DNA of 64,000 nt, taken from the NCBI GenBank assembly GCA_977030845.1, contig OZ365115.1:8990001-9054000 (forward strand), read 5' to 3'. Shown here piece after piece: positions 1 to 64,000 of this stretch. Position numbers and translations under genes: made by a program. The stretch comes from Fimbriosthenelais zetlandica. Taxonomy: Eukaryota. The number at the start of each line of letters is the position of its first letter. Within the stretch, counting starts at the first letter, position 1. The notes beneath the pieces were generated by a model. It was not told where the DNA came from. It saw only the letters and a program-made list of their open reading frames with translations, and did not search any database.

Positions 1-3000
1 ATTTAAATCCAGGGACGTTTGTACAAAAAGTGTTAATCATCTAAGTCTGTCATTCTATCTCTGTCTCTTTCACACTGGGTCACACTGATGAATGTATGGC
101 GAATCTCACACATGAAGCAAACCTGAGTAAATCTGCATCAAATATGGCAAATACATATTCATTTTGATCCTCTGATAGTACTCTCTCACACATTTAGATA
201 CGTCAGGATGGATATGACATTAGATCAGTATCTGTCAGTAGTACTGATACCCCGTGGACTATACCATCAATTCCACAAACATGAACAAGATAAGGCACAC
301 TTTCATGAATCGCAGAATCTATATCCATCTGCTAATGAGTACAATATAGATCTACTTCTTTCCATGGGGTAAAATCCTGCAGTCACTAACAACGAAATGT
401 AAAGAATTAGGACAGCTGCGATGAGTGTCCCTTTGGAATCTTGACGGGAAGGGGGAAAATAGCCTATACACTACATGACGATTTGGCATGGAAACAGTAC
501 TCCATATCTTTTATATTTACATGTGTCCTCCTAGCAATTGGGTTAATTCCTAGTGCTTGGGTATATTGCCGGGGATAGGCCTTATATAGGGGAGAGCAGG
601 TGAGGATGGCAACAAAGGCCATTATAGGTGTACAATCTACTCTTAGCCTAGCTGTATGTATGTAATACAAACATTTATTTTGATTTTGTATACCCATAAA
701 AAGAATGACGTTTAAAACAAAGTAATCGAAATCTGTACTATAGACTATAGGCCACAGCATTGACAAAACGTCCCATACTGTGCATGTTGTCTAAATACTT
801 TTTTTTAATACTAAATGAATCTGAATGTGTTTGTCTGATGGATTCATTTATAGTTTATCTGGATCTGGCCTCGGTGTGCACCTGATTATGTTTGTTCTAC
901 GCCCAGACATTCATGAGATACACCTGTGAGTTTTTAAATAATTTTTTTTTTTTTTACTCAAATGGTAGATAGACCCATGTGTTCCTATATGGCCTGAACC
1001 ATTAAAAATAACATTCAACCTTGACAAATAGACAGTATCATATTTTTGTCATATAACTTTGTTAATTAAACTAAATGAATTACATTAAGGGTGTCAGAGG
1101 TGCAATAGAAGGTTACTGGGAAAAAATACAGAAGTTGAATTACCAAGAGATAACATTATTCTCTTTAAGGATGTAGATTGCACAAGTTTAAAGACTTGCC
1201 AGAGACTTTTTTGAATCCTAAATACCAGGGTTATATCTTACTTAATCTGTGAGAGTTACTTTCCAGTTGAGAGACAGTTTCCTGCTTATTAATTTTTCAG
1301 TATCATCCCTGATTGATATAGTGATCCTACTGGGTGTAACATTAACAGGTACCAATCCTCTTCCTCCTGTACATTCTCCAGCACCTACTCCTGGTTACTC
1401 CAGTGTCCTCCTCATCACACCTCCTCACCCCTCACCGGACAGTCTATGGTAGCATTCGTTAACCATGAGGACAGAGATAAATATCGCGGGAGGGCCACAA
1501 TGGTTGTGTTCGAATAGTCACAAATCAACTCTATGGTATTAACAGAAGGAATATTTTCTGAATGAATACCTGAATGAACCTTGCAAAATTAATGATAAGG
1601 TCATTTATGCCTCTCACTGACTGTAGTGAGAGGCAAGTATTAATTCAATACACTTAGCTTGATTGTGGACACAGATTAATATACAGAATAATTATATAAA
1701 GGTCCTTGTATGATCTTAAAACTAGATGACAAGAACAAACAATAGAAATCATTGTGTAAGATCAATTGCTGCCACTAAATAAGTAGACTTGTGTCGACAG
1801 CGTGTTTCCCTGATATGACACTGATATAAATCCTTAATCACAACCTTGGTCACTCAATTATTTCACTTTAAAATAGATGGTATAGTAGGCTACAGGTTAC
1901 AGAACTAGTGCTTTGATCATTGCTGCAACGATTTGGTATATATGAGACATTTCCACGATTGTTGATCATAGGTGCGTTTAATGATTTATATATCATCATA
2001 TTCGCTACCAGATTTAAGCTTCCTGCCTGTCACAGTGTCAGAGATGTCAGTCGTGACTTGATGTAAAATACGGCAGAGGAAGGCTGACACGTGTGAAATA
2101 AGCAATGCCATGAGGTCCATCAACTTTCAGGTTCATGGTGTCCACTCAGTGTCCACGAGTATGACACTTGGAAATCAATGCATTCAAAGTTGTGTTAAAT
2201 AAATTCTTTCTTCATTATTCCTTACTTTATTCACTTTCAACTGGTGGGAATCGCAGGGACCTATTCACTGTAGGCCTATTAAAAATTAACGAGAATCATC
2301 GGGAAATTTTGAAGGTTAAACGTACCCTTTTGCAGAGGGAGGAAAGTGATCTACAATTTTATCTAGGGGCCTAGTATTTTTATGCAGGAAATCGTTAAAA
2401 CTTGAGTATTATCTTCCTCTACATCGTCAGCTCATATCGATGATATAAATATATAGGATCAAACAGAAAAGATAACGACAATATACTGCATGCATTGGAC
2501 ATATTTGTAATGTAACGGCTGTGATGTTGATTTTGGTGATATTGCCCACTTAGAGATAGGCTTTACTGTCCCTCCCTGTCTATGTCTCTCACTCACTTCC
2601 TACATCTGTCTTTGGCTATGTCTCTTTCTTCATAGATTAAAATTCAGAGCTTTGAATTAAGCAATGCATACATTCATCACTGGATAAATACCTGTGAATA
2701 TTCATGAGTAGGAAATCATAATGTTATATTTCCATATCCATAGTCCAGACCACTCTCATGGACACGTATACATTATAAGCCAGGTTCCATGCTCTATCCC
2801 CATTGCCTGACAATAATTATGGTTCGGCATTCCCATTTCTGACAACAAAAAACCCTGATTCCATAATTCAACACCTTTTTGAGATCTCTTGAGATCAGAA
2901 ATTCTGTACATTCAGGTACTATACCCTTTATATTCTAATATTAAATTTTATATTTTAATAAATATATTACCTGGTATACCCCATTATTGCAGTACCTATA

Positions 3001-4638
3001 CCCACTACAGTATAACCAGTATTAATTTTATGTTAAGACCATGATCATACACCTCAAACAATCTAAATAAATATTTTATTACCAGTATAGATCTTTTTGC
3101 ATTGCTAGGCTATAACGATATTTCTGGCATCTGACTATGCATATGCATTGATTATATTGCTTGTGGAGAATCAATCGGTTGGAGATACAGTAAATTAAAG
3201 GGTGTATGAGAGGTTTTCTTAACAATATACATAATTATATCCAAGCCATCTTCATGTATATGATTTCCTCCAAAAAGGTTGCCAAAATTCCACATACATT
3301 TCTAGCCCCCATCCCTATAGAGATCACGGGATCCATACCAGATTACTGACCCAATAATTGACAAATCTGTACGTGACTACCGGGCAAAATCATGATAACC
3401 ATACAACTAATTAACACATTTCAATATTAAGTCAGATTAAGAGAGTTACCTACAGATACGCAGTAGTTTTGGCATCCCTCATGGCATTGTGCTTTCTACA
3501 CCTGTTGCAGAACAATAACTTCCTTTCAAAACCATGGATAATGTTATGGACGACGCTAGCTGAACCTGATAAATTGCGATAACTTACAGGTGGTTGTGGG
3601 ACATGATTTGTTATCAATACAGGCTAGACCCATTATATCATTAATATAAACTCGCTCCCCACTACACGCATGTAACTCCCACCACCAGCATCCATCTGTA
3701 GTTGATCCAGACTTTAGTTAATATTGACACAAACCGGCCTTGTAGCGGTTAAAAGTCTCGAAATCTAGAGTATTCCTGGACCATAACAAGACAAATTCCA
3801 TACTTAAATCCACTCTGACAAGCGTGTAGGTGTATGGCTCTGTCTTTAACAATAATTTAGATCCTTTGCAAAGGTTTACCTGAGAGAGAAATGGTGTCAT
3901 ATGTTTTGATCAGTCACCAGATCCAGTCACAAATCCTTCACGCAATATTTCGCCGTTCTTTCGCCTGGCTTTATAGATGAGATTTGTGTGTAGTTGATAA
4001 GTACACAGGTCAAGAGATAAAAAAAAACCTGTTCTTGACTTCCTATTGAAGTAGCTTATCCGGAGTATTATATGCAGATCTTATATTTTTAACTTTGAAA
4101 ACCACCTGACCCCATTTAGTCTTAAAACTATTTCTGTCTTTCTAACAAAAAGGTTTTCAACAACACGTACCTGTTAAGAACACTCCTCATGTGAAATTAA
4201 CCCAAAATATCCCTAATTAGTTATACCTATTTTGGGGGATTTTTGTCACGGTCTAGATATCTTTAGTGAAAAATGTACCTTTAAGGTCAATCTGACACGA
4301 ACACTATCCACATTACCGTGGTTCTTTACATAATTTGCCCCTTCCTTTGATAAGTTCAGGCATTCACCACTGGCATTCATTCAACCCTACCCAACATTAA
4401 ATAACATCAACCTCACATCTTAAAATATCATTATACCAACTTTACAATCATTGCATGGTGCATACATTTAAGTTATACTCTACCAGGGAAAGTACGAGTT
4501 TCGCATTACTAATGCTAGTATATAATATAATACATGTATAGTCATGGATTGGTATGTAGAGAGTGGGGCATCTCAATTTAGTAGACCACATAACAAGAAA
4601 AAGTTTGAAGTAAATATATTGACATACCTGTGTGTATG

Positions 4639-6223
4639 TAGGCCTATATGGCACGGCTCAGGTTGATACAGGTATAATAGGCCTACTGCGTGTGATATAT
4701 TATTTTACAGTTAGTTGTGTCTCATAGACACACACTCTAAAACTCTGGCGGCATTCAGCGGTCAATTTCTTTTTATAACTGGCCATATTCCAGTTATTCC
4801 TGCCAAGAATCAGCACATGTCGGATGCGTTTTGTGTCGCCATCAATCGGCGGTCACTGCCAGTAATATCTGGTCAAAGTCGTCCTTATGCGGTCAAGATC
4901 GGTCAATGACAGGAGTAGCCATCATAATACGGTCATTGGCTATTTTTCCCTGGCAAGAATCAGCACATGTTGGATGCATATTGCATCGCCATCAATCGGC
5001 GGTCACTGCCAGTAATATCTGGTCAAAGTTGTCCATATTTATGCGGTCAATGGCAGGAGTAGCCATCATAATACGGCCTTCCTAGGCCTTTTTGAAAGTA
5101 GGCTAGGCATAAAGTGTAGGCCTATAGGTGTAGCCTACATGCATGCTGGCCTATTTTCTAGATGAACTGACTTTTACTATGACTATATTGCCATTTTTTA
5201 AGTCTAAGCCTTATATGGCCAGGCTAAATAAGCCTATTATTAGATGCTCGAGCCCTAGGCCTAAGCCAAACATTTAAAATTAATCAATAGGGGGCGCTAT
5301 GCCTAGGGCTCAAGACATATTTTTTTTAATCATAGGCCCATTTTTTAAAAATTAGGTCCATCATAATTTGCAAGCGTAGACCAATAAAAGGTCTATTATT
5401 ATGGGGATAAATTTAGCTTGTAGGCCTAGTCTCGGAGGGACGGGATTGCTTTCAGGCCCACGGGCAGTTGGCGGCAATTTTGGTCACGTGGGTAGGCGCC
5501 ATCTTTGTTTTCGTCGCCATCTTGGATAGAAGAAAAACAGACTGGCGCATGGGGAAGGAAGAGAGGATTGTACACCATTTACACGGTAATTTCTTTATTT
5601 TCTGACATTTTGATTTTGCTTGACAATCACATTATAACAATGTGATAAGTGGAATATCAGATCTGCTTCCAAGACATCACTGTTAGCACCTTGAGCCCGA
5701 CCGCTCGCTCGCTCATTCATTCATTCTTTCTTTCATCATTATGATTATCGCACATGCCCATAACATAAGGCTCTCTTAGCTTTTAATATAGGCCTAGGAG
5801 GGTGGAAGCACGAAAAGATGCAGGTATTGCTATGGTAATTCAGGTCCCAATGATGTGAAAGAACAGACATGATATAATATGTTTAGGCCTTTCTAAGTTT
5901 AATATGGAAGAACATCTCCCCCACAGCCATGGTCCACGCAGCAATCTTGACCACTGCCGGCTTCTGCTGCAGTGACGGCGGCAGGGGTAATAGGCCTACC
6001 CCGGGAGGCCTACCGAGTCTGAGCGGTCTCATGACCATGACATGTGCGAGGCTATAGGCCTATTATTACGATAGAGATAGACCTGCAATTCACCTATAGG
6101 CCGACTAGCCAATAATTCTGGGATAGAACATATCCTTTTTAATATTATTATTAATATTCATTTTAACTTTCTCTAGGCTACCTGCAACTTCACCGAATCA
6201 CGTGCCAGTTTCTGATAGGCCTA
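4639..6223. repeat. Dense cluster of the palindromic octamer TAGGCCTA
   Basis: Exact copies at 4639, 4678, 5117, 5256, 5421, 5789, 5991, 6055 and 6216, plus many partial variants (taggct, agccta). Confidence 0.85.
4801..5078. repeat. Imperfect tandem duplication, 150-bp period
   Basis: tgccaagaatcagcacatgt at 4801 and tggcaagaatcagcacatgt at 4951. The long blocks tcgccatcaatcggcggtcactgccagtaatatctggtcaaagt and caggagtagccatcataatacgg occur in both units. Confidence 0.9.
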
Positions 6224-7182
6224 GGCTACACCTACATATGGGCTAAGACATCAAAATCTGAAGATGTCAGAGGCCGTGACTGTTGGACTGGATAGGGCCT
6301 ACCCGGTAAGTAATAAGTAAATTTCATGTATTGATTTTTAAGTTTCATGGCAGTGGAAAAGTCGATAAGATGATGGAACCTGTGTATAAACATTGTGGTA
6401 CAATAGGTAAATCGATTTTTAAAAAAAAGATTGTATAAATGAAACACTCGCAGTTCTACATGTCGCTACAAGACAAGCAAATGCTAAGTCTGTATCTTAT
6501 ATTTTCAGATTATTCATGGGTGTGTCGCCTGACAATGGAAACAAAACGACCACAAAGAAGAGGAAAATGGAAATTCCTCAAAGGGTTGGGACCTTCATTC
6601 GACAGTTTACAACATTCCAAGAACAAGCGTAAACAATTATTTAAAGCGTGATACATAACTTCTTTTTAACCAAATGGTGTAAGTTTAATGTGATATGTTA
6701 AAGTTATTATGAGAGTATAGGCGTTTTTAATTTTGAGACCAGCATTTTAAACCTCTGTGTCATTGGGGGTTCCATCCATACAGCTTTCCATAATTATGTT
6801 ACTTAATTATCTGTCTTATTCAAAGGATTATGTGATTATCTATTAGAATGGAATATCACAATTATTTCTACTTTTTAACTATTTTTATTATGGGATTACT
6901 GTCATGCTAATTTCCTGAGTTATCTTAAATAAAAGAAGTTTCGAATAAACATGATTTGATTTTTTACTGTTATATCGCATATTAATTTATAAAAAAATAT
7001 ATATAGCCCCCGCCCCCACCCCTGGACTGGAAGATTTGTAAATTGACGGTCAAATTCAACTATAAACGGTCAATGGCGATAGACGCTATATGGTCAACCG
7101 ACCAGAATTTACTGGGAATGTACTGTAATAGACGGGAGTTGCCAGTATAAAATGGCAGTGTCGGCCATTATATAACGGTCAC

Positions 7183-7280
7183 GCGTCCAGTTTATGATGG
7201 CGCTGTGTTCCAGTAAATACTGGCGCTGCTCGATGAGCGTCCAGTTTATGATGGCGCTGTGTTCCAGTAAATACTGGCGC
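7183..7280. repeat. Tandem duplication, 54-bp period with a 44-bp identical core
   Basis: gcgtccagtttatgatggcgctgtgttccagtaaatactggcgc at 7183-7226 and 7237-7280. Confidence 0.95.
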
Positions 7281-8671
7281 CGCGTGAAGCGTGACCGTCA
7301 TTTGATGGGAGGGGGTGGGGGGCTCCATCTAATGCTGGTCAACCTGCCGGAGATTAGTTGCAGGTCAAATGACCGTCCAATGATGGTCATTCGCGGATCT
7401 GGGTCTAAGAGTGCAGGTGTGTCTATATGTAGAGCTATAGGTAGATCTGAAACTAAAGCCAGTGTTGTCATATCACACCAACATGAATCTTCTCCGGCCG
7501 TGCCCGCAGCACAGCCCTGTACAAGATTTAACGATGCGTGGCGTTGACCTAAACACCTTGTGATTCGGCAGATCTCCAAAGAACGACCTCGAGTTTGTAG
7601 GGGGCGTGTAGGAAGAAGCGTAGGCTATATTATCACTTGATTATATGCATTCCTAGATACGCCAGCGTCAAACCTGGGTACCGCATACATATACAGTTGG
7701 GTAGGAATTAAGGTCTGTGAAATTGGGTTTAATTTGAATCCTATGTGTAGGCCTAATGGTGAAAAGATACACATACATGTATTGCAGTCAGTCTGAGTTA
7801 AAATTGGAGGTGGGTGGGAGGGAGAGGAGCATGCATTACCCTACCCTTGCATGTGGAAAATATTAAGATAGTTGGCCGAGATGAAAGAAAAGATGGAACT
7901 GATACGACCTCCAAACATGCTTCATGGGTAAACAAGATGTTCTTCATTGAGGAACGTAAAAAAGATTGTTCTTCATGTCTTAAATTGGAATAGTTATTGG
8001 GGAGTAAACAGGTTGAATCATCAATGGTACCATTCAAACTGTTTGCTACCAAGGTACGAGTATATGGGAAGGGGTAGGAAAGATAGCCTACTATTTAAAA
8101 TGTTTAATAATGATTTTTCACATGATAAATTACTTTTAGAGAGCTTTATCAATTACAGAGGCATATTTAACATTAGCTTGATTATTAATAGTTGGGTGGT
8201 TGAAAAGATTAGGAGGCCTAAATGAACGCACATAATTAAACAGTTCCCGGTCGCTACATGGCTGTAGACATGCCTGCGAGAGAGGGAGGAAGTTCTTACA
8301 CCAACTGATCAGTCGTGACATCTGGAGGGAAAACAGGAAACGAGGAAGAAATTTAAAGCTAGATTGGTTTATGAATTTGTTAATAACGGATTGATCGTTT
8401 AGTATTTCTATCAATAGTTACATAATTTCACTGTCTACCCACTAACTTCATTACAAAAAAAACAGACAAATTGTTTCAAAATTCATCCCCAGAAAAACGA
8501 GATCTAGGCCTATAATTATGGATTTTAATAAAAATTGGCCAATAGGATTAGTTATTGTCGACATAAAATGTTCTGCTCTTATGGAACGGCAACATAATAT
8601 GAAGTGCCTATATTTTTTCTAAAAGTCTAAAATTTTCGTCCAACCATATGATAAACAATATAGTTGGCTTT

Positions 8672-10431
8672 TCATGCCACAGATGTTAATGCCACCCTTG
8701 CGTCAATAGTTGACAATGTCACTGTATTGGCGTCACTCACATAATTTGGTCTCTTCAATATACACTGACAGCAAATCTTCTTAACCGACGCCTTAAACTG
8801 CTCATATTTGAGTGCGTATATTACAGGATTAATGCAACAATTAGTGAAGACAGCAATGACAGTAAAATGATAAAATGGACTTTCGAAATCATTCCTGTAT
8901 CCCAGGTTCATCATGGTGAAATAGACCTGATTCCAGGACCAACAGAGAATGAATGATACAGAAACTATGACCAGTGTCTTAATTGTATTCCTGCGCGCTC
9001 TTTGAAAGCGGTCCTCTCTGTGTAGGCCTACAGGTCCGATTCCAGTGGCAGCGGTTCCTGAACTATGGCTTACTTGATTACCTTGTTTTTTCAGTCGGTG
9101 GGCTATGCGACCGTAAGAATAGATGAGAATCCAAATAGGGATGAAGTACTGAAGTAAGACTGTGAAAACCCCAAAGACTTTCTGGGATGTAGGGTTCGGC
9201 CAGTCCTTGTAGAGCCGGCACTTGCCATCGGTTTGATCGATGGATGTGGTAGGAATCATGTAAAGGGCATTGAAAAATGGACCAAAGACCCATACAAAAA
9301 CCAATGATACATAGGCCTTCGTCTTGGTAAATGTCACTTTATGTCGGATAGGATGAACTATCTGCAACGATAAGAAAATTAATACATATTGCCAGATATT
9401 TCCATTACTATGAAAGTAATATTTTGTGGAGTTTATATATATAGAGAGAATTGTACTCACCTCAAAATATCTTTCAAGGGTGAGAGCCACGAGATTGTAA
9501 GTAGAAGAGACAAGAAATCCCCAGAGGAACAATCTAGTGGACCAGAATTTACAATACACATCTCCAGCCGTCCCTTCATAAGGCACCTACACAACACAAG
9601 GTGAACATGTCAATTTGTAATTAGGCTATATTTTTCCCCGTCAGATCTCTCTGTTGTAGCCTACACAATAGGGCCTATAGAGTTACATTAATGAGAAAGC
9701 ATGAATGACTTATTGGGGGCAAACATGCAACATGGATGTTTAGCATCATTTTGTCCATGGTTTATCTCAAAATCTTGAGATATCTCAGGAATATGAAATA
9801 GTAAATGAATATGTATATAGGCATAGGCCTATTTTGGTAGCATCTAGCTGAATATAGCAGGACAGAGTTAAGGAAGTAAGAAGATGAAAGTCTCTGAGAG
9901 GAAGCATAAGCCTAGTCAATAGTCAGGACATAGATTGAAAACCAGTCATTATTTTTTTGTAGGCTAGCCTATATTCGAAATATTTGGTCCTGAATAAAAT
10001 TTAATGTTCGTTCTCGAGCAGGAAGGAAGGAAGACGAAGGTATGAAAGAAGGAAGAAAAAAGTGGTAGGAGGGTGGGGGGAGAAAGGAAATAACTCACAT
10101 GACCCCCATTCATAGTGGCGCCGACGGCGATGAGAAAGATTGAGACACAGAGGTCGATGGCGCTCTGATTAATGATATAAACATTGGTCAGTTTCTTTCT
10201 CATGCTGGATACATTGAGAATAACTACTAGAACAAACAGGTTGCCCAGCATGCCTACCAGGCCAATAGACATGTAGACATACTTAACAGCATCTTCCAAC
10301 ACTGCCCCATCAGATTGAGGAAAACTTAAAGTCGTGTTGTCTGACGTCATTACTTTCGTGGTGGACATATTGATGACGTCACTGGAAGCGGCAGGCGAAA
10401 CAAGCCAGGCAGCATCCATGAGTGATTCCAT
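8672..10431 (-). CDS. Rhodopsin-class orphan GPCR 1 (galanin/allatostatin-A receptor-like expanded invertebrate family), about 382 aa
   Basis: Exons 10431-10099 (ATG in ACCATGG; an upstream in-frame ATG at 10452), 9586-9461 (126 bp) and 9361-8672 (TGA). Both introns are phase 0 GT-AG. Motifs: TM1 GMLGN, TM2 INQSAID, ECL1 YCKFW, TM3 LTLERY, TM6 CWSWNQ, TM7 NCCINPVIY, with N-terminal N-glycosylation sequons. A probable 5' UTR exon ends at 11543 (CAG|GTGAGC) and splices to the acceptor before 10490. Confidence 0.93.
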
Positions 10432-13400
10432 GGTAGAGAGGCCTACTAACATAGCATATCTGAACTTTTTCACCTCCTTTTATATGACAACTGAAAGTAA
10501 CCAATAATATTGTTCAACATGCATTCCCCAACACATTTAATTAGGCTACATGTAGGCCTATATAGCCCAGCCTTTCCTAGGAACACGGCTGCACTTTTTT
10601 TCATCATATAGCCTAATTGCTGAGTTGGGCTGATATTATCACCTTTAAGTTTTTGTTGTTGCTTTAATTCGAGGAACCAGAAGGCTTAGGTTGCATTATC
10701 AACCTATAGATTGGAGTTGACAATAATTCCGTATCAGGCAACTAAGCATAGGGGCCTACTTTTTTCCCAATGTTTTTCTAGTTCAAATAATCAAGTGGAG
10801 GACCAAGCATGCGGTTTATATATGTAGGCGTGTCAGGACCGACAGTTCCGCAATATGATCAAAAGTTTCTAATCTAGAATCCGGTGCTCTTGTACCAGAG
10901 GAAATCAAATTGTAACATTGACTTCCTGAATAGCATTGGTCTGTATGTAGGATTTCTTTTAGTAGGCAACTTCTGGCAAATCATATGTTATATGTGTAGC
11001 CTAAGGATGTATTCTCAAATCAGATTCGAGAACCATATATGTGTAATGGCCAATGACATTAAGCGTCATATTGTCATTCACGGAACGTTTTTCAATGTTT
11101 AGTTAAATAGAAAATTATTATATATTAGGCCTACGTAACTCTTCTTGAAATTCTATAGGCCAATAGAAATGGAGATTTCAGTGTTGGTAAAACAAGAAAT
11201 GTCCTTTTATATTGTTGAATATTAGACAGTGAACACTGGAGGCTAGCCGTACAAATCAATGTTCTTTTGTATATCTGTTTGCTTATGACAGACTATTTTC
11301 GTTAATGGTATCTATTAAGCCAGCTAACCACCCTCATGAAAAATGTGAATGCATATAATAGGACATACTAAATTGCAAGAACATTACCTTATTCAATAGG
11401 AATTTACTAACTTTATTTAATAGGTTTTTACTAACATAGAATATCAGGCTTCAAGTTGATTATTAATAATTAAGAAAATATTAAATATAATATAGCCCTA
11501 GGCCTACTACAGAGAGAATTAAGAGCCAATCGAGCTGCTCACCTGTGTTGTGGCTGGGACAACTTGTTGACAGTGTGCTGCTCCACCGCCACTCCTACCT
11601 GGTCTGACAGCCCAGGAGAAAGAGCCTGCTATTATAGCATCACCATACAACAATGGGTGAAGCAAAGGGAATGTATATACATTCATTTTTCTAAGTCATC
11701 AGATCAGTCTACTATTCCACAAACAATATACATGTATCGGTATAGGCCTAATATAAGCTAATGCCGTGCAATTTAATACTAGGCATATTAGTTTTATAAT
11801 ATTCATTAACTGTGCAGGCCTATTGATTTAAATAAAGCCTTATAACTTTAATGATTGTGGACTTTAGACTCTACATCGATTTCCTTCGATCCTACGATAT
11901 TTGTATCTAGAACCTGCCATTTTAAAATATTCATTTTTTACATGTTATGACAGAAATTAAATACGAATGATTTCGAAACTTATATCGACTTTGTATGACA
12001 TTACAGCTAAAGTTCAGAGAAATCTAAGAATCCAGGGACTTTTAAATGACATAGGCCTGTTGTACAAGAATAAAACTGTTATATATCCTATCAGACTCCA
12101 TATGTTTCAATAGACACATTGCACAATACCTTGACAATAACAAAAAGGCAAATAAATCAGAAGAATTGTCTCGAAACTTTGTACAAAAAGCTACCAAAGC
12201 AGAAGGCACGTGCCCTATTAGGTGTGGCATAATATTATATACACCAATGCACATTAAGCATTGATTTTGTAATTAGAGGAAGATTGTAAAGCTATGCATC
12301 TTTGCACTTGGCCACAACCTTGACATTCAGTGCTTCTCTCTGTATGAGAGGCAAGCACAAGAAATTGTTGCTTGAAAATATTAACAAAGCATTTGTCATC
12401 CTTGGTGGTCGATAAAGACAGATCTTTCGTTCGCTAAGAAATAAGAACCTCTATTGATTTTGCTGGAATCAATAAATTGCATACACGCCTTCTCCCGACA
12501 ATAGAAAAAAATTATGTTCAGCCAACACTTTGTTTTGTGTTTAGGCTTACATCTATAGATTCCATGACAAACAAAACTGATCCCCTTTATATTTTTTCTC
12601 ATATTGCAAAGACAATATGGTATCTCACCATATCACTGAAATGTAAAATTCAGATGAAATATTCACGATGGCGTCAATAGCCACGAATTGCATGGACAAG
12701 ATTTCCCCATTAATCGTAATTAATGTTCTAAAAGAGTCTAAAAACTGGTTAAGCTATTCCATTATAGCACTGCAGTACATAGTACCTGTTTACTTTTGAT
12801 CTCTCATTGCTCTTGTATTGCAGGCCTACCGTGCAATGCGTTATAGTAATTTTCTGATAAATTCCCACGTTTATTCCGCCCTACTGTCTCCTATAATTTC
12901 TCCCTCCCTTTCACTGTCTAGTTTTCGTTTTCCCTGCATGGTTATAGGCAATCTGTACTTTCAAGAGTGTCGAAATTTATTTGAATTTTATGAGTTCATG
13001 CCCAGCCAAAAGGAATAATTTATCCATATTGGCCTAGATATCAATGCTTAATAACAGGTTAACTCTGTAGTCTTCCAAGACCAAAATTCAAGTAATTGTT
13101 CATCTTTTGGTGTTACACCCAGTATAGTTATTGTGTTAGGGGCTCTCAATTTCAGAGCAAAAGGTGGCCTGACATAATTAAGTTAATAGACGAAGTCCTC
13201 CTCCCAACAGGGTGAATAGCTGGGCTATAGCTGGGCCCTCCACCAATGGCCACACTCTACTTCAAATGCTGTCTTATCAAAGTCTCCTCGATGTCAAAAA
13301 ATGGTGTTCATAAGTTTATGAAATCAGGCCTACTCCAGGTCTACTGGGAAAATCATAGGTTTGCCAGTACATTGCAATGAGAAGTTGCATGAATCTCAAG

Positions 13401-13793
13401 CCAAAAATCCGTCGCATAACACTGCTTGATCTTTTCTAAGGGATCTATCCTACGTAGGGCTCCATGCAATAAAGTAGGTCTTAGTCATTGTTACGGTGAA
13501 AAAAATAGTGATACTCAAAACATTACAAGGAAATAAATGGACCTTTTACATGTGAAAAAGGATGCAGCATCCCATGTTCTTCCCATCCTGGCAATGCACA
13601 TCAAGTATACATGATATATGTAGGCCCACATGTTGCGTATATCCCACATATATTATCTTCGTCACCGCATGTCCTTCTTCCTGGTAGGGTTTTCCAGTCC
13701 AATAGATAACAGTTTTCTTTGCGGAAATGCCATCCATTTAGCGCGCAACTTCAGTTGGCGCGGGAGGACAGAAAAAGGGAATTATTTTGCATC

Positions 13794-15807
13794 ATGAATA
13801 AGAACAACAGCGTGGAGTTAGACGGGAGTGAGTGGGAGCAGGATGGGGGGTTAAGTAAGGCAGGGATGGCAGCTATTTTCTACGTGTGTATTGGGGTTGT
13901 TGGTGTGTGTGACAACCTGCTCGTCTTGGTCGTTTTGGTGGGCACCAGGCGCTTGAGGCGGAAAATAACCATCATGTTCATCATCAATCAGAGTCTTATT
14001 GACTTGGTCGTTTCCATCATTATGATCGCCTCAGCAAGCGCAGGCAGTCAGGTGAGCGAACATTCATAAACCTTTTATGAATCCAACCAGATGGAATAAT
14101 TTTAATTCGTTCCCCTCCGCAAAATTTAATTGTGTGGTTAAAATGTCAAGGCCAAACTTTGAACATTGGGTTCATTTTTTGTTTTTACTACTGTTTTAAT
14201 ACTAGGCCTAAGGCGTTTGAAAACCTACTTTATATAGAACCTTCTCGTATAACCTAAGTTAAAAATATCTTTAACCAAGATTCGAATCATGATGGAATAT
14301 GGTTCAATATGGTTTTCCTAATAAACTGGAATTATCACAAGCATTTCTCTGATTTGGAAGTATAGTCTATACATGTACCAACTTCCAACTCACCCCCATC
14401 TCTGGCACAAGAGATATACACATTGGCTGATAAAAATGGCCTGGAGCTTGAAATAGGAGATTATAAATTCCAAAGCTGGTGCTTAAACGAGACAAGGCGT
14501 TACGTGTAATTTTATATGGCGGTCATGTAATATAGGAGCAGGTTATTCAGTTGTTTTAATGACTCGTCACAGGCACGTGCAAAGATCCAGGATGCAGAAC
14601 AATATCAATATCAAACGGATGTAGGCCTCGCCACACAGCTTTGAACCATAAATATATAGGATATATAGTCGCATAAAATATGTTATTTTAGCATGGAAAA
14701 CAATGTGTAAAATCTGTCAATTCTGCTCGGATATATTGGTAGTACAATATGGAATAAATTATCTATTCAACTTTAAGTTGCTCATTTTTGTCTGTGTCGC
14801 GTTATTTAGGTGCCTTATACAGGACTGGCAGGAGATCTGTACTGTCGACTCTGGTCCACCAAAATGTGCCTGTGGGGATTAATGGTATCCTCCACCTACA
14901 ACCTAGTGGGCCTCACACTAGAAAGATATATGGGGGTAAGTAATTTTTCTATTTGAACAAATCGCTAACTCAATCCACAATGGAGGCTGTCTCTTCAGCA
15001 ACTTTTCAGGAAGGATCTGGCCAGGCCAAGTCTTGTGGCATGCCCATACATTTCCTGGCAAACTTTAAAGTATCTTCCTACATCTCATTATGTGTGACCA
15101 ATGAAGTTAACTCTGCTCAATATCAACTTTCACTTCTCTAGGTTCTTCATCCAGTCTGGCATAAATTTTCCTTCACCAAACGGAAGGCCCGTGTAATCCT
15201 TGCATCAGTATGGGTGATAGGCCTGGGCTTCAACGCTGGCTACATGATCCCCACCGCCATCTACCAGCCGGAGAGTCACATCTGTCACATCTACGAACGC
15301 TGGCCCAGTGACAGCTTCAGGAAAGGCTTCGGTCTCATCATAACCATAGTACAATACTTCATTCCTTTATCCATTCTTATCTTCGCTTACGGTCGGATAA
15401 TCTACGCCCTCAGGAGTGGAAAGTTCAACATCACTAATCCAGACGGTAACAGGCAGAATCGATACCTGCATGCACAGAAGAACACCATCAAGACTCTATT
15501 TGTCGTGGCTCTTTCCTTTGTGCTTTGCTGGTCCTGGAATCAGGTTTATTACACCCTGATGAACCTGGGCTTGGGCAATGACTTTGCCAGTGGTTTCTAT
15601 CATTTTACAGTAATAGCTGTGTTTTTGAACTGTTGTATTAACCCTTTCATCTACGTGGTGCAGTACGAGAGGTTTCAGACAGCCATGAAGGAAATGTTCT
15701 GTAGGATCAAGGGCGAAGATTATTCCTCTCAAAGTGGCAGAAACACGGCCATGGTGTCACAGTCAAATACAGCTGCCGAGATTCACCAAATACATAGAGA
15801 AGTTTAG
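13794..15807 (+). CDS. Rhodopsin-class orphan GPCR 2, paralog of GPCR 1, about 349 aa
   Basis: Exons 13794-14051 (CAG|GTGAGC), 14810-14935 (126 bp, VPYTGLAGDLYCRLWSTK...LTLERYMG) and 15142-15807 (TAG). Both introns are phase 0. Motifs: INQSLID, LERY, CWSWNQ, NCCINPFIY. Confidence 0.93.
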
Positions 15808-16904
15808 AAATTTTTACTCTAGGAGATGTGTCAGTTATCCTTTCTTTAAACCGCAATTTTGGCTTTTGGTGATCGAGCAGAGCAATTTCACAGACAAAGC
15901 CCAGGCCAGGATCAAGGACAAATTTGATCAAAGTGCACCTTTCAAAGTCTTTCCTTGACAACAAACTAGGGAAGGGCCATTGCCCAGGCTCGCACAAATT
16001 CAGGATTATCCTGTATAGCATTGGTCTATGTCCTGTTTTACAATTTGATGAGCAATGACATAGATAACCTTTCATTTTCGATGCATAATTGTGGGCCAAT
16101 GAATTCCCGAATGTCGAAGGTCCTTCATTGAATTTTCTAAGGTCTTCAATAGTAATTCGGCCATGTATTGCAGGCCTAATACATGAAGCAAATCTTGGAA
16201 TAATATCTAGATATTTATTTGAATTCTGGGATATCAACTATTATAAGTATGCATCTATATTCTTTTGTATTTTTTCCATTGTGACGTATACCGCTGGTAG
16301 GATATACGAGACAATACAAGTTCGATGTGATGTGCCAAGATCTATGAATAAACAGGAATGATATTTGTTTACCGCATATTGGTGTTATGATAACAAATCC
16401 TTTCCAAAAAGTATGACAATCAGTTGTGGGATGGGTTAATGGAGACGTAATTCTAGACTTTATAGAATGCGGCTTTACGGTTGTCAAGGGCGTGGAATAC
16501 ATTAACTAGTAGTGGATATGATTTGTAGGAAATGGGTTTACATTAATGATCGTAATTTATTAGGCTAAGCTATGAGATCGTGTATCCCCGGCTACAAAAC
16601 CATAGATTAAAGTTACAACGAGGAGGTACCTTTTAGGGATCGGCAATAAATCCTGGAAAAGGTCCTGTTGTAAATATACATGAATGTTCACAATCATGTG
16701 TGCTTACAAACGGTGTCAATGTCATGGTACAAGGAAACGGTATAATTAAAATACAATAAAGGATTCCTGATGCCCAGCCTATCTTAAGATTGAAGTTCCA
16801 TATCAATCATCATGCGATTAGTTTTCTTTATTTAATTGCAATTACAGGGACAGGGCAGATCTGTAAAAGGGGTAGGGGGTCAGCCATGTGAAACGGTTGG
16901 GAGT

Positions 16905-16957
16905 GGGGGGGGGGGGGGGGGGGAGGAGTGGGATTGGGGGGGTGGGGGGTGGGGGTG
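16905..16957 (+). repeat. G-rich low-complexity tract (G-quadruplex-prone)
   Basis: A long poly-G run followed by GGGGT repeats, preceded by cagggcagatc, which resembles the left end of the 35223 element. Confidence 0.8.
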
Positions 16958-17872
16958 GCGTCAGGCTTAATAGCCCCTAGAAAATATCAGCTGATGGACA
17001 AAAATATGATCTCGGAAAGCGGGGGTCTCCATGCATATACAGAAGGACAATTTTATAGAACTATTCATAGTTCTATGATTTTATAATTATATGCTATTCC
17101 CTCCTCCAGACTTGGGCTGATGACCAGGGCTTAATTCATATAATATGATAAGTTTTCATCACGGTTTAGGTCCCACCATGAGAGAAATGCATGTGGGTGT
17201 AATAGTGGTATTGCAATGTCCACTATTCTATGGGTTATCCATGGTTTCCTGCATTTAACAGCAGATGTCTCTAGTGTCTGCTACACTGCAGGCCCACTGG
17301 GAGTGTAGGAAAACTTCATTTGGGTCATTCATTTGGGCACATGCAGTTACTTTTTGGAGAATGTGGTATCATAATATGCAGGATCATAATCGTTGAACTT
17401 GAGCTGATAGTTGTGAAAACAATACCAGAAAGTAAATTAATAAGCTTGTGAATGGTATTTGCGTGATTTATTTCCGTTAGATGATCGGTGTACTGAATTT
17501 TTGTTTTCGCCTTTCTCAATAGTTGTTGGGTTTTTTTCTAATAATATTGGAGTTTCACTGCACTAGAGGACAATCCCGGTGTATAATCTGTATAATAGAC
17601 CATAGACATACATTATAGATGTCTATGATACAGGCCTACTATCTAGGTGAAGAAAGGCGGACGTGCAGCCAGTCACGTACCTATAGTCTTCATCCATACT
17701 GACCTCCTAGTGTACAAAGGACCAACTGAACTAATTCAATTCAAAACAAAACCGACCCGGCCGAAGAGACGATTGGAAATTACGATAACCAGGGAAGCAA
17801 GGCCAGGACAACCTCTATAAATATCAGCGAGGCTTTCCAAATAAACCGTGGATTCAAACTGACCAGGGAAGG

Positions 17873-20202
17873 ATGGTGCTAGGTGTGTTAACACGTCGCT
17901 TGCTGCCTCGCCCCCTCCTCCTCCTGCCTTCAACATGTCCAAGTTACCATGGGTGGAAGGATGCTACTGTGGCCATGTTGGTTCCCAGATTGTCGTCTGC
18001 TACAGTAGTGACGCGTTCTGCCAGCCAGGAGGCGGGGGCGTGGAGAGAAGGTGCATCTCTCATCATTACAGCGAAAAATAACAATACTAAAAAGAACAGT
18101 GATGAGAAGAAAAAGTCCACTGATACAGAATTTGATTATAAACTGCTTGTATTGAAGAAGAAACATGACAAGAAGGGCATGTTAGAGTTTCCTGGTGGGG
18201 CCGTCACTAAGGCTGACTATGCCATTGAATGGGCAGAGCTGTTTCGCAGCGCGACCAAGCAGGATTTCGCCGATATTGTGAGCGATTTTCACCTGAGCAG
18301 CAGGAATCATCCTCCTATACTTCAGAGATATGAGAATGGCATCCCGGCGGGGCTGGCTACAAGAGTGGCGGCGATCAGGGAGACATTTGAACTGACTGGC
18401 ATCCTAATCGTCAAAGGTTTGCTTATAAATATTGTCAAACCATATTATGAATAGATCATCTTGTGTAAATTGAATTTGAATCTGTATTATGAGTGTCCAG
18501 GAAATGGGACCCGTCAAATGATTTGTTAATTTATTTCTAGGCATTCCAATCTCATCCATACCATTTTGAGAGGGATTAGCAGGGACAGATACAGAAGAGG
18601 ACAAATATAGGGGAATTCACTAAAAGACATAATGAATATTTCATATTTTGGGTTGATAGGGCTTAATATATTGGATGAAAAGGACCACATCTATGAGGGC
18701 GTGAGGGAAGAAATCAAGGCCCATCCTGAGAAGTTCATGTCTCTGTGTAAACTGCTGAGAGTCGTGCCTGATATCTGGGCTCTGAGCACCTGGAGTAACT
18801 GGCTCACCCCACCCCTACCCTCACTCAACCAGGAGGGTCTGGTGAACGAGGACAAGGCCCAATACAGGTAGGTCTTAGACAATCCACACATCCAAGTCAG
18901 TCCAAATATACCACATTTTGCAATCGCATCGGGGCAAATTATGTAATGTCATGTACCATATTATGGTTCTAAGAGACCAAATTTTGTACTGGCATATAGT
19001 TTAAAGAATCCAATTCCCACTAGTACAAACTGGATTTTCAGATCAAAAGTGAAGGAGGTCAACGTTAGATAATACCAATATGCACTAGCTCCGGCCTGTT
19101 GTTCACAATCTTAAAGTCATCTCCGAATTCTGATAAAGCTTCTTTACAATGCATTAGAACAGTGTAAAGATAAGCCTCTTGGCCTATGATATAGGCCTAC
19201 TGAAAAGTGTTTGTGATACCGCGATATCAATTAGATTTGAATATCACAAAACAATCTTTTCAGACGCTACGACTCTGTGAATTATGTCTGTTGTCTGGAT
19301 CGACTACCAGAGGCTGTGTGCGACAAGGCTGACCACCAACATGCTGAGGTTAGTGTAGTTGTTTTTTGAAAATATTTTTGATTTTCCCATGCCAATATAT
19401 GTAGAATAGATGGGCTGAATTAGGATAGAATCACTCGTATTTGACTTTTCTCTGCAGTGGTTGCAGCCCAGTGATCTGTGGGAGCCGGAGTACAGGGACT
19501 ATTTCTTGGCGCCCCTTCAGTTTGATATCGCCCGGCTGGCTAACTTCCCTCAGCTCGCCTTCCTTCATACATTCCTCGATCACCGAGCTAAGTTAGGTCT
19601 TCAGCAAACCATGCTCACCTTCCTGCTGTGTAAGGATGGCATCCTGACCCTCCTGCCAGGTAACTAGGCATATTGCTTATCTCTAGGCCCTCCTAGGCCT
19701 GTAACTTTTATTCGTGTTGAAGGTAGAACTATCGTAGCAAATCATAGATTCTTAATGGTCTTGATGCACTTTGGACTTTTGGGTGGGTCTGCCTTGATCC
19801 AGGTATATAGGGAACTCCCATATACTTCTTGTCCAATTAAATCCAGCCCCACAGCTGAGCATCTTGTGCCTCAAACAAAAATTGCCTCCACCAAATGCTC
19901 ACGCCTCCAGTGGGCGAGTAGGCCTACCTTTAGTTCTCTGACTTGGGTAGAAAAGATTTCCAAAATGATTTCCTGTCTGTTGTCTAGGTGATGACCTCTA
20001 CCCTGAGCAGCCCAACCTTCACGGTGGTGAGCTGCTCCGTGACCCTCGCAGTATCAGTGAGTTGTGGCACGCAACTAAAAACCACCACCGTGTGGAGATG
20101 ACGTCAGGTGACAGTGACGGAGCGTATAGATGTAATATACAGCTGAAATACGGCCAGCCCGTACCTACACGCAGACTCAGGCGCATGCTGGTCTTCCCCT
20201 GA
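17873..20202 (+). CDS. NUDT19: NUDT19-like Nudix (acyl-CoA diphosphatase family) protein, about 417 aa, with a degenerate Nudix box
   Basis: Exons 17873-18416, 18660-18867, 19264-19348, 19458-19659 and 19988-20202 (TGA), total 1254 nt with consistent phases 1,2,0,1. Family motifs: WREGASLII, FDYKLL, FPGG, IRETFELTG, PDIWAL..WSNWLTP, RRYDS, RLANF, LLPGDDLY, HHRV. AATAAA at 20589. Confidence 0.9.
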
Positions 20203-21251
20203 TCATCTTACAAGTCTCGGTCCTGCATCCCATATTGCGAAGTGAAGACGTCAAATCTCTCGTAGGCGTCCTAGGTCTAAGTCCGGGTGCTGTATATTGT
20301 TTGAGCAGCCACCACACTGTGAGCTATTGAAGCTTAATTATGGCTGATCAGACTGTGAACGATCAGTGCCATGAGCGCGACCACAAGAACGCTCTGGTCT
20401 GTTCAAGCTTTATTTCCCCTTTATAAATATTGGTAACCTCCCGCGTAAAAGCCAGTAACTGTTCAGAAAATATTATTTATAAGTTGCGTTTGAGTTGTTT
20501 CTGCTATAAAACGATATGTTGACTCTATATGTCCAGCGACAATACAGTATTATCTAACTACCTCTTTATGTAGTTAATTGTTAGGCATAATAAAATATTT
20601 TTCTATAAATCATCAAAGCTTAAATTGTGATAGTGTCACTGATCTGTTCTACAATAATCATTCCTAATGCGTTGCATATAACAGCAGGCCTCAATTGGAA
20701 TTTATAAACTTATCAGAAATAGATGAGCACAGGAACATTGCATGCATGGGTTCCATTCTGTCAGTTCAGAAAGACACTATCAGATGGCAGCACTACGTCT
20801 ACAGAGAAGTTGGGAAGTCATGGCGTTCTGTCTGCCAGAAGTTAGTGGGCGAAGTTTGAATATCAGGAAATGTGAGCTTAAATGATTTGCCCCTTCAATT
20901 TCTAGCCCTTGTTCTACTTAGGCTTATTGTGGAAGGATAGGTACGGTCGGTATACGTCAGTCATATTTGGGAGTGGAACAATCGTCTTCCTTAGATCGGG
21001 GATGAGAAGCTAGATTATTACGTGGCCCCATATTTAAACAGATACATGTACATGTAGTTGATTTGCTCTGCATGCAGCTGATCCCACCCAGAGCTCTAAT
21101 ATAAAAGCCTCATTTCCCCAGCTTGCAAATTTCCTGGGGAGTACAAACGATCAGCTGCACATGTCAAGCACGACTCTTCATAATAGAGTAATTTAATGAA
21201 GCCCAGTTTTAATCCATTCCCTTTCCTGTCCCCTGATGACTCCAGTACCAC

Positions 21252-21265
21252 GTTACCAAGGTAAC
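21252..21265. promoter_or_regulatory. RFX X-box-like motif
   Basis: GTTACC-AA-GGTAAC has two perfect inverted half-sites and sits at the start of a CpG-rich block (about 21250-21560). Confidence 0.6.
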
Positions 21266-22753
21266 GGCGCATGGATCAAGCTCTTGCCTCCTCCTCCTGC
21301 CCTCTTATAGCTGACAGATGTGGCGGTCACCCATTGTTTTCCTGATGGCCGGCTGGGGATGGGGATGGGGTGGGGGTGGGGGGAGATTCTCATCTGCTTT
21401 GATCTGCCGACTGATGACGTGCGGCGCGTTAATCCGGCGCGTCGCGGAGATCAAAGCGTTGGAGACAAAGCGTAACTGGATCTGTGTGGATCCTAGGCTC
21501 GTCCCCGGGCCGCGCGCGGATCCATCCCCGGGCCCGTTTCACTATACCTCTCACCCACCAACTGTCATCCAATCACTCACCGTAAATTAAAATCGTGATT
21601 TTCTTTTGTTCATCACTGTGATATAACTACATGCAATGGACGGGCAATGTTGTAGGCCTATAGTAGTAGATTAGTAGCCCAATTCGGGGGACTAGGTCAT
21701 GGGACTTTTTATAATAAAGTAACATACAGCCATTTCATCAAATGGCTCTGTCGTAAATTAAAAAAATCAACATTTCAATTTAATTTCTGTTTTTGCAAGG
21801 AGTTTCTTTGTAGTTGATATGCATAGGCCTATAGGCCCTACATAGAGATTATACTTTCATCCCAAAATTGTATTTGAATTATTATTTGAATTTCTGGAAG
21901 GCCATATACATGTATTTTCCTTTTATGGAAGGGTTGGGCGGGGTGCTTTTGAATTTAAAGAAAATCCCAAATAGAAATGTTAGCGTATCCTATTATTATA
22001 GGCCGTAACATTGTCTATTTGCTCACCCCTGTCCCTCAGTCAGCCTATTCACTTTGGCCATGAACATAGACCTTAGTGAGAGAAATGGTTGGTGAAGCGG
22101 GCCTCGTTAACACAAAGACTAACGAGCCGCCATTGTTGTCACATGGAATGACCTGACCTCAGTGTCAAGGTCGTTCTCACCACATAGCGCCCACAGCACA
22201 GGTGGAGGCGCGTTCGTCATGTAGGTGACTGTGTCACGACAAAATAGGGCAGTCTCATAAAGTCACACAAAAAAGTGCATACATGTCCATGAATGCCTTT
22301 TTCCCATGTGATGAAAGAAAAATAAAACATGTGAATGCAAATGTAGCAATTCTGCCTTAAATGGGCATCTCACTACATAACAATCTAAATAAATACATTA
22401 TAAAAATGATAAACGATCGTATGGCTATGATCTCAGGCGATCAACTCTAAAATTTCAAAAGACATTATTTCAAGTATTTGAGAATCATCACCTAGCATTT
22501 TTTGAGTCCCAAAATAGTCAGTGATCAAATGGAACAAAGACAATGGCAAGGCAAGGCGCGATGCACCGTCGTTTGGAAAATCGGTTGTGTAGGCCTATAT
22601 CTAAACGTAGGCCTAATTTCAATGATTTTCAATGATAGTTTCGAACGCACCGCCGGGAGCGCAACGGAGCGCATCAAGAGCGGTTAGCGCAGACGAGTCC
22701 CAGACTCCTGTGACTGCGGATCTCCTCCCAGTCACCATCAGGCTGTACGGCTG

Positions 22754-22829
22754 ATGATCCTCTCACATACTGGAGGAGGTATGAATCACTCAACCCTGGA
22801 GGACGATCAGCACCTCCACTCTCATACAG
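22754..22829 (+). CDS. Candidate upstream coding exon of FAM124
   Basis: ATG...ACA G|GTATGT (phase 1), in a CpG-rich context, encodes MILSHTGGGMNHSTLEDDQHLHSHT. It splices in frame to the AG at 26785-26786 just upstream of the FAM124 ORF. Confidence 0.4.
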
Positions 22830-24740
22830 GTATGTCATATGATTTTTTGCATCTATTTTGTATGGAAAGTTCTATTCCAAAAATGTCAATCAATCATTGC
22901 TAGATTGATTCAATCACAAATCACAGAAAAACTTCCCGGGAAAAGTTTTTACCGCACATCTCCGGATATAAATGTTATATATTTTGTTAGAAAAAATGTA
23001 AAATTGTCCCCTACTCAATTGGAACCTATATAGGCCTTTTTTGATCTGTGATAGCTCAAATAATATGCACAGTTGGTGCCACAATGCTGGGCACCGCCCC
23101 ATTTTTTCTACAACACCCTGGATTTTTCCCCTGGGATCTCAAGACAATAGATCACAATACTGAACTTACATCCAGTTTTATTAAATTCGAATTTCGAATT
23201 TCAATTAAAAAGCCCATCCGAATTTCACAAGATCGAAGTTTGTAGGCCAACAATCGACTTAATAGAGCCTTGATATGCACATACTAGGAATGCTCACAGC
23301 CTCGGGAGTCCAATGCATTTTTATCACCAATTTCACACTCGCCCAGACGGAGTATTCCCGACATGTGCAGACATGGGGGTGAGGCCTATTCTCCCTTCAT
23401 GACCACCAATTTCCCGTTGTCAGCGGGGAACAAAAACCAAACATGTCACTTCCACTTCAAATAGCCTACAAATAAACTCCTTTACAGCCAGAGATCATAT
23501 GTCAAACATCCCAAATACCTGGCCCCCTGACCCTGGCACCGTGGTCGCATGGGGAGAGGTAGGGATGGGGCTGAGAGGGGGAAGTGGTGGGTGTGGGGGG
23601 TAGGGGTGGGACTGAGAGGGGGACAGGGAGAGGAAGGAACAACAGGAAGCCCATATATCACTATGACTGTCAGGGATATCTTGTCATTATTATGTAAAGA
23701 TATGACTATTCACCCGGGTGTCAAATGTATGATTTTGGCATGGGAGAATTCAAACAAACATAGGTTAACTGAATGAAACGCATGACCCATTGGTCACACA
23801 CTGAGTGCATGCAAACTTCCTCTGAAATATTTTATGAACTTTTTTATCTAAAGGCTGAACAACAGTCACTACTAGGAAATAAGACCCTATTTCAAAGAAG
23901 TATTTAGAATTCTAGGAACGTAATGTCCATTTACCAATGACTACATTTCACCTAATTGCAAGACCTTTAACAAATTATTTCAAACGTTTTGAGAGAAAAC
24001 TTGGATCAAAGGACTGTAGTCCAGACCGAACATATATAGTAGAAGATCCGCTGAAGAAAAACATGTCCACTTGAAGCTTTTAACTCATACTTTATGACCC
24101 TCTGTTTACAGGGATAGTTTGACCTTGTGACTCGGTCCTCGCCACTTTCAAAGGAGCAGGAGAAATCGGAGCTGACTACAAGTTTGAAACAAGACAGAAG
24201 GTCGCCTGGTTGCTTTTATAGACACAGTCTGCCAGAAACCTTGAAATAACGTGTGAAAAACATTTCATATCACCGACAGATAAGGAACTGTTTTTATTCT
24301 GTGAAGCTTGGACTGGAGTCTCTCTGTTTGGACAGACACCAAATATAGTGGAATAGGACACCTTAAATGGAATACTAAAGTGAAAGGCAGATATATACAA
24401 GATATAAGCCAAGTGAGTTAGTTATCCTGGAATAGTTTCATATATACCTGGAAGGGAAATATCGACAGAAATATGATGGAAGTTTATTAAAGTCTAATTT
24501 AATGAAGGGCCATTTGTAAATGGCATGATCAATCAGACATTACTTTTCAATCATCCAACTTGCATGAGCCTAAGGACATGTAATACTGTAACAACATCAG
24601 ATCTAACACGACAAGGCCGTGAACAGAATTTGAGCAGAACGTCATCAAAGGTGTAGCCTTGACGTAATCAATTACCCTGAAAAGTCTCAAATGACTTCGG
24701 TGCTATCGTCTATCGGTAATGGCAGGTACAATCTTGTATG

Positions 24741-24754
24741 GTTCCCATGGCAAC
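24741..24754. promoter_or_regulatory. RFX X-box-like motif
   Basis: GTTCCC-AT-GGCAAC matches GTHNYY-AT-RRNAAC. Confidence 0.6.
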
Positions 24755-25325
24755 AATATTTGAACTAACATGGAAATGTGAGAGATGGTGAGAGGAAGAG
24801 AGCGACGACGCGTGAGTGAATGACGTGGTGATGACAACTATTACGACGCCGTTACAGGAGGTGTATGACGTATGGTTAGAGCGTGACATGAAGGTTAATG
24901 GGACGTCAGGACGTCAGTATATACGACATGAACGTGGGACGAGCATAATGTAAAACACATGTGATGTAAGTGAACTTCTCAGAAAAAAAATCTAGTGCGC
25001 CTAGTGGGGTAGACGAGCGCTCGTCCCTATGACAGACTAACCCCTCCTCCTACTACCCGCGTGAGGATTCCTCAGTCGAGGGGGGAAGTGACTCAAATTG
25101 AGTTTTTTTTTTTCTTCTAAAGTTCTTTAAATAAAATCAAAGAATCAAAGACTTGCGCAAGTCTACTAGTGGGGTGCAAGTGGGAAATTATTTCTCAGAT
25201 TTCAACTTATACTATAGGCAATGGTTAGCTGGTCTAAATTTGCCATTTCTGTACATGGATGGACCTTGGCCTACAACTAAAATCAATCAAGATATCAGAA
25301 TTAAATTAGCCTGGAACCTTCGTGA

Positions 25326-25349
25326 TTGACAAGTTGACAAGTTGACAAG
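25326..25349. repeat. Short tandem repeat (TTGACAAG)x3
   Basis: Three exact 8-bp units. Confidence 0.9.
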
Positions 25350-25852
25350 CCCCAAAACTACAATATATTTCACTGGACTGAATTATTGGACTTAAACTTT
25401 ATCCGGAAGTTTTGAATTTAGAGCTTAACAGTTTTTCTGTCATCTGCTCAAACCACAGAGCTTCATTGTGCGATCCAACGTCAGACAGGAAACACATGGG
25501 GCCGGGAGTGTAAAGAATGACTTTACTAAATGAATGTTAAAGACAGTTGTCTGGCGCGGGGCTGTACACATGCTGGTATTCTTCCGCGCGTCTCCAGTTA
25601 CCGCTCTCAGTGGCGCGCCGTAGAGTGGCTCAATAAGATCTTGACGAGTCTGTCGTTGGCGTCGCTGTGGTCGGCGGTGCCATATGGTTACTGGGTGAGT
25701 GACTCCCACATGTGGTGAGACCGGCAAAAAGCCACACTACAGGGTCACGCTACCATAGGAGGGACAAGCCCCAGGCTGAGGCTTCTACCCCCACCACCAC
25801 TCACCCCGCCCCCAGGCCCCCGGATGTTGTAGTAACATGCGCGTAAGATCAT

Positions 25853-25886
25853 GTAGCCATGGTAACTCATATGCTTCCATGACAAC
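25853..25886. promoter_or_regulatory. Paired RFX X-box-like motifs
   Basis: GTAGCC-AT-GGTAAC (25853-25866, a full consensus match) and GCTTCC-AT-GACAAC (25873-25886, one mismatch). Confidence 0.55.
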
Positions 25887-26016
25887 CGACCGTTACTACT
25901 AGAACTCATTCCTGAGTCGACATGCAACGGGTATCAGCTGGAGTAAAGAACCATTTGACTGGACGCAAGATGAAAAATAGGACTATAGTTTTTGTACTGA
26001 AAAGTTTCTAAAAGTC

Positions 26017-26111
26017 AATACCAAAGGATACATACTCTGATCTAAAATCAAGAATATTGTTCAAAACCAATACCAAAGGATACATATTCTGATCTAAGGT
26101 CGAGAATATTA
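26017..26111. repeat. Tandem duplication, 52-bp period
   Basis: aataccaaaggatacata(c/t)tctgatctaa at 26017 and 26069, each followed by tc(a/g)agaatatt. Confidence 0.9.
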
Positions 26112-26800
26112 CTAAGGAAGATCCACAAAGACGATTAAATATAAAACGGAAATGACATAAGAAAGAACAAAAGTCGGACTGACATGATAGAGGCCCACAT
26201 GCTAGTCTACATGGTTCATATTTAAAACAGAGACGGTTTATATCAACCATTGGACATTTGACATGGGACATAATTAATCTCTCATAGAAGGTATAATTAA
26301 CATTGGTTAATTACACTGTGACATGCTGGTGCTCGCCTGTCTTTATTACAAGGGATTGATATGGGGGTGAATTGACCTCAGGGGTTGAATGGCTCGCTGC
26401 CTCCTGCTCTCCATACTCACCCCCATCCCCCTCCATACACACCCATAAAGGCGGCGGGGGTCCACACACTCCACCCTCATTGGTACCCCGAGGACTGTAG
26501 TCACTCCAACCAACAATGATCTGTGATTTTATCTAATTGGATGATTATGACTTTTAACTGACTTGTGAAGAGGAATTGAAGGGGCTTATTATCATAACGA
26601 AGAGCCCACCATCATGTGTGGTGAAGGTATCAATTAATGTGTCACAGATAGACTTGTTTCATGACGGTTTAGGTCCATATATAATCTATTCCCCTTAAGG
26701 TTCATGCTTCATGATGGCTTGTGATAGCTAACCAACTAGGCTGATGACACTGCAATCGTATGTGGATATCCTTACATAATAACTAGTCGTATCATTCGAG

Positions 26801-28309
26801 ATGAATTCACTAAAAGATACAGGGGACCCCAACAGGTGTAGGCTGGAACTACACGTGGCAGATGAATTAGAGGCTAGAGATGTGAGATCAAAAATGCAAC
26901 CGCTCCTTGTGGGACTCGATCCCACGTTCTTCTACATCAATGTCCTCACCCCCACTAACCTAAAAGAGGAGCACTCAAACCTAGCCATGGAGGACATACA
27001 AAGACTGGTCAAAATGAACCAATCACTTCACAATCACCAGATAGGAACCGGAAGCCCCTGCGCACCGCCTGGTGGGGCTTGTGAGAAGCTCAAAACGCCC
27101 GCTCTAGCGGTGATGGTCTTCTTGAAAGACTCAAGCGTCATCTCCTATGAGCAAGCTCAGAACATACTCAAAAGTCCACCCTGGAAGTTCCATCACAAAA
27201 TAGAGTTGTCCAACGCCCGGAGAGGTCAACTTAAAGTGATTGGACGACAGGAGTTTTACCAGTGCCACCGCCAAGTCCCGCTCTGGTCAGTATGTCCCAT
27301 TCACTATGGAAACCTCCATCTCCGCTTCACTATTTTCACAAGGAATTTTTCCTCCATGGTGGATTTCTATCGCCTCCTGGTAGGGCACGAGGCAGAATTC
27401 ACAAGAGAAAACTTCTGTCTGTTCTCAGTCTATAGCCGACCAGGCTTTGACCTTCAATTGGCGATCAAGCAGTCCTCCCAACTCCACCCAGCGCCTCTAT
27501 CCTCAACCTTCCTCAACTTCAGCGTCCCGAACTTCCGGCAGTTGGAAGCCATGATCCAAACCCCTAATGGGTTGGCTGGTACACTGGGTCGGCTTAGTGA
27601 TAATGTGTGGCTGGTACAAGACCCTGATTTGAACTGTGTGTTAGTAGAAGAAACTCGAAACCCTGATCACTTACGTTCAAATTCAAATATACTGACAACA
27701 GACGCTCATAACGGAAACAGAAGGAATGTTCCCAATTCAGACCCTTTCCGTCGAAGTCGAATGCTCAGAGACCAATTTAAACTAGTCAAGAAATACGAAA
27801 GTGACTGTCAAAGTGATCCTCATACTAAACAATCATACCGGTGCTATGGATCAGAACTTGGTGCTACCAGTAATATTAATAGAACTTCCCAGTCGAGGGC
27901 TGCAGATCTCCAGGGCGGCCATTATGATATAGATAACCACAACGCCCCCTGGAGTGATCAGTCGAGTTATGACTCAGGAAGACACTCCTGGCGGAGTGGG
28001 CAGGAAACGGGGGCCACTTCCTCCTCCGACCAATCAGGACAGAGTGATGACGCAGAGACGTCAGTGACGTGTGATTGTCACGTCATAACAGCGGGCAGGT
28101 GCGCACGCTGCATCAGTCAGAAATCCAGGTCAGTTCTAGCTCCTCTACCAAGGAGCAGCTCACCAAATATAGAACACAGAGAGGAAAAGACCGCCAGATG
28201 GAAAAATAGAAAGACAAAACCATGGGAGATAGAACCGCCAGAGCTGTCTGAGGTTGAGTGGGACGGTCTACTGTCATTGGCAGACTCTGATGATGTGAAC
28301 TTCCGGTGA
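26801..28309 (+). CDS. FAM124: FAM124 family protein (FAM124A/B-like), 502 aa single-exon ORF
   Basis: Family motifs ALAVMVFL, PPWKFHHKIEL, RQEFY...PLWSVCPIHYG..HLRFTIF..NF..MVDFYRLL, FCLFSVY..PGFDLQLAIK and W..QDPD.N.VL, followed by a Ser-rich low-complexity C-terminus. Confidence 0.9.
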   Translation: MNSLKDTGDPNRCRLELHVADELEARDVRSKMQPLLVGLDPTFFYINVLTPTNLKEEHSNLAMEDIQRLVKMNQSLHNHQIGTGSPCAPPGGACEKLKTPALAVMVFLKDSSVISYEQAQNILKSPPWKFHHKIELSNARRGQLKVIGRQEFYQCHRQVPLWSVCPIHYGNLHLRFTIFTRNFSSMVDFYRLLVGHEAEFTRENFCLFSVYSRPGFDLQLAIKQSSQLHPAPLSSTFLNFSVPNFRQLEAMIQTPNGLAGTLGRLSDNVWLVQDPDLNCVLVEETRNPDHLRSNSNILTTDAHNGNRRNVPNSDPFRRSRMLRDQFKLVKKYESDCQSDPHTKQSYRCYGSELGATSNINRTSQSRAADLQGGHYDIDNHNAPWSDQSSYDSGRHSWRSGQETGATSSSDQSGQSDDAETSVTCDCHVITAGRCARCISQKSRSVLAPLPRSSSPNIEHREEKTARWKNRKTKPWEIEPPELSEVEWDGLLSLADSDDVNFR

Positions 28310-29820
28310 CAAATGTGAAATAGATAGGTCTATATGAATGTTAGGTTGACCCATACATGCATGCCTCCCATAACATTTCATCGTATATTCATGCGAAGAT
28401 GTAATTAATTATTAGGTATCATGACTGTTTAATTGCTGGTATGTGTCGAAGGACTATTTCACAAATTTGATCAATCAAATCCTATAATATTATGGAATTT
28501 GATTTCAATCATTTATCAAATGTCAATGACAGGTGTTGCAACACAATTTAAGAACTTTTTTTTTAATGTTAAAATCTGGAAAATTGAAGAATTTAGAATT
28601 CAAAATTTAGAATTTACTCTTTATATTAAAGTTGTCAGAGGTATATTGTTGTAATGAATCATCCCTTCCTTGTTTCTGTTATCTGACCATGTGAGTTGAG
28701 TCATTATGTGAATGACCTGCGTGACAATGGGTCGTAATTAAAATCATTGCGTTTTGAAGGCCGTGTTAATTGTACCTGCTGTATGATGATTGGGGTGAGC
28801 TAGTGCGTTACTACTATCTTTGTTTCAATTCTCTGGTCGTAAAATTTTGTAATAGTTTCTAGAATCGCGAGGTTGAACCACATGATTGATTTTTCTTAGC
28901 ATAAAAGTGTGTATTTGTTATGTAAGAATTGTATGGAAATAAATAAGCAATTTCCAATCAAGTATATATATATATGGTCTCAATTGTCCACATTCCAGAA
29001 GGGTTCGTATCAGAGAAGTTTTAATATCAAAACAACTTTGCATTCCCATAAAATGAATGAAAGTTCGGTCAGTATGAATATTACAGGGGCATTATTTAAA
29101 AGCCTCGACCTTGGGCGGGACCGTTGGAATTAGTTTTGACCGCTTGTCCACCCCTAATGTCAGGGTGCCCGCCCACCATTAGCAGACTCCTATAGAAACT
29201 GTATAGCTGAGAGTCTGAACCAACGATAACATGTTGCCTGGTCCATTGTGGCAATAAAAAAACTATATAGACAGTATAGGCCTAATTCAATATGTAGGCT
29301 ACTATTATCGGATTGAGGGGCACAGATAAGCCTATACAGCTATGAAGATATCGGCAAAATGGTTCATTTTGTTCAGTTAAAGCATAGACGTATATACGTC
29401 TATGGTTAAAGGGGCGTAAAATGACGAGAATATTTCTGATGTCCAATCACGTTCCAAAAGCCAAAAACAAATGAAAAGACCTCTTAAATCCAATGGGATT
29501 ATAGAGCGAGATGAAAGTGGGATTAGACCACATGGAGGGACCTTCTGGCGTGCCAATCTGCGTCCAACATGGCGTCACGAGTGTGCGCCAGGGGTGCTGT
29601 GAGGATGGTACAATAGGAGGACGTACGGGGACCCTCTGTACAGCTAATCAAATGAATGAAAAGTGGCCCAGAAAATTAGCTATTTGAGGAACAAAAATCA
29701 TTTCGGAAAAGGGGGTGTGGTGGCCCTGCCTCTTGACAAAGTCAAAAAGTACGCTGGAAATGTGAAATAGTAGATTGCAATAGAGATACCAAAGATGTAC
29801 AGTGAATGAAAGTGTGTGTA

Positions 29821-29854
29821 ACCAACGAGAGTAAATTATTTTACTCTCGTTGGT
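29821..29854. repeat. Perfect inverted repeat with 15-bp arms and a 4-nt loop
   Basis: accaacgagagtaaa-ttat-tttactctcgttggt. Confidence 0.95.
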
Positions 29855-32800
29855 GTAACCAACCAAAATGACAATTAAAAAATCTAAAATAATGAATGGA
29901 GTGAGAATGAATACATTACATTATAATGTGGCGGAGTTTTCTCGGTACATTAGTTAATGGTGAGTGGGGTAATTTAGACGTGTTGATGTGCTGAATTATT
30001 GAGTTATTTTTGTTCTCCTGCCATGTGTGTGGTGAGGGTGGAGGGATGAGGTGATCACGCGAGCTTTGTACCCTGGCCAATACCTCCCTAACTGCACCTC
30101 ATATAGCCAGACGATGCATCAGATAAGCCTACATGGATACCTGCATATGTACTTGCCTGTTTTGTCATCATTCAAACTTGTCTTGTCTGTCAAATTTCTT
30201 GTGTCAAAATTCATTGTGTACAGTTCACTTATGCACAAAATAAAGCGGATTAACAACGTCTGTGTCTGAGAGGGACCTAATACACAAGCATTAGCTCTGG
30301 GTGTAGCCTCTCTGGCTCTGGTAAAGGGAAGACTACTGCAGGCCTACAAGTATGGGATGATATATCAATTCAAACAAAACATCCGAGGTAGGGTGGGATC
30401 TGATAGGGTTTTAAACGAATGGAATGCAGCCTGGAGGAATAGGGGGATAGCCTAAACCAAAAGTGCCACCCCTGTATCCTCCAGTTTCCTCCATCAATTT
30501 TTTTAAATCTTCATATGAATGATAGATTGGGCGTGATCTGAGACACACGTACAGGATGTATATGACAGGTGGCTGACATTGACTACCATCAGGTCACGTA
30601 ACGTAACGACAGCCACGTGGACGTGACCTACACTGACGTACGGTGACGTCTGGACGTCATTAGGTCGTCACTGACGGTGACGTGGCCCCGGGGTGTACGC
30701 GTGGTGGAGGTCATTCCCTGACCTCACTATCTGTGACCATCACTCTATTGGTGGCCCAATGTCTTGATATCAAATAGCGAGAAACACCGGAGGCAGGCTA
30801 CCACCAATATATAGAAGATAGCCCAGCTACCGCTTACATGGGTAACATGTGTAGGAATAAGATATAACACATCAAGCAAACGGTCATCTGGAAATCATTC
30901 CTTCCTCAGATCAGGCCTCATGGGGAGACGCTGACCATGCATAAGCAATCATCGACTTTTCTACTTTCACCAGTTGAAGGAGTAGTTCAAACTTTCGACC
31001 TCAAACTTGTACAATTATATGAATTGGAAGTTATCCTGGGCCCACCCTTCCAATGGTTGGAATTTACCGAAGGATTAAAAAAAATCGTCAGATTGGCTAA
31101 TGCAAAGATATTCCAAGTTCTTCACCAATGTCGCGTTTGAGTTAGTGAATTAATGTAAACGAAATTTCAAACATATTGAAGGTTGCTATGACTTATATAT
31201 AAAACTGAACAGATTTATCAGGACTTATAATCAATAGAATTTAGACAATTATAATCCTGGAATCCTGTTATCAAGGGGATCTCGTCCATTGATCCGTGAA
31301 ACTAATACCGATACTCTCAAATCAAATGAGTTGAGAAAGGATTTAGATAGAAAAATTCAAAATTCAGACCATGACCATAACATCATTTTGAGCTCTAATT
31401 TCATGTGAACTGAAATGGGTTTAGTCCAGATCAATTATTCACTTCAATCATTTTCAATGGACCTTTGATGCAAGTGAACGAATTTACATCTGAAATCCCA
31501 GATCATCGACAATGATCGATCCTGTAGGAGTTCAAATGAATGCTTGTAATCAATCATCGTCTGTTCTAAGCGGATTGATCAAGATTTGGGCTTATTATTG
31601 GTTTTAATTCCCAACACTAATTAGTGGTTTAGAAATAGGCCTAAATCTGATTTTCAATGAGAAAATCTCAAGCCATCGTTTAGGTCTATTGATGCGGCAA
31701 CCTTCTATTTTTATGTCATAATTCCATAGAATTATTTAAGTATATTGGGGGCGGATGAGCTGGGGGTGGGGGCGGGGTGAAACCTGGCGTACAAATAAAT
31801 ATTTTTACCCCTCATCGCTGAACATGCACTTTCAGCCGTATTTTTTATATACAAAATTCTGCACCAGCCTTTGAAGAATCACTTCGATGGGGCGAAGTCC
31901 AATATGCATGAGCATGTCCACTGTACGGTCGCTGCTATTGTACATTGCTGGTGATGACATAAACTCCAGGCAGGCAGGATCGGGTGGAGACCTTAATAAT
32001 TATAAAACGATTAATGGATTAGTAATTACTCATCTGTCTCATTATTTCAGTAATTGACTGGTTCAAAATGGACAAGCTGAAATCAATCAATAAATCTATC
32101 ACATTCACACCCCTACTCATTGGCAATAGACCTGGATAAAGAACAGAAGGAAAATTAGGTCAGGCTAAGTTGATTTGTGATATAATGTTTAAGGCACTGT
32201 TGGAAATTACCTTTTGGAGGGCCCAGCCTTTTTCCCTTGTGGTCTTTGACTTTGTCTCAGCTCCCTCATACTGTCTGGTATTGAGTTTTTGGGACGAGAC
32301 TGAAATGGAATCCACATTTTATTTTAATTTAAAGGTCTTTACCACATGTATCTAGGAACTAATATGATTTTACTCTGCTGATATTGAATTTATATAGCCT
32401 ACCTATCAAAATAGGTGTCAATGCAATGGTATAGTGTGCCGACTTGTCCACATCCTTCCAAGGATGAATACTCTAAACAAATATTGATAAATAGATCATA
32501 TACAAGATGGCATCATACACAAATACACATCTGACATATTTCCTGATATGAATCACTCACCTTCATCTGGTTGTGAATTCTCCAAATTGACCGCTCTATA
32601 CATCCTGGTCACTCTCCCGAGGAGGAACAGTTAAAGCGGAATCGTCAAAATTACAGAAAATATCAGAACATGTAAAGTAAAGGCGGTGGAAAAATTGCAA
32701 TACGGCAAGTCTAGCAGACATTGACGAAGAAAGGGTCCAGCTCCCAATAGACTAGTTCAAGCAGACGATCATATCAGAAAGTTCATACAATACATAGTAC

Positions 32801-34355
32801 TAATAGTCATACAACACACGACTTTAGTCAGCAACAGTAAATTTTAATAACAGATTGTTTAAAGTCTCAAATGACTAAGAATTGAATACATGGTACACGT
32901 CAACAAAACATGAATTCGTTATATAATTGTTACACATTTCAAAAGTGTAAAATTCAACATTTTTTCCAGATATATCCTATAATTGAAATTCACAATACAT
33001 AGGTTCAACAATGATTTTCTAGCTCTAAAGATCTCAACGTAAATCTTTCAGAATGAAGCTCTATCCCCAATAAGTTGGGAGGATGAAGGGTGTGGTCCCT
33101 TTGAAATTAATCGCTATTAATCAACCAGGGCTTGGGGGCGTGGGGAGGGTGGAGGTCTGGGGAAAAGATGGGGAGTAGGGAGGGGGTGGAGTATGTGGGC
33201 TGGGTATACAGAGAGGTGTGTAACTTTAGCTTATCACACCTCGTATCGGGTTAACGCCTCAATCACTAACTGTGTCCACACTACACTAAACCACACTCAT
33301 TAACAGAGCGCTCTGCTGTCAAGCATAACCCATCAAAGAGGTCCATCTGATCAGTGATTATCACTATTACTAATAATTGTACATTAATTCTCCATCCAAA
33401 CCCAGAGCATAATAAACCCAGAGAAAAGTCATGGGTACAACTCTATAATTAAAAACGTTCATTAAAGTTTCTGAACACAAACTAGATTTTCCACTTATAG
33501 CTAAAGATTTAAAGTCCATTTTCATCATTGATGAACATACAAGTCATATCCCGATTATGTGACCTGTAATTTTGGCAAATATTCTAACATAATTGCACCC
33601 CGGGGTCTTTCAACATATCTTTCAACATCTCACACTGTCCATTAGGCCACATATCTTTGGGCCTCAGCCCGAGAATTTTCAATTTTCAACCTGACATAAA
33701 TCTTGTGGAGGGAATATTGGAAGGAAAGCCAGTGGGTAAATGCAGAAAGAGACAGACTTGTTAAGCTAGATTATAGCATGAATATTTGACAGTTTACCTT
33801 CACTTGAAATTGGCCAGCGGCAGATCAAGTGAAAGTCAAATTAATGAAGAATTTACAGCTTGTTAATTAGGCCATGCCGTGCCAGACTGGAAAACAAAAG
33901 GTTCACTGACTGGAACCCAAGTTAGCCAAAAAAAGTTTCCAGAATTGTCAAAAACTTTAAATTGATTTTGAAATGTTTGACATCTAAAGTTGATTGCGAA
34001 AAAGATTGATCAATTCATCGATATGAATCTAATCTGACACCTGATAAGAAGTTATCTTTACATAAAAGGTAGAAGGGTGGATGGGTGGGTGGGTGGGTGG
34101 AAGGGGAAATCGTTATGCTTTGAGAGAAATATCCCCATATCCTTGCTGCACTGACTGGAATGCTATTGATTATAGATAATTGAACTGTGACAAAGCACTG
34201 TGATCAGCCAGACTGGGGCTAAAAAGCACGGGTGAACTGACGTTTCTCTTCAGTTAGGCAGGGAGTTGAAGTACTCTAGTTAGAGCATTATAAAAGAGGG
34301 GAATGCAGATAAATATATGAATGTTATCCATAAAGATGGTACGGTAGTATAAGTT

Positions 34356-37300
34356 TTAAACCGTGATGGTTTTATTGGCAATGCTGGCCTTGCGGCGTTT
34401 TTTCGAGCCCTGGGACGATTCCTGACTGAGCGCCACATCGAATTCCTCACTCTATAGAAGAAAATTCCTAAAGATTTAAATCTCAGTGGAAGAGATTTTC
34501 AAGGTATTTTAAAAATTATTATGTCCCAAATTACATGTCAAGTAGGTTAACATACTCTTTACTAGCACACTGGACTCATAGACAATTATTTGAATACTGA
34601 ATTAAAGAGAAAGAAAAGTGGAAATATGGAAAGTGGAGTGCTAACTTACATCCCCGTCCTTGGATCTGACACGCTTCCTGTTGCCACGAGCTCCTCCTGA
34701 CTCCTCGTTAGACTTCACCTGGGATTAAATTATTCACTCAATTCACTTCTATGAACTTAAGATAAAACATTTTTAACAGAGAATAAATAAATTAATTAAA
34801 ATTCAAAAATACAGACAATGTAGATGTATTAGGAAATGATTATCTAAAATTTCTATGAAACACGAGAAAATAAATCCATATTAACTTATTCTTAATTTTT
34901 AGAAATCTTTCTCTCGGTTATAGATTTAATTGATTGAAATATTCTGAAAGCAAGATATTAATTATAAATACAGGCACTTGGCGTCAATATTGTTTTCTAC
35001 CATGTGACGTGCCCACAAGCTTGTTATTCGTCAAGTTTACCCACTGTATCAGATTAGCTGAAAACAGTCTCAATAATAGAGAAAGTCCTCACCTAGCCAG
35101 AGGGCGTTAACATTGTGTCAACACCATACCAGCCAAAAGGCAAACACAGAAGTCAGAAAAACAAATGAGGACACTCGCTCCGTCACTGTCTTATTTTTGT
35201 CTTACACCTTGGATCCTTAGTGCAGGGGCAGATCCTGAATTATGTAAGGTGGGGGAGTCAGGACTTGTGGGCCCCCCACCACCCATCCCCCGCCCCCCCA
35301 ATTAACTCTCCAGAAAGAAATTATTTTGAGCGACAAAAATGGCTGAAAGTCGGGGGGGGGGGGATGAACCCCTGGAAGGTTCAAGAGCCCCCCACCCCCA
35401 CCCACTATGCGCCCCTGCAATGCAAAGAATAATAATGTATCTGAGAAAAGGAAACCTTTCTACAGGGTTAAGCCCCCTCTGGCACTTTGGAGCCCACCCA
35501 AAACTAATGGCCACAGTAGTCTACAAACTACCATTCATCTTCATTAAAAATAGACCGGCGAGGAGAAAGTTATGCTGCTACTCCTCAATGTTTGGCACGG
35601 GTGAAAAGACAGCTTCATAATCATAGAAATAGTTCCTTCCGTTTTTTAGACCAGGGCTGTGTCTTGACAATAAGTTCGTAGGTCCCTCAAAGATTTTTTT
35701 CGGATTTAAATATAGTAATATAATAACTACTAGCCTATAATTAATACCACAGAAAATTAGTTTAAATATTAAAGCCGATAATATTTCCTAGTGATTACCG
35801 CATCCATATTGCACTCATTTTTTTATTACATCCACCGGTGCAGAGCAAATTAAATTCTATAAAACAATTATTTTAAACAACTTAAAGATTTATTTTACTT
35901 TTACAACTTTACTCACCTCTGCGTCGTGCTTGCCAGCCGCAGGTCTACGTTTGCCGGTGATATTAATCGATTCTGCTTTGGACGTCAACTTCTCGATCTG
36001 GAAACATTTATTTTGAACACTTGATACAACATCAATCTTTGCAAGCGTTTAAAAACTAAAACCAATCGCCTTAATCAAGGTGATCATCAGAGAGGGAGAG
36101 TGAGAGGTGGAGGTGAGTGTGCGTGATGGTGGAGCGGCATAATCAATGATCCAGTCAAAGCTGAAGAGTATAGCACTTAATTTACACACTGAGTCCACAA
36201 TGCTTAATCTAACTATACTAGACTGTATCTTCACTTTAATCTTCACTTTCACTTTAATGCAAAATCAGAAGCTCTATAATACTTATGCAACAGGCCGTAA
36301 AAATTGTCACTTTTATTGGAAAATAAATTTCATTCATTATTCAGAATCACAAATTATGTTATGGAGTAGAAGTGTCATGTAAAAGAATTTTCTCAGCTTT
36401 CATGGATGGAAATTTAGTGTCATGTAATAATGTACCTTACCTCAGAGTCGATGCTTTTGCCTGCCTTTCCTACAGCTTTGCTTTTGTTCTCCTGCAATTT
36501 ATGACAAAATTGTGAACTTTCGTTTCTAGGATTATTGTAAATTTGACTCAAGTGGTCGACGAAAATAGTATACATTGATAGTTAGATCTATTAATGATGG
36601 GTTACAAAGTTGGTTAAACATGTAAAATAACATTTTTAAATAACATGGCCTGAACTTTGGATCTCCCATAGATGATATACAGTTTAGCAACCTATTAACC
36701 TATCACCAGCAATCAAGGGGAATGCTTCAAGATGGTTCGTCAGATTGTGTCAGCCCTAATCTCAATCATCTCATGTCCATGTTTCACACTTCAATCCATT
36801 ATGTTTTCAAATAGCAAAGATGACATGCTAACTGGGGAATAGACATGACGTGTGGGACGGGGAGGGGGAAGGGGAGAAGGGCGTTAGTGGGGTTGGGTGC
36901 CGTGGAGGGTGGGGATGGTAGTGGTATAGGGAGGGAGTGACTTTATAGAGTGAATGATGAGGATGAAGGGTTATTAAATCATTCATCACATCTCACACCC
37001 CCAGGGCGCTGCTCCATCTTCATCAAGGTTTACTGGTATTGATCGTAAAGTGATGAGTAATTAACACATACACAGGCAGCAGATTTACAACATTCTCCAG
37101 GCTTCCACACATTTATATTTTACTCATTTTTTCCTATAGTTAAGGAAGACGTCCCCAACCTGGGCAGGGGTAAAATAATTTCTTTTATCATTCCAAAAAA
37201 AAAAAATATTTATACCGTATTGCCCTAGTCAAGGACAATAATATTGCTAGGCTACTCACTTTGGATGTTGAGAATTGCTTGATTATTTCACAAGGAAATT

Positions 37301-40300
37301 TTGTTTTCAATTTTCTATAACAAACTAGTTTTCCACTTTCTTCAATAAAATATTTTTACAAAACATTTTTCCACTCTTTTGACAGCGGATACAGTTATTT
37401 TTCATTATGGGCAATTCTTATTGGAGTCTAGGGGTAATGGAGTGATGTCGGGGGACCCCCACCCCCGCCCCACCCCACTGATAATTATTACAGGTGAAGA
37501 AGCAAGTCTCTCGTGGCCCAGCTACCGTGATGATCTAATCATTCATCTGGCTGCCTAGCTCAGCCAAAACAAAAGATGAACATAAGATATTTATCATGTT
37601 CAATCATCCGTGACCGGCACGGGACCATCATTAATTGTCCACAGAATCACACACTGACTTCACAGAGAAAACAAAGCGAGGAAAAGAAGCTAGGCTCCAC
37701 TATCTCTGGACAGTTTTGTTTGGCAGAAGGTAGAAATCCTTTAGTTAGTGGTTGGGAGGGGAAAGGTGGGAAGTAATATCAGAAACACTTTCTGATGTGT
37801 ATAGGGTTTTTTTCCGGTGAGAGCAGATCGCAGTTTTTAGCTATGACAGTTGTTTGATAACTACAGTTTATGGGGGTAGCTATCTCTCCGCCAAACCCTG
37901 CGCGTAGAAAATAACTGCCTGGCTTAGACATTGATTCCGACAATCATAAAATGGAAAAATCACACATGTTCATAAATACCTTTGTAAAGAATGGGTAGAG
38001 TGTGAGATAGTAAAGATTACCTGTGTGGGGGGTTCCTCCTGGGTGCTCGGGCAGGATGAATCATATGTGGCTGTGTTAGGACCATGTATACGCAGGTAGC
38101 GGTTCAAGCCTTCCGTCTTCAGTTTCTCAGTGTCCACTAATTTCCCCAACCTATCAAAATATTTTCAAAACTTAATCATGGATCTCTCTGGGGGGATCGA
38201 TTCAGAGTAAAATAATATAAAAACACTACTGATATTGTAATTTGTTAGCTCCCAAAAATAAGAAGGAAGATAAACCCCGAGTCTATAGACAACCTGAGGC
38301 AGCGGAGAGAGAAGTTGGGGGTCGGGGTTCAATTACGTCAGGGTCCTAGCTTTTATCCACCGTGAAGCTTTCGTTACGGCTCACTGGTTTTGGGCTGGAG
38401 AGTGATTGGGTGGCGGGGCGGTCAATTCTAAGTAAGGGTGGTACTATAGCTTTAATGTGCTGTCAAGCTTTCTCCATGGCTAACTGTGTATTGCTTGGGC
38501 AGTGGGTGAGGAGGGTGAGGCGGGGGGGGGGGGGGGGAAGTTAGTTGTGCTAACTCTCGTCATGCCTGACTGGTTCTGACTTGACAGTGGCATACATGTA
38601 ATTTGGGGGGGGGGGGGGTGTTGGTAATTGGTTAATTGGTAGCGCGTGTTTGGGTGGCAGTAGGTTTGACGGGTCGCTGTTCAAGTCTGGGTCTGGGCTT
38701 AGCTTTTTACTCTCGAGTGATTGCTATAGCTTACTGGCGTGAGGGGAGTTGGGTGGGGGAGATGGCAACAGTGTGTCATAGCTGTTTAGAAACAAACGGG
38801 ACTGAATAGGAAGCTACTCTGAGATTCATATATACTTATAGGGAAATACATGTACGGCTCGGATTCTTGGATTTCAATTTTACCTTCAAAGGTTGTGCAC
38901 TACTCACAAAAAAGTTAAATCAGTAGCCGGCCTACATAGTCATTTCCAAATTCTAGAAACTACAAACCTGTATCTTCATATGTAGCTTTTTGTAAGTAAT
39001 TTAGGCTGTATTCAAGGTTCAAAACCTCAACTTTTCCAGGACATTTCTAGGACATTACAGATTTCCATGACATTTTTTAGGACAAGTTCAGGACGTTCCA
39101 GGAGTTTAATATTAACCCTCATATTTATTCAAGAAAGTTGTTTACTTTTTGCGTCCGCTGGTTTTTTTCAGGAATCCTTCCTTCTCGAGTCTGTTGACGA
39201 GGCCTGCAGCTACAGTGGAGTCGACGCCGAGTCTGCGGGCCAGGTGACTGTGTAGGATGCGGTTAGACTCAGTACAGGCATGCAGGGTCCGCCGCCATAG
39301 ACACGATGCCTGAAATACGCATTTACTTTATTAAATGGTCTTAACACAATTAAAATGGTCATAAAAGAAGTAAGGCTATTTTACTGAAGAAAAATTATTG
39401 AAAAAATGAATTTCTGGGGGCAAAATTTCAGAAACCTTTCCATGGCCACTAATACTAGTGATTTTTTTCAGGAATCTAATGAATGTTCTTTCCTAATTTT
39501 ACTGATAACAACTGTTAGAATGTTTTGCTACATTAACCCACAAAATACTCTGTACACTCTCATTCAAATTCATTTAATTTTGGGGGGAACAAAAGGTCTT
39601 TCCCGAACCTTTTTATCCCACACTTTTTTAAAATTAGAAATTAAAAGGAAATCATGGAATTTGATTGAATTCATTAAGGAAACCCACCTGGATGGCGATG
39701 AGGCTGAGGCCAAACAGTGAGGGGTCGGTGGGCTCCAGACCGGGAATATGAGGCTGAAAAGTGCGAGGTGGAAATCAATAGTACAATGAGAGATTCATGA
39801 GGTATAATGATATTTGATTGTTAAATCGATGTGTTTGCTTGAGCAAAATTGGTGTGATGGAGGCTGAGCATGGTAAGATGCCATGATAGGCGCCATGCAT
39901 GGCTGACCACCGCTCAGTCGTGTCTGAGGCGGGGTCTGTGGTCAATAATGTGGGTTAAACATAGGTCATCTAAGGTCATCAGACTCACTCAATTGTTAAA
40001 CACTTAAATGATGATATTAAAGGTTAACTAGCTGAGTCAACTGACTCAGTATCAGCCTTCAGGGTTCCCAGCATTTCATGGAATCCCAATTTCCATCCTG
40101 ATTTTTTCTTGGTGATTTTTCAAAATTCCAGGGTGATTATTTTCTGCAAAATTACCCCACAAAATACCGTTTTATTCCTTCTTCAACTTGAAGGCAAAAG
40201 GAGGGGGGAATTATGAAAGGAAGGCGTGTGATCGCACCTTCGAAACATCCAAGACAACATTCATACAATGAGAAATTGTTTGACATTTTAAACCAAATTT

Positions 40301-43300
40301 TTTATAATTCCCCTCTCAACTTCTCTCCAGATGGTCATATAATAACAGCAGAATTTCTGGAGTATGTATAATGACAATTTTTGACTTTTAACAAAATCAG
40401 ATTCATAATTTCCCACTCAACTTCTGGCCATATATCAGAGCTCAGAATGTCTGGAGTATGTATAGTCTACACTTGTTTGAACTGTTGGCAGTGGATGGAC
40501 AATTGTTGACAGATTGTAGTCAGTCAAGAGAGAAGTTTGGCATCACAATAAAGATTAAGGCCCGGGGTATGGGTGGGGTGTGAGGGGGTTTAATACCCGG
40601 CATCATGCACACACCCCACTTACTTAATGGATCCTCAGGCCCTCCACACACACACATAGAGCGGGGTCAGGCTAATATCATCTACATAACGACCACTGTG
40701 AACTCCTTAATAATGCAGCAAATCTCATCTAAAACTACTCAACACTAACTACATTACTGATTAAAAGATAAAACTGAAAAAGAAAGAAAACTGTGGTTCA
40801 GGTACTAACAAGGAAACCTGCTCTCAATATTACAATGGCCAACATTCAATACTCTATGTTTCGCTGAACAGATCATTGTTTTAGGTGTTAAAATAATAAA
40901 TTTTCATTAAATTTATTTTCTTCAAATATTTCAACCTATAGTTCAATTGCCCTTGATGCCTTCCTCTTTTAATCTTTCTAAATTCCACTGATCTTTTTAA
41001 CTTAACTGTTAAAATAATGTACTTTCAAATTTATTTCCATATTTCCTATTTTCATAGTTCAATTGACCGTTCCTTATTGATTTGTTCGTCCCGCCCATAA
41101 AAGAAATGACAAGAGTGGCTAGGTATAATTGATACTAAATACTGCATGGTTATAGATCATACCGTGTCATTTATATTATTAATGCTCAATTATCCCTTTA
41201 ACCTGACAACTCACAAAAAAAACCTAGGGCACGGAAATTACAGAAATCATACAAATAAACCATTTGCTTGTGTTGTTTCGGAAAAAGATTAGACAGAAGC
41301 TCTCATGTCAGAGATAAGATCATGGCTTCAGTTTGTTTTAGTTTTACTTCCAAAGATCTCTCTCGATCAAAAGAATTACAATTTCTTCAATTTGGCTTGG
41401 ATCTTCTATATTAATATATTTTATATCCCTACTAAAATCGTACATAATTAATATATTATGAATACCCATCTTTGGAAATGTATAATACCATCATGAATAA
41501 GATAAGATAGTAAATTAAATATATTTTAATAATGTTTTAAATGACTTACATTAGCACAGAAGGTACAGATGTGACTTTCAGGGGCCTCCTTCTCACTCAT
41601 GATGGCGAAACAAACTCCGTGCTGCCAGAATTTACACTGAGTACAAAGTATCATCAGACCATCGTCCTGCAATATCAAGAATATAAATCTTATTTGTTTA
41701 ATCATCTGGAGAAATAATGTGTACGGTCACTGTATGATTTTTTTTCACCAACGCAAAGTTCTAAGACAAGTTCTAAACCTTGAGCAAGACAAATTAAATC
41801 AATTTTAAAATTTAGATCATTCCCAATCCATCTTGATTTTAAAAGTTAAGACAATACACATGTTATGATGTACATTCTTCATATTCAAATATCAAAATCC
41901 ATGTCAATTTAATGAATGAATTGCTCACCTCGTTACAGCCGCATGGACAGCGGACAGCCTGGTCGTCATGATTCACGGCAGCAGATGAAGCCTGAGACCC
42001 TGTGGTGCTCACAGCCTGCTCATCCGCACCTTATAATATATAAAATTATAAATAAATACAACTTAATTTTAATATAGAATAAAAATTAAAAATAAAGGTA
42101 TGAGGGGGGACTCATACCTTTATTGGAATGGAAAGAGGAGACATATTTCTCATTAAAAATAATTTGTAGTTGACAGAAAATTAATTTTCAAGTTCTTTTT
42201 CACGTTAAAAATTAAAACATTGGGGTACCTGGTCGAGCAGGGGTAGCAGTAGGCACGGAATCTCCCTCCATGGGTTCATTGACACGACCACGAGCAGCCA
42301 GATTATAATCTCTCTGATTAACAAATGATGAGAAAATCAATACAGTGCTGTCCATAGGAACAATGTCACATATACATGTACGCAAATTAGTACTATACAT
42401 AAATTAATCCATCATTGATCGATTCAATAATACATGACACTAAAGACAAAGTGAGTTTACTGAGTTCAGAGACCAAATTTTTCCATCACTCGTCCATGAA
42501 TATGACAGGCTTTCCAGTACTAAATTTGCCATGACTCTGTGAACAACAGGGAATAAAATATTTATTTATTCTTTCTTTTTTAATAATTATAAAGTGCGGG
42601 GTTTGGCTGACCTGTATATCCATGGTTTCGGACTCCTCGTCCAGGCCGGTATTGTTGATGGCTTTATCTGCCTTCATCTTACCCTCGACCTGCGTCTCCT
42701 CCTCCCGACCACCTTCAGCTTCATCAAACTGCTTAGCGTCCGTCTTGATACGGAGCTTCACCCTTTAAAATGTCAATCAGAATTGTTTATTGATTTAAAA
42801 AAAGAATTTAATGTCTATTTATTACGGGATATAAGTTATGTTTGTACAGTTTCAATGACGGTTTCTTTATCTGGAAGCCTACTAGTACTATGGATTTAAA
42901 AAGTATATTAGATGAAATTCATTGATTCATTCATTTTTTTCCCGATTTTTCATCTTTTCGTTTGTCTCCTCCAATCTATATTTTCTTTCTAATTGCGATC
43001 TTTATTCCTTTGTCATTTTCAATGCTTTTCTCTCTCCTTCATTTCCTTCTTTCCCCCTTTCTTTGCTTCTCTTTTATCCATCTTTTCTCAATGTCTTTCC
43101 CGTAGAACAAGGACTGTGGTTGGTGCTATGGTCGGTCCGTCAATGGGGTGGGGGTCGTGTTGGGGGTGACAGGAGGACCATAAAAATGTAAAGTCCTGAG
43201 TGCCTGCTGGATATCATGTATAGATCATGACCGGGTCAGAGACAGGTCAGTTTACATTGCTTCATTCTACAACTGTATATAAAAGCAGATCACATCAAAA

Positions 43301-45807
43301 GCTCCCGCCCCTACAACCCTAACATCTACCCCCCCCCCCCCCCACGACCCACCCCCTCCCCACACCACCCCCAACAACCCACCAAAAACCAAGCACCCCC
43401 AGTCTTATTTTTTTTCTTTGAAATCGCTGACGAAAGCAGAACAGAGGAGTCACGACACATTGCAATCGGTGCCTAATCACTGCGCCTGATAACATCGCTA
43501 CCAATCTTAAAGCCTCGTCTTTGTCATTCGTCCAAACCATTTGGCAGGGAATGGGAATATAATTGAAAGGCAATATACGAGGGAAAAAATAAATTAGAAC
43601 ACAGCTCAAAGCTTGATAAATAATGATGAATTAAGAACAGTAACAATGAATAAAACATTGATAAATCTTGAAAATTCGATTTTAAAATATATTTGATAAC
43701 TTACGAATGGAAGGGCTGTGGTAAGGTAAGGATGTTCAGTATCATGAATCAAGAACATACATGTATTTAAGTAAGTTGAAAATGTGATTTTTTAATGTTA
43801 TTTTAGTTTTACTTACAGTGTTCACTGCCCCAACCTTGATGTTCATGGGATCCTCCTGGAATTTGAAGATATCAGTAACGGCGGCAGTGAAACCAGGGGG
43901 TTCATAATCCTCGGGGGTCACTAGAATTTAAGAGATAGATGTACTTTAAGATATAAATATTTTGCCCCAATACGATTTTCTCCAATTCCAATATATCTAT
44001 ACAGGATTACCACTAAAGTCCCGGGTAAGTCCATTTTTTTTTAATTTCCACTTTAATAGATTTCTTTTTTTTAAAACTAAAGTAAATTGTGCAGCAAAAT
44101 TACGTATAAAAATGAGGTAATGTAAATTAAATTATGGTACCATCGTCATAGTAGAGGAGCTTGACGGTCATCATGACGTCATCAGGTAATGACTGGAGTG
44201 ACTGTGTGAGTAGGACGATGGTCCTCAGTAGCCGCATGGTGGCCTTCTTAGTCTCAGCAGCACTGTTAGCGCTCGTTATTCGGCTGTTGTTCCTGGGTAC
44301 AGAAAATATGTTAAATTAACTCAAATTATGAAATATATTCTTCATGTATTTTTAATATAATAGAAGACTCATTTAAAAAAACTTTCCCCAAATATTCTTC
44401 ATGCCTGCTGAGATAAGGTTCAATATGTCAAGAAGATAAGTCGCTTGTCTAAATTTATTTGAATTTGGAAAGAGAATTAAATTAATTTACCTGTATATAT
44501 CCACGCCTGGTCCGTCAGAGTCGTTGTAGGAGAATTTGAAGGTGTAGGACTCTATGACTGTCTGTAAAGTAAAAGAAACCAAAATCTTTATTTGATAACA
44601 AAATAAATGTAAATTCTAATATTGAGAAAAAATACAATGTTCAACTTCTTATCTAGATACATCTTGGAATTACTTACATCTGGGTCATCCGGGTCAACAA
44701 AGATCTGAAAAAAACAGCCAAATTATAGCCAATTATTAAAATAGATATTTCTTTCTTTTTATTAAGAATGTTAACGTATAAACAGAATATTCATGATTGA
44801 AATAAAAATTCATATTTGCTTACCCCAATGACTAGCACACGTAACTGGATAGAGAAAAAGTAAAAATGACAATCAGCTCCATCGGTCTATCGGTCTTCTT
44901 TTGTAATTTAAGAATTAATTGTAAAATTTCATCTCCAATGTAAAAAAAAACAACATAGAAATGTGTCCTCATATAATACTGGGACTACTTACGTATTGTT
45001 TATCTATGGCATCAAAACAACCTTTCAGCCATTTAATAACCTGGCATGCCCCTGGACACGAACTGTCATCACGGAGAACTTTCAAGTTTAGATCTGTCAG
45101 ATAATTAAAATAAATGAACTTCCCACTTAGACTACGGTACATGTCTGTTTCTTTTCTTCCTTTTATTTTAGAAAATCATTTTTTTTAATGAAGAAATATT
45201 TTTAACAAATCGAAGAATCTGAGCACCCAATTAAAGCTCTATATTAATTAGATACATTATTAAATAAGGCTGAAAAATAAAATGCACTCATTTTAATGGT
45301 CAAATAGATAAGAAGTTTGTGTAGAACTAAAATTGAAAAGGAATACCTACCTTCGAGTACTCGATCTCCAAAGGCGGGCTCAGGAAAAACAGCTCTGAGG
45401 TAAGTGATACTGGATACAGCTACGGCTAGCAACTTCTTAACGAACAGTCCAGACTGCTGGGCGTTTACTTGCTCCGTGGGAAATACATTAGACCACTGAA
45501 AAGTAATTAATAAAAGAGGAATTCAGACATTTTTGTAGCCTCCCGGTACACGAGTAGAAATGACTCCCAAGACCAAGTCTCCCAAAGTCAAAGACTAAGT
45601 TTCCCAAGTATACAGGGAAGACCTTTTTGACAAAAATTTAGACGAAATTTAAGACTTTTTTAGGGCCTTTAAACTTTCAATTTATAGATATGGTCAAATG
45701 AAATGCCAATGGTGGCCCAATCCGCAATCGAATCATAAATTAAAGACACAACTCACCGTCCCCTGTTTTTCTTGGACCCGCGGGCCCGACTTCATTGCAG
45801 TCGGCAT
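34356..45807 (-). CDS. HORMAD1: Meiotic HORMA-domain protein (HORMAD1/2, Hop1-like) with PHD finger and winged helix, about 597 aa, 20 coding exons
   Basis: Exons (minus): 45807-45757, 45495-45351, 45093-44993, 44844-44824, 44704-44678, 44561-44491, 44292-44141, 43920-43817, 43715-43705, 42762-42612, 42313-42229, 42029-41929, 41666-41550, 39753-39688, 39309-39146, 38150-38021, 36491-36441, 35997-35917, 34718-34650, 34451-34356. All introns are GT-AG with continuous phase (1794 nt). HORMA motifs: [56 protein letters not shown]. C-terminus: SQESSQGSKKRRKASIANKTITV. Further phase-0 exons may have been missed. Confidence 0.92.
35223..35417. mobile_element. MITE-like G/C-rich insertion in a HORMAD intron
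   Basis: Ends CAGGGGCAGAT and ATGCGCCCCTG (reverse complement CAGGGGCGCAT), with internal poly-C and poly-G runs. No clear TSD. Confidence 0.4.
38347..38525. repeat. Degenerate tandem repeat, about 100-bp period
   Basis: tagcttt...aagcttt...ggct(c/a)actg at 38347/38365 recurs at 38448/38465, and each unit ends in a G-rich tract. Confidence 0.5.
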
Positions 45808-46175
45808 GATCAGAATTTGTCTTTTCTGGGCTGATTACTGTGTCTCAGGTAATTCTATTCAATATAATAAATCAGTTAAACATTGACACATCATATGTTG
45901 GACATGATTATGATCAGAACAGTTACAGAACGCCTGGTACAGAACGGTGCCCCCCTCTGTCGAAAACTGGCAGAACAACTCAGAAGCAGACGAATCCAGC
46001 CAAACGCGGTAGCTGGATTTATGATAGATATATTCGGTTTGATACCGCTAAAACTACTTCATATTACATGAACTGACAATGAGGACGATCCTCTAATACC
46101 TTTTTTGTGCGTGTGAAAAGTCTAAGATAGGAAAGTGAATTACCAAAATGAGAATTTAAACATCCGTGAACTTAC

Positions 46176-46532
46176 CAAGAGCAGAAATTACAAATGGCGG
46201 ACGGTTGTGTGTGGGGAAAAAAATCCTACAAGATGTTGTAATTTTTGTCAGAATTAGGTCTCGTCATGACATTACACTACAAATCATTGATATATAATAT
46301 CAGATTCTATGTTTTAGAATAGATTCAATCATTGAAACAGCCTATTTGATTGATTATTTACTCTGGTGTGGGATATTATTTGTCATACACAGACCTTAGT
46401 TACCCAGCATGCACCGCTTCGTTCACCGGAAGTAGCCTCAGGTTGCTAGCAACAACAACAAAACACCAGCGACTTCAGCTTGATAAAACCCCACTTTCCC
46501 GTGCTGAAAGTACTAGTAAACCGACTGCCAAG
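46176..46532. promoter_or_regulatory. Bidirectional promoter region and non-coding first exons of HORMAD (minus) and ROPN1L (plus)
   Basis: Minus-strand donor TTG|GTAAGT at 46175 and plus-strand donor AAG|GTAAGT at 46533. Between them: YY1-like AAATGGCGG (46192-46200), MYB-like CAACCG on minus (about 46202-46207), ETS CCGGAAGT (about 46426) and X-box palindrome GTTGCTAGCAAC (46442-46453). Confidence 0.7.
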
Positions 46533-46905
46533 GTAAGTCAATGTAGATCATAAAAAAGGGGAACAACTCTGTTGACTAGATATTTGCACGATATTGAAAT
46601 CTACCTGTTAAAATCGTGTTTTAATTCACATAGTTTGTAACATACCTGTCTTGAAATCTGACACTTGTCTTGACTCAATGAGTCAAGTCAGAACTGGTGT
46701 CAGCTCACTCAAAAGATCTCAAACAAGTCCAGTCAAAATAGTCAAGCTGCTGCCAGTATGCTACTGGAGACTGTGAAAAGTATTAATCTTACTGGTTGGA
46801 GAACACATAATTTAACATGTTCTAGGCCTGTAATGTGGCCTACTCGTCTACTGCATTCATTTTATCATTGTCAGATTTGCTCACACTCTCCTTCAAAAAT
46901 TCCAG

Positions 46906-48190
46906 ATGCCACAGCCAGACGAGCCTTTCTACTGTTCTCAACAGATCAACATTCCTCCGGAGCTACCTGATATTCTGAAACAATTTACGAAGGCAGCAAT
47001 TCGTACACAACCGAAAGATGTCTTGGCGTGGTCTTATGCCTACTTTAGGGCCATGGCCAACAATGAATCACCTCCTGTGAAGGAGCGTTTAGAGATGCCA
47101 GTAGCAACACAAAAAACAGACACAGGCCTTACTCCAGGGCTGCTTCGTGTGCTAAACAAACAGGTAATCATTCTTGTGCAATTTTTTTACTGGTTAAGTT
47201 AGGTTGTCAAATTGCTACTATGTTTTTGTTTTGTAATACCTAATACAAGTTATGTTTAACTAAAGGAAAAATCTAATATTAAATAAGATAATGATTGTTT
47301 TAAAAATCTAGTGAGGAAAGTTTATTATTTGTTAAGGTGTGTGATTTAATTTCTTCTCTGTCTGAACATGTTGGTCATGTTGATCGTCTTTGCCATACTT
47401 CTACATTTCATAAGATCTAGACCTCTTATCATTTCATTAATATTTCAGCTTGGCCCCAAGAAAACGGTACCCTTGTCAATGATTGAGGAAAAGTGGAAAG
47501 ACCTCGCCCTACCTAAAGAACAGTTTGACGAGCTCGTCAAGATTAGCACATTCTCTGGAGACGTGGAATGGATTAAATTCTTTGCTCTAGCCTGTTCAAC
47601 TTTAGGAGAGGTGAGATGGTGTTTGCAGTATTTTCTATAGGAATGGTTTCTTTATATGAAAAATTTGTATTTCCTAGGTGATTTATCAATGCATCATTTT
47701 GGGAAAACCTGTTGTTTTGCATGATGTATATTTAATTCCAAAGACTATTTGTGAAAGGTTCCATGGAATTTTAACCATATCTGACTATGTTATATGCTTC
47801 ACATATATAACTGTTCAACCAATGATTATAAAAATATAATAACAAGTAAAGGACGAGTAAATGTAGTTTCTCGGGTTGTATAATGATTAATTCTTCCATC
47901 CCAAAATAATTAATATTACTTAACTTTATTTTTCTCTTCCCCTACAGAACATCACAGATGCCATGAAGACAATCTGTGAGATTTTAACAGCGGACCCTGA
48001 AGGCGGTCCGGCGCGCATCCCCTTCCCACTGTACCAGGAGTTGTATAAATACCTGGCTCAGGTTGATGGAGAAATCAGCCAGGAGCACATCAACACAGTC
48101 ATCTCCCACCTCCAGTACGACGTGGACAAACAAGACGGCATGGTCCAACCTAGAAACTTCCTCAGCTCAGACTGTCCAAACCTTTCATAG
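46906..48190 (+). CDS. ROPN1L: Ropporin-1-like protein (radial spoke RSP11/ASP family, RIIa dimerization-docking domain), 220 aa
   Basis: Exons 46906-47163, 47449-47610 and 47948-48190 (TAG), all phase 0. Motifs: MPQPDEPFYCSQQINIPPELPDILKQFTKAAIRTQPKDVLAWSYAYF, GLTPGLL..L..Q, EW.KF.AL.CS.LG, PEGGPARIPF. An acceptor lies directly before the ATG, and AATAAA is at 48720. Confidence 0.96.
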
Positions 48191-50023
48191 ACAAATCCCA
48201 TTTTATTTTATAAGGCGGTACTCCACTGCTGCATTTTGCTTGCGACACTACTGCGATGATGCTTGTCTCACTAGAATTTATATGGTCGACGAGCCCTTAA
48301 GGCCGTCCTCCACTGGTATATTTTACATATACCAATCATTCATCAGATCCATCAATACAACCATCAGCTTTGTCGCAAGCAAATTGGCAGCAGTGGATCA
48401 CAACCTTTATGTGTCCGTCCAAGAACCATGAGATTGATTGTAAAGCCTATCTCTGGCCAGTCACTGTCTCTTATTTTATTTCTCATTTAATTAGACGTGA
48501 AATGTGCTTACAGGCAGCACACAGAAACGTCTGACCAATATTTTATTTCTCACTATATTTTCTACGATTCCATCCAAGCACTTAATGTTGCCCGCGCAAA
48601 CCCAAACTTTGATGTAAACGCCCCATTGCTGTGATAAGAATCGTTAACAGCATTCGATCAGTCGATAGAATTGTAAATATATCTCAACTGTTTATGTATC
48701 TATACATGTATATGAATGTAATAAACTGTTGGCTACAACTCCTGATTTAAAAATGCTTTTATATTTACTTCTATCATAATTATTTTAAAATTCAACAGCC
48801 ATGAACCACTTCTAAAGTGGTGTAGTGCTAGAGTTTGCCGTGTGAGGTCGCGACAGTGTACACTTAATATATGGTACTAGTGGCTCACTCGCTTGGCACT
48901 CAGCAGAAAGAGGACAACGCTAGTGTCCACTGTGTTATAATTGAAAATTGTTCAAAGCCCTCCGCTACCACCAACCCAAAATATCTGAGACAAATCGGTA
49001 CTAGCTCGTAAAGTAATGTAGGCTTATTTACCATTCAAGAGAAATAAAATTACATCCACGTTGCAGTATTAATTTATAACACGTTTATTTACCATAATGC
49101 TCATAATATTGCACAGACTGCATGCAATATAATGAAGTGTATTCCAGCGCATGGAACACCAATGGTCCGAGCCCTCTCAACGTACGTCAACATTTACTTA
49201 TTTATAGGCAATCACTGGAATAAAAACTCCCTCTTCTTCATTCTTTCTCAATAACAGACCACAGAATATAGCATCAGTATCTAGGAAACGATAAGTTAGG
49301 TTGTCAGTCTATGATCTGTAATACAATGTACTATACCAGTATAGGGGATGAAACCACAGAGACTGAGAGATGGTCAACAAATTGCTCCATACTACAAATT
49401 CCTTTCCTATCTGGTGCCAGATCAGACTACTGTAACTCAAATCAAAATGGTGGTAATATTACGTGTAAGTAAATCGCTAGCATCTCTTGAAGTCCGAATG
49501 GTTAATACCGTATATATTCACCTATTACATTTTTGGATACCAAGACAAGTACCGGGACTGTCCTACATATCATAATCAACTAGATTGATGAAGAATGCAT
49601 TGAATGCCTAACGGTATACCAAATAGAATCGTCGTGCATATAGTAATAAGAAATGTGTAATAGCCCTCTGCTTCCCAATTTCATTCATGTATATAATAAT
49701 TCCATTCATTAACATTAACTTGTTCACAAATTTATGCACCATACATTATCGATCATCAGACGATTAAAAAGCTTCCACAAGAGGTTCCATAATTATTGCC
49801 ATAAATCGTTCCAAATTTGGAGATAAAATCAAGATAAGATACAGAAGCTATCACAAGCCAAGAAAGTGTCCACCGACTTGATATATTATATATACATACA
49901 CACTCAGTGATAAATCTGTTTATCTGTTCTCATGGTCCTATCTACATTGATGAATCTCTAAAGTTAGGATCCATTATTATACAGAGCTTGTGCAGACTAT
50001 GGGGTGATGGACACCAGAATGAT

Positions 50024-53000
50024 TTAGTTTTCCTCTTTGTACACACCTGTGCCGTACTCGTTAGTTTGGGCAGGGAAGGGTGTGAAGTTAATGATGTCTG
50101 TTTGAGGGGGAGGGGGAGGACCCTGTTGCTCATCTCGCTCGTCTTCTGGCGGTGGTTTAGTGGCGTAGTTCTGGAACTGTGGTACCTCCTCGCCCGATGG
50201 TTGGGTGGCAGAGGAGTAGCCGGCGTACATGTCATAGGCGTCACCATTAGGCTCCTGTAAACAGAGGTGAACATGATCACATCACTAAGTGTCATAGAGG
50301 AGTGAGAAAACATACGTTACTGTACAGAGCTTCACTTTAATCCAAATATTTTTTTTTTTTAAATCAATCCAGGCAGCAATTCTCAGCTCGCTGAAACTGA
50401 GGTGCTGTTCAAATTTAACTAATAGCCTACTTTTGTTAAATATTTTGTTTCTTAGCTCAGATTTCTTAGGAGTCCGAAGTAACTTTGGGAAGTCTCACTC
50501 TTAAAAGTCCAGCACTGGACAGCTAAAATTTCACGCCTCAATATAGATATAATACACTATTATAGATATAATATTTGATCACAGCAAAAGATGCAGAACA
50601 ACACGGACCTCCTTGATTTGTACATTGTTGAAGTCCATCTCGCCATACTGGTTCTCGCCCTCCTCGGGAGCGCGTCTCTCACGGGAGCGATCACGACGTC
50701 CACGCTCACGGCTACGACTGCGGCGGCTACGTTTACGTTCCCTGCTCCTGCTCCTCTTCTTCTCACGGGAGCGACTTCTCCGTCTCCTTCTAGTGGGCCG
50801 CTCTTCTTCCACACCAGCTAGAAATGAGAAATGGTCAAGTAAGCATTTATTACCGAATTCTCTCCATACATTTGGCTATATTCTACAGTATTAAAAAAAG
50901 TAGAGTAGAGCTTTGCTTCTGTTCAATAATGATATGGACATTTTTGAAGGTGGATATGAATCTGGTAATATCAGTTTAGTGTTAAAGTGAACATGCCTTA
51001 GGTTGGGGACTTGGAACATTATTCAAAAACAATTTCAAAATTATTTTTTCCATCCCGACTTCCAGAAGAGCAATTATTTCAGTGTTGTCTTCAGACATTT
51101 GATTGGGTTGATTTTCCATAAAGAGTGCATTAAAGTTGTACATTGAATTTTGGCAATTAATATTGCAAATTTAGACTCACCTTCCTCATCATATCTTTCT
51201 CTCTCCCTATCCCTGTCCCTTTCTCTGTCTCTCTCACGCCTGCCACCGCCAGCTTCACGTTCACGGCTACGGCTACGCCTCTTTCTCTCTCGGCTACGGC
51301 TACGTCCTCTACGTGCACGGTCCCTGCTACGGCTTCTCTCCCGCTTGCTGGTTCTCTCACGTGATCGTGATCGATCCTCACGGTCCCTGATCACAAACAA
51401 ATGTTCATTTAAACAAAAAAAAAACCCAAAGAAAACATCAAGTATTCCTACAGAAACAGATTAGATGAGGCTTAATAATGTTGTCCGATGATATGACTTA
51501 CCAACATATACAGCAAAATTAAGTTGAAAATTTAATATTTTTCCCCATTTGTTATAGAAATCTCCAATAAAATTTTACTTGAACGATATGTAAAGACTTA
51601 TTTGTGTATATTTGCATTGCCTGGAATCAAGGACTGACTTTCGGGTCCTTCTCCATACATTGTACCCATAGTATCCACGCTTATTTCTTCTGAAAGAGGA
51701 TCAATTATATTCTACCAATCAAAGACTAACAAACTACATCACAAAATGGTAAACAAAACTCCTTACTACAACCAATCACCAACCTAGCACCTTTTATATT
51801 ATTTACTACAGGAGTATCCAAATTCCAGGATTGTCTCTTTATTTTCTATTTAGGATGCTAGTCTTGAGAATATCTAAACAAGTTACATTCCAGTGAATAA
51901 AGTGAGTGAGTAGTTGCTTAACGTCCTGTCCACAATGTTTCAACTATCATAGGACAAGAACAATTTGCTGTTCAAATTCAGTATGTAGGAAACAAGCTGT
52001 CGGCACCCAATGGTGCTCATGTCCAACAGCAGCAACGGTTCATTTACATGTCTCTCACCATAGACAGTGGGAGACATCGCTGGCCTTTGATATCCCAGTT
52101 AGCAGCACTGGGTGGAGAAGGACAATGGCACATTTAGTGAATGCTTGTGGAATCGAACACGGTACCTTCCAAGTACAAGTCGAACACTCCACTGCCTGCA
52201 CCATTGCCCCACACCAACCCAGTCCATAAAGTGTTAGGAATAGTTATGTGAGTGAGTTTTTAATCCTCTTCCTCAGTTGTTACACAAAAGCTTAATTTAA
52301 CATTCAGAGAAAATTTTCCTTCCCCATATAAAATACAAACTAACCGGTCCTCTCCATCTCTGCAATTACATAAAGTTTGAACAATGTTCTCATAAATAGG
52401 TAAAAAGAAAAAATGAGGAAATGTCAATTTAATTGGGTTTCAGGTTAAGTGAAAGTGGTACTTAAATAAGTAGATAGTCTATCATATAATATTATAATAA
52501 TTGAACTGTCATACCTGTGCATGCCCGAGCTGTCATCACGGCCCGAGTACTTGGTGTTCACTTCAGGACCTCCTTTACGAGTACCGCCAAGTCCTCCACC
52601 TGTCCACAGAAATAATTGGTTTTAACAGATGTTCAATTCGATTGAATTTCATAACTCCCATTTAGAACTCAAGTACTGTCATTAATCAAACATGATTGCG
52701 GCAGCACCAGTTTTTCCATTTTTTTCCAGAATATTCCCAAATGTCCTTCAACTCTTTCCCTCTTTTTGAAAAATCTCCCTACTTTTTTAAAACATTTTTC
52801 GTGAGCAGCGTGAACCCTGGTTTATAAGTTTATAAAGGATTTCATCTTACCTAAACGACGCGGTCTCCAGCCCTTGACGGTCCTAGATCGCTCCACGTCG
52901 ACGAGGACGCGGCGTCCGTCTATCTTTTTCCCGTCCGCGTGTTTGTAAGCAGCTAAAAAATAAGGAAAACAACTCTAACAACCGTCTCTACTAACAAGCC

Positions 53001-56000
53001 AATCACATGACATGACACCCAGCCTTACTGCCTAGACCAGTCTACAAACTTGATCTTCACGTAAACTGACGGCCGGAAAACAATACAACCCCCTCCTCCC
53101 CTTCACATACTTACCACCATTAATAATTTTAATCAATATTAAATCAATTGTTATATTTAACTCTATTAAATTGATGAAATCCTAATGAAGTAATGTCAAA
53201 ATCGAAGGAGTGAGTTGAATTATTTTCAGGCCTTAAGATACAATGATTTTTTAGAGGCAGTCTCAGTAAGCACACCAAAGATGAGAAAGGTCTGGCTATG
53301 GAGGCCTGAGACCTGGCCCGGCTTACGTCCAGGCCTACCCGATGTGACGTCACCTCCTCTGACTTGTTGAGCAGCTCCCAATGTCCTCCTCACCCACCTG
53401 TAGCCAAGGTTTTACCTGACCAACCTTACAAGAGTTGGTACAAGGTTTTATGAGAACAACACCACACACTGGCAACTCACAACATGGACAGATGAAGGGG
53501 TAGAGACAGAGAGGGTGGGGGATAGGGAAGAGACAGACTGACTGAAGCACATGGGCGGGGGCAGAGAGAGAAGAGAGGGAGAAGAAGAGGGGGAAGAGGA
53601 GGTCCTCATTTCTTATAGAGTTGCCAGTTCTGACGTTTAGGGTCGAGCAAAGCCTCCATGAAAGCAACTGTAGCAATCTAACCAAAAAAGAACGATACTT
53701 TATTGGATAATTTAATAAATATTTCAGAGATGAAGAATATATTGGGGGAGTGAATTATTCAATGTCCAGTCAAGAATTAGGACTAGTAGGAAACGCATTG
53801 TCAGTGTATAATGGCCTGCTCTTCTCGAACAAATATATTGGGGGAGTGAAGATTGCTTTCATGGAGAAGATGCTATGACGTAATGACATGAAAAAACAAG
53901 TAAAGAAAGCCCTGTTGTCTTGTACTGCTCGTCCAGGCGACATCTTGACGCTACCTACCTTCCTGACCCAAAAACAGGCCAGCAAAACCAAACTGATACA
54001 AATTAATACATCATTCTATTAAGCTTTCTTACCATATGAAAAAAATAAAAACTGGGATAGGCGATTTTTAAGAGGCAGAGAAAAAAAAAAAAGATAACAC
54101 AGGTCCTGATTCAGCAGACGTCTTCTTGGCGAGGGGCTGGGCGGGGCATCCAGATGCTATACATACCTGCACGGTTCATTTTGATCATTATTTGAGAAAT
54201 ACAATTTGACAAGGATGCTCAGCGAGGTCAGGGCTCGCCTGGATCCGATCGAGGAGAGTGACTTATAGAAATACAGACATGAAATGAAGGCAGAGAAAGG
54301 GGCTTACGTGAGCAAACCTACACCTGAAATGGGAGCCAATGGATGAAGTCAGCAAGTCAGTGGCATTGGTGGAAGCCGTCATGGAAGACGCCGGTGGCAA
54401 GGTGCGGATCCTTGGAAGGGAGTCCGTCCACTACTTACCCGGCTTACCTGTTACACGTTACCATGCAACCAGCCACATCAAGCCATTATTTCTCATTTAA
54501 ACCACTTTTATGGACAATTTTTATTCTATTTCAATTCACGACCGAGTTTTGTGCATATCTCGGTAACAGGTCTGATATTTTTTCTGATCTAAATCAAGGG
54601 AGGGATGCTATAGCACGGTGAAGGCTAGATGTGACTCATTGCCTAGTTTTATAACATTTAGGAACATTTTCTTTCCCTTTATTGGGCCTTTTTTAAACTC
54701 TTAGGGTTGCCTCTGATTTTTGTCTTATCTGGCCAGTTGAAAAAAAAAATTATGCTACCATGCAAATACGTTGAAAATTGTCTTTCCAGGATTGGACATG
54801 TGCTTCCTTTCGAAAAAAAAAAAATCTTTTTGAGTTAGAAAAAAAAAGAGCCAAAAATTTGAATTTTGTAAAGGATATTAACAAGAGAGTTTGACTGCCG
54901 AATGCACGGGAATTAAAGCAAGGGCAGCTTAGACTTCTTGTGACCATCACAATACAAAAAAACAAAAAAAAACTTTCATCTCTGACTAGTAGGAAAACAC
55001 GTCAGGTTCAGAACACATTTTTGGTTATACTTACGCCAATACTTACGTTTCAACTACACTCAACTTACCATCATCCAAAGATGAATCCATGAAAAATTTG
55101 AATATTTAGAAATTTGGAAGAATATATTTCCAATTTGGACAATTTTTTCTTTTTTTTCATATATTTGAGCCAAAATTCAAATGTGGTATGAAGAAGAATA
55201 TTGGGCATTGGCTCAAGTGTGTGCCTGCTTCTTACATGATAGCATTTCTTTTTTTAAAAAGAAAAGGGCCTAAAATGAAGAATGCTTTCCGTTTGAGTGA
55301 AAATTGATTTTATATGTCTACGGCCTGAGTTGCCAATAGGGGCAATACTAAGTGTGAGTTGGGGTGTTTCTTTGGCGGGGAAATAAAGGCTGTGTGCGGT
55401 GACTGTGTGTGGCCATGGGTGGACTTTTTGTGATTTGCGTATGTTTTTTCTCAGGGGGAACTGGGGCCTATATTGTACTTGTTTTTGTTCACTTTTTTTT
55501 CAAGTATACGTCTTACCCACTCTTTATACAAACCTAGCTTTTCTTTTCCCACCAATACACTGATCAAGCTTTCATTTGATTGGACAACATATAGCGCACG
55601 TCATGTGCCAGGCGCCTGAAGTGAGGAAAACAACAGGACACGTGTTAATATATATCACAAACTCTTGTCATCACTTCATACTGGCCCTGCTCCCATGTTT
55701 CCATGGAAACATGACCCTTTACTGCCAAAAAACAGCAGCTCCTTGACCACCACGTGCTGCCATCACATCACCTGACCATCCGAAAACTTTATACAACTAA
55801 ATCCCGATACTATACAGTAGACTCCCTCCATGACGGTCATCATGATCAGGTCTGACCACTTTGGAGGGAGTAGGAGTATATTTTTAATATTTTAATCATG
55901 TTCGTCCGGCAAATTTTGACCACAATGAGGCCAGACCACATTGTAGGAGTTATCGCAAGGAGGGAGTCAACGGTAATTCCTTCTGAAAAACTCAAAACGG

Positions 56001-59000
56001 ACTAAAATAGCTCTTACTTTATATCTCTGACATGTTTGCAACGACATGGTCAAATGACGTCATAGCATCAAGCATCGTTGGTGACACAAGGGGTCGCCTT
56101 AATACATCTCTACATGACGTGCCTCCCTCTACAGGGAGATTCATGGACAAAATGGTGGCTATATTTTATGTATAAGGATCAGAATGCTCACAAAGGTTAA
56201 TTAATTTCTTCATAAATCTTGTTCTGGCTATATGAATGTAAAACATTGCATCTTATCAAGACCGGGGAACACTGATCTTAAAAAGCTACTGTGAAATGAG
56301 TTCAAATCATGGCTTGACCAACTTATCTGAAGCAATGGAAATCCTAATGATTAGTCTTACTACCAGACATATCAAGCTATACAGCCTGGCTATACAGTAT
56401 ATATTCCCCTAAGAGGCGAAGTAACAAAATCCCTTAAATCCAAGAATTGTATTCTCGACGATATAGTAACGTTAGCTCCAAATAATGATCACCTATTTGA
56501 CAATGAGCAAAATCATAAATTTCCTTCTTCGGGAAATGTTAGCCATATGATATACACTTGGGCTGCTCTCCCAGTGCCATCCCTTCAAAGAAAGCCAGGA
56601 GATGTCTTAAATTTCGATTGCTATCATTAAATGTTCAGCTTGTGTTTTTAAGCGAAGTAACAGCAGTGCAATCCACACCAGTCCTTTGAATAATCCCAAC
56701 ATCAAACCTTCCTCTCGGCGGTCTCAATTTTATCACCAGCAAAAACATCCAGGTCTTTTACTCCTATTTGTGTGCACTTCCTAGATTTTTTCTCTCAGGG
56801 AGAGTAACTAAATATGTGTGAAGTTATTTTGAAAGGATGGGATGAAGGATTTATGGAAAGGTTGTCGGTGCCTGGGGAGGAGGGAGGGGGTTTGTATGTA
56901 GAATAGGGAGCAGGAAGATGGTTTGTTTAGAGAGGGGGTTTGGCCTTTTCCCCTCCTACATCCAACCCCTGCACATCACAGGAGTACACCTCCCTTCCTA
57001 ACATTTACCTTATTAGCTCCTTTCTCTATTTCAAACTCGCCAAACCTGTACAAACAAATGTCAAGCTGTCAGCTGACGTTCTCTGCCTGCCTCACATGGT
57101 CCCTGTCCTCCCACGGTCTCCAGCCCGCGCGCTCTGGTATTAGACCAGACTAAAAATGGCCAATCATCAGCTTTGGAAATAAACCGTGGAGAGCCATTTT
57201 AACATGGATAACACCGAGAGTGGTCCGAAGATGTCAACAACCACTTTTTTCTGCCAAGTATCTTGCAGTTTCAACACTCTGCCTTAGTTAGGAAATCGTA
57301 CCAAAACATCAATATAAACTTTGGAAGTTGGTAGGCCTAGAAGATTAACAAGGACGTGATGCCTCCAACAAGCAAGTTTTAAGAGTGGGCAGCAAGAAAG
57401 GGCACCACTCTTTGATAGACCAAAGCAGTTATGTCATCCTATCGCCTTCTCAGAATAGCCTAGCTTGAGGTTGTTATTCCAATGATAAATCTTTGCCTGG
57501 TAAGAAAGGCATTTGAAGGGAATGCTGAGCTGTGCCTCTTGACCAAGCATCAGTATTGTTGATTGGAACCAATTAAAGAGAACAAAGCGGGTGATGCCTG
57601 TAGACCTCCATCCCCAGCTTAGTCTGTTTTTAAGATTAGCTTAAGGAGGTGTGAGCTAGGCACAGATTAATATACCCAAATCCCCAGGTTTCTCACATTC
57701 TATTCGCCATGAGAACAACTCTTGTGAAAACAGGGGCAAAATATCTGGATTGACCAGAAGATCTGCGTCCCTAAAGCTATTTATTCTCCTCAGAAATGGA
57801 ACAAGATTTCTGGACTGGTTATAAATCAAAACTAATTATAGAAACATAAATAGGTAAAACATCTCAGATTTCACTCAATACAATAATCAGTTTTGTGATT
57901 TCTTTTCATAAGATTGCCACATCGGTCATACAATTTTTAATGCATAAAAAGCCATTCGTGAATACAATCTTATTTGGGAATGGTGTTTTTGGTCCTAATT
58001 GCCAAAGGGGATCATTCGACTTGGCAGACAAGGAACAGTTCACTTGGCATAATAATGGCTTATATTATATGAACTAGTGGATTAGATCAGAACTCTGTAA
58101 ATGAGATCTTCCGTTGACCACTCGTTATAACTGGCCTTTATAATAACATTTCCACTTGGTTTCCTCTAGTCACAGTACCCACACACAAACAGTGGGTTTA
58201 TAATATACTACACATCAACACCGATGAAACTAAAGCCTTTGTACAAGAACTAGTTCTACCTGGGTAATCAGATCATGCCTCTCAATGCTAAAGCTTCCAG
58301 TCTTAATTCTCTCTATTGATATAGCATCATCATAACAACCAATAGGCCCCACCCCCCCCCCCCCCCCCCCCCCCCCCACCTCCACCCCCGGCTGGCTGGC
58401 TGGGTCCAAGAGGCTAAATTAACAATGGCAACAAAAGGTGAATTATCAGGCAGGAGGCATGTCAATTTATGAATGATATTGACAGGAAATAAGCCAATGG
58501 GCAAAATAGGGAGTACTTCCCACTATTAAAGCTGCCTCAATACAGTAGGTAACTGTGATGTAATATATTAGTATGCCATTGATTTGCTCTTGAATCTAAA
58601 TCAATGTAAGGATGGCGGGATGCAAGATCATAGATGCAAGATGCAAATCAGGACAAGCTGATCATGTTTGTAGCACCAGATACTATTTCCCTCAGAAATA
58701 TATTTACATTTCCTCTTGGAAATATGTTCAAAAATACAATGAATATTTTCAAGATTTCTTCTTTTAACATTCTTGATTAAATGGAATCAAGTACTTCCCA
58801 AATGGGAGAGCAGCCCGGATTTACCACGGTTTATTAAACTGAAACCACAGATTTTATTATAATAGACCGAATAAAAATAGGAATAGAAGTTTACCACCTA
58901 CAAAATGGGGGCAGCATGGGTAGGGTAACACTGTGTCCGCTCTCTGCAACCTCCAGGTAACCGCTGCCGCTGTAGACGCTGCTTAAGACAGGGTAAATAA

Positions 59001-59696
59001 CGAAGGTAAATAATAAAGAAGGGGAGATAATGTAATGATAAAGCCGGCCCACTTACAGTGCATGTCTCGCTCGTGTTCATATTCCACGAAGGCGTAGCCC
59101 CGTGGCTTGGTACTTTTCTTGTTAACTACCATATTGATCTGGAAAAAGAAAAATAATGAATTCATTCAAAATGGGCCATTATTCATTATTACATAATCAG
59201 ACATTATTACTACCATACTGATCTAAAAGTTTTTTTTCATTTTGTTATTTATTAAAATGACCGTCCTGATAGAATTATACTCCAATGAGACGCAAAACTG
59301 GAGGGAAAAATTAAGTTGGCAAAACATGAACTGAACTTACTCTTTTGACTGTTCCATAAACTTCAAACTCTCGTCGCAGCTTGGATTCACTAGTGTCATA
59401 ATTCTGGAAGGAAAAGATCATGAAACTCATAAATATATCAGATTAGTGAGCAGATATAGATACTCTTAATGATGAAGTGCATACAATAGATGAATGAGTT
59501 ATGCAATGAAGCTCAAAGGCGACTCACACAACTTTCTCATTGCCAGAGACCAAGTGAAATATTAGCTAAAATTCAACTAACTGTTAAAAGATTGGAAATT
59601 TGAAATTTTTAAGATATAAAATTGAACTTACTATTCTTCCTACAAATAAAGACTTGAAAGGATCTCCAGTCGCCTGAGGATCATTGTTGGGATCCC
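50024..59696 (-). CDS. SNRNP70: U1 snRNP 70 kDa protein, 5'-partial (8 exons in the window)
   Basis: Exons (minus): 59696-59632, 59403-59341, 59138-59057, 52952-52851, 52599-52515, 51386-51181, 50817-50609, 50254-50024 (TAA). They encode [42 protein letters not shown]1 [54 protein letters not shown] and an RS/RD-rich tail. Candidate poly(A) signal on minus at 49084-49089. The N-terminal exons were not found inside the window. Confidence 0.96.
53326..53602 (-). other. Cryptic exon module in the SNRNP70 intron: long polypyrimidine tract, AG acceptors and a 5' splice-site cluster
   Basis: Sense-strand pyrimidine tract 53602-53481, with AG at 53543-53542 and 53470-53469. Donor-like GT at 53480 (GTGAGT), 53429, 53415, 53397, 53393, 53353, 53338 and 53326. 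Confidence 0.65.
53654..53866. repeat. 14-bp perfect inverted repeat enclosing a 19-bp direct repeat
   Basis: ctccatgaaagcaa (53654-53667) and ttgctttcatggag (53853-53866); aatatattgggggagtgaa at 53736-53754 and 53832-53850. Confidence 0.9.
54438..54461 (-). other. Four tandem 5' splice-site motifs
   Basis: The sense strand reads ATG|GTAACGT|GTAACAG|GTAAGCCGG|GTAAGT. Confidence 0.7.
55029..55068 (-). other. Three perfect GTAAGT 5' splice-site hexamers within 40 nt
   Basis: Plus-strand ACTTAC at 55029, 55041 and 55063. Confidence 0.75.
55694..55713. promoter_or_regulatory. 20-bp perfect palindrome containing a consensus X-box
   Basis: CATGTTTCCATGGAAACATG, with core GTTTCC-AT-GGAAAC at 55697-55710. 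CACGTG E-boxes lie nearby (about 55640 and 55750). Confidence 0.55.
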
Positions 59697-62600
59697 CTGA
59701 AAGAGTAAAAATGAAAAATATTGATCACATCGAACCCATTAAATCAGAAATACTTAATATCATTAAAGAATCCTGAAAACCAAAATCAGGATTAGATTCA
59801 TTACAGTGATGAGTATGAACTTTTTGTGAATAAAACCTGTATTGTATGTACAAAGCGTACCACATAGTGATACAGATATAGCAGGCCGGGATGGGAGAAA
59901 GTGGACATGCTTTGTCCAGCGGGTGAAGCAAGCCGCACTTGCCCGATGGCGGTCAATACCCTTGTGTGAATGGTCAGTATTGTACCACTGGACGACATGT
60001 CTATTGACCGGGCCGAGGGCACTGCATCCACCTTCACTCAACTGCAAAGGGCCTGTCTTCATAAACCCACATAGCCATAGATAATGTTCCAACATGCCCC
60101 CCGACTCTTTACACTAGCGCCAGTGTTGAGGGCTGGTTTATTTTTTCACTTTCACCCTTAGATCATGGTGAGCAGAAAAAGGCCGCCATGTAGTGGGGTA
60201 AAGTGTGTAGGGGGAGGACTATGGCAGGACACAGCTGTGTCTATCACTAAATCACCATATCTCAGGCTTCACTATCATGCCAGTCTGATCTCAGTGCATC
60301 GAGGCCTGTTGCTGTATTATTATGGAGTTAAGACTTTCTTAAATTGAAGTACATTAAGTATACATTAAGCAATAGTATATAACGCACAGATACGCATGGA
60401 CACAGTAAATACCAAGCATTGGAACCAGTGTAACCAGTTAGAAACAAGCCAAATATACTCCATTTTACGTAAGGAAAATATTAAGGAATGACTGTTGCTT
60501 TTCCATAATGGGTTTAGCTAACCTATTCTACAATTTAAGAAGTGAAGTACACATGATTAAGTATGTGTCCATTACGTATGAATTAAGTATGTATACGTAT
60601 GCATGCAGCTTTAAATAAATACATCTGAATGCTAATGCCAAGGATTAGGACCAGTCAAAGATCTGACTATTCAAACCAACTATGCCTTTTGCATAATAAG
60701 ACAAATATTAAGGGAAAACTTCATTCACCGGGTATGAAAGGAGTTGGGAAAAAATATTCCCTCAACCAAGTCCATTTCGTCTATACTACTCACTAAGCCG
60801 TGTTGGACTCATCCCCTATTGATAATCTCCAATAACTAGTATTGCCACTGCATACAATATTTTTCAATTATTCTCAGTCCACACTGACTGTCAAGCAGTT
60901 TGGCAATGGTACACATCAATGCAATGATAAGCAGCTGAAACATTGTTTTTAAAAGTCATTTGCATATTTTTGAAGCATTAAAATTGCACGGGATAACGTC
61001 CGGAGGCTTGGACATGTCTACACATTGGTCAGATGGACAATAAGTGAAATGTGATTGGCGGCCCAGAGAGATGTGCTGACCAATGAACGGGCGGGAGAAT
61101 GGGAGAGTGAGGGGGACTAGGAAGAAGCAGGGACTGCGGGCTTGTAGAGCGTTTTTGTATGAAGTTTCTCCTCCTGGAATCATAAAGTGGCGAGCCGGGA
61201 ACACAGGAGGAGGTACTAGACGAGCTGCTGCCGGCTCCTGGAGGAACGACGAGCACTGGAGGAGGTGGTGGAGGTGGGGGGAAGAGTAGGACCTCTTATA
61301 CCTGACCCTATCCTCAACACGCCAAGTACAGCGAGATGGAGGCACGCCGATACCATGATTTACTAAAGGGCTTTATATTTGAGTCAACAAGGCAACATTC
61401 TGTTTAAAGTATGGATTGAACATGACGTATGGATTGAAAATGATCATTTTCCTCAGTTGGGATTTCTACCTCTCACCTTCACAGACGGACGTCAGCAGAT
61501 TGATTCAGCAGGTAAACATAAACAACCCATCATCAGTTGACTAAGTAACCCAAGGCCAGGATCCCCATAGATCTACTCTTTCCATCACAGAAACAAATCC
61601 AAATATAAAGCAGAAGTTTTTTTTCCAAACACGTGGCTATATATTGGATAGCACTAAGCCAGATCCATGGCTTCTTGATTTATTAGCAACAGTCAGGCTA
61701 TTTTCTTCAGCCGATTGCTTTATAAATGTAGTTTGCAGGATATGATCAACAAATACATTCATTTTCAAGAAATGCATTCATTTTTGGGACTGAGTGCTAT
61801 ATTAACACATGTATTTATCTTCAATTTGGATTTTGTTTTAAAAAAGAACCCAACAAACGAAAGGTGGTAGATGTGTGCGAGTGCAGCGACAATGGCTACC
61901 ATCGTTTAACATGAAGAAAGGATTTTCACAATCATGGTTTTGGTAGAGCATAAATACCTCGAAATGTCAAGCACTTAGCTGGGCTGTGTTGGGAATGATT
62001 TCCTTATATTTATGGGACCCCAGTGACCGCTGATTAATTAACCTGACGTCACCCCCATTATGTGTTAATTACATGGGAGTAGTTAGCCTTTCACCTATGG
62101 CCACTCACACTGATCAACTTTCCTTTCACGGATAAGGAAGCAATGGGAGTGGCGGAAGATCTGGTGGTCTCTTTCTTCATAAATCCAGAACTGTCTCTGT
62201 ATTACCAATACATTTTCTTTAAGATATTTAAGATTTTCTTTACAGAAAATTTAAAAATAAATGTCAATATTTTCTAGGTTATATCAAGAACCAACCAGAT
62301 TCTTGAATGTAACTATTCCCTACCAATATTCCTCATCTTTTGATAGCAATTTTAAGCAACTGATTGTCTTTCATAAATGTCAAATTTCCCAATTGAACAA
62401 AATGGGATATATTGGGACCTGTAGGCTTAAGATTAGGACGGTTGAGTGTTAGACATGGCTATAAGGTTTGAGAGAGCTAATTTCCTCAATTAGTGGTTAC
62501 CTGGGCCAAACCTCCAACCCCAAACCACCTTCCTCCTGCAGCTTCTGGTGGGAGAAGGGCAGGCAGTGTTCATTATAGTGATAACCTAGCAGGCACGGTA

Positions 62601-63209
62601 ATTGGTATTTAGTACCAGATGAATGGACACTACAACTAATAAGACCCACTATCTCAGCATCCGTCATTGAGCAGAGGAATTGGAGCCATCCTCGGAAATG
62701 AATATATTTTATATTTACTGGCTGGTTTTAGTTATGAACGGTTACCAATCAGATTTGGACGATTTTCCCTGTAATATTAGCAATTTTTTCTTAAGGTTTT
62801 TTACAGGTTTCCTGGAGATTCGCATACACCAGAGACCTAATGTGTTCCTTGTGCTGCATTTTGACCATCCTCATACTCAGAAACATTGAGACACTTTGTC
62901 TATTCACAGAAAAGTGTTGAGCCAGTCATGGTGCAGTGTAAACGTTTAGGTCTCCTCCATGCTACAGATTATCAAGTACGCCTGGCTTGTGTTGGAGGTG
63001 GGGGTAATTCACTGTACATGACAGCCAGGCCACACGTTAGGCCATATTATATGCTTCACAATCATATGAATTTACATTCATGTTGATGGCCTCTACCAAT
63101 ACACCATGCTGTAAACACCAGGCCATCCACTGTACTCGGTAAACTGCTATCTGCCAATCAAGGTCTCAATCACCTCACACGGCTGGGGTAATCAAGGTGG
63201 TAGGGGATA

Positions 63210-63370
63210 GAGGGTTGAGGGGGAGAGGGGTGAGAGTGAGGGGGGAGATAGGAAAGAAAGAGGAGAGGGAGAGGGAAAAAGAGGGGAGAGGGCGAGGATG
63301 GGAAAGATAAGGGAGAGTGGGAGTAAGAGAGAGGCGGAGAGAGAAGAGAGAGAAAGACAGGAAGAAGGGG
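63210..63370. repeat. Long GA-rich purine tract (pyrimidine tract on the SNRNP70 sense strand)
   Basis: About 160 nt of almost only G/A on plus. On the sense strand it ends in ccccag at 63184-63183. Confidence 0.85.
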
Positions 63371-64000
63371 CATAAAAAGTAAAGTTAAGGGAGGTATAAG
63401 CAGTTACCATAGCCGCTATAAGGAGAGGGTCTGCGGTATAAATGGATCCATGATAATGATGGGGCAGGCTATTCACATTATCGATGTATCCCCTATGTTA
63501 GAGTGTAGCTGGGGACTTGTGTGTTAATATTTGCACTGGGTGGCAGGCTTTTGTACATGTTATTTATTTGCTCTATACAGGCAGCCATCTGTACTGACTG
63601 CCAAGTGCCCCGGTGTATAATTGTATCACAGTTCCTAAACCCCCTTTACCGCACCCCCCACCCCCTGTGCCGCACCCCGACCCCCTTTGGAACTATACAC
63701 CCCCAACCATCAACAGAGCTGTATAGATCGTTCATGACAACAAACTCCTGGTGAAGCCTGTACCTGGTTCGCTTACCCTCAAAACACCCATGTCTGGGGC
63801 CAAGATTACATTACCAACATCCATTAAACGTTCATATTTTGATTGGCAACCAGCGCTAGCCTGGTCCTTATAAATGGCAACTGCCAAACCTCCATATATC
63901 ATAAGACTTGACAAGTTTGACTGACAGCAGCAAATAAAACAATTTAATATTGTTGCCTATTCTTAGGTCAAATCTAGGTAAGGAACGCAGGGTATTACCT

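Follow-up and report, generated by a model that had tools for sequence, protein, structure and literature searches.

Many animal HORMADs carry a chromatin-binding region composed of a PHD finger and a winged helix-turn-helix (wHTH) domain, which mammals and most nematodes have lost (Milano et al. 2024, PMC10907721). HORMAD1/2 of mammals and the HORMADs of most nematodes retain an N-terminal HORMA domain, a disordered tail, and a C-terminal closure motif, as does the protein described here, but the chromatin-binding region is wholly absent from them (PMC10907721). Budding-yeast Hop1 is likewise a meiotic HORMAD that uses a central PHD and wHTH for nucleosome binding; its region, however, has a PHD-wHTH-HTH-C arrangement (PMC10907721), the lysine pocket in it is degenerate, and a non-canonical surface is used to bind bent nucleosomal DNA. 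The statement in the original prediction for this locus that yeast Hop1 has a PHD-wHTH region and mammals and C. elegans lack it agrees with that work, which places the loss in mammals and most nematodes.

Structures have been solved for two animal Hop1 regions, those of the sea star Patiria miniata (XP_038051536.1; PDB 9MYP) and the blood fluke Schistosoma mansoni (XP_018653011; PDB 9MUG), for which DNA and nucleosome binding were shown and H3K4 reading was proposed (Rodriguez et al. 2025, PMC12365614). In the same study, binding to histone-tail peptides was undetectable, the affinity was about equal for unmodified and H3K4me3-analogue nucleosomes, and the P. miniata pocket mutant W376A had lowered nucleosome binding but not lowered DNA binding.

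Here, we analyzed a 64,000-nucleotide stretch of Fimbriosthenelais zetlandica DNA (the window) and find a 20-exon gene of 597 residues at 45807–34356 on the minus strand. Judged by its sequence, the gene is a HORMAD, and its product runs from a HORMA domain through a PHD-wHTH region and a disordered tail to a C-terminal closure motif. We consider it very probable that this is an orthologous meiotic HORMAD with a Holozoa-type PHD-wHTH region that would bind nucleosomes.

Structure of the HORMAD gene

The features of the gene, with the evidence for each in parentheses, are as follows.

45757–45807, minus strand: exon 1, start codon and residues 1–17 (gene model; homologues align from residue 1)
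43817–45495, minus strand: exons 2–8 (45495–45351, 45093–44993, 44844–44824, 44704–44678, 44561–44491, 44292–44141, 43920–43817), HORMA domain (PF02301 on three exon ORFs; tblastn collinearity; AG/GT borders)
43705–43715, minus strand: exon 9, the 11-nt micro-exon CCCTTCCATTC (frame between exons 8 and 10; PFHT/PFHS motif)
42229–42762, minus strand: exons 10–11 (42762–42612, 42313–42229), acidic linker from the HORMA domain to the chromatin-binding region (gene model; tblastn)
41929–42029, minus strand: exon 12, last part of the linker and opening zinc ligands of the PHD (VRCPCGCNE; C334, C336) (frame; homologue alignments)
41550–41666, minus strand: exon 13, remainder of the PHD, including cage residues D341/D342, M345, and W354 (Pfam PHD_5; PDB 9MYP and 9MUG)
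39688–39753, minus strand: exon 14, PHD-to-wHTH linker, residues 380–401 (within the 143-residue P. miniata alignment)
39146–39309, minus strand: exon 15, wHTH core with the recognition helix (VNRLEKEG, R441) (PDB; Pfam MarR)
38021–38150, minus strand: exon 16, second wing strand, last helix of the region, and start of the tail (alignment to P. miniata residues 477–480 onward)
34356–36491, minus strand: exons 17–20 (36491–36441, 35997–35917, 34718–34650, 34451–34356), tail, closure motif, and stop (gene model)

The splice sites are canonical throughout, and the reading frame is unbroken across all 20 exons. Exons 12–16, each preceded by a pyrimidine tract and AG and followed by GT, form a single open frame of 192 residues when spliced, and all the exon coordinates originally claimed for the chromatin-binding region hold. 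The predicted exon junctions rest on splice signals and homology. A profile check matched HORMA (PF02301), PHD_5, and a MarR-type wHTH in Pfam, in line with the domains first proposed; scans of 33–47 kb for Rfam families, tRNAs, and tandem repeats returned nothing relevant.

PF02301 is matched on exon ORFs at 45432–45244, 44237–44127, and 43921–43742, residues 10–230 align with homologous HORMA domains, and the HORMA exons are collinear with ten homologues by tblastn. Collinearity with complete HORMADs of many invertebrates extends to the PHD and wHTH exons. The micro-exon encodes PFH and part of a Ser, closing the HORMA domain, and is also found in the annotated genes of the annelid Lamellibrachia and the scallop Mizuhopecten. 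A longer exon 8 that reads through its GTAAGT donor was considered and dropped, because the micro-exon restores the conserved PFH(T/S) and is present in relatives too. Within the acidic linker that follows, VKLRIKTDAKQF is conserved among homologues. At the other end of the protein, exons 17–20 encode a basic, disordered tail with SQ sites and then KKRRKASIANKTITV, which aligns with KRRK(A/S)S..-...(I/L)(M/L)V at the C-termini of ten animal HORMADs; the closure motif is retained.

The PHD finger and winged helix

The original prediction placed a complete C4HC3 PHD in exons 12 and 13, and this is borne out by the exon borders, the frame, and the PHD_5 and 9MYP matches. In its proper phase, exon 12 reads ADEQ...AVRCPCGCNE; its first two bases complete a split Gly codon, which is why translation from the first base runs into stops. 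Exon 13 translates as DDGLMILCTQCKFWQHGVCFAIMSEKEAPESHICTFCAN. All eight zinc ligands are kept (C334, C336, C348, C351, H356, C359, C374, and C377), forming two cross-braced sites, Cys-x-Cys...His-x2-Cys and Cys-x2-Cys...Cys-x2-Cys, with the spacing of 9MUG and 9MYP. The 48-residue PHD matches PHD_5 (PF20826; E 4.4e-11) and PF00628 (3.2e-6) in Pfam and 9MYP (E 4e-22) and 9MUG (2.5e-17) in the PDB.

The winged helix proved to be arranged somewhat differently from the exon 14 plus exon 15 domain first described. Exon 15, which translates as ASCLWRR...NRLEKEGFLKKTSGRK, does hold the core: its 54 residues match 9MYP (E 7e-15) and 9MUG (2e-7) in the PDB and MarR (1.5e-5) in Pfam. Exon 14, by contrast, is the linker; it contains the TDPxL...Q stretch, of which EP-TDP-L...Q is conserved across nine animals, and its 22 residues alone are too short a query to give a PDB match. 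The domain continues instead into exon 16, which lay within the span originally claimed but was left undescribed. This exon carries the second wing strand (K456, LGK, K459) and the last helix of the region, which extends to about residue 475, where homology to 9MYP stops. The PHD and wHTH matches are far beyond chance.

Comparison with the P. miniata and S. mansoni regions

The P. miniata protein provides the closest comparison. It has the PHD, a short linker, and the wHTH in the same order, within the same full-length layout of HORMA domain, chromatin-binding region, tail, and closure motif. Residues 332–475 of our model align without a break to residues 22–164 of the 9MYP chain, and identity of the PHD-wHTH block to this construct is 59% over 143 residues, with the exon joints unbroken. 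The zinc-ligand spacing is identical, as are the pocket residues (V, D, M, W); W354, M345, and D341/D342 were placed directly by the alignments, and V332 is the probable occupant of pocket position III. The positions of DNA contact are basic in both proteins, with R441 equivalent to P. miniata R463, but K456 and K459 stand in place of R477 and R480, and the linker residues differ. Of the three Arg residues assayed in P. miniata, two are Lys in our model, a point against our account, though Lys at these positions is common to several other animals.

The S. mansoni region belongs to the same fold family but is a more distant match. By spacing, its C284/C286/H306/C309 correspond to C334/C336/H356/C359 in our model, and its C298/C301/C324/C327 to C348/C351/C374/C377; it lacks the extra, non-ligand Cys found in the CPCGC of the F. 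zetlandica protein.

The gene is very probably the one copy of the meiotic HORMAD, orthologous to Hop1/HORMAD1, in a worm-like lophotrochozoan, and residues 332–475 (exons 12–16) form a Holozoa-type chromatin-binding region in which the PHD would pack against the wHTH, probably without the yeast HTH-C.

Proposed mode of nucleosome binding

By homology with the sea-star and blood-fluke proteins, nucleosome binding would most likely have two parts. The recognition helix and the basic wing of the winged helix (R441, K456, K459) would touch DNA, while the PHD pocket (W354, M345, D341/D342, V332) would accommodate the tail of histone H3 in the vicinity of K4. This chromatin contact would come on top of closure-motif binding by the HORMA domain. 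The nucleosome-loading role originally proposed would match the results for both orthologues (PMC12365614).

A different reading is that the PHD reads no histone tail and is a mere scaffold for DNA binding, as in yeast, where bent nucleosomal DNA is held jointly by the PHD and the wHTH. The orthologue assays, with neither detectable peptide binding nor an effect of the H3K4me3 analogue on nucleosome affinity, favor this reading (PMC12365614). The pocket, however, is intact at the residues where that of budding yeast is degenerate, and the closest PDB matches to the PHD after the two Hop1 regions are the H3K4me2/3-reading PHDs of Set3, PHF20, MLL5, and ASH1L. The W376A phenotype in P. miniata, which separates nucleosome from DNA binding, also argues against it. 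Nor is a yeast-type HTH-C match seen past the wing: the exon 16 peptide, searched alone against the PDB, retrieved no yeast Hop1 chain, and its sole match, to a designed repeat protein, is spurious. We therefore regard a scaffold-only PHD as improbable and favor a pocket that may contact the H3 tail. Direct reading of the H3K4 state, as first suggested for this protein, is a narrower claim; it has been proposed for the orthologues and the pocket is kept, but it stays hypothetical because the orthologous regions show no detectable peptide binding and about equal affinity for the two nucleosome types (PMC12365614).

Conservation of the domain layout

The model aligns over its full length, at 48–54% identity, with full-length annelid, nemertean, mollusc, echinoderm, and amphioxus HORMADs. 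The database matches did not include an annotated protein of this species, and whole-protein identity among them is at most 54%; when only the shared columns of the tree alignment are counted, identity to Lingula is 57%. The HORMA plus PHD layout occurs in more than 100 invertebrate HORMADs, and PF02301 and PF20826 are found together in 116 of the 120 proteins among the homologues listed.

These data bear on whether the PHD and winged-helix exons might instead be part of another gene or transcript, nested downstream of a HORMAD as short as the mammalian ones, so that the fusion arose only because exons were joined by eye. Long introns of 1.8 kb and about 1 kb do flank the region. The 20 exons nevertheless share one continuous frame, the PHD-wHTH boundary shows neither an in-frame stop nor a start exon, and the PHD-wHTH exons precede the closure motif that HORMADs need. 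In every full-length homologue HORMA and PHD share one chain, and the two nearest relatives have uninterrupted ORFs containing both on mRNA-type contigs of 2.2–2.5 kb. The introns of the region also occupy the same positions in Lamellibrachia and Mizuhopecten, including those after CGCNE (exon 12) and after GKGK(R/K). A separate transcript is accordingly highly improbable, and a single HORMAD carrying both parts is the reading we retain. Even more remote is the notion that the gene, or its chromatin-binding region alone, is a decaying relic free of selection in this lineage, for which we found no supporting point, given the open frame, the canonical splice sites, the full set of zinc ligands and key contact residues, and the conserved micro-exon and closure motif.

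Significance

Sequence, exon organization, domain identity, and orthology, as established here, describe an ordinary invertebrate HORMAD orthologue, whose chromatin-binding region has already been published, crystallized, and tested in other animals. The original interpretation is supported, though it is not new. The locus adds little: earlier publications (PMC10907721, PMC12365614) already cover the region and how mammals and most nematodes have lost it, as well as its crystal structure, its binding to DNA and nucleosomes, and the hypothesis of H3K4 reading. What it offers in practice is a clean gene model of 20 exons for this genome, with the 11-nt micro-exon, of a kind often overlooked by gene finders, included.

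That the region binds nucleosomes, and that it might favor methylated H3K4, would follow by homology. The idea that such a preference positions recombination hotspots was put forward as a hypothesis by Rodriguez et al. (2025, PMC12365614), and the window neither adds to it nor speaks against it. It is possible, though we think it doubtful, that the HORMAD PHD pocket prefers H3K4me3 in vivo and steers the break machinery to marked promoters. If this worm resembles most invertebrates, a PRDM9-type hotspot system would be absent here; were the preference real, the chromatin-binding region would be a hotspot-positioning device.

PHD and winged-helix exons

The original prediction placed a PHD finger and a winged helix in this meiotic HORMA-domain (HORMAD) gene. 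The chromatin-binding (PHD-wHTH) region is encoded by five exons:

Exon 12, 42029-41929, minus strand: translation in the correct phase, ADEQAVSTTGSQASSAAVNHDDQAVRCPCGCNE
Exon 13, 41666-41550, minus strand: direct translation, DDGLMILCTQCKFWQHGVCFAIMSEKEAPESHICTFCAN
Exon 14, 39753-39688, minus strand: bears an EP-TDPxL...Q stretch
Exon 15, 39309-39146, minus strand: translation, ASCLWRR...VNRLEKEGFLKKTSGRK
Exon 16, 38150-38021, minus strand: last of the five exons in the joined frame

A pyrimidine tract and AG precede each exon and GT follows it, and the joined exons form a single open frame of 192 residues; together with the domain matches, these features confirm the predicted exons. Exon 12 contains stops if translated from its first base because its first two bases finish a split Gly codon. 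A Pfam search bears out the 48-residue PHD (Pfam PHD_5, E = 4.4e-11; PHD, 3.2e-6) and assigns exon 15 to MarR-type winged helices (1.5e-5). For both halves, the top solved structures in the PDB are 9MYP (PHD, 4e-22; wHTH, 7e-15) and 9MUG (2.5e-17 and 2e-7), each titled "HORMA domain-containing protein", which are the Hop1 chromatin-binding regions of Patiria miniata (a 167-residue construct, 9MYP) and Schistosoma mansoni (Rodriguez et al. 2025, PMC12365614). The next best PHDs are those of Set3, PHF20, MLL5, and ASH1L, H3K4me2/3 readers described as the closest structural relatives (Rodriguez et al. 2025, PMC12365614). Exon 14 alone was too short a query to score in the PDB search; its EP-TDPxL...Q stretch is conserved upstream of A(T/S)CLWRR in an alignment of nine animals.

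Gene model and predicted transcript structure

HORMA-domain ORFs lie upstream of these exons on the same strand. Using tblastn and sequence inspection, we built a HORMAD model of 20 exons (45807 to 34356, minus strand; 597 residues) with GT-AG in every intron and one continuous frame. This frame requires a micro-exon that encodes the conserved PFH(T/S) motif and whose skipping would shift the frame:

Micro-exon, 43715-43705, minus strand: 11 nt, CCCTTCCATTC, strong acceptor and GTAAGT donor, near the end of the HORMA domain

Over its full length, the model can be aligned with the HORMADs of Lamellibrachia, Lineus, Haliotis, Amphiura, Owenia, Pecten, and amphioxus (48-54% identity). Its alignment to the P. 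miniata crystal construct covers 143 residues at 59% identity and is unbroken at the exon joints. The animal's own protein is absent from the searched databases, whose best match reaches 54% over the whole protein, and Lingula 57% over shared tree-alignment columns. In the tree, the protein groups with Lingula, Lamellibrachia, and two marine sequences (support 96/94), which places the animal among the lophotrochozoans, probably as an annelid-like form.

Strong, if indirect, evidence predicts that the HORMA and PHD-wHTH exons share one transcript rather than belonging to two. All ten full-length proteins collected with exon 15 as the sole query carry both HORMA and PHD_5, as do 116 of 120 proteins among the matches listed in a wider homologue search, spread over molluscs, annelids, nemerteans, brachiopods, echinoderms, hemichordates, amphioxus, cnidarians, sponges, and a barnacle. 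In Lamellibrachia satsuma and Mizuhopecten yessoensis, the annotated gene shares intron positions with the model (following CGCNE, the last PHD Cys pair, ...Q, and GKGK(R/K)) and contains the same micro-exon (L001 ~11104-11115 and L002 ~7748-7759 in the respective gene records). The two nearest tree neighbours are unbroken ORFs on contigs of 2.2 kb and 2.5 kb, and thus derive from spliced mRNA. The C-terminus, KKRRKASIANKTITV, aligns with the closure motifs that end ten animal HORMADs. Because the motif comes after the PHD-wHTH exons, a HORMAD lacking those exons would lose its tail as well.

The deposited L. satsuma protein omits 40 nt midway through the PHD exon (L001:17722-17761, between ...ILCANC and KHWQHG). 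An intron at this site occurs in no other species, and the omission resembles a patch introduced during annotation to bridge an assembly frameshift.

HORMAD introns at 38330-38760 and 43328-43372 contain long C-rich runs (minus strand) and loosely repeated ~100-nt units, probably decayed interspersed repeats; the sole Tandem Repeats Finder call is the short array at 43328-43372. Head to head with HORMAD lies a plus-strand gene (46906-48190). The RIIa-like match in its first long ORF is weak (PF02197, E = 0.0056, under the family cut-off) and points to a ropporin- or sperm-tail-type product. The two starts are ~1.1 kb apart, so the genes may share a promoter region.

Functional residues and published orthologues

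Spacing relative to S. mansoni assigns C334, C336, H356, and C359 to zinc site 1 and C348, C351, C374, and C377 to zinc site 2; C338 is an additional cysteine, not a ligand. Asp341/342 and Met345 are the same as in P. miniata in the alignments, and W354 corresponds to its pocket tryptophan W376. The DNA-contacting R463 of P. miniata corresponds to R441, whereas R477 and R480 are replaced by K456 and K459, positions at which several other animals also have lysine.

In a survey of 149 HORMADs, 36 had a PHD-wHTH region without HTH-C, the budding-yeast extension; these belong to Opisthokonta outside the budding-yeast family, including Metazoa, and predicted structures were given for sea urchin and Nematostella (Milano et al. 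2024, PMC10907721). The same study reports loss of the region in mammals and in most nematodes. In the sea-star and blood-fluke orthologues, the wHTH binds DNA and nucleosome binding has two parts; a conserved pocket was noted and H3K4me3 reading proposed from AlphaFold 3 models, and in vitro no binding of histone peptides was detected and nucleosomes with or without the H3K4me3 analogue were not discriminated (Rodriguez et al. 2025, PMC12365614). The earlier interpretation of a chromatin-binding HORMAD therefore agrees point by point with what has been published and is supported. The PHD-wHTH HORMAD of F. zetlandica is an ordinary orthologue of a kind already known.
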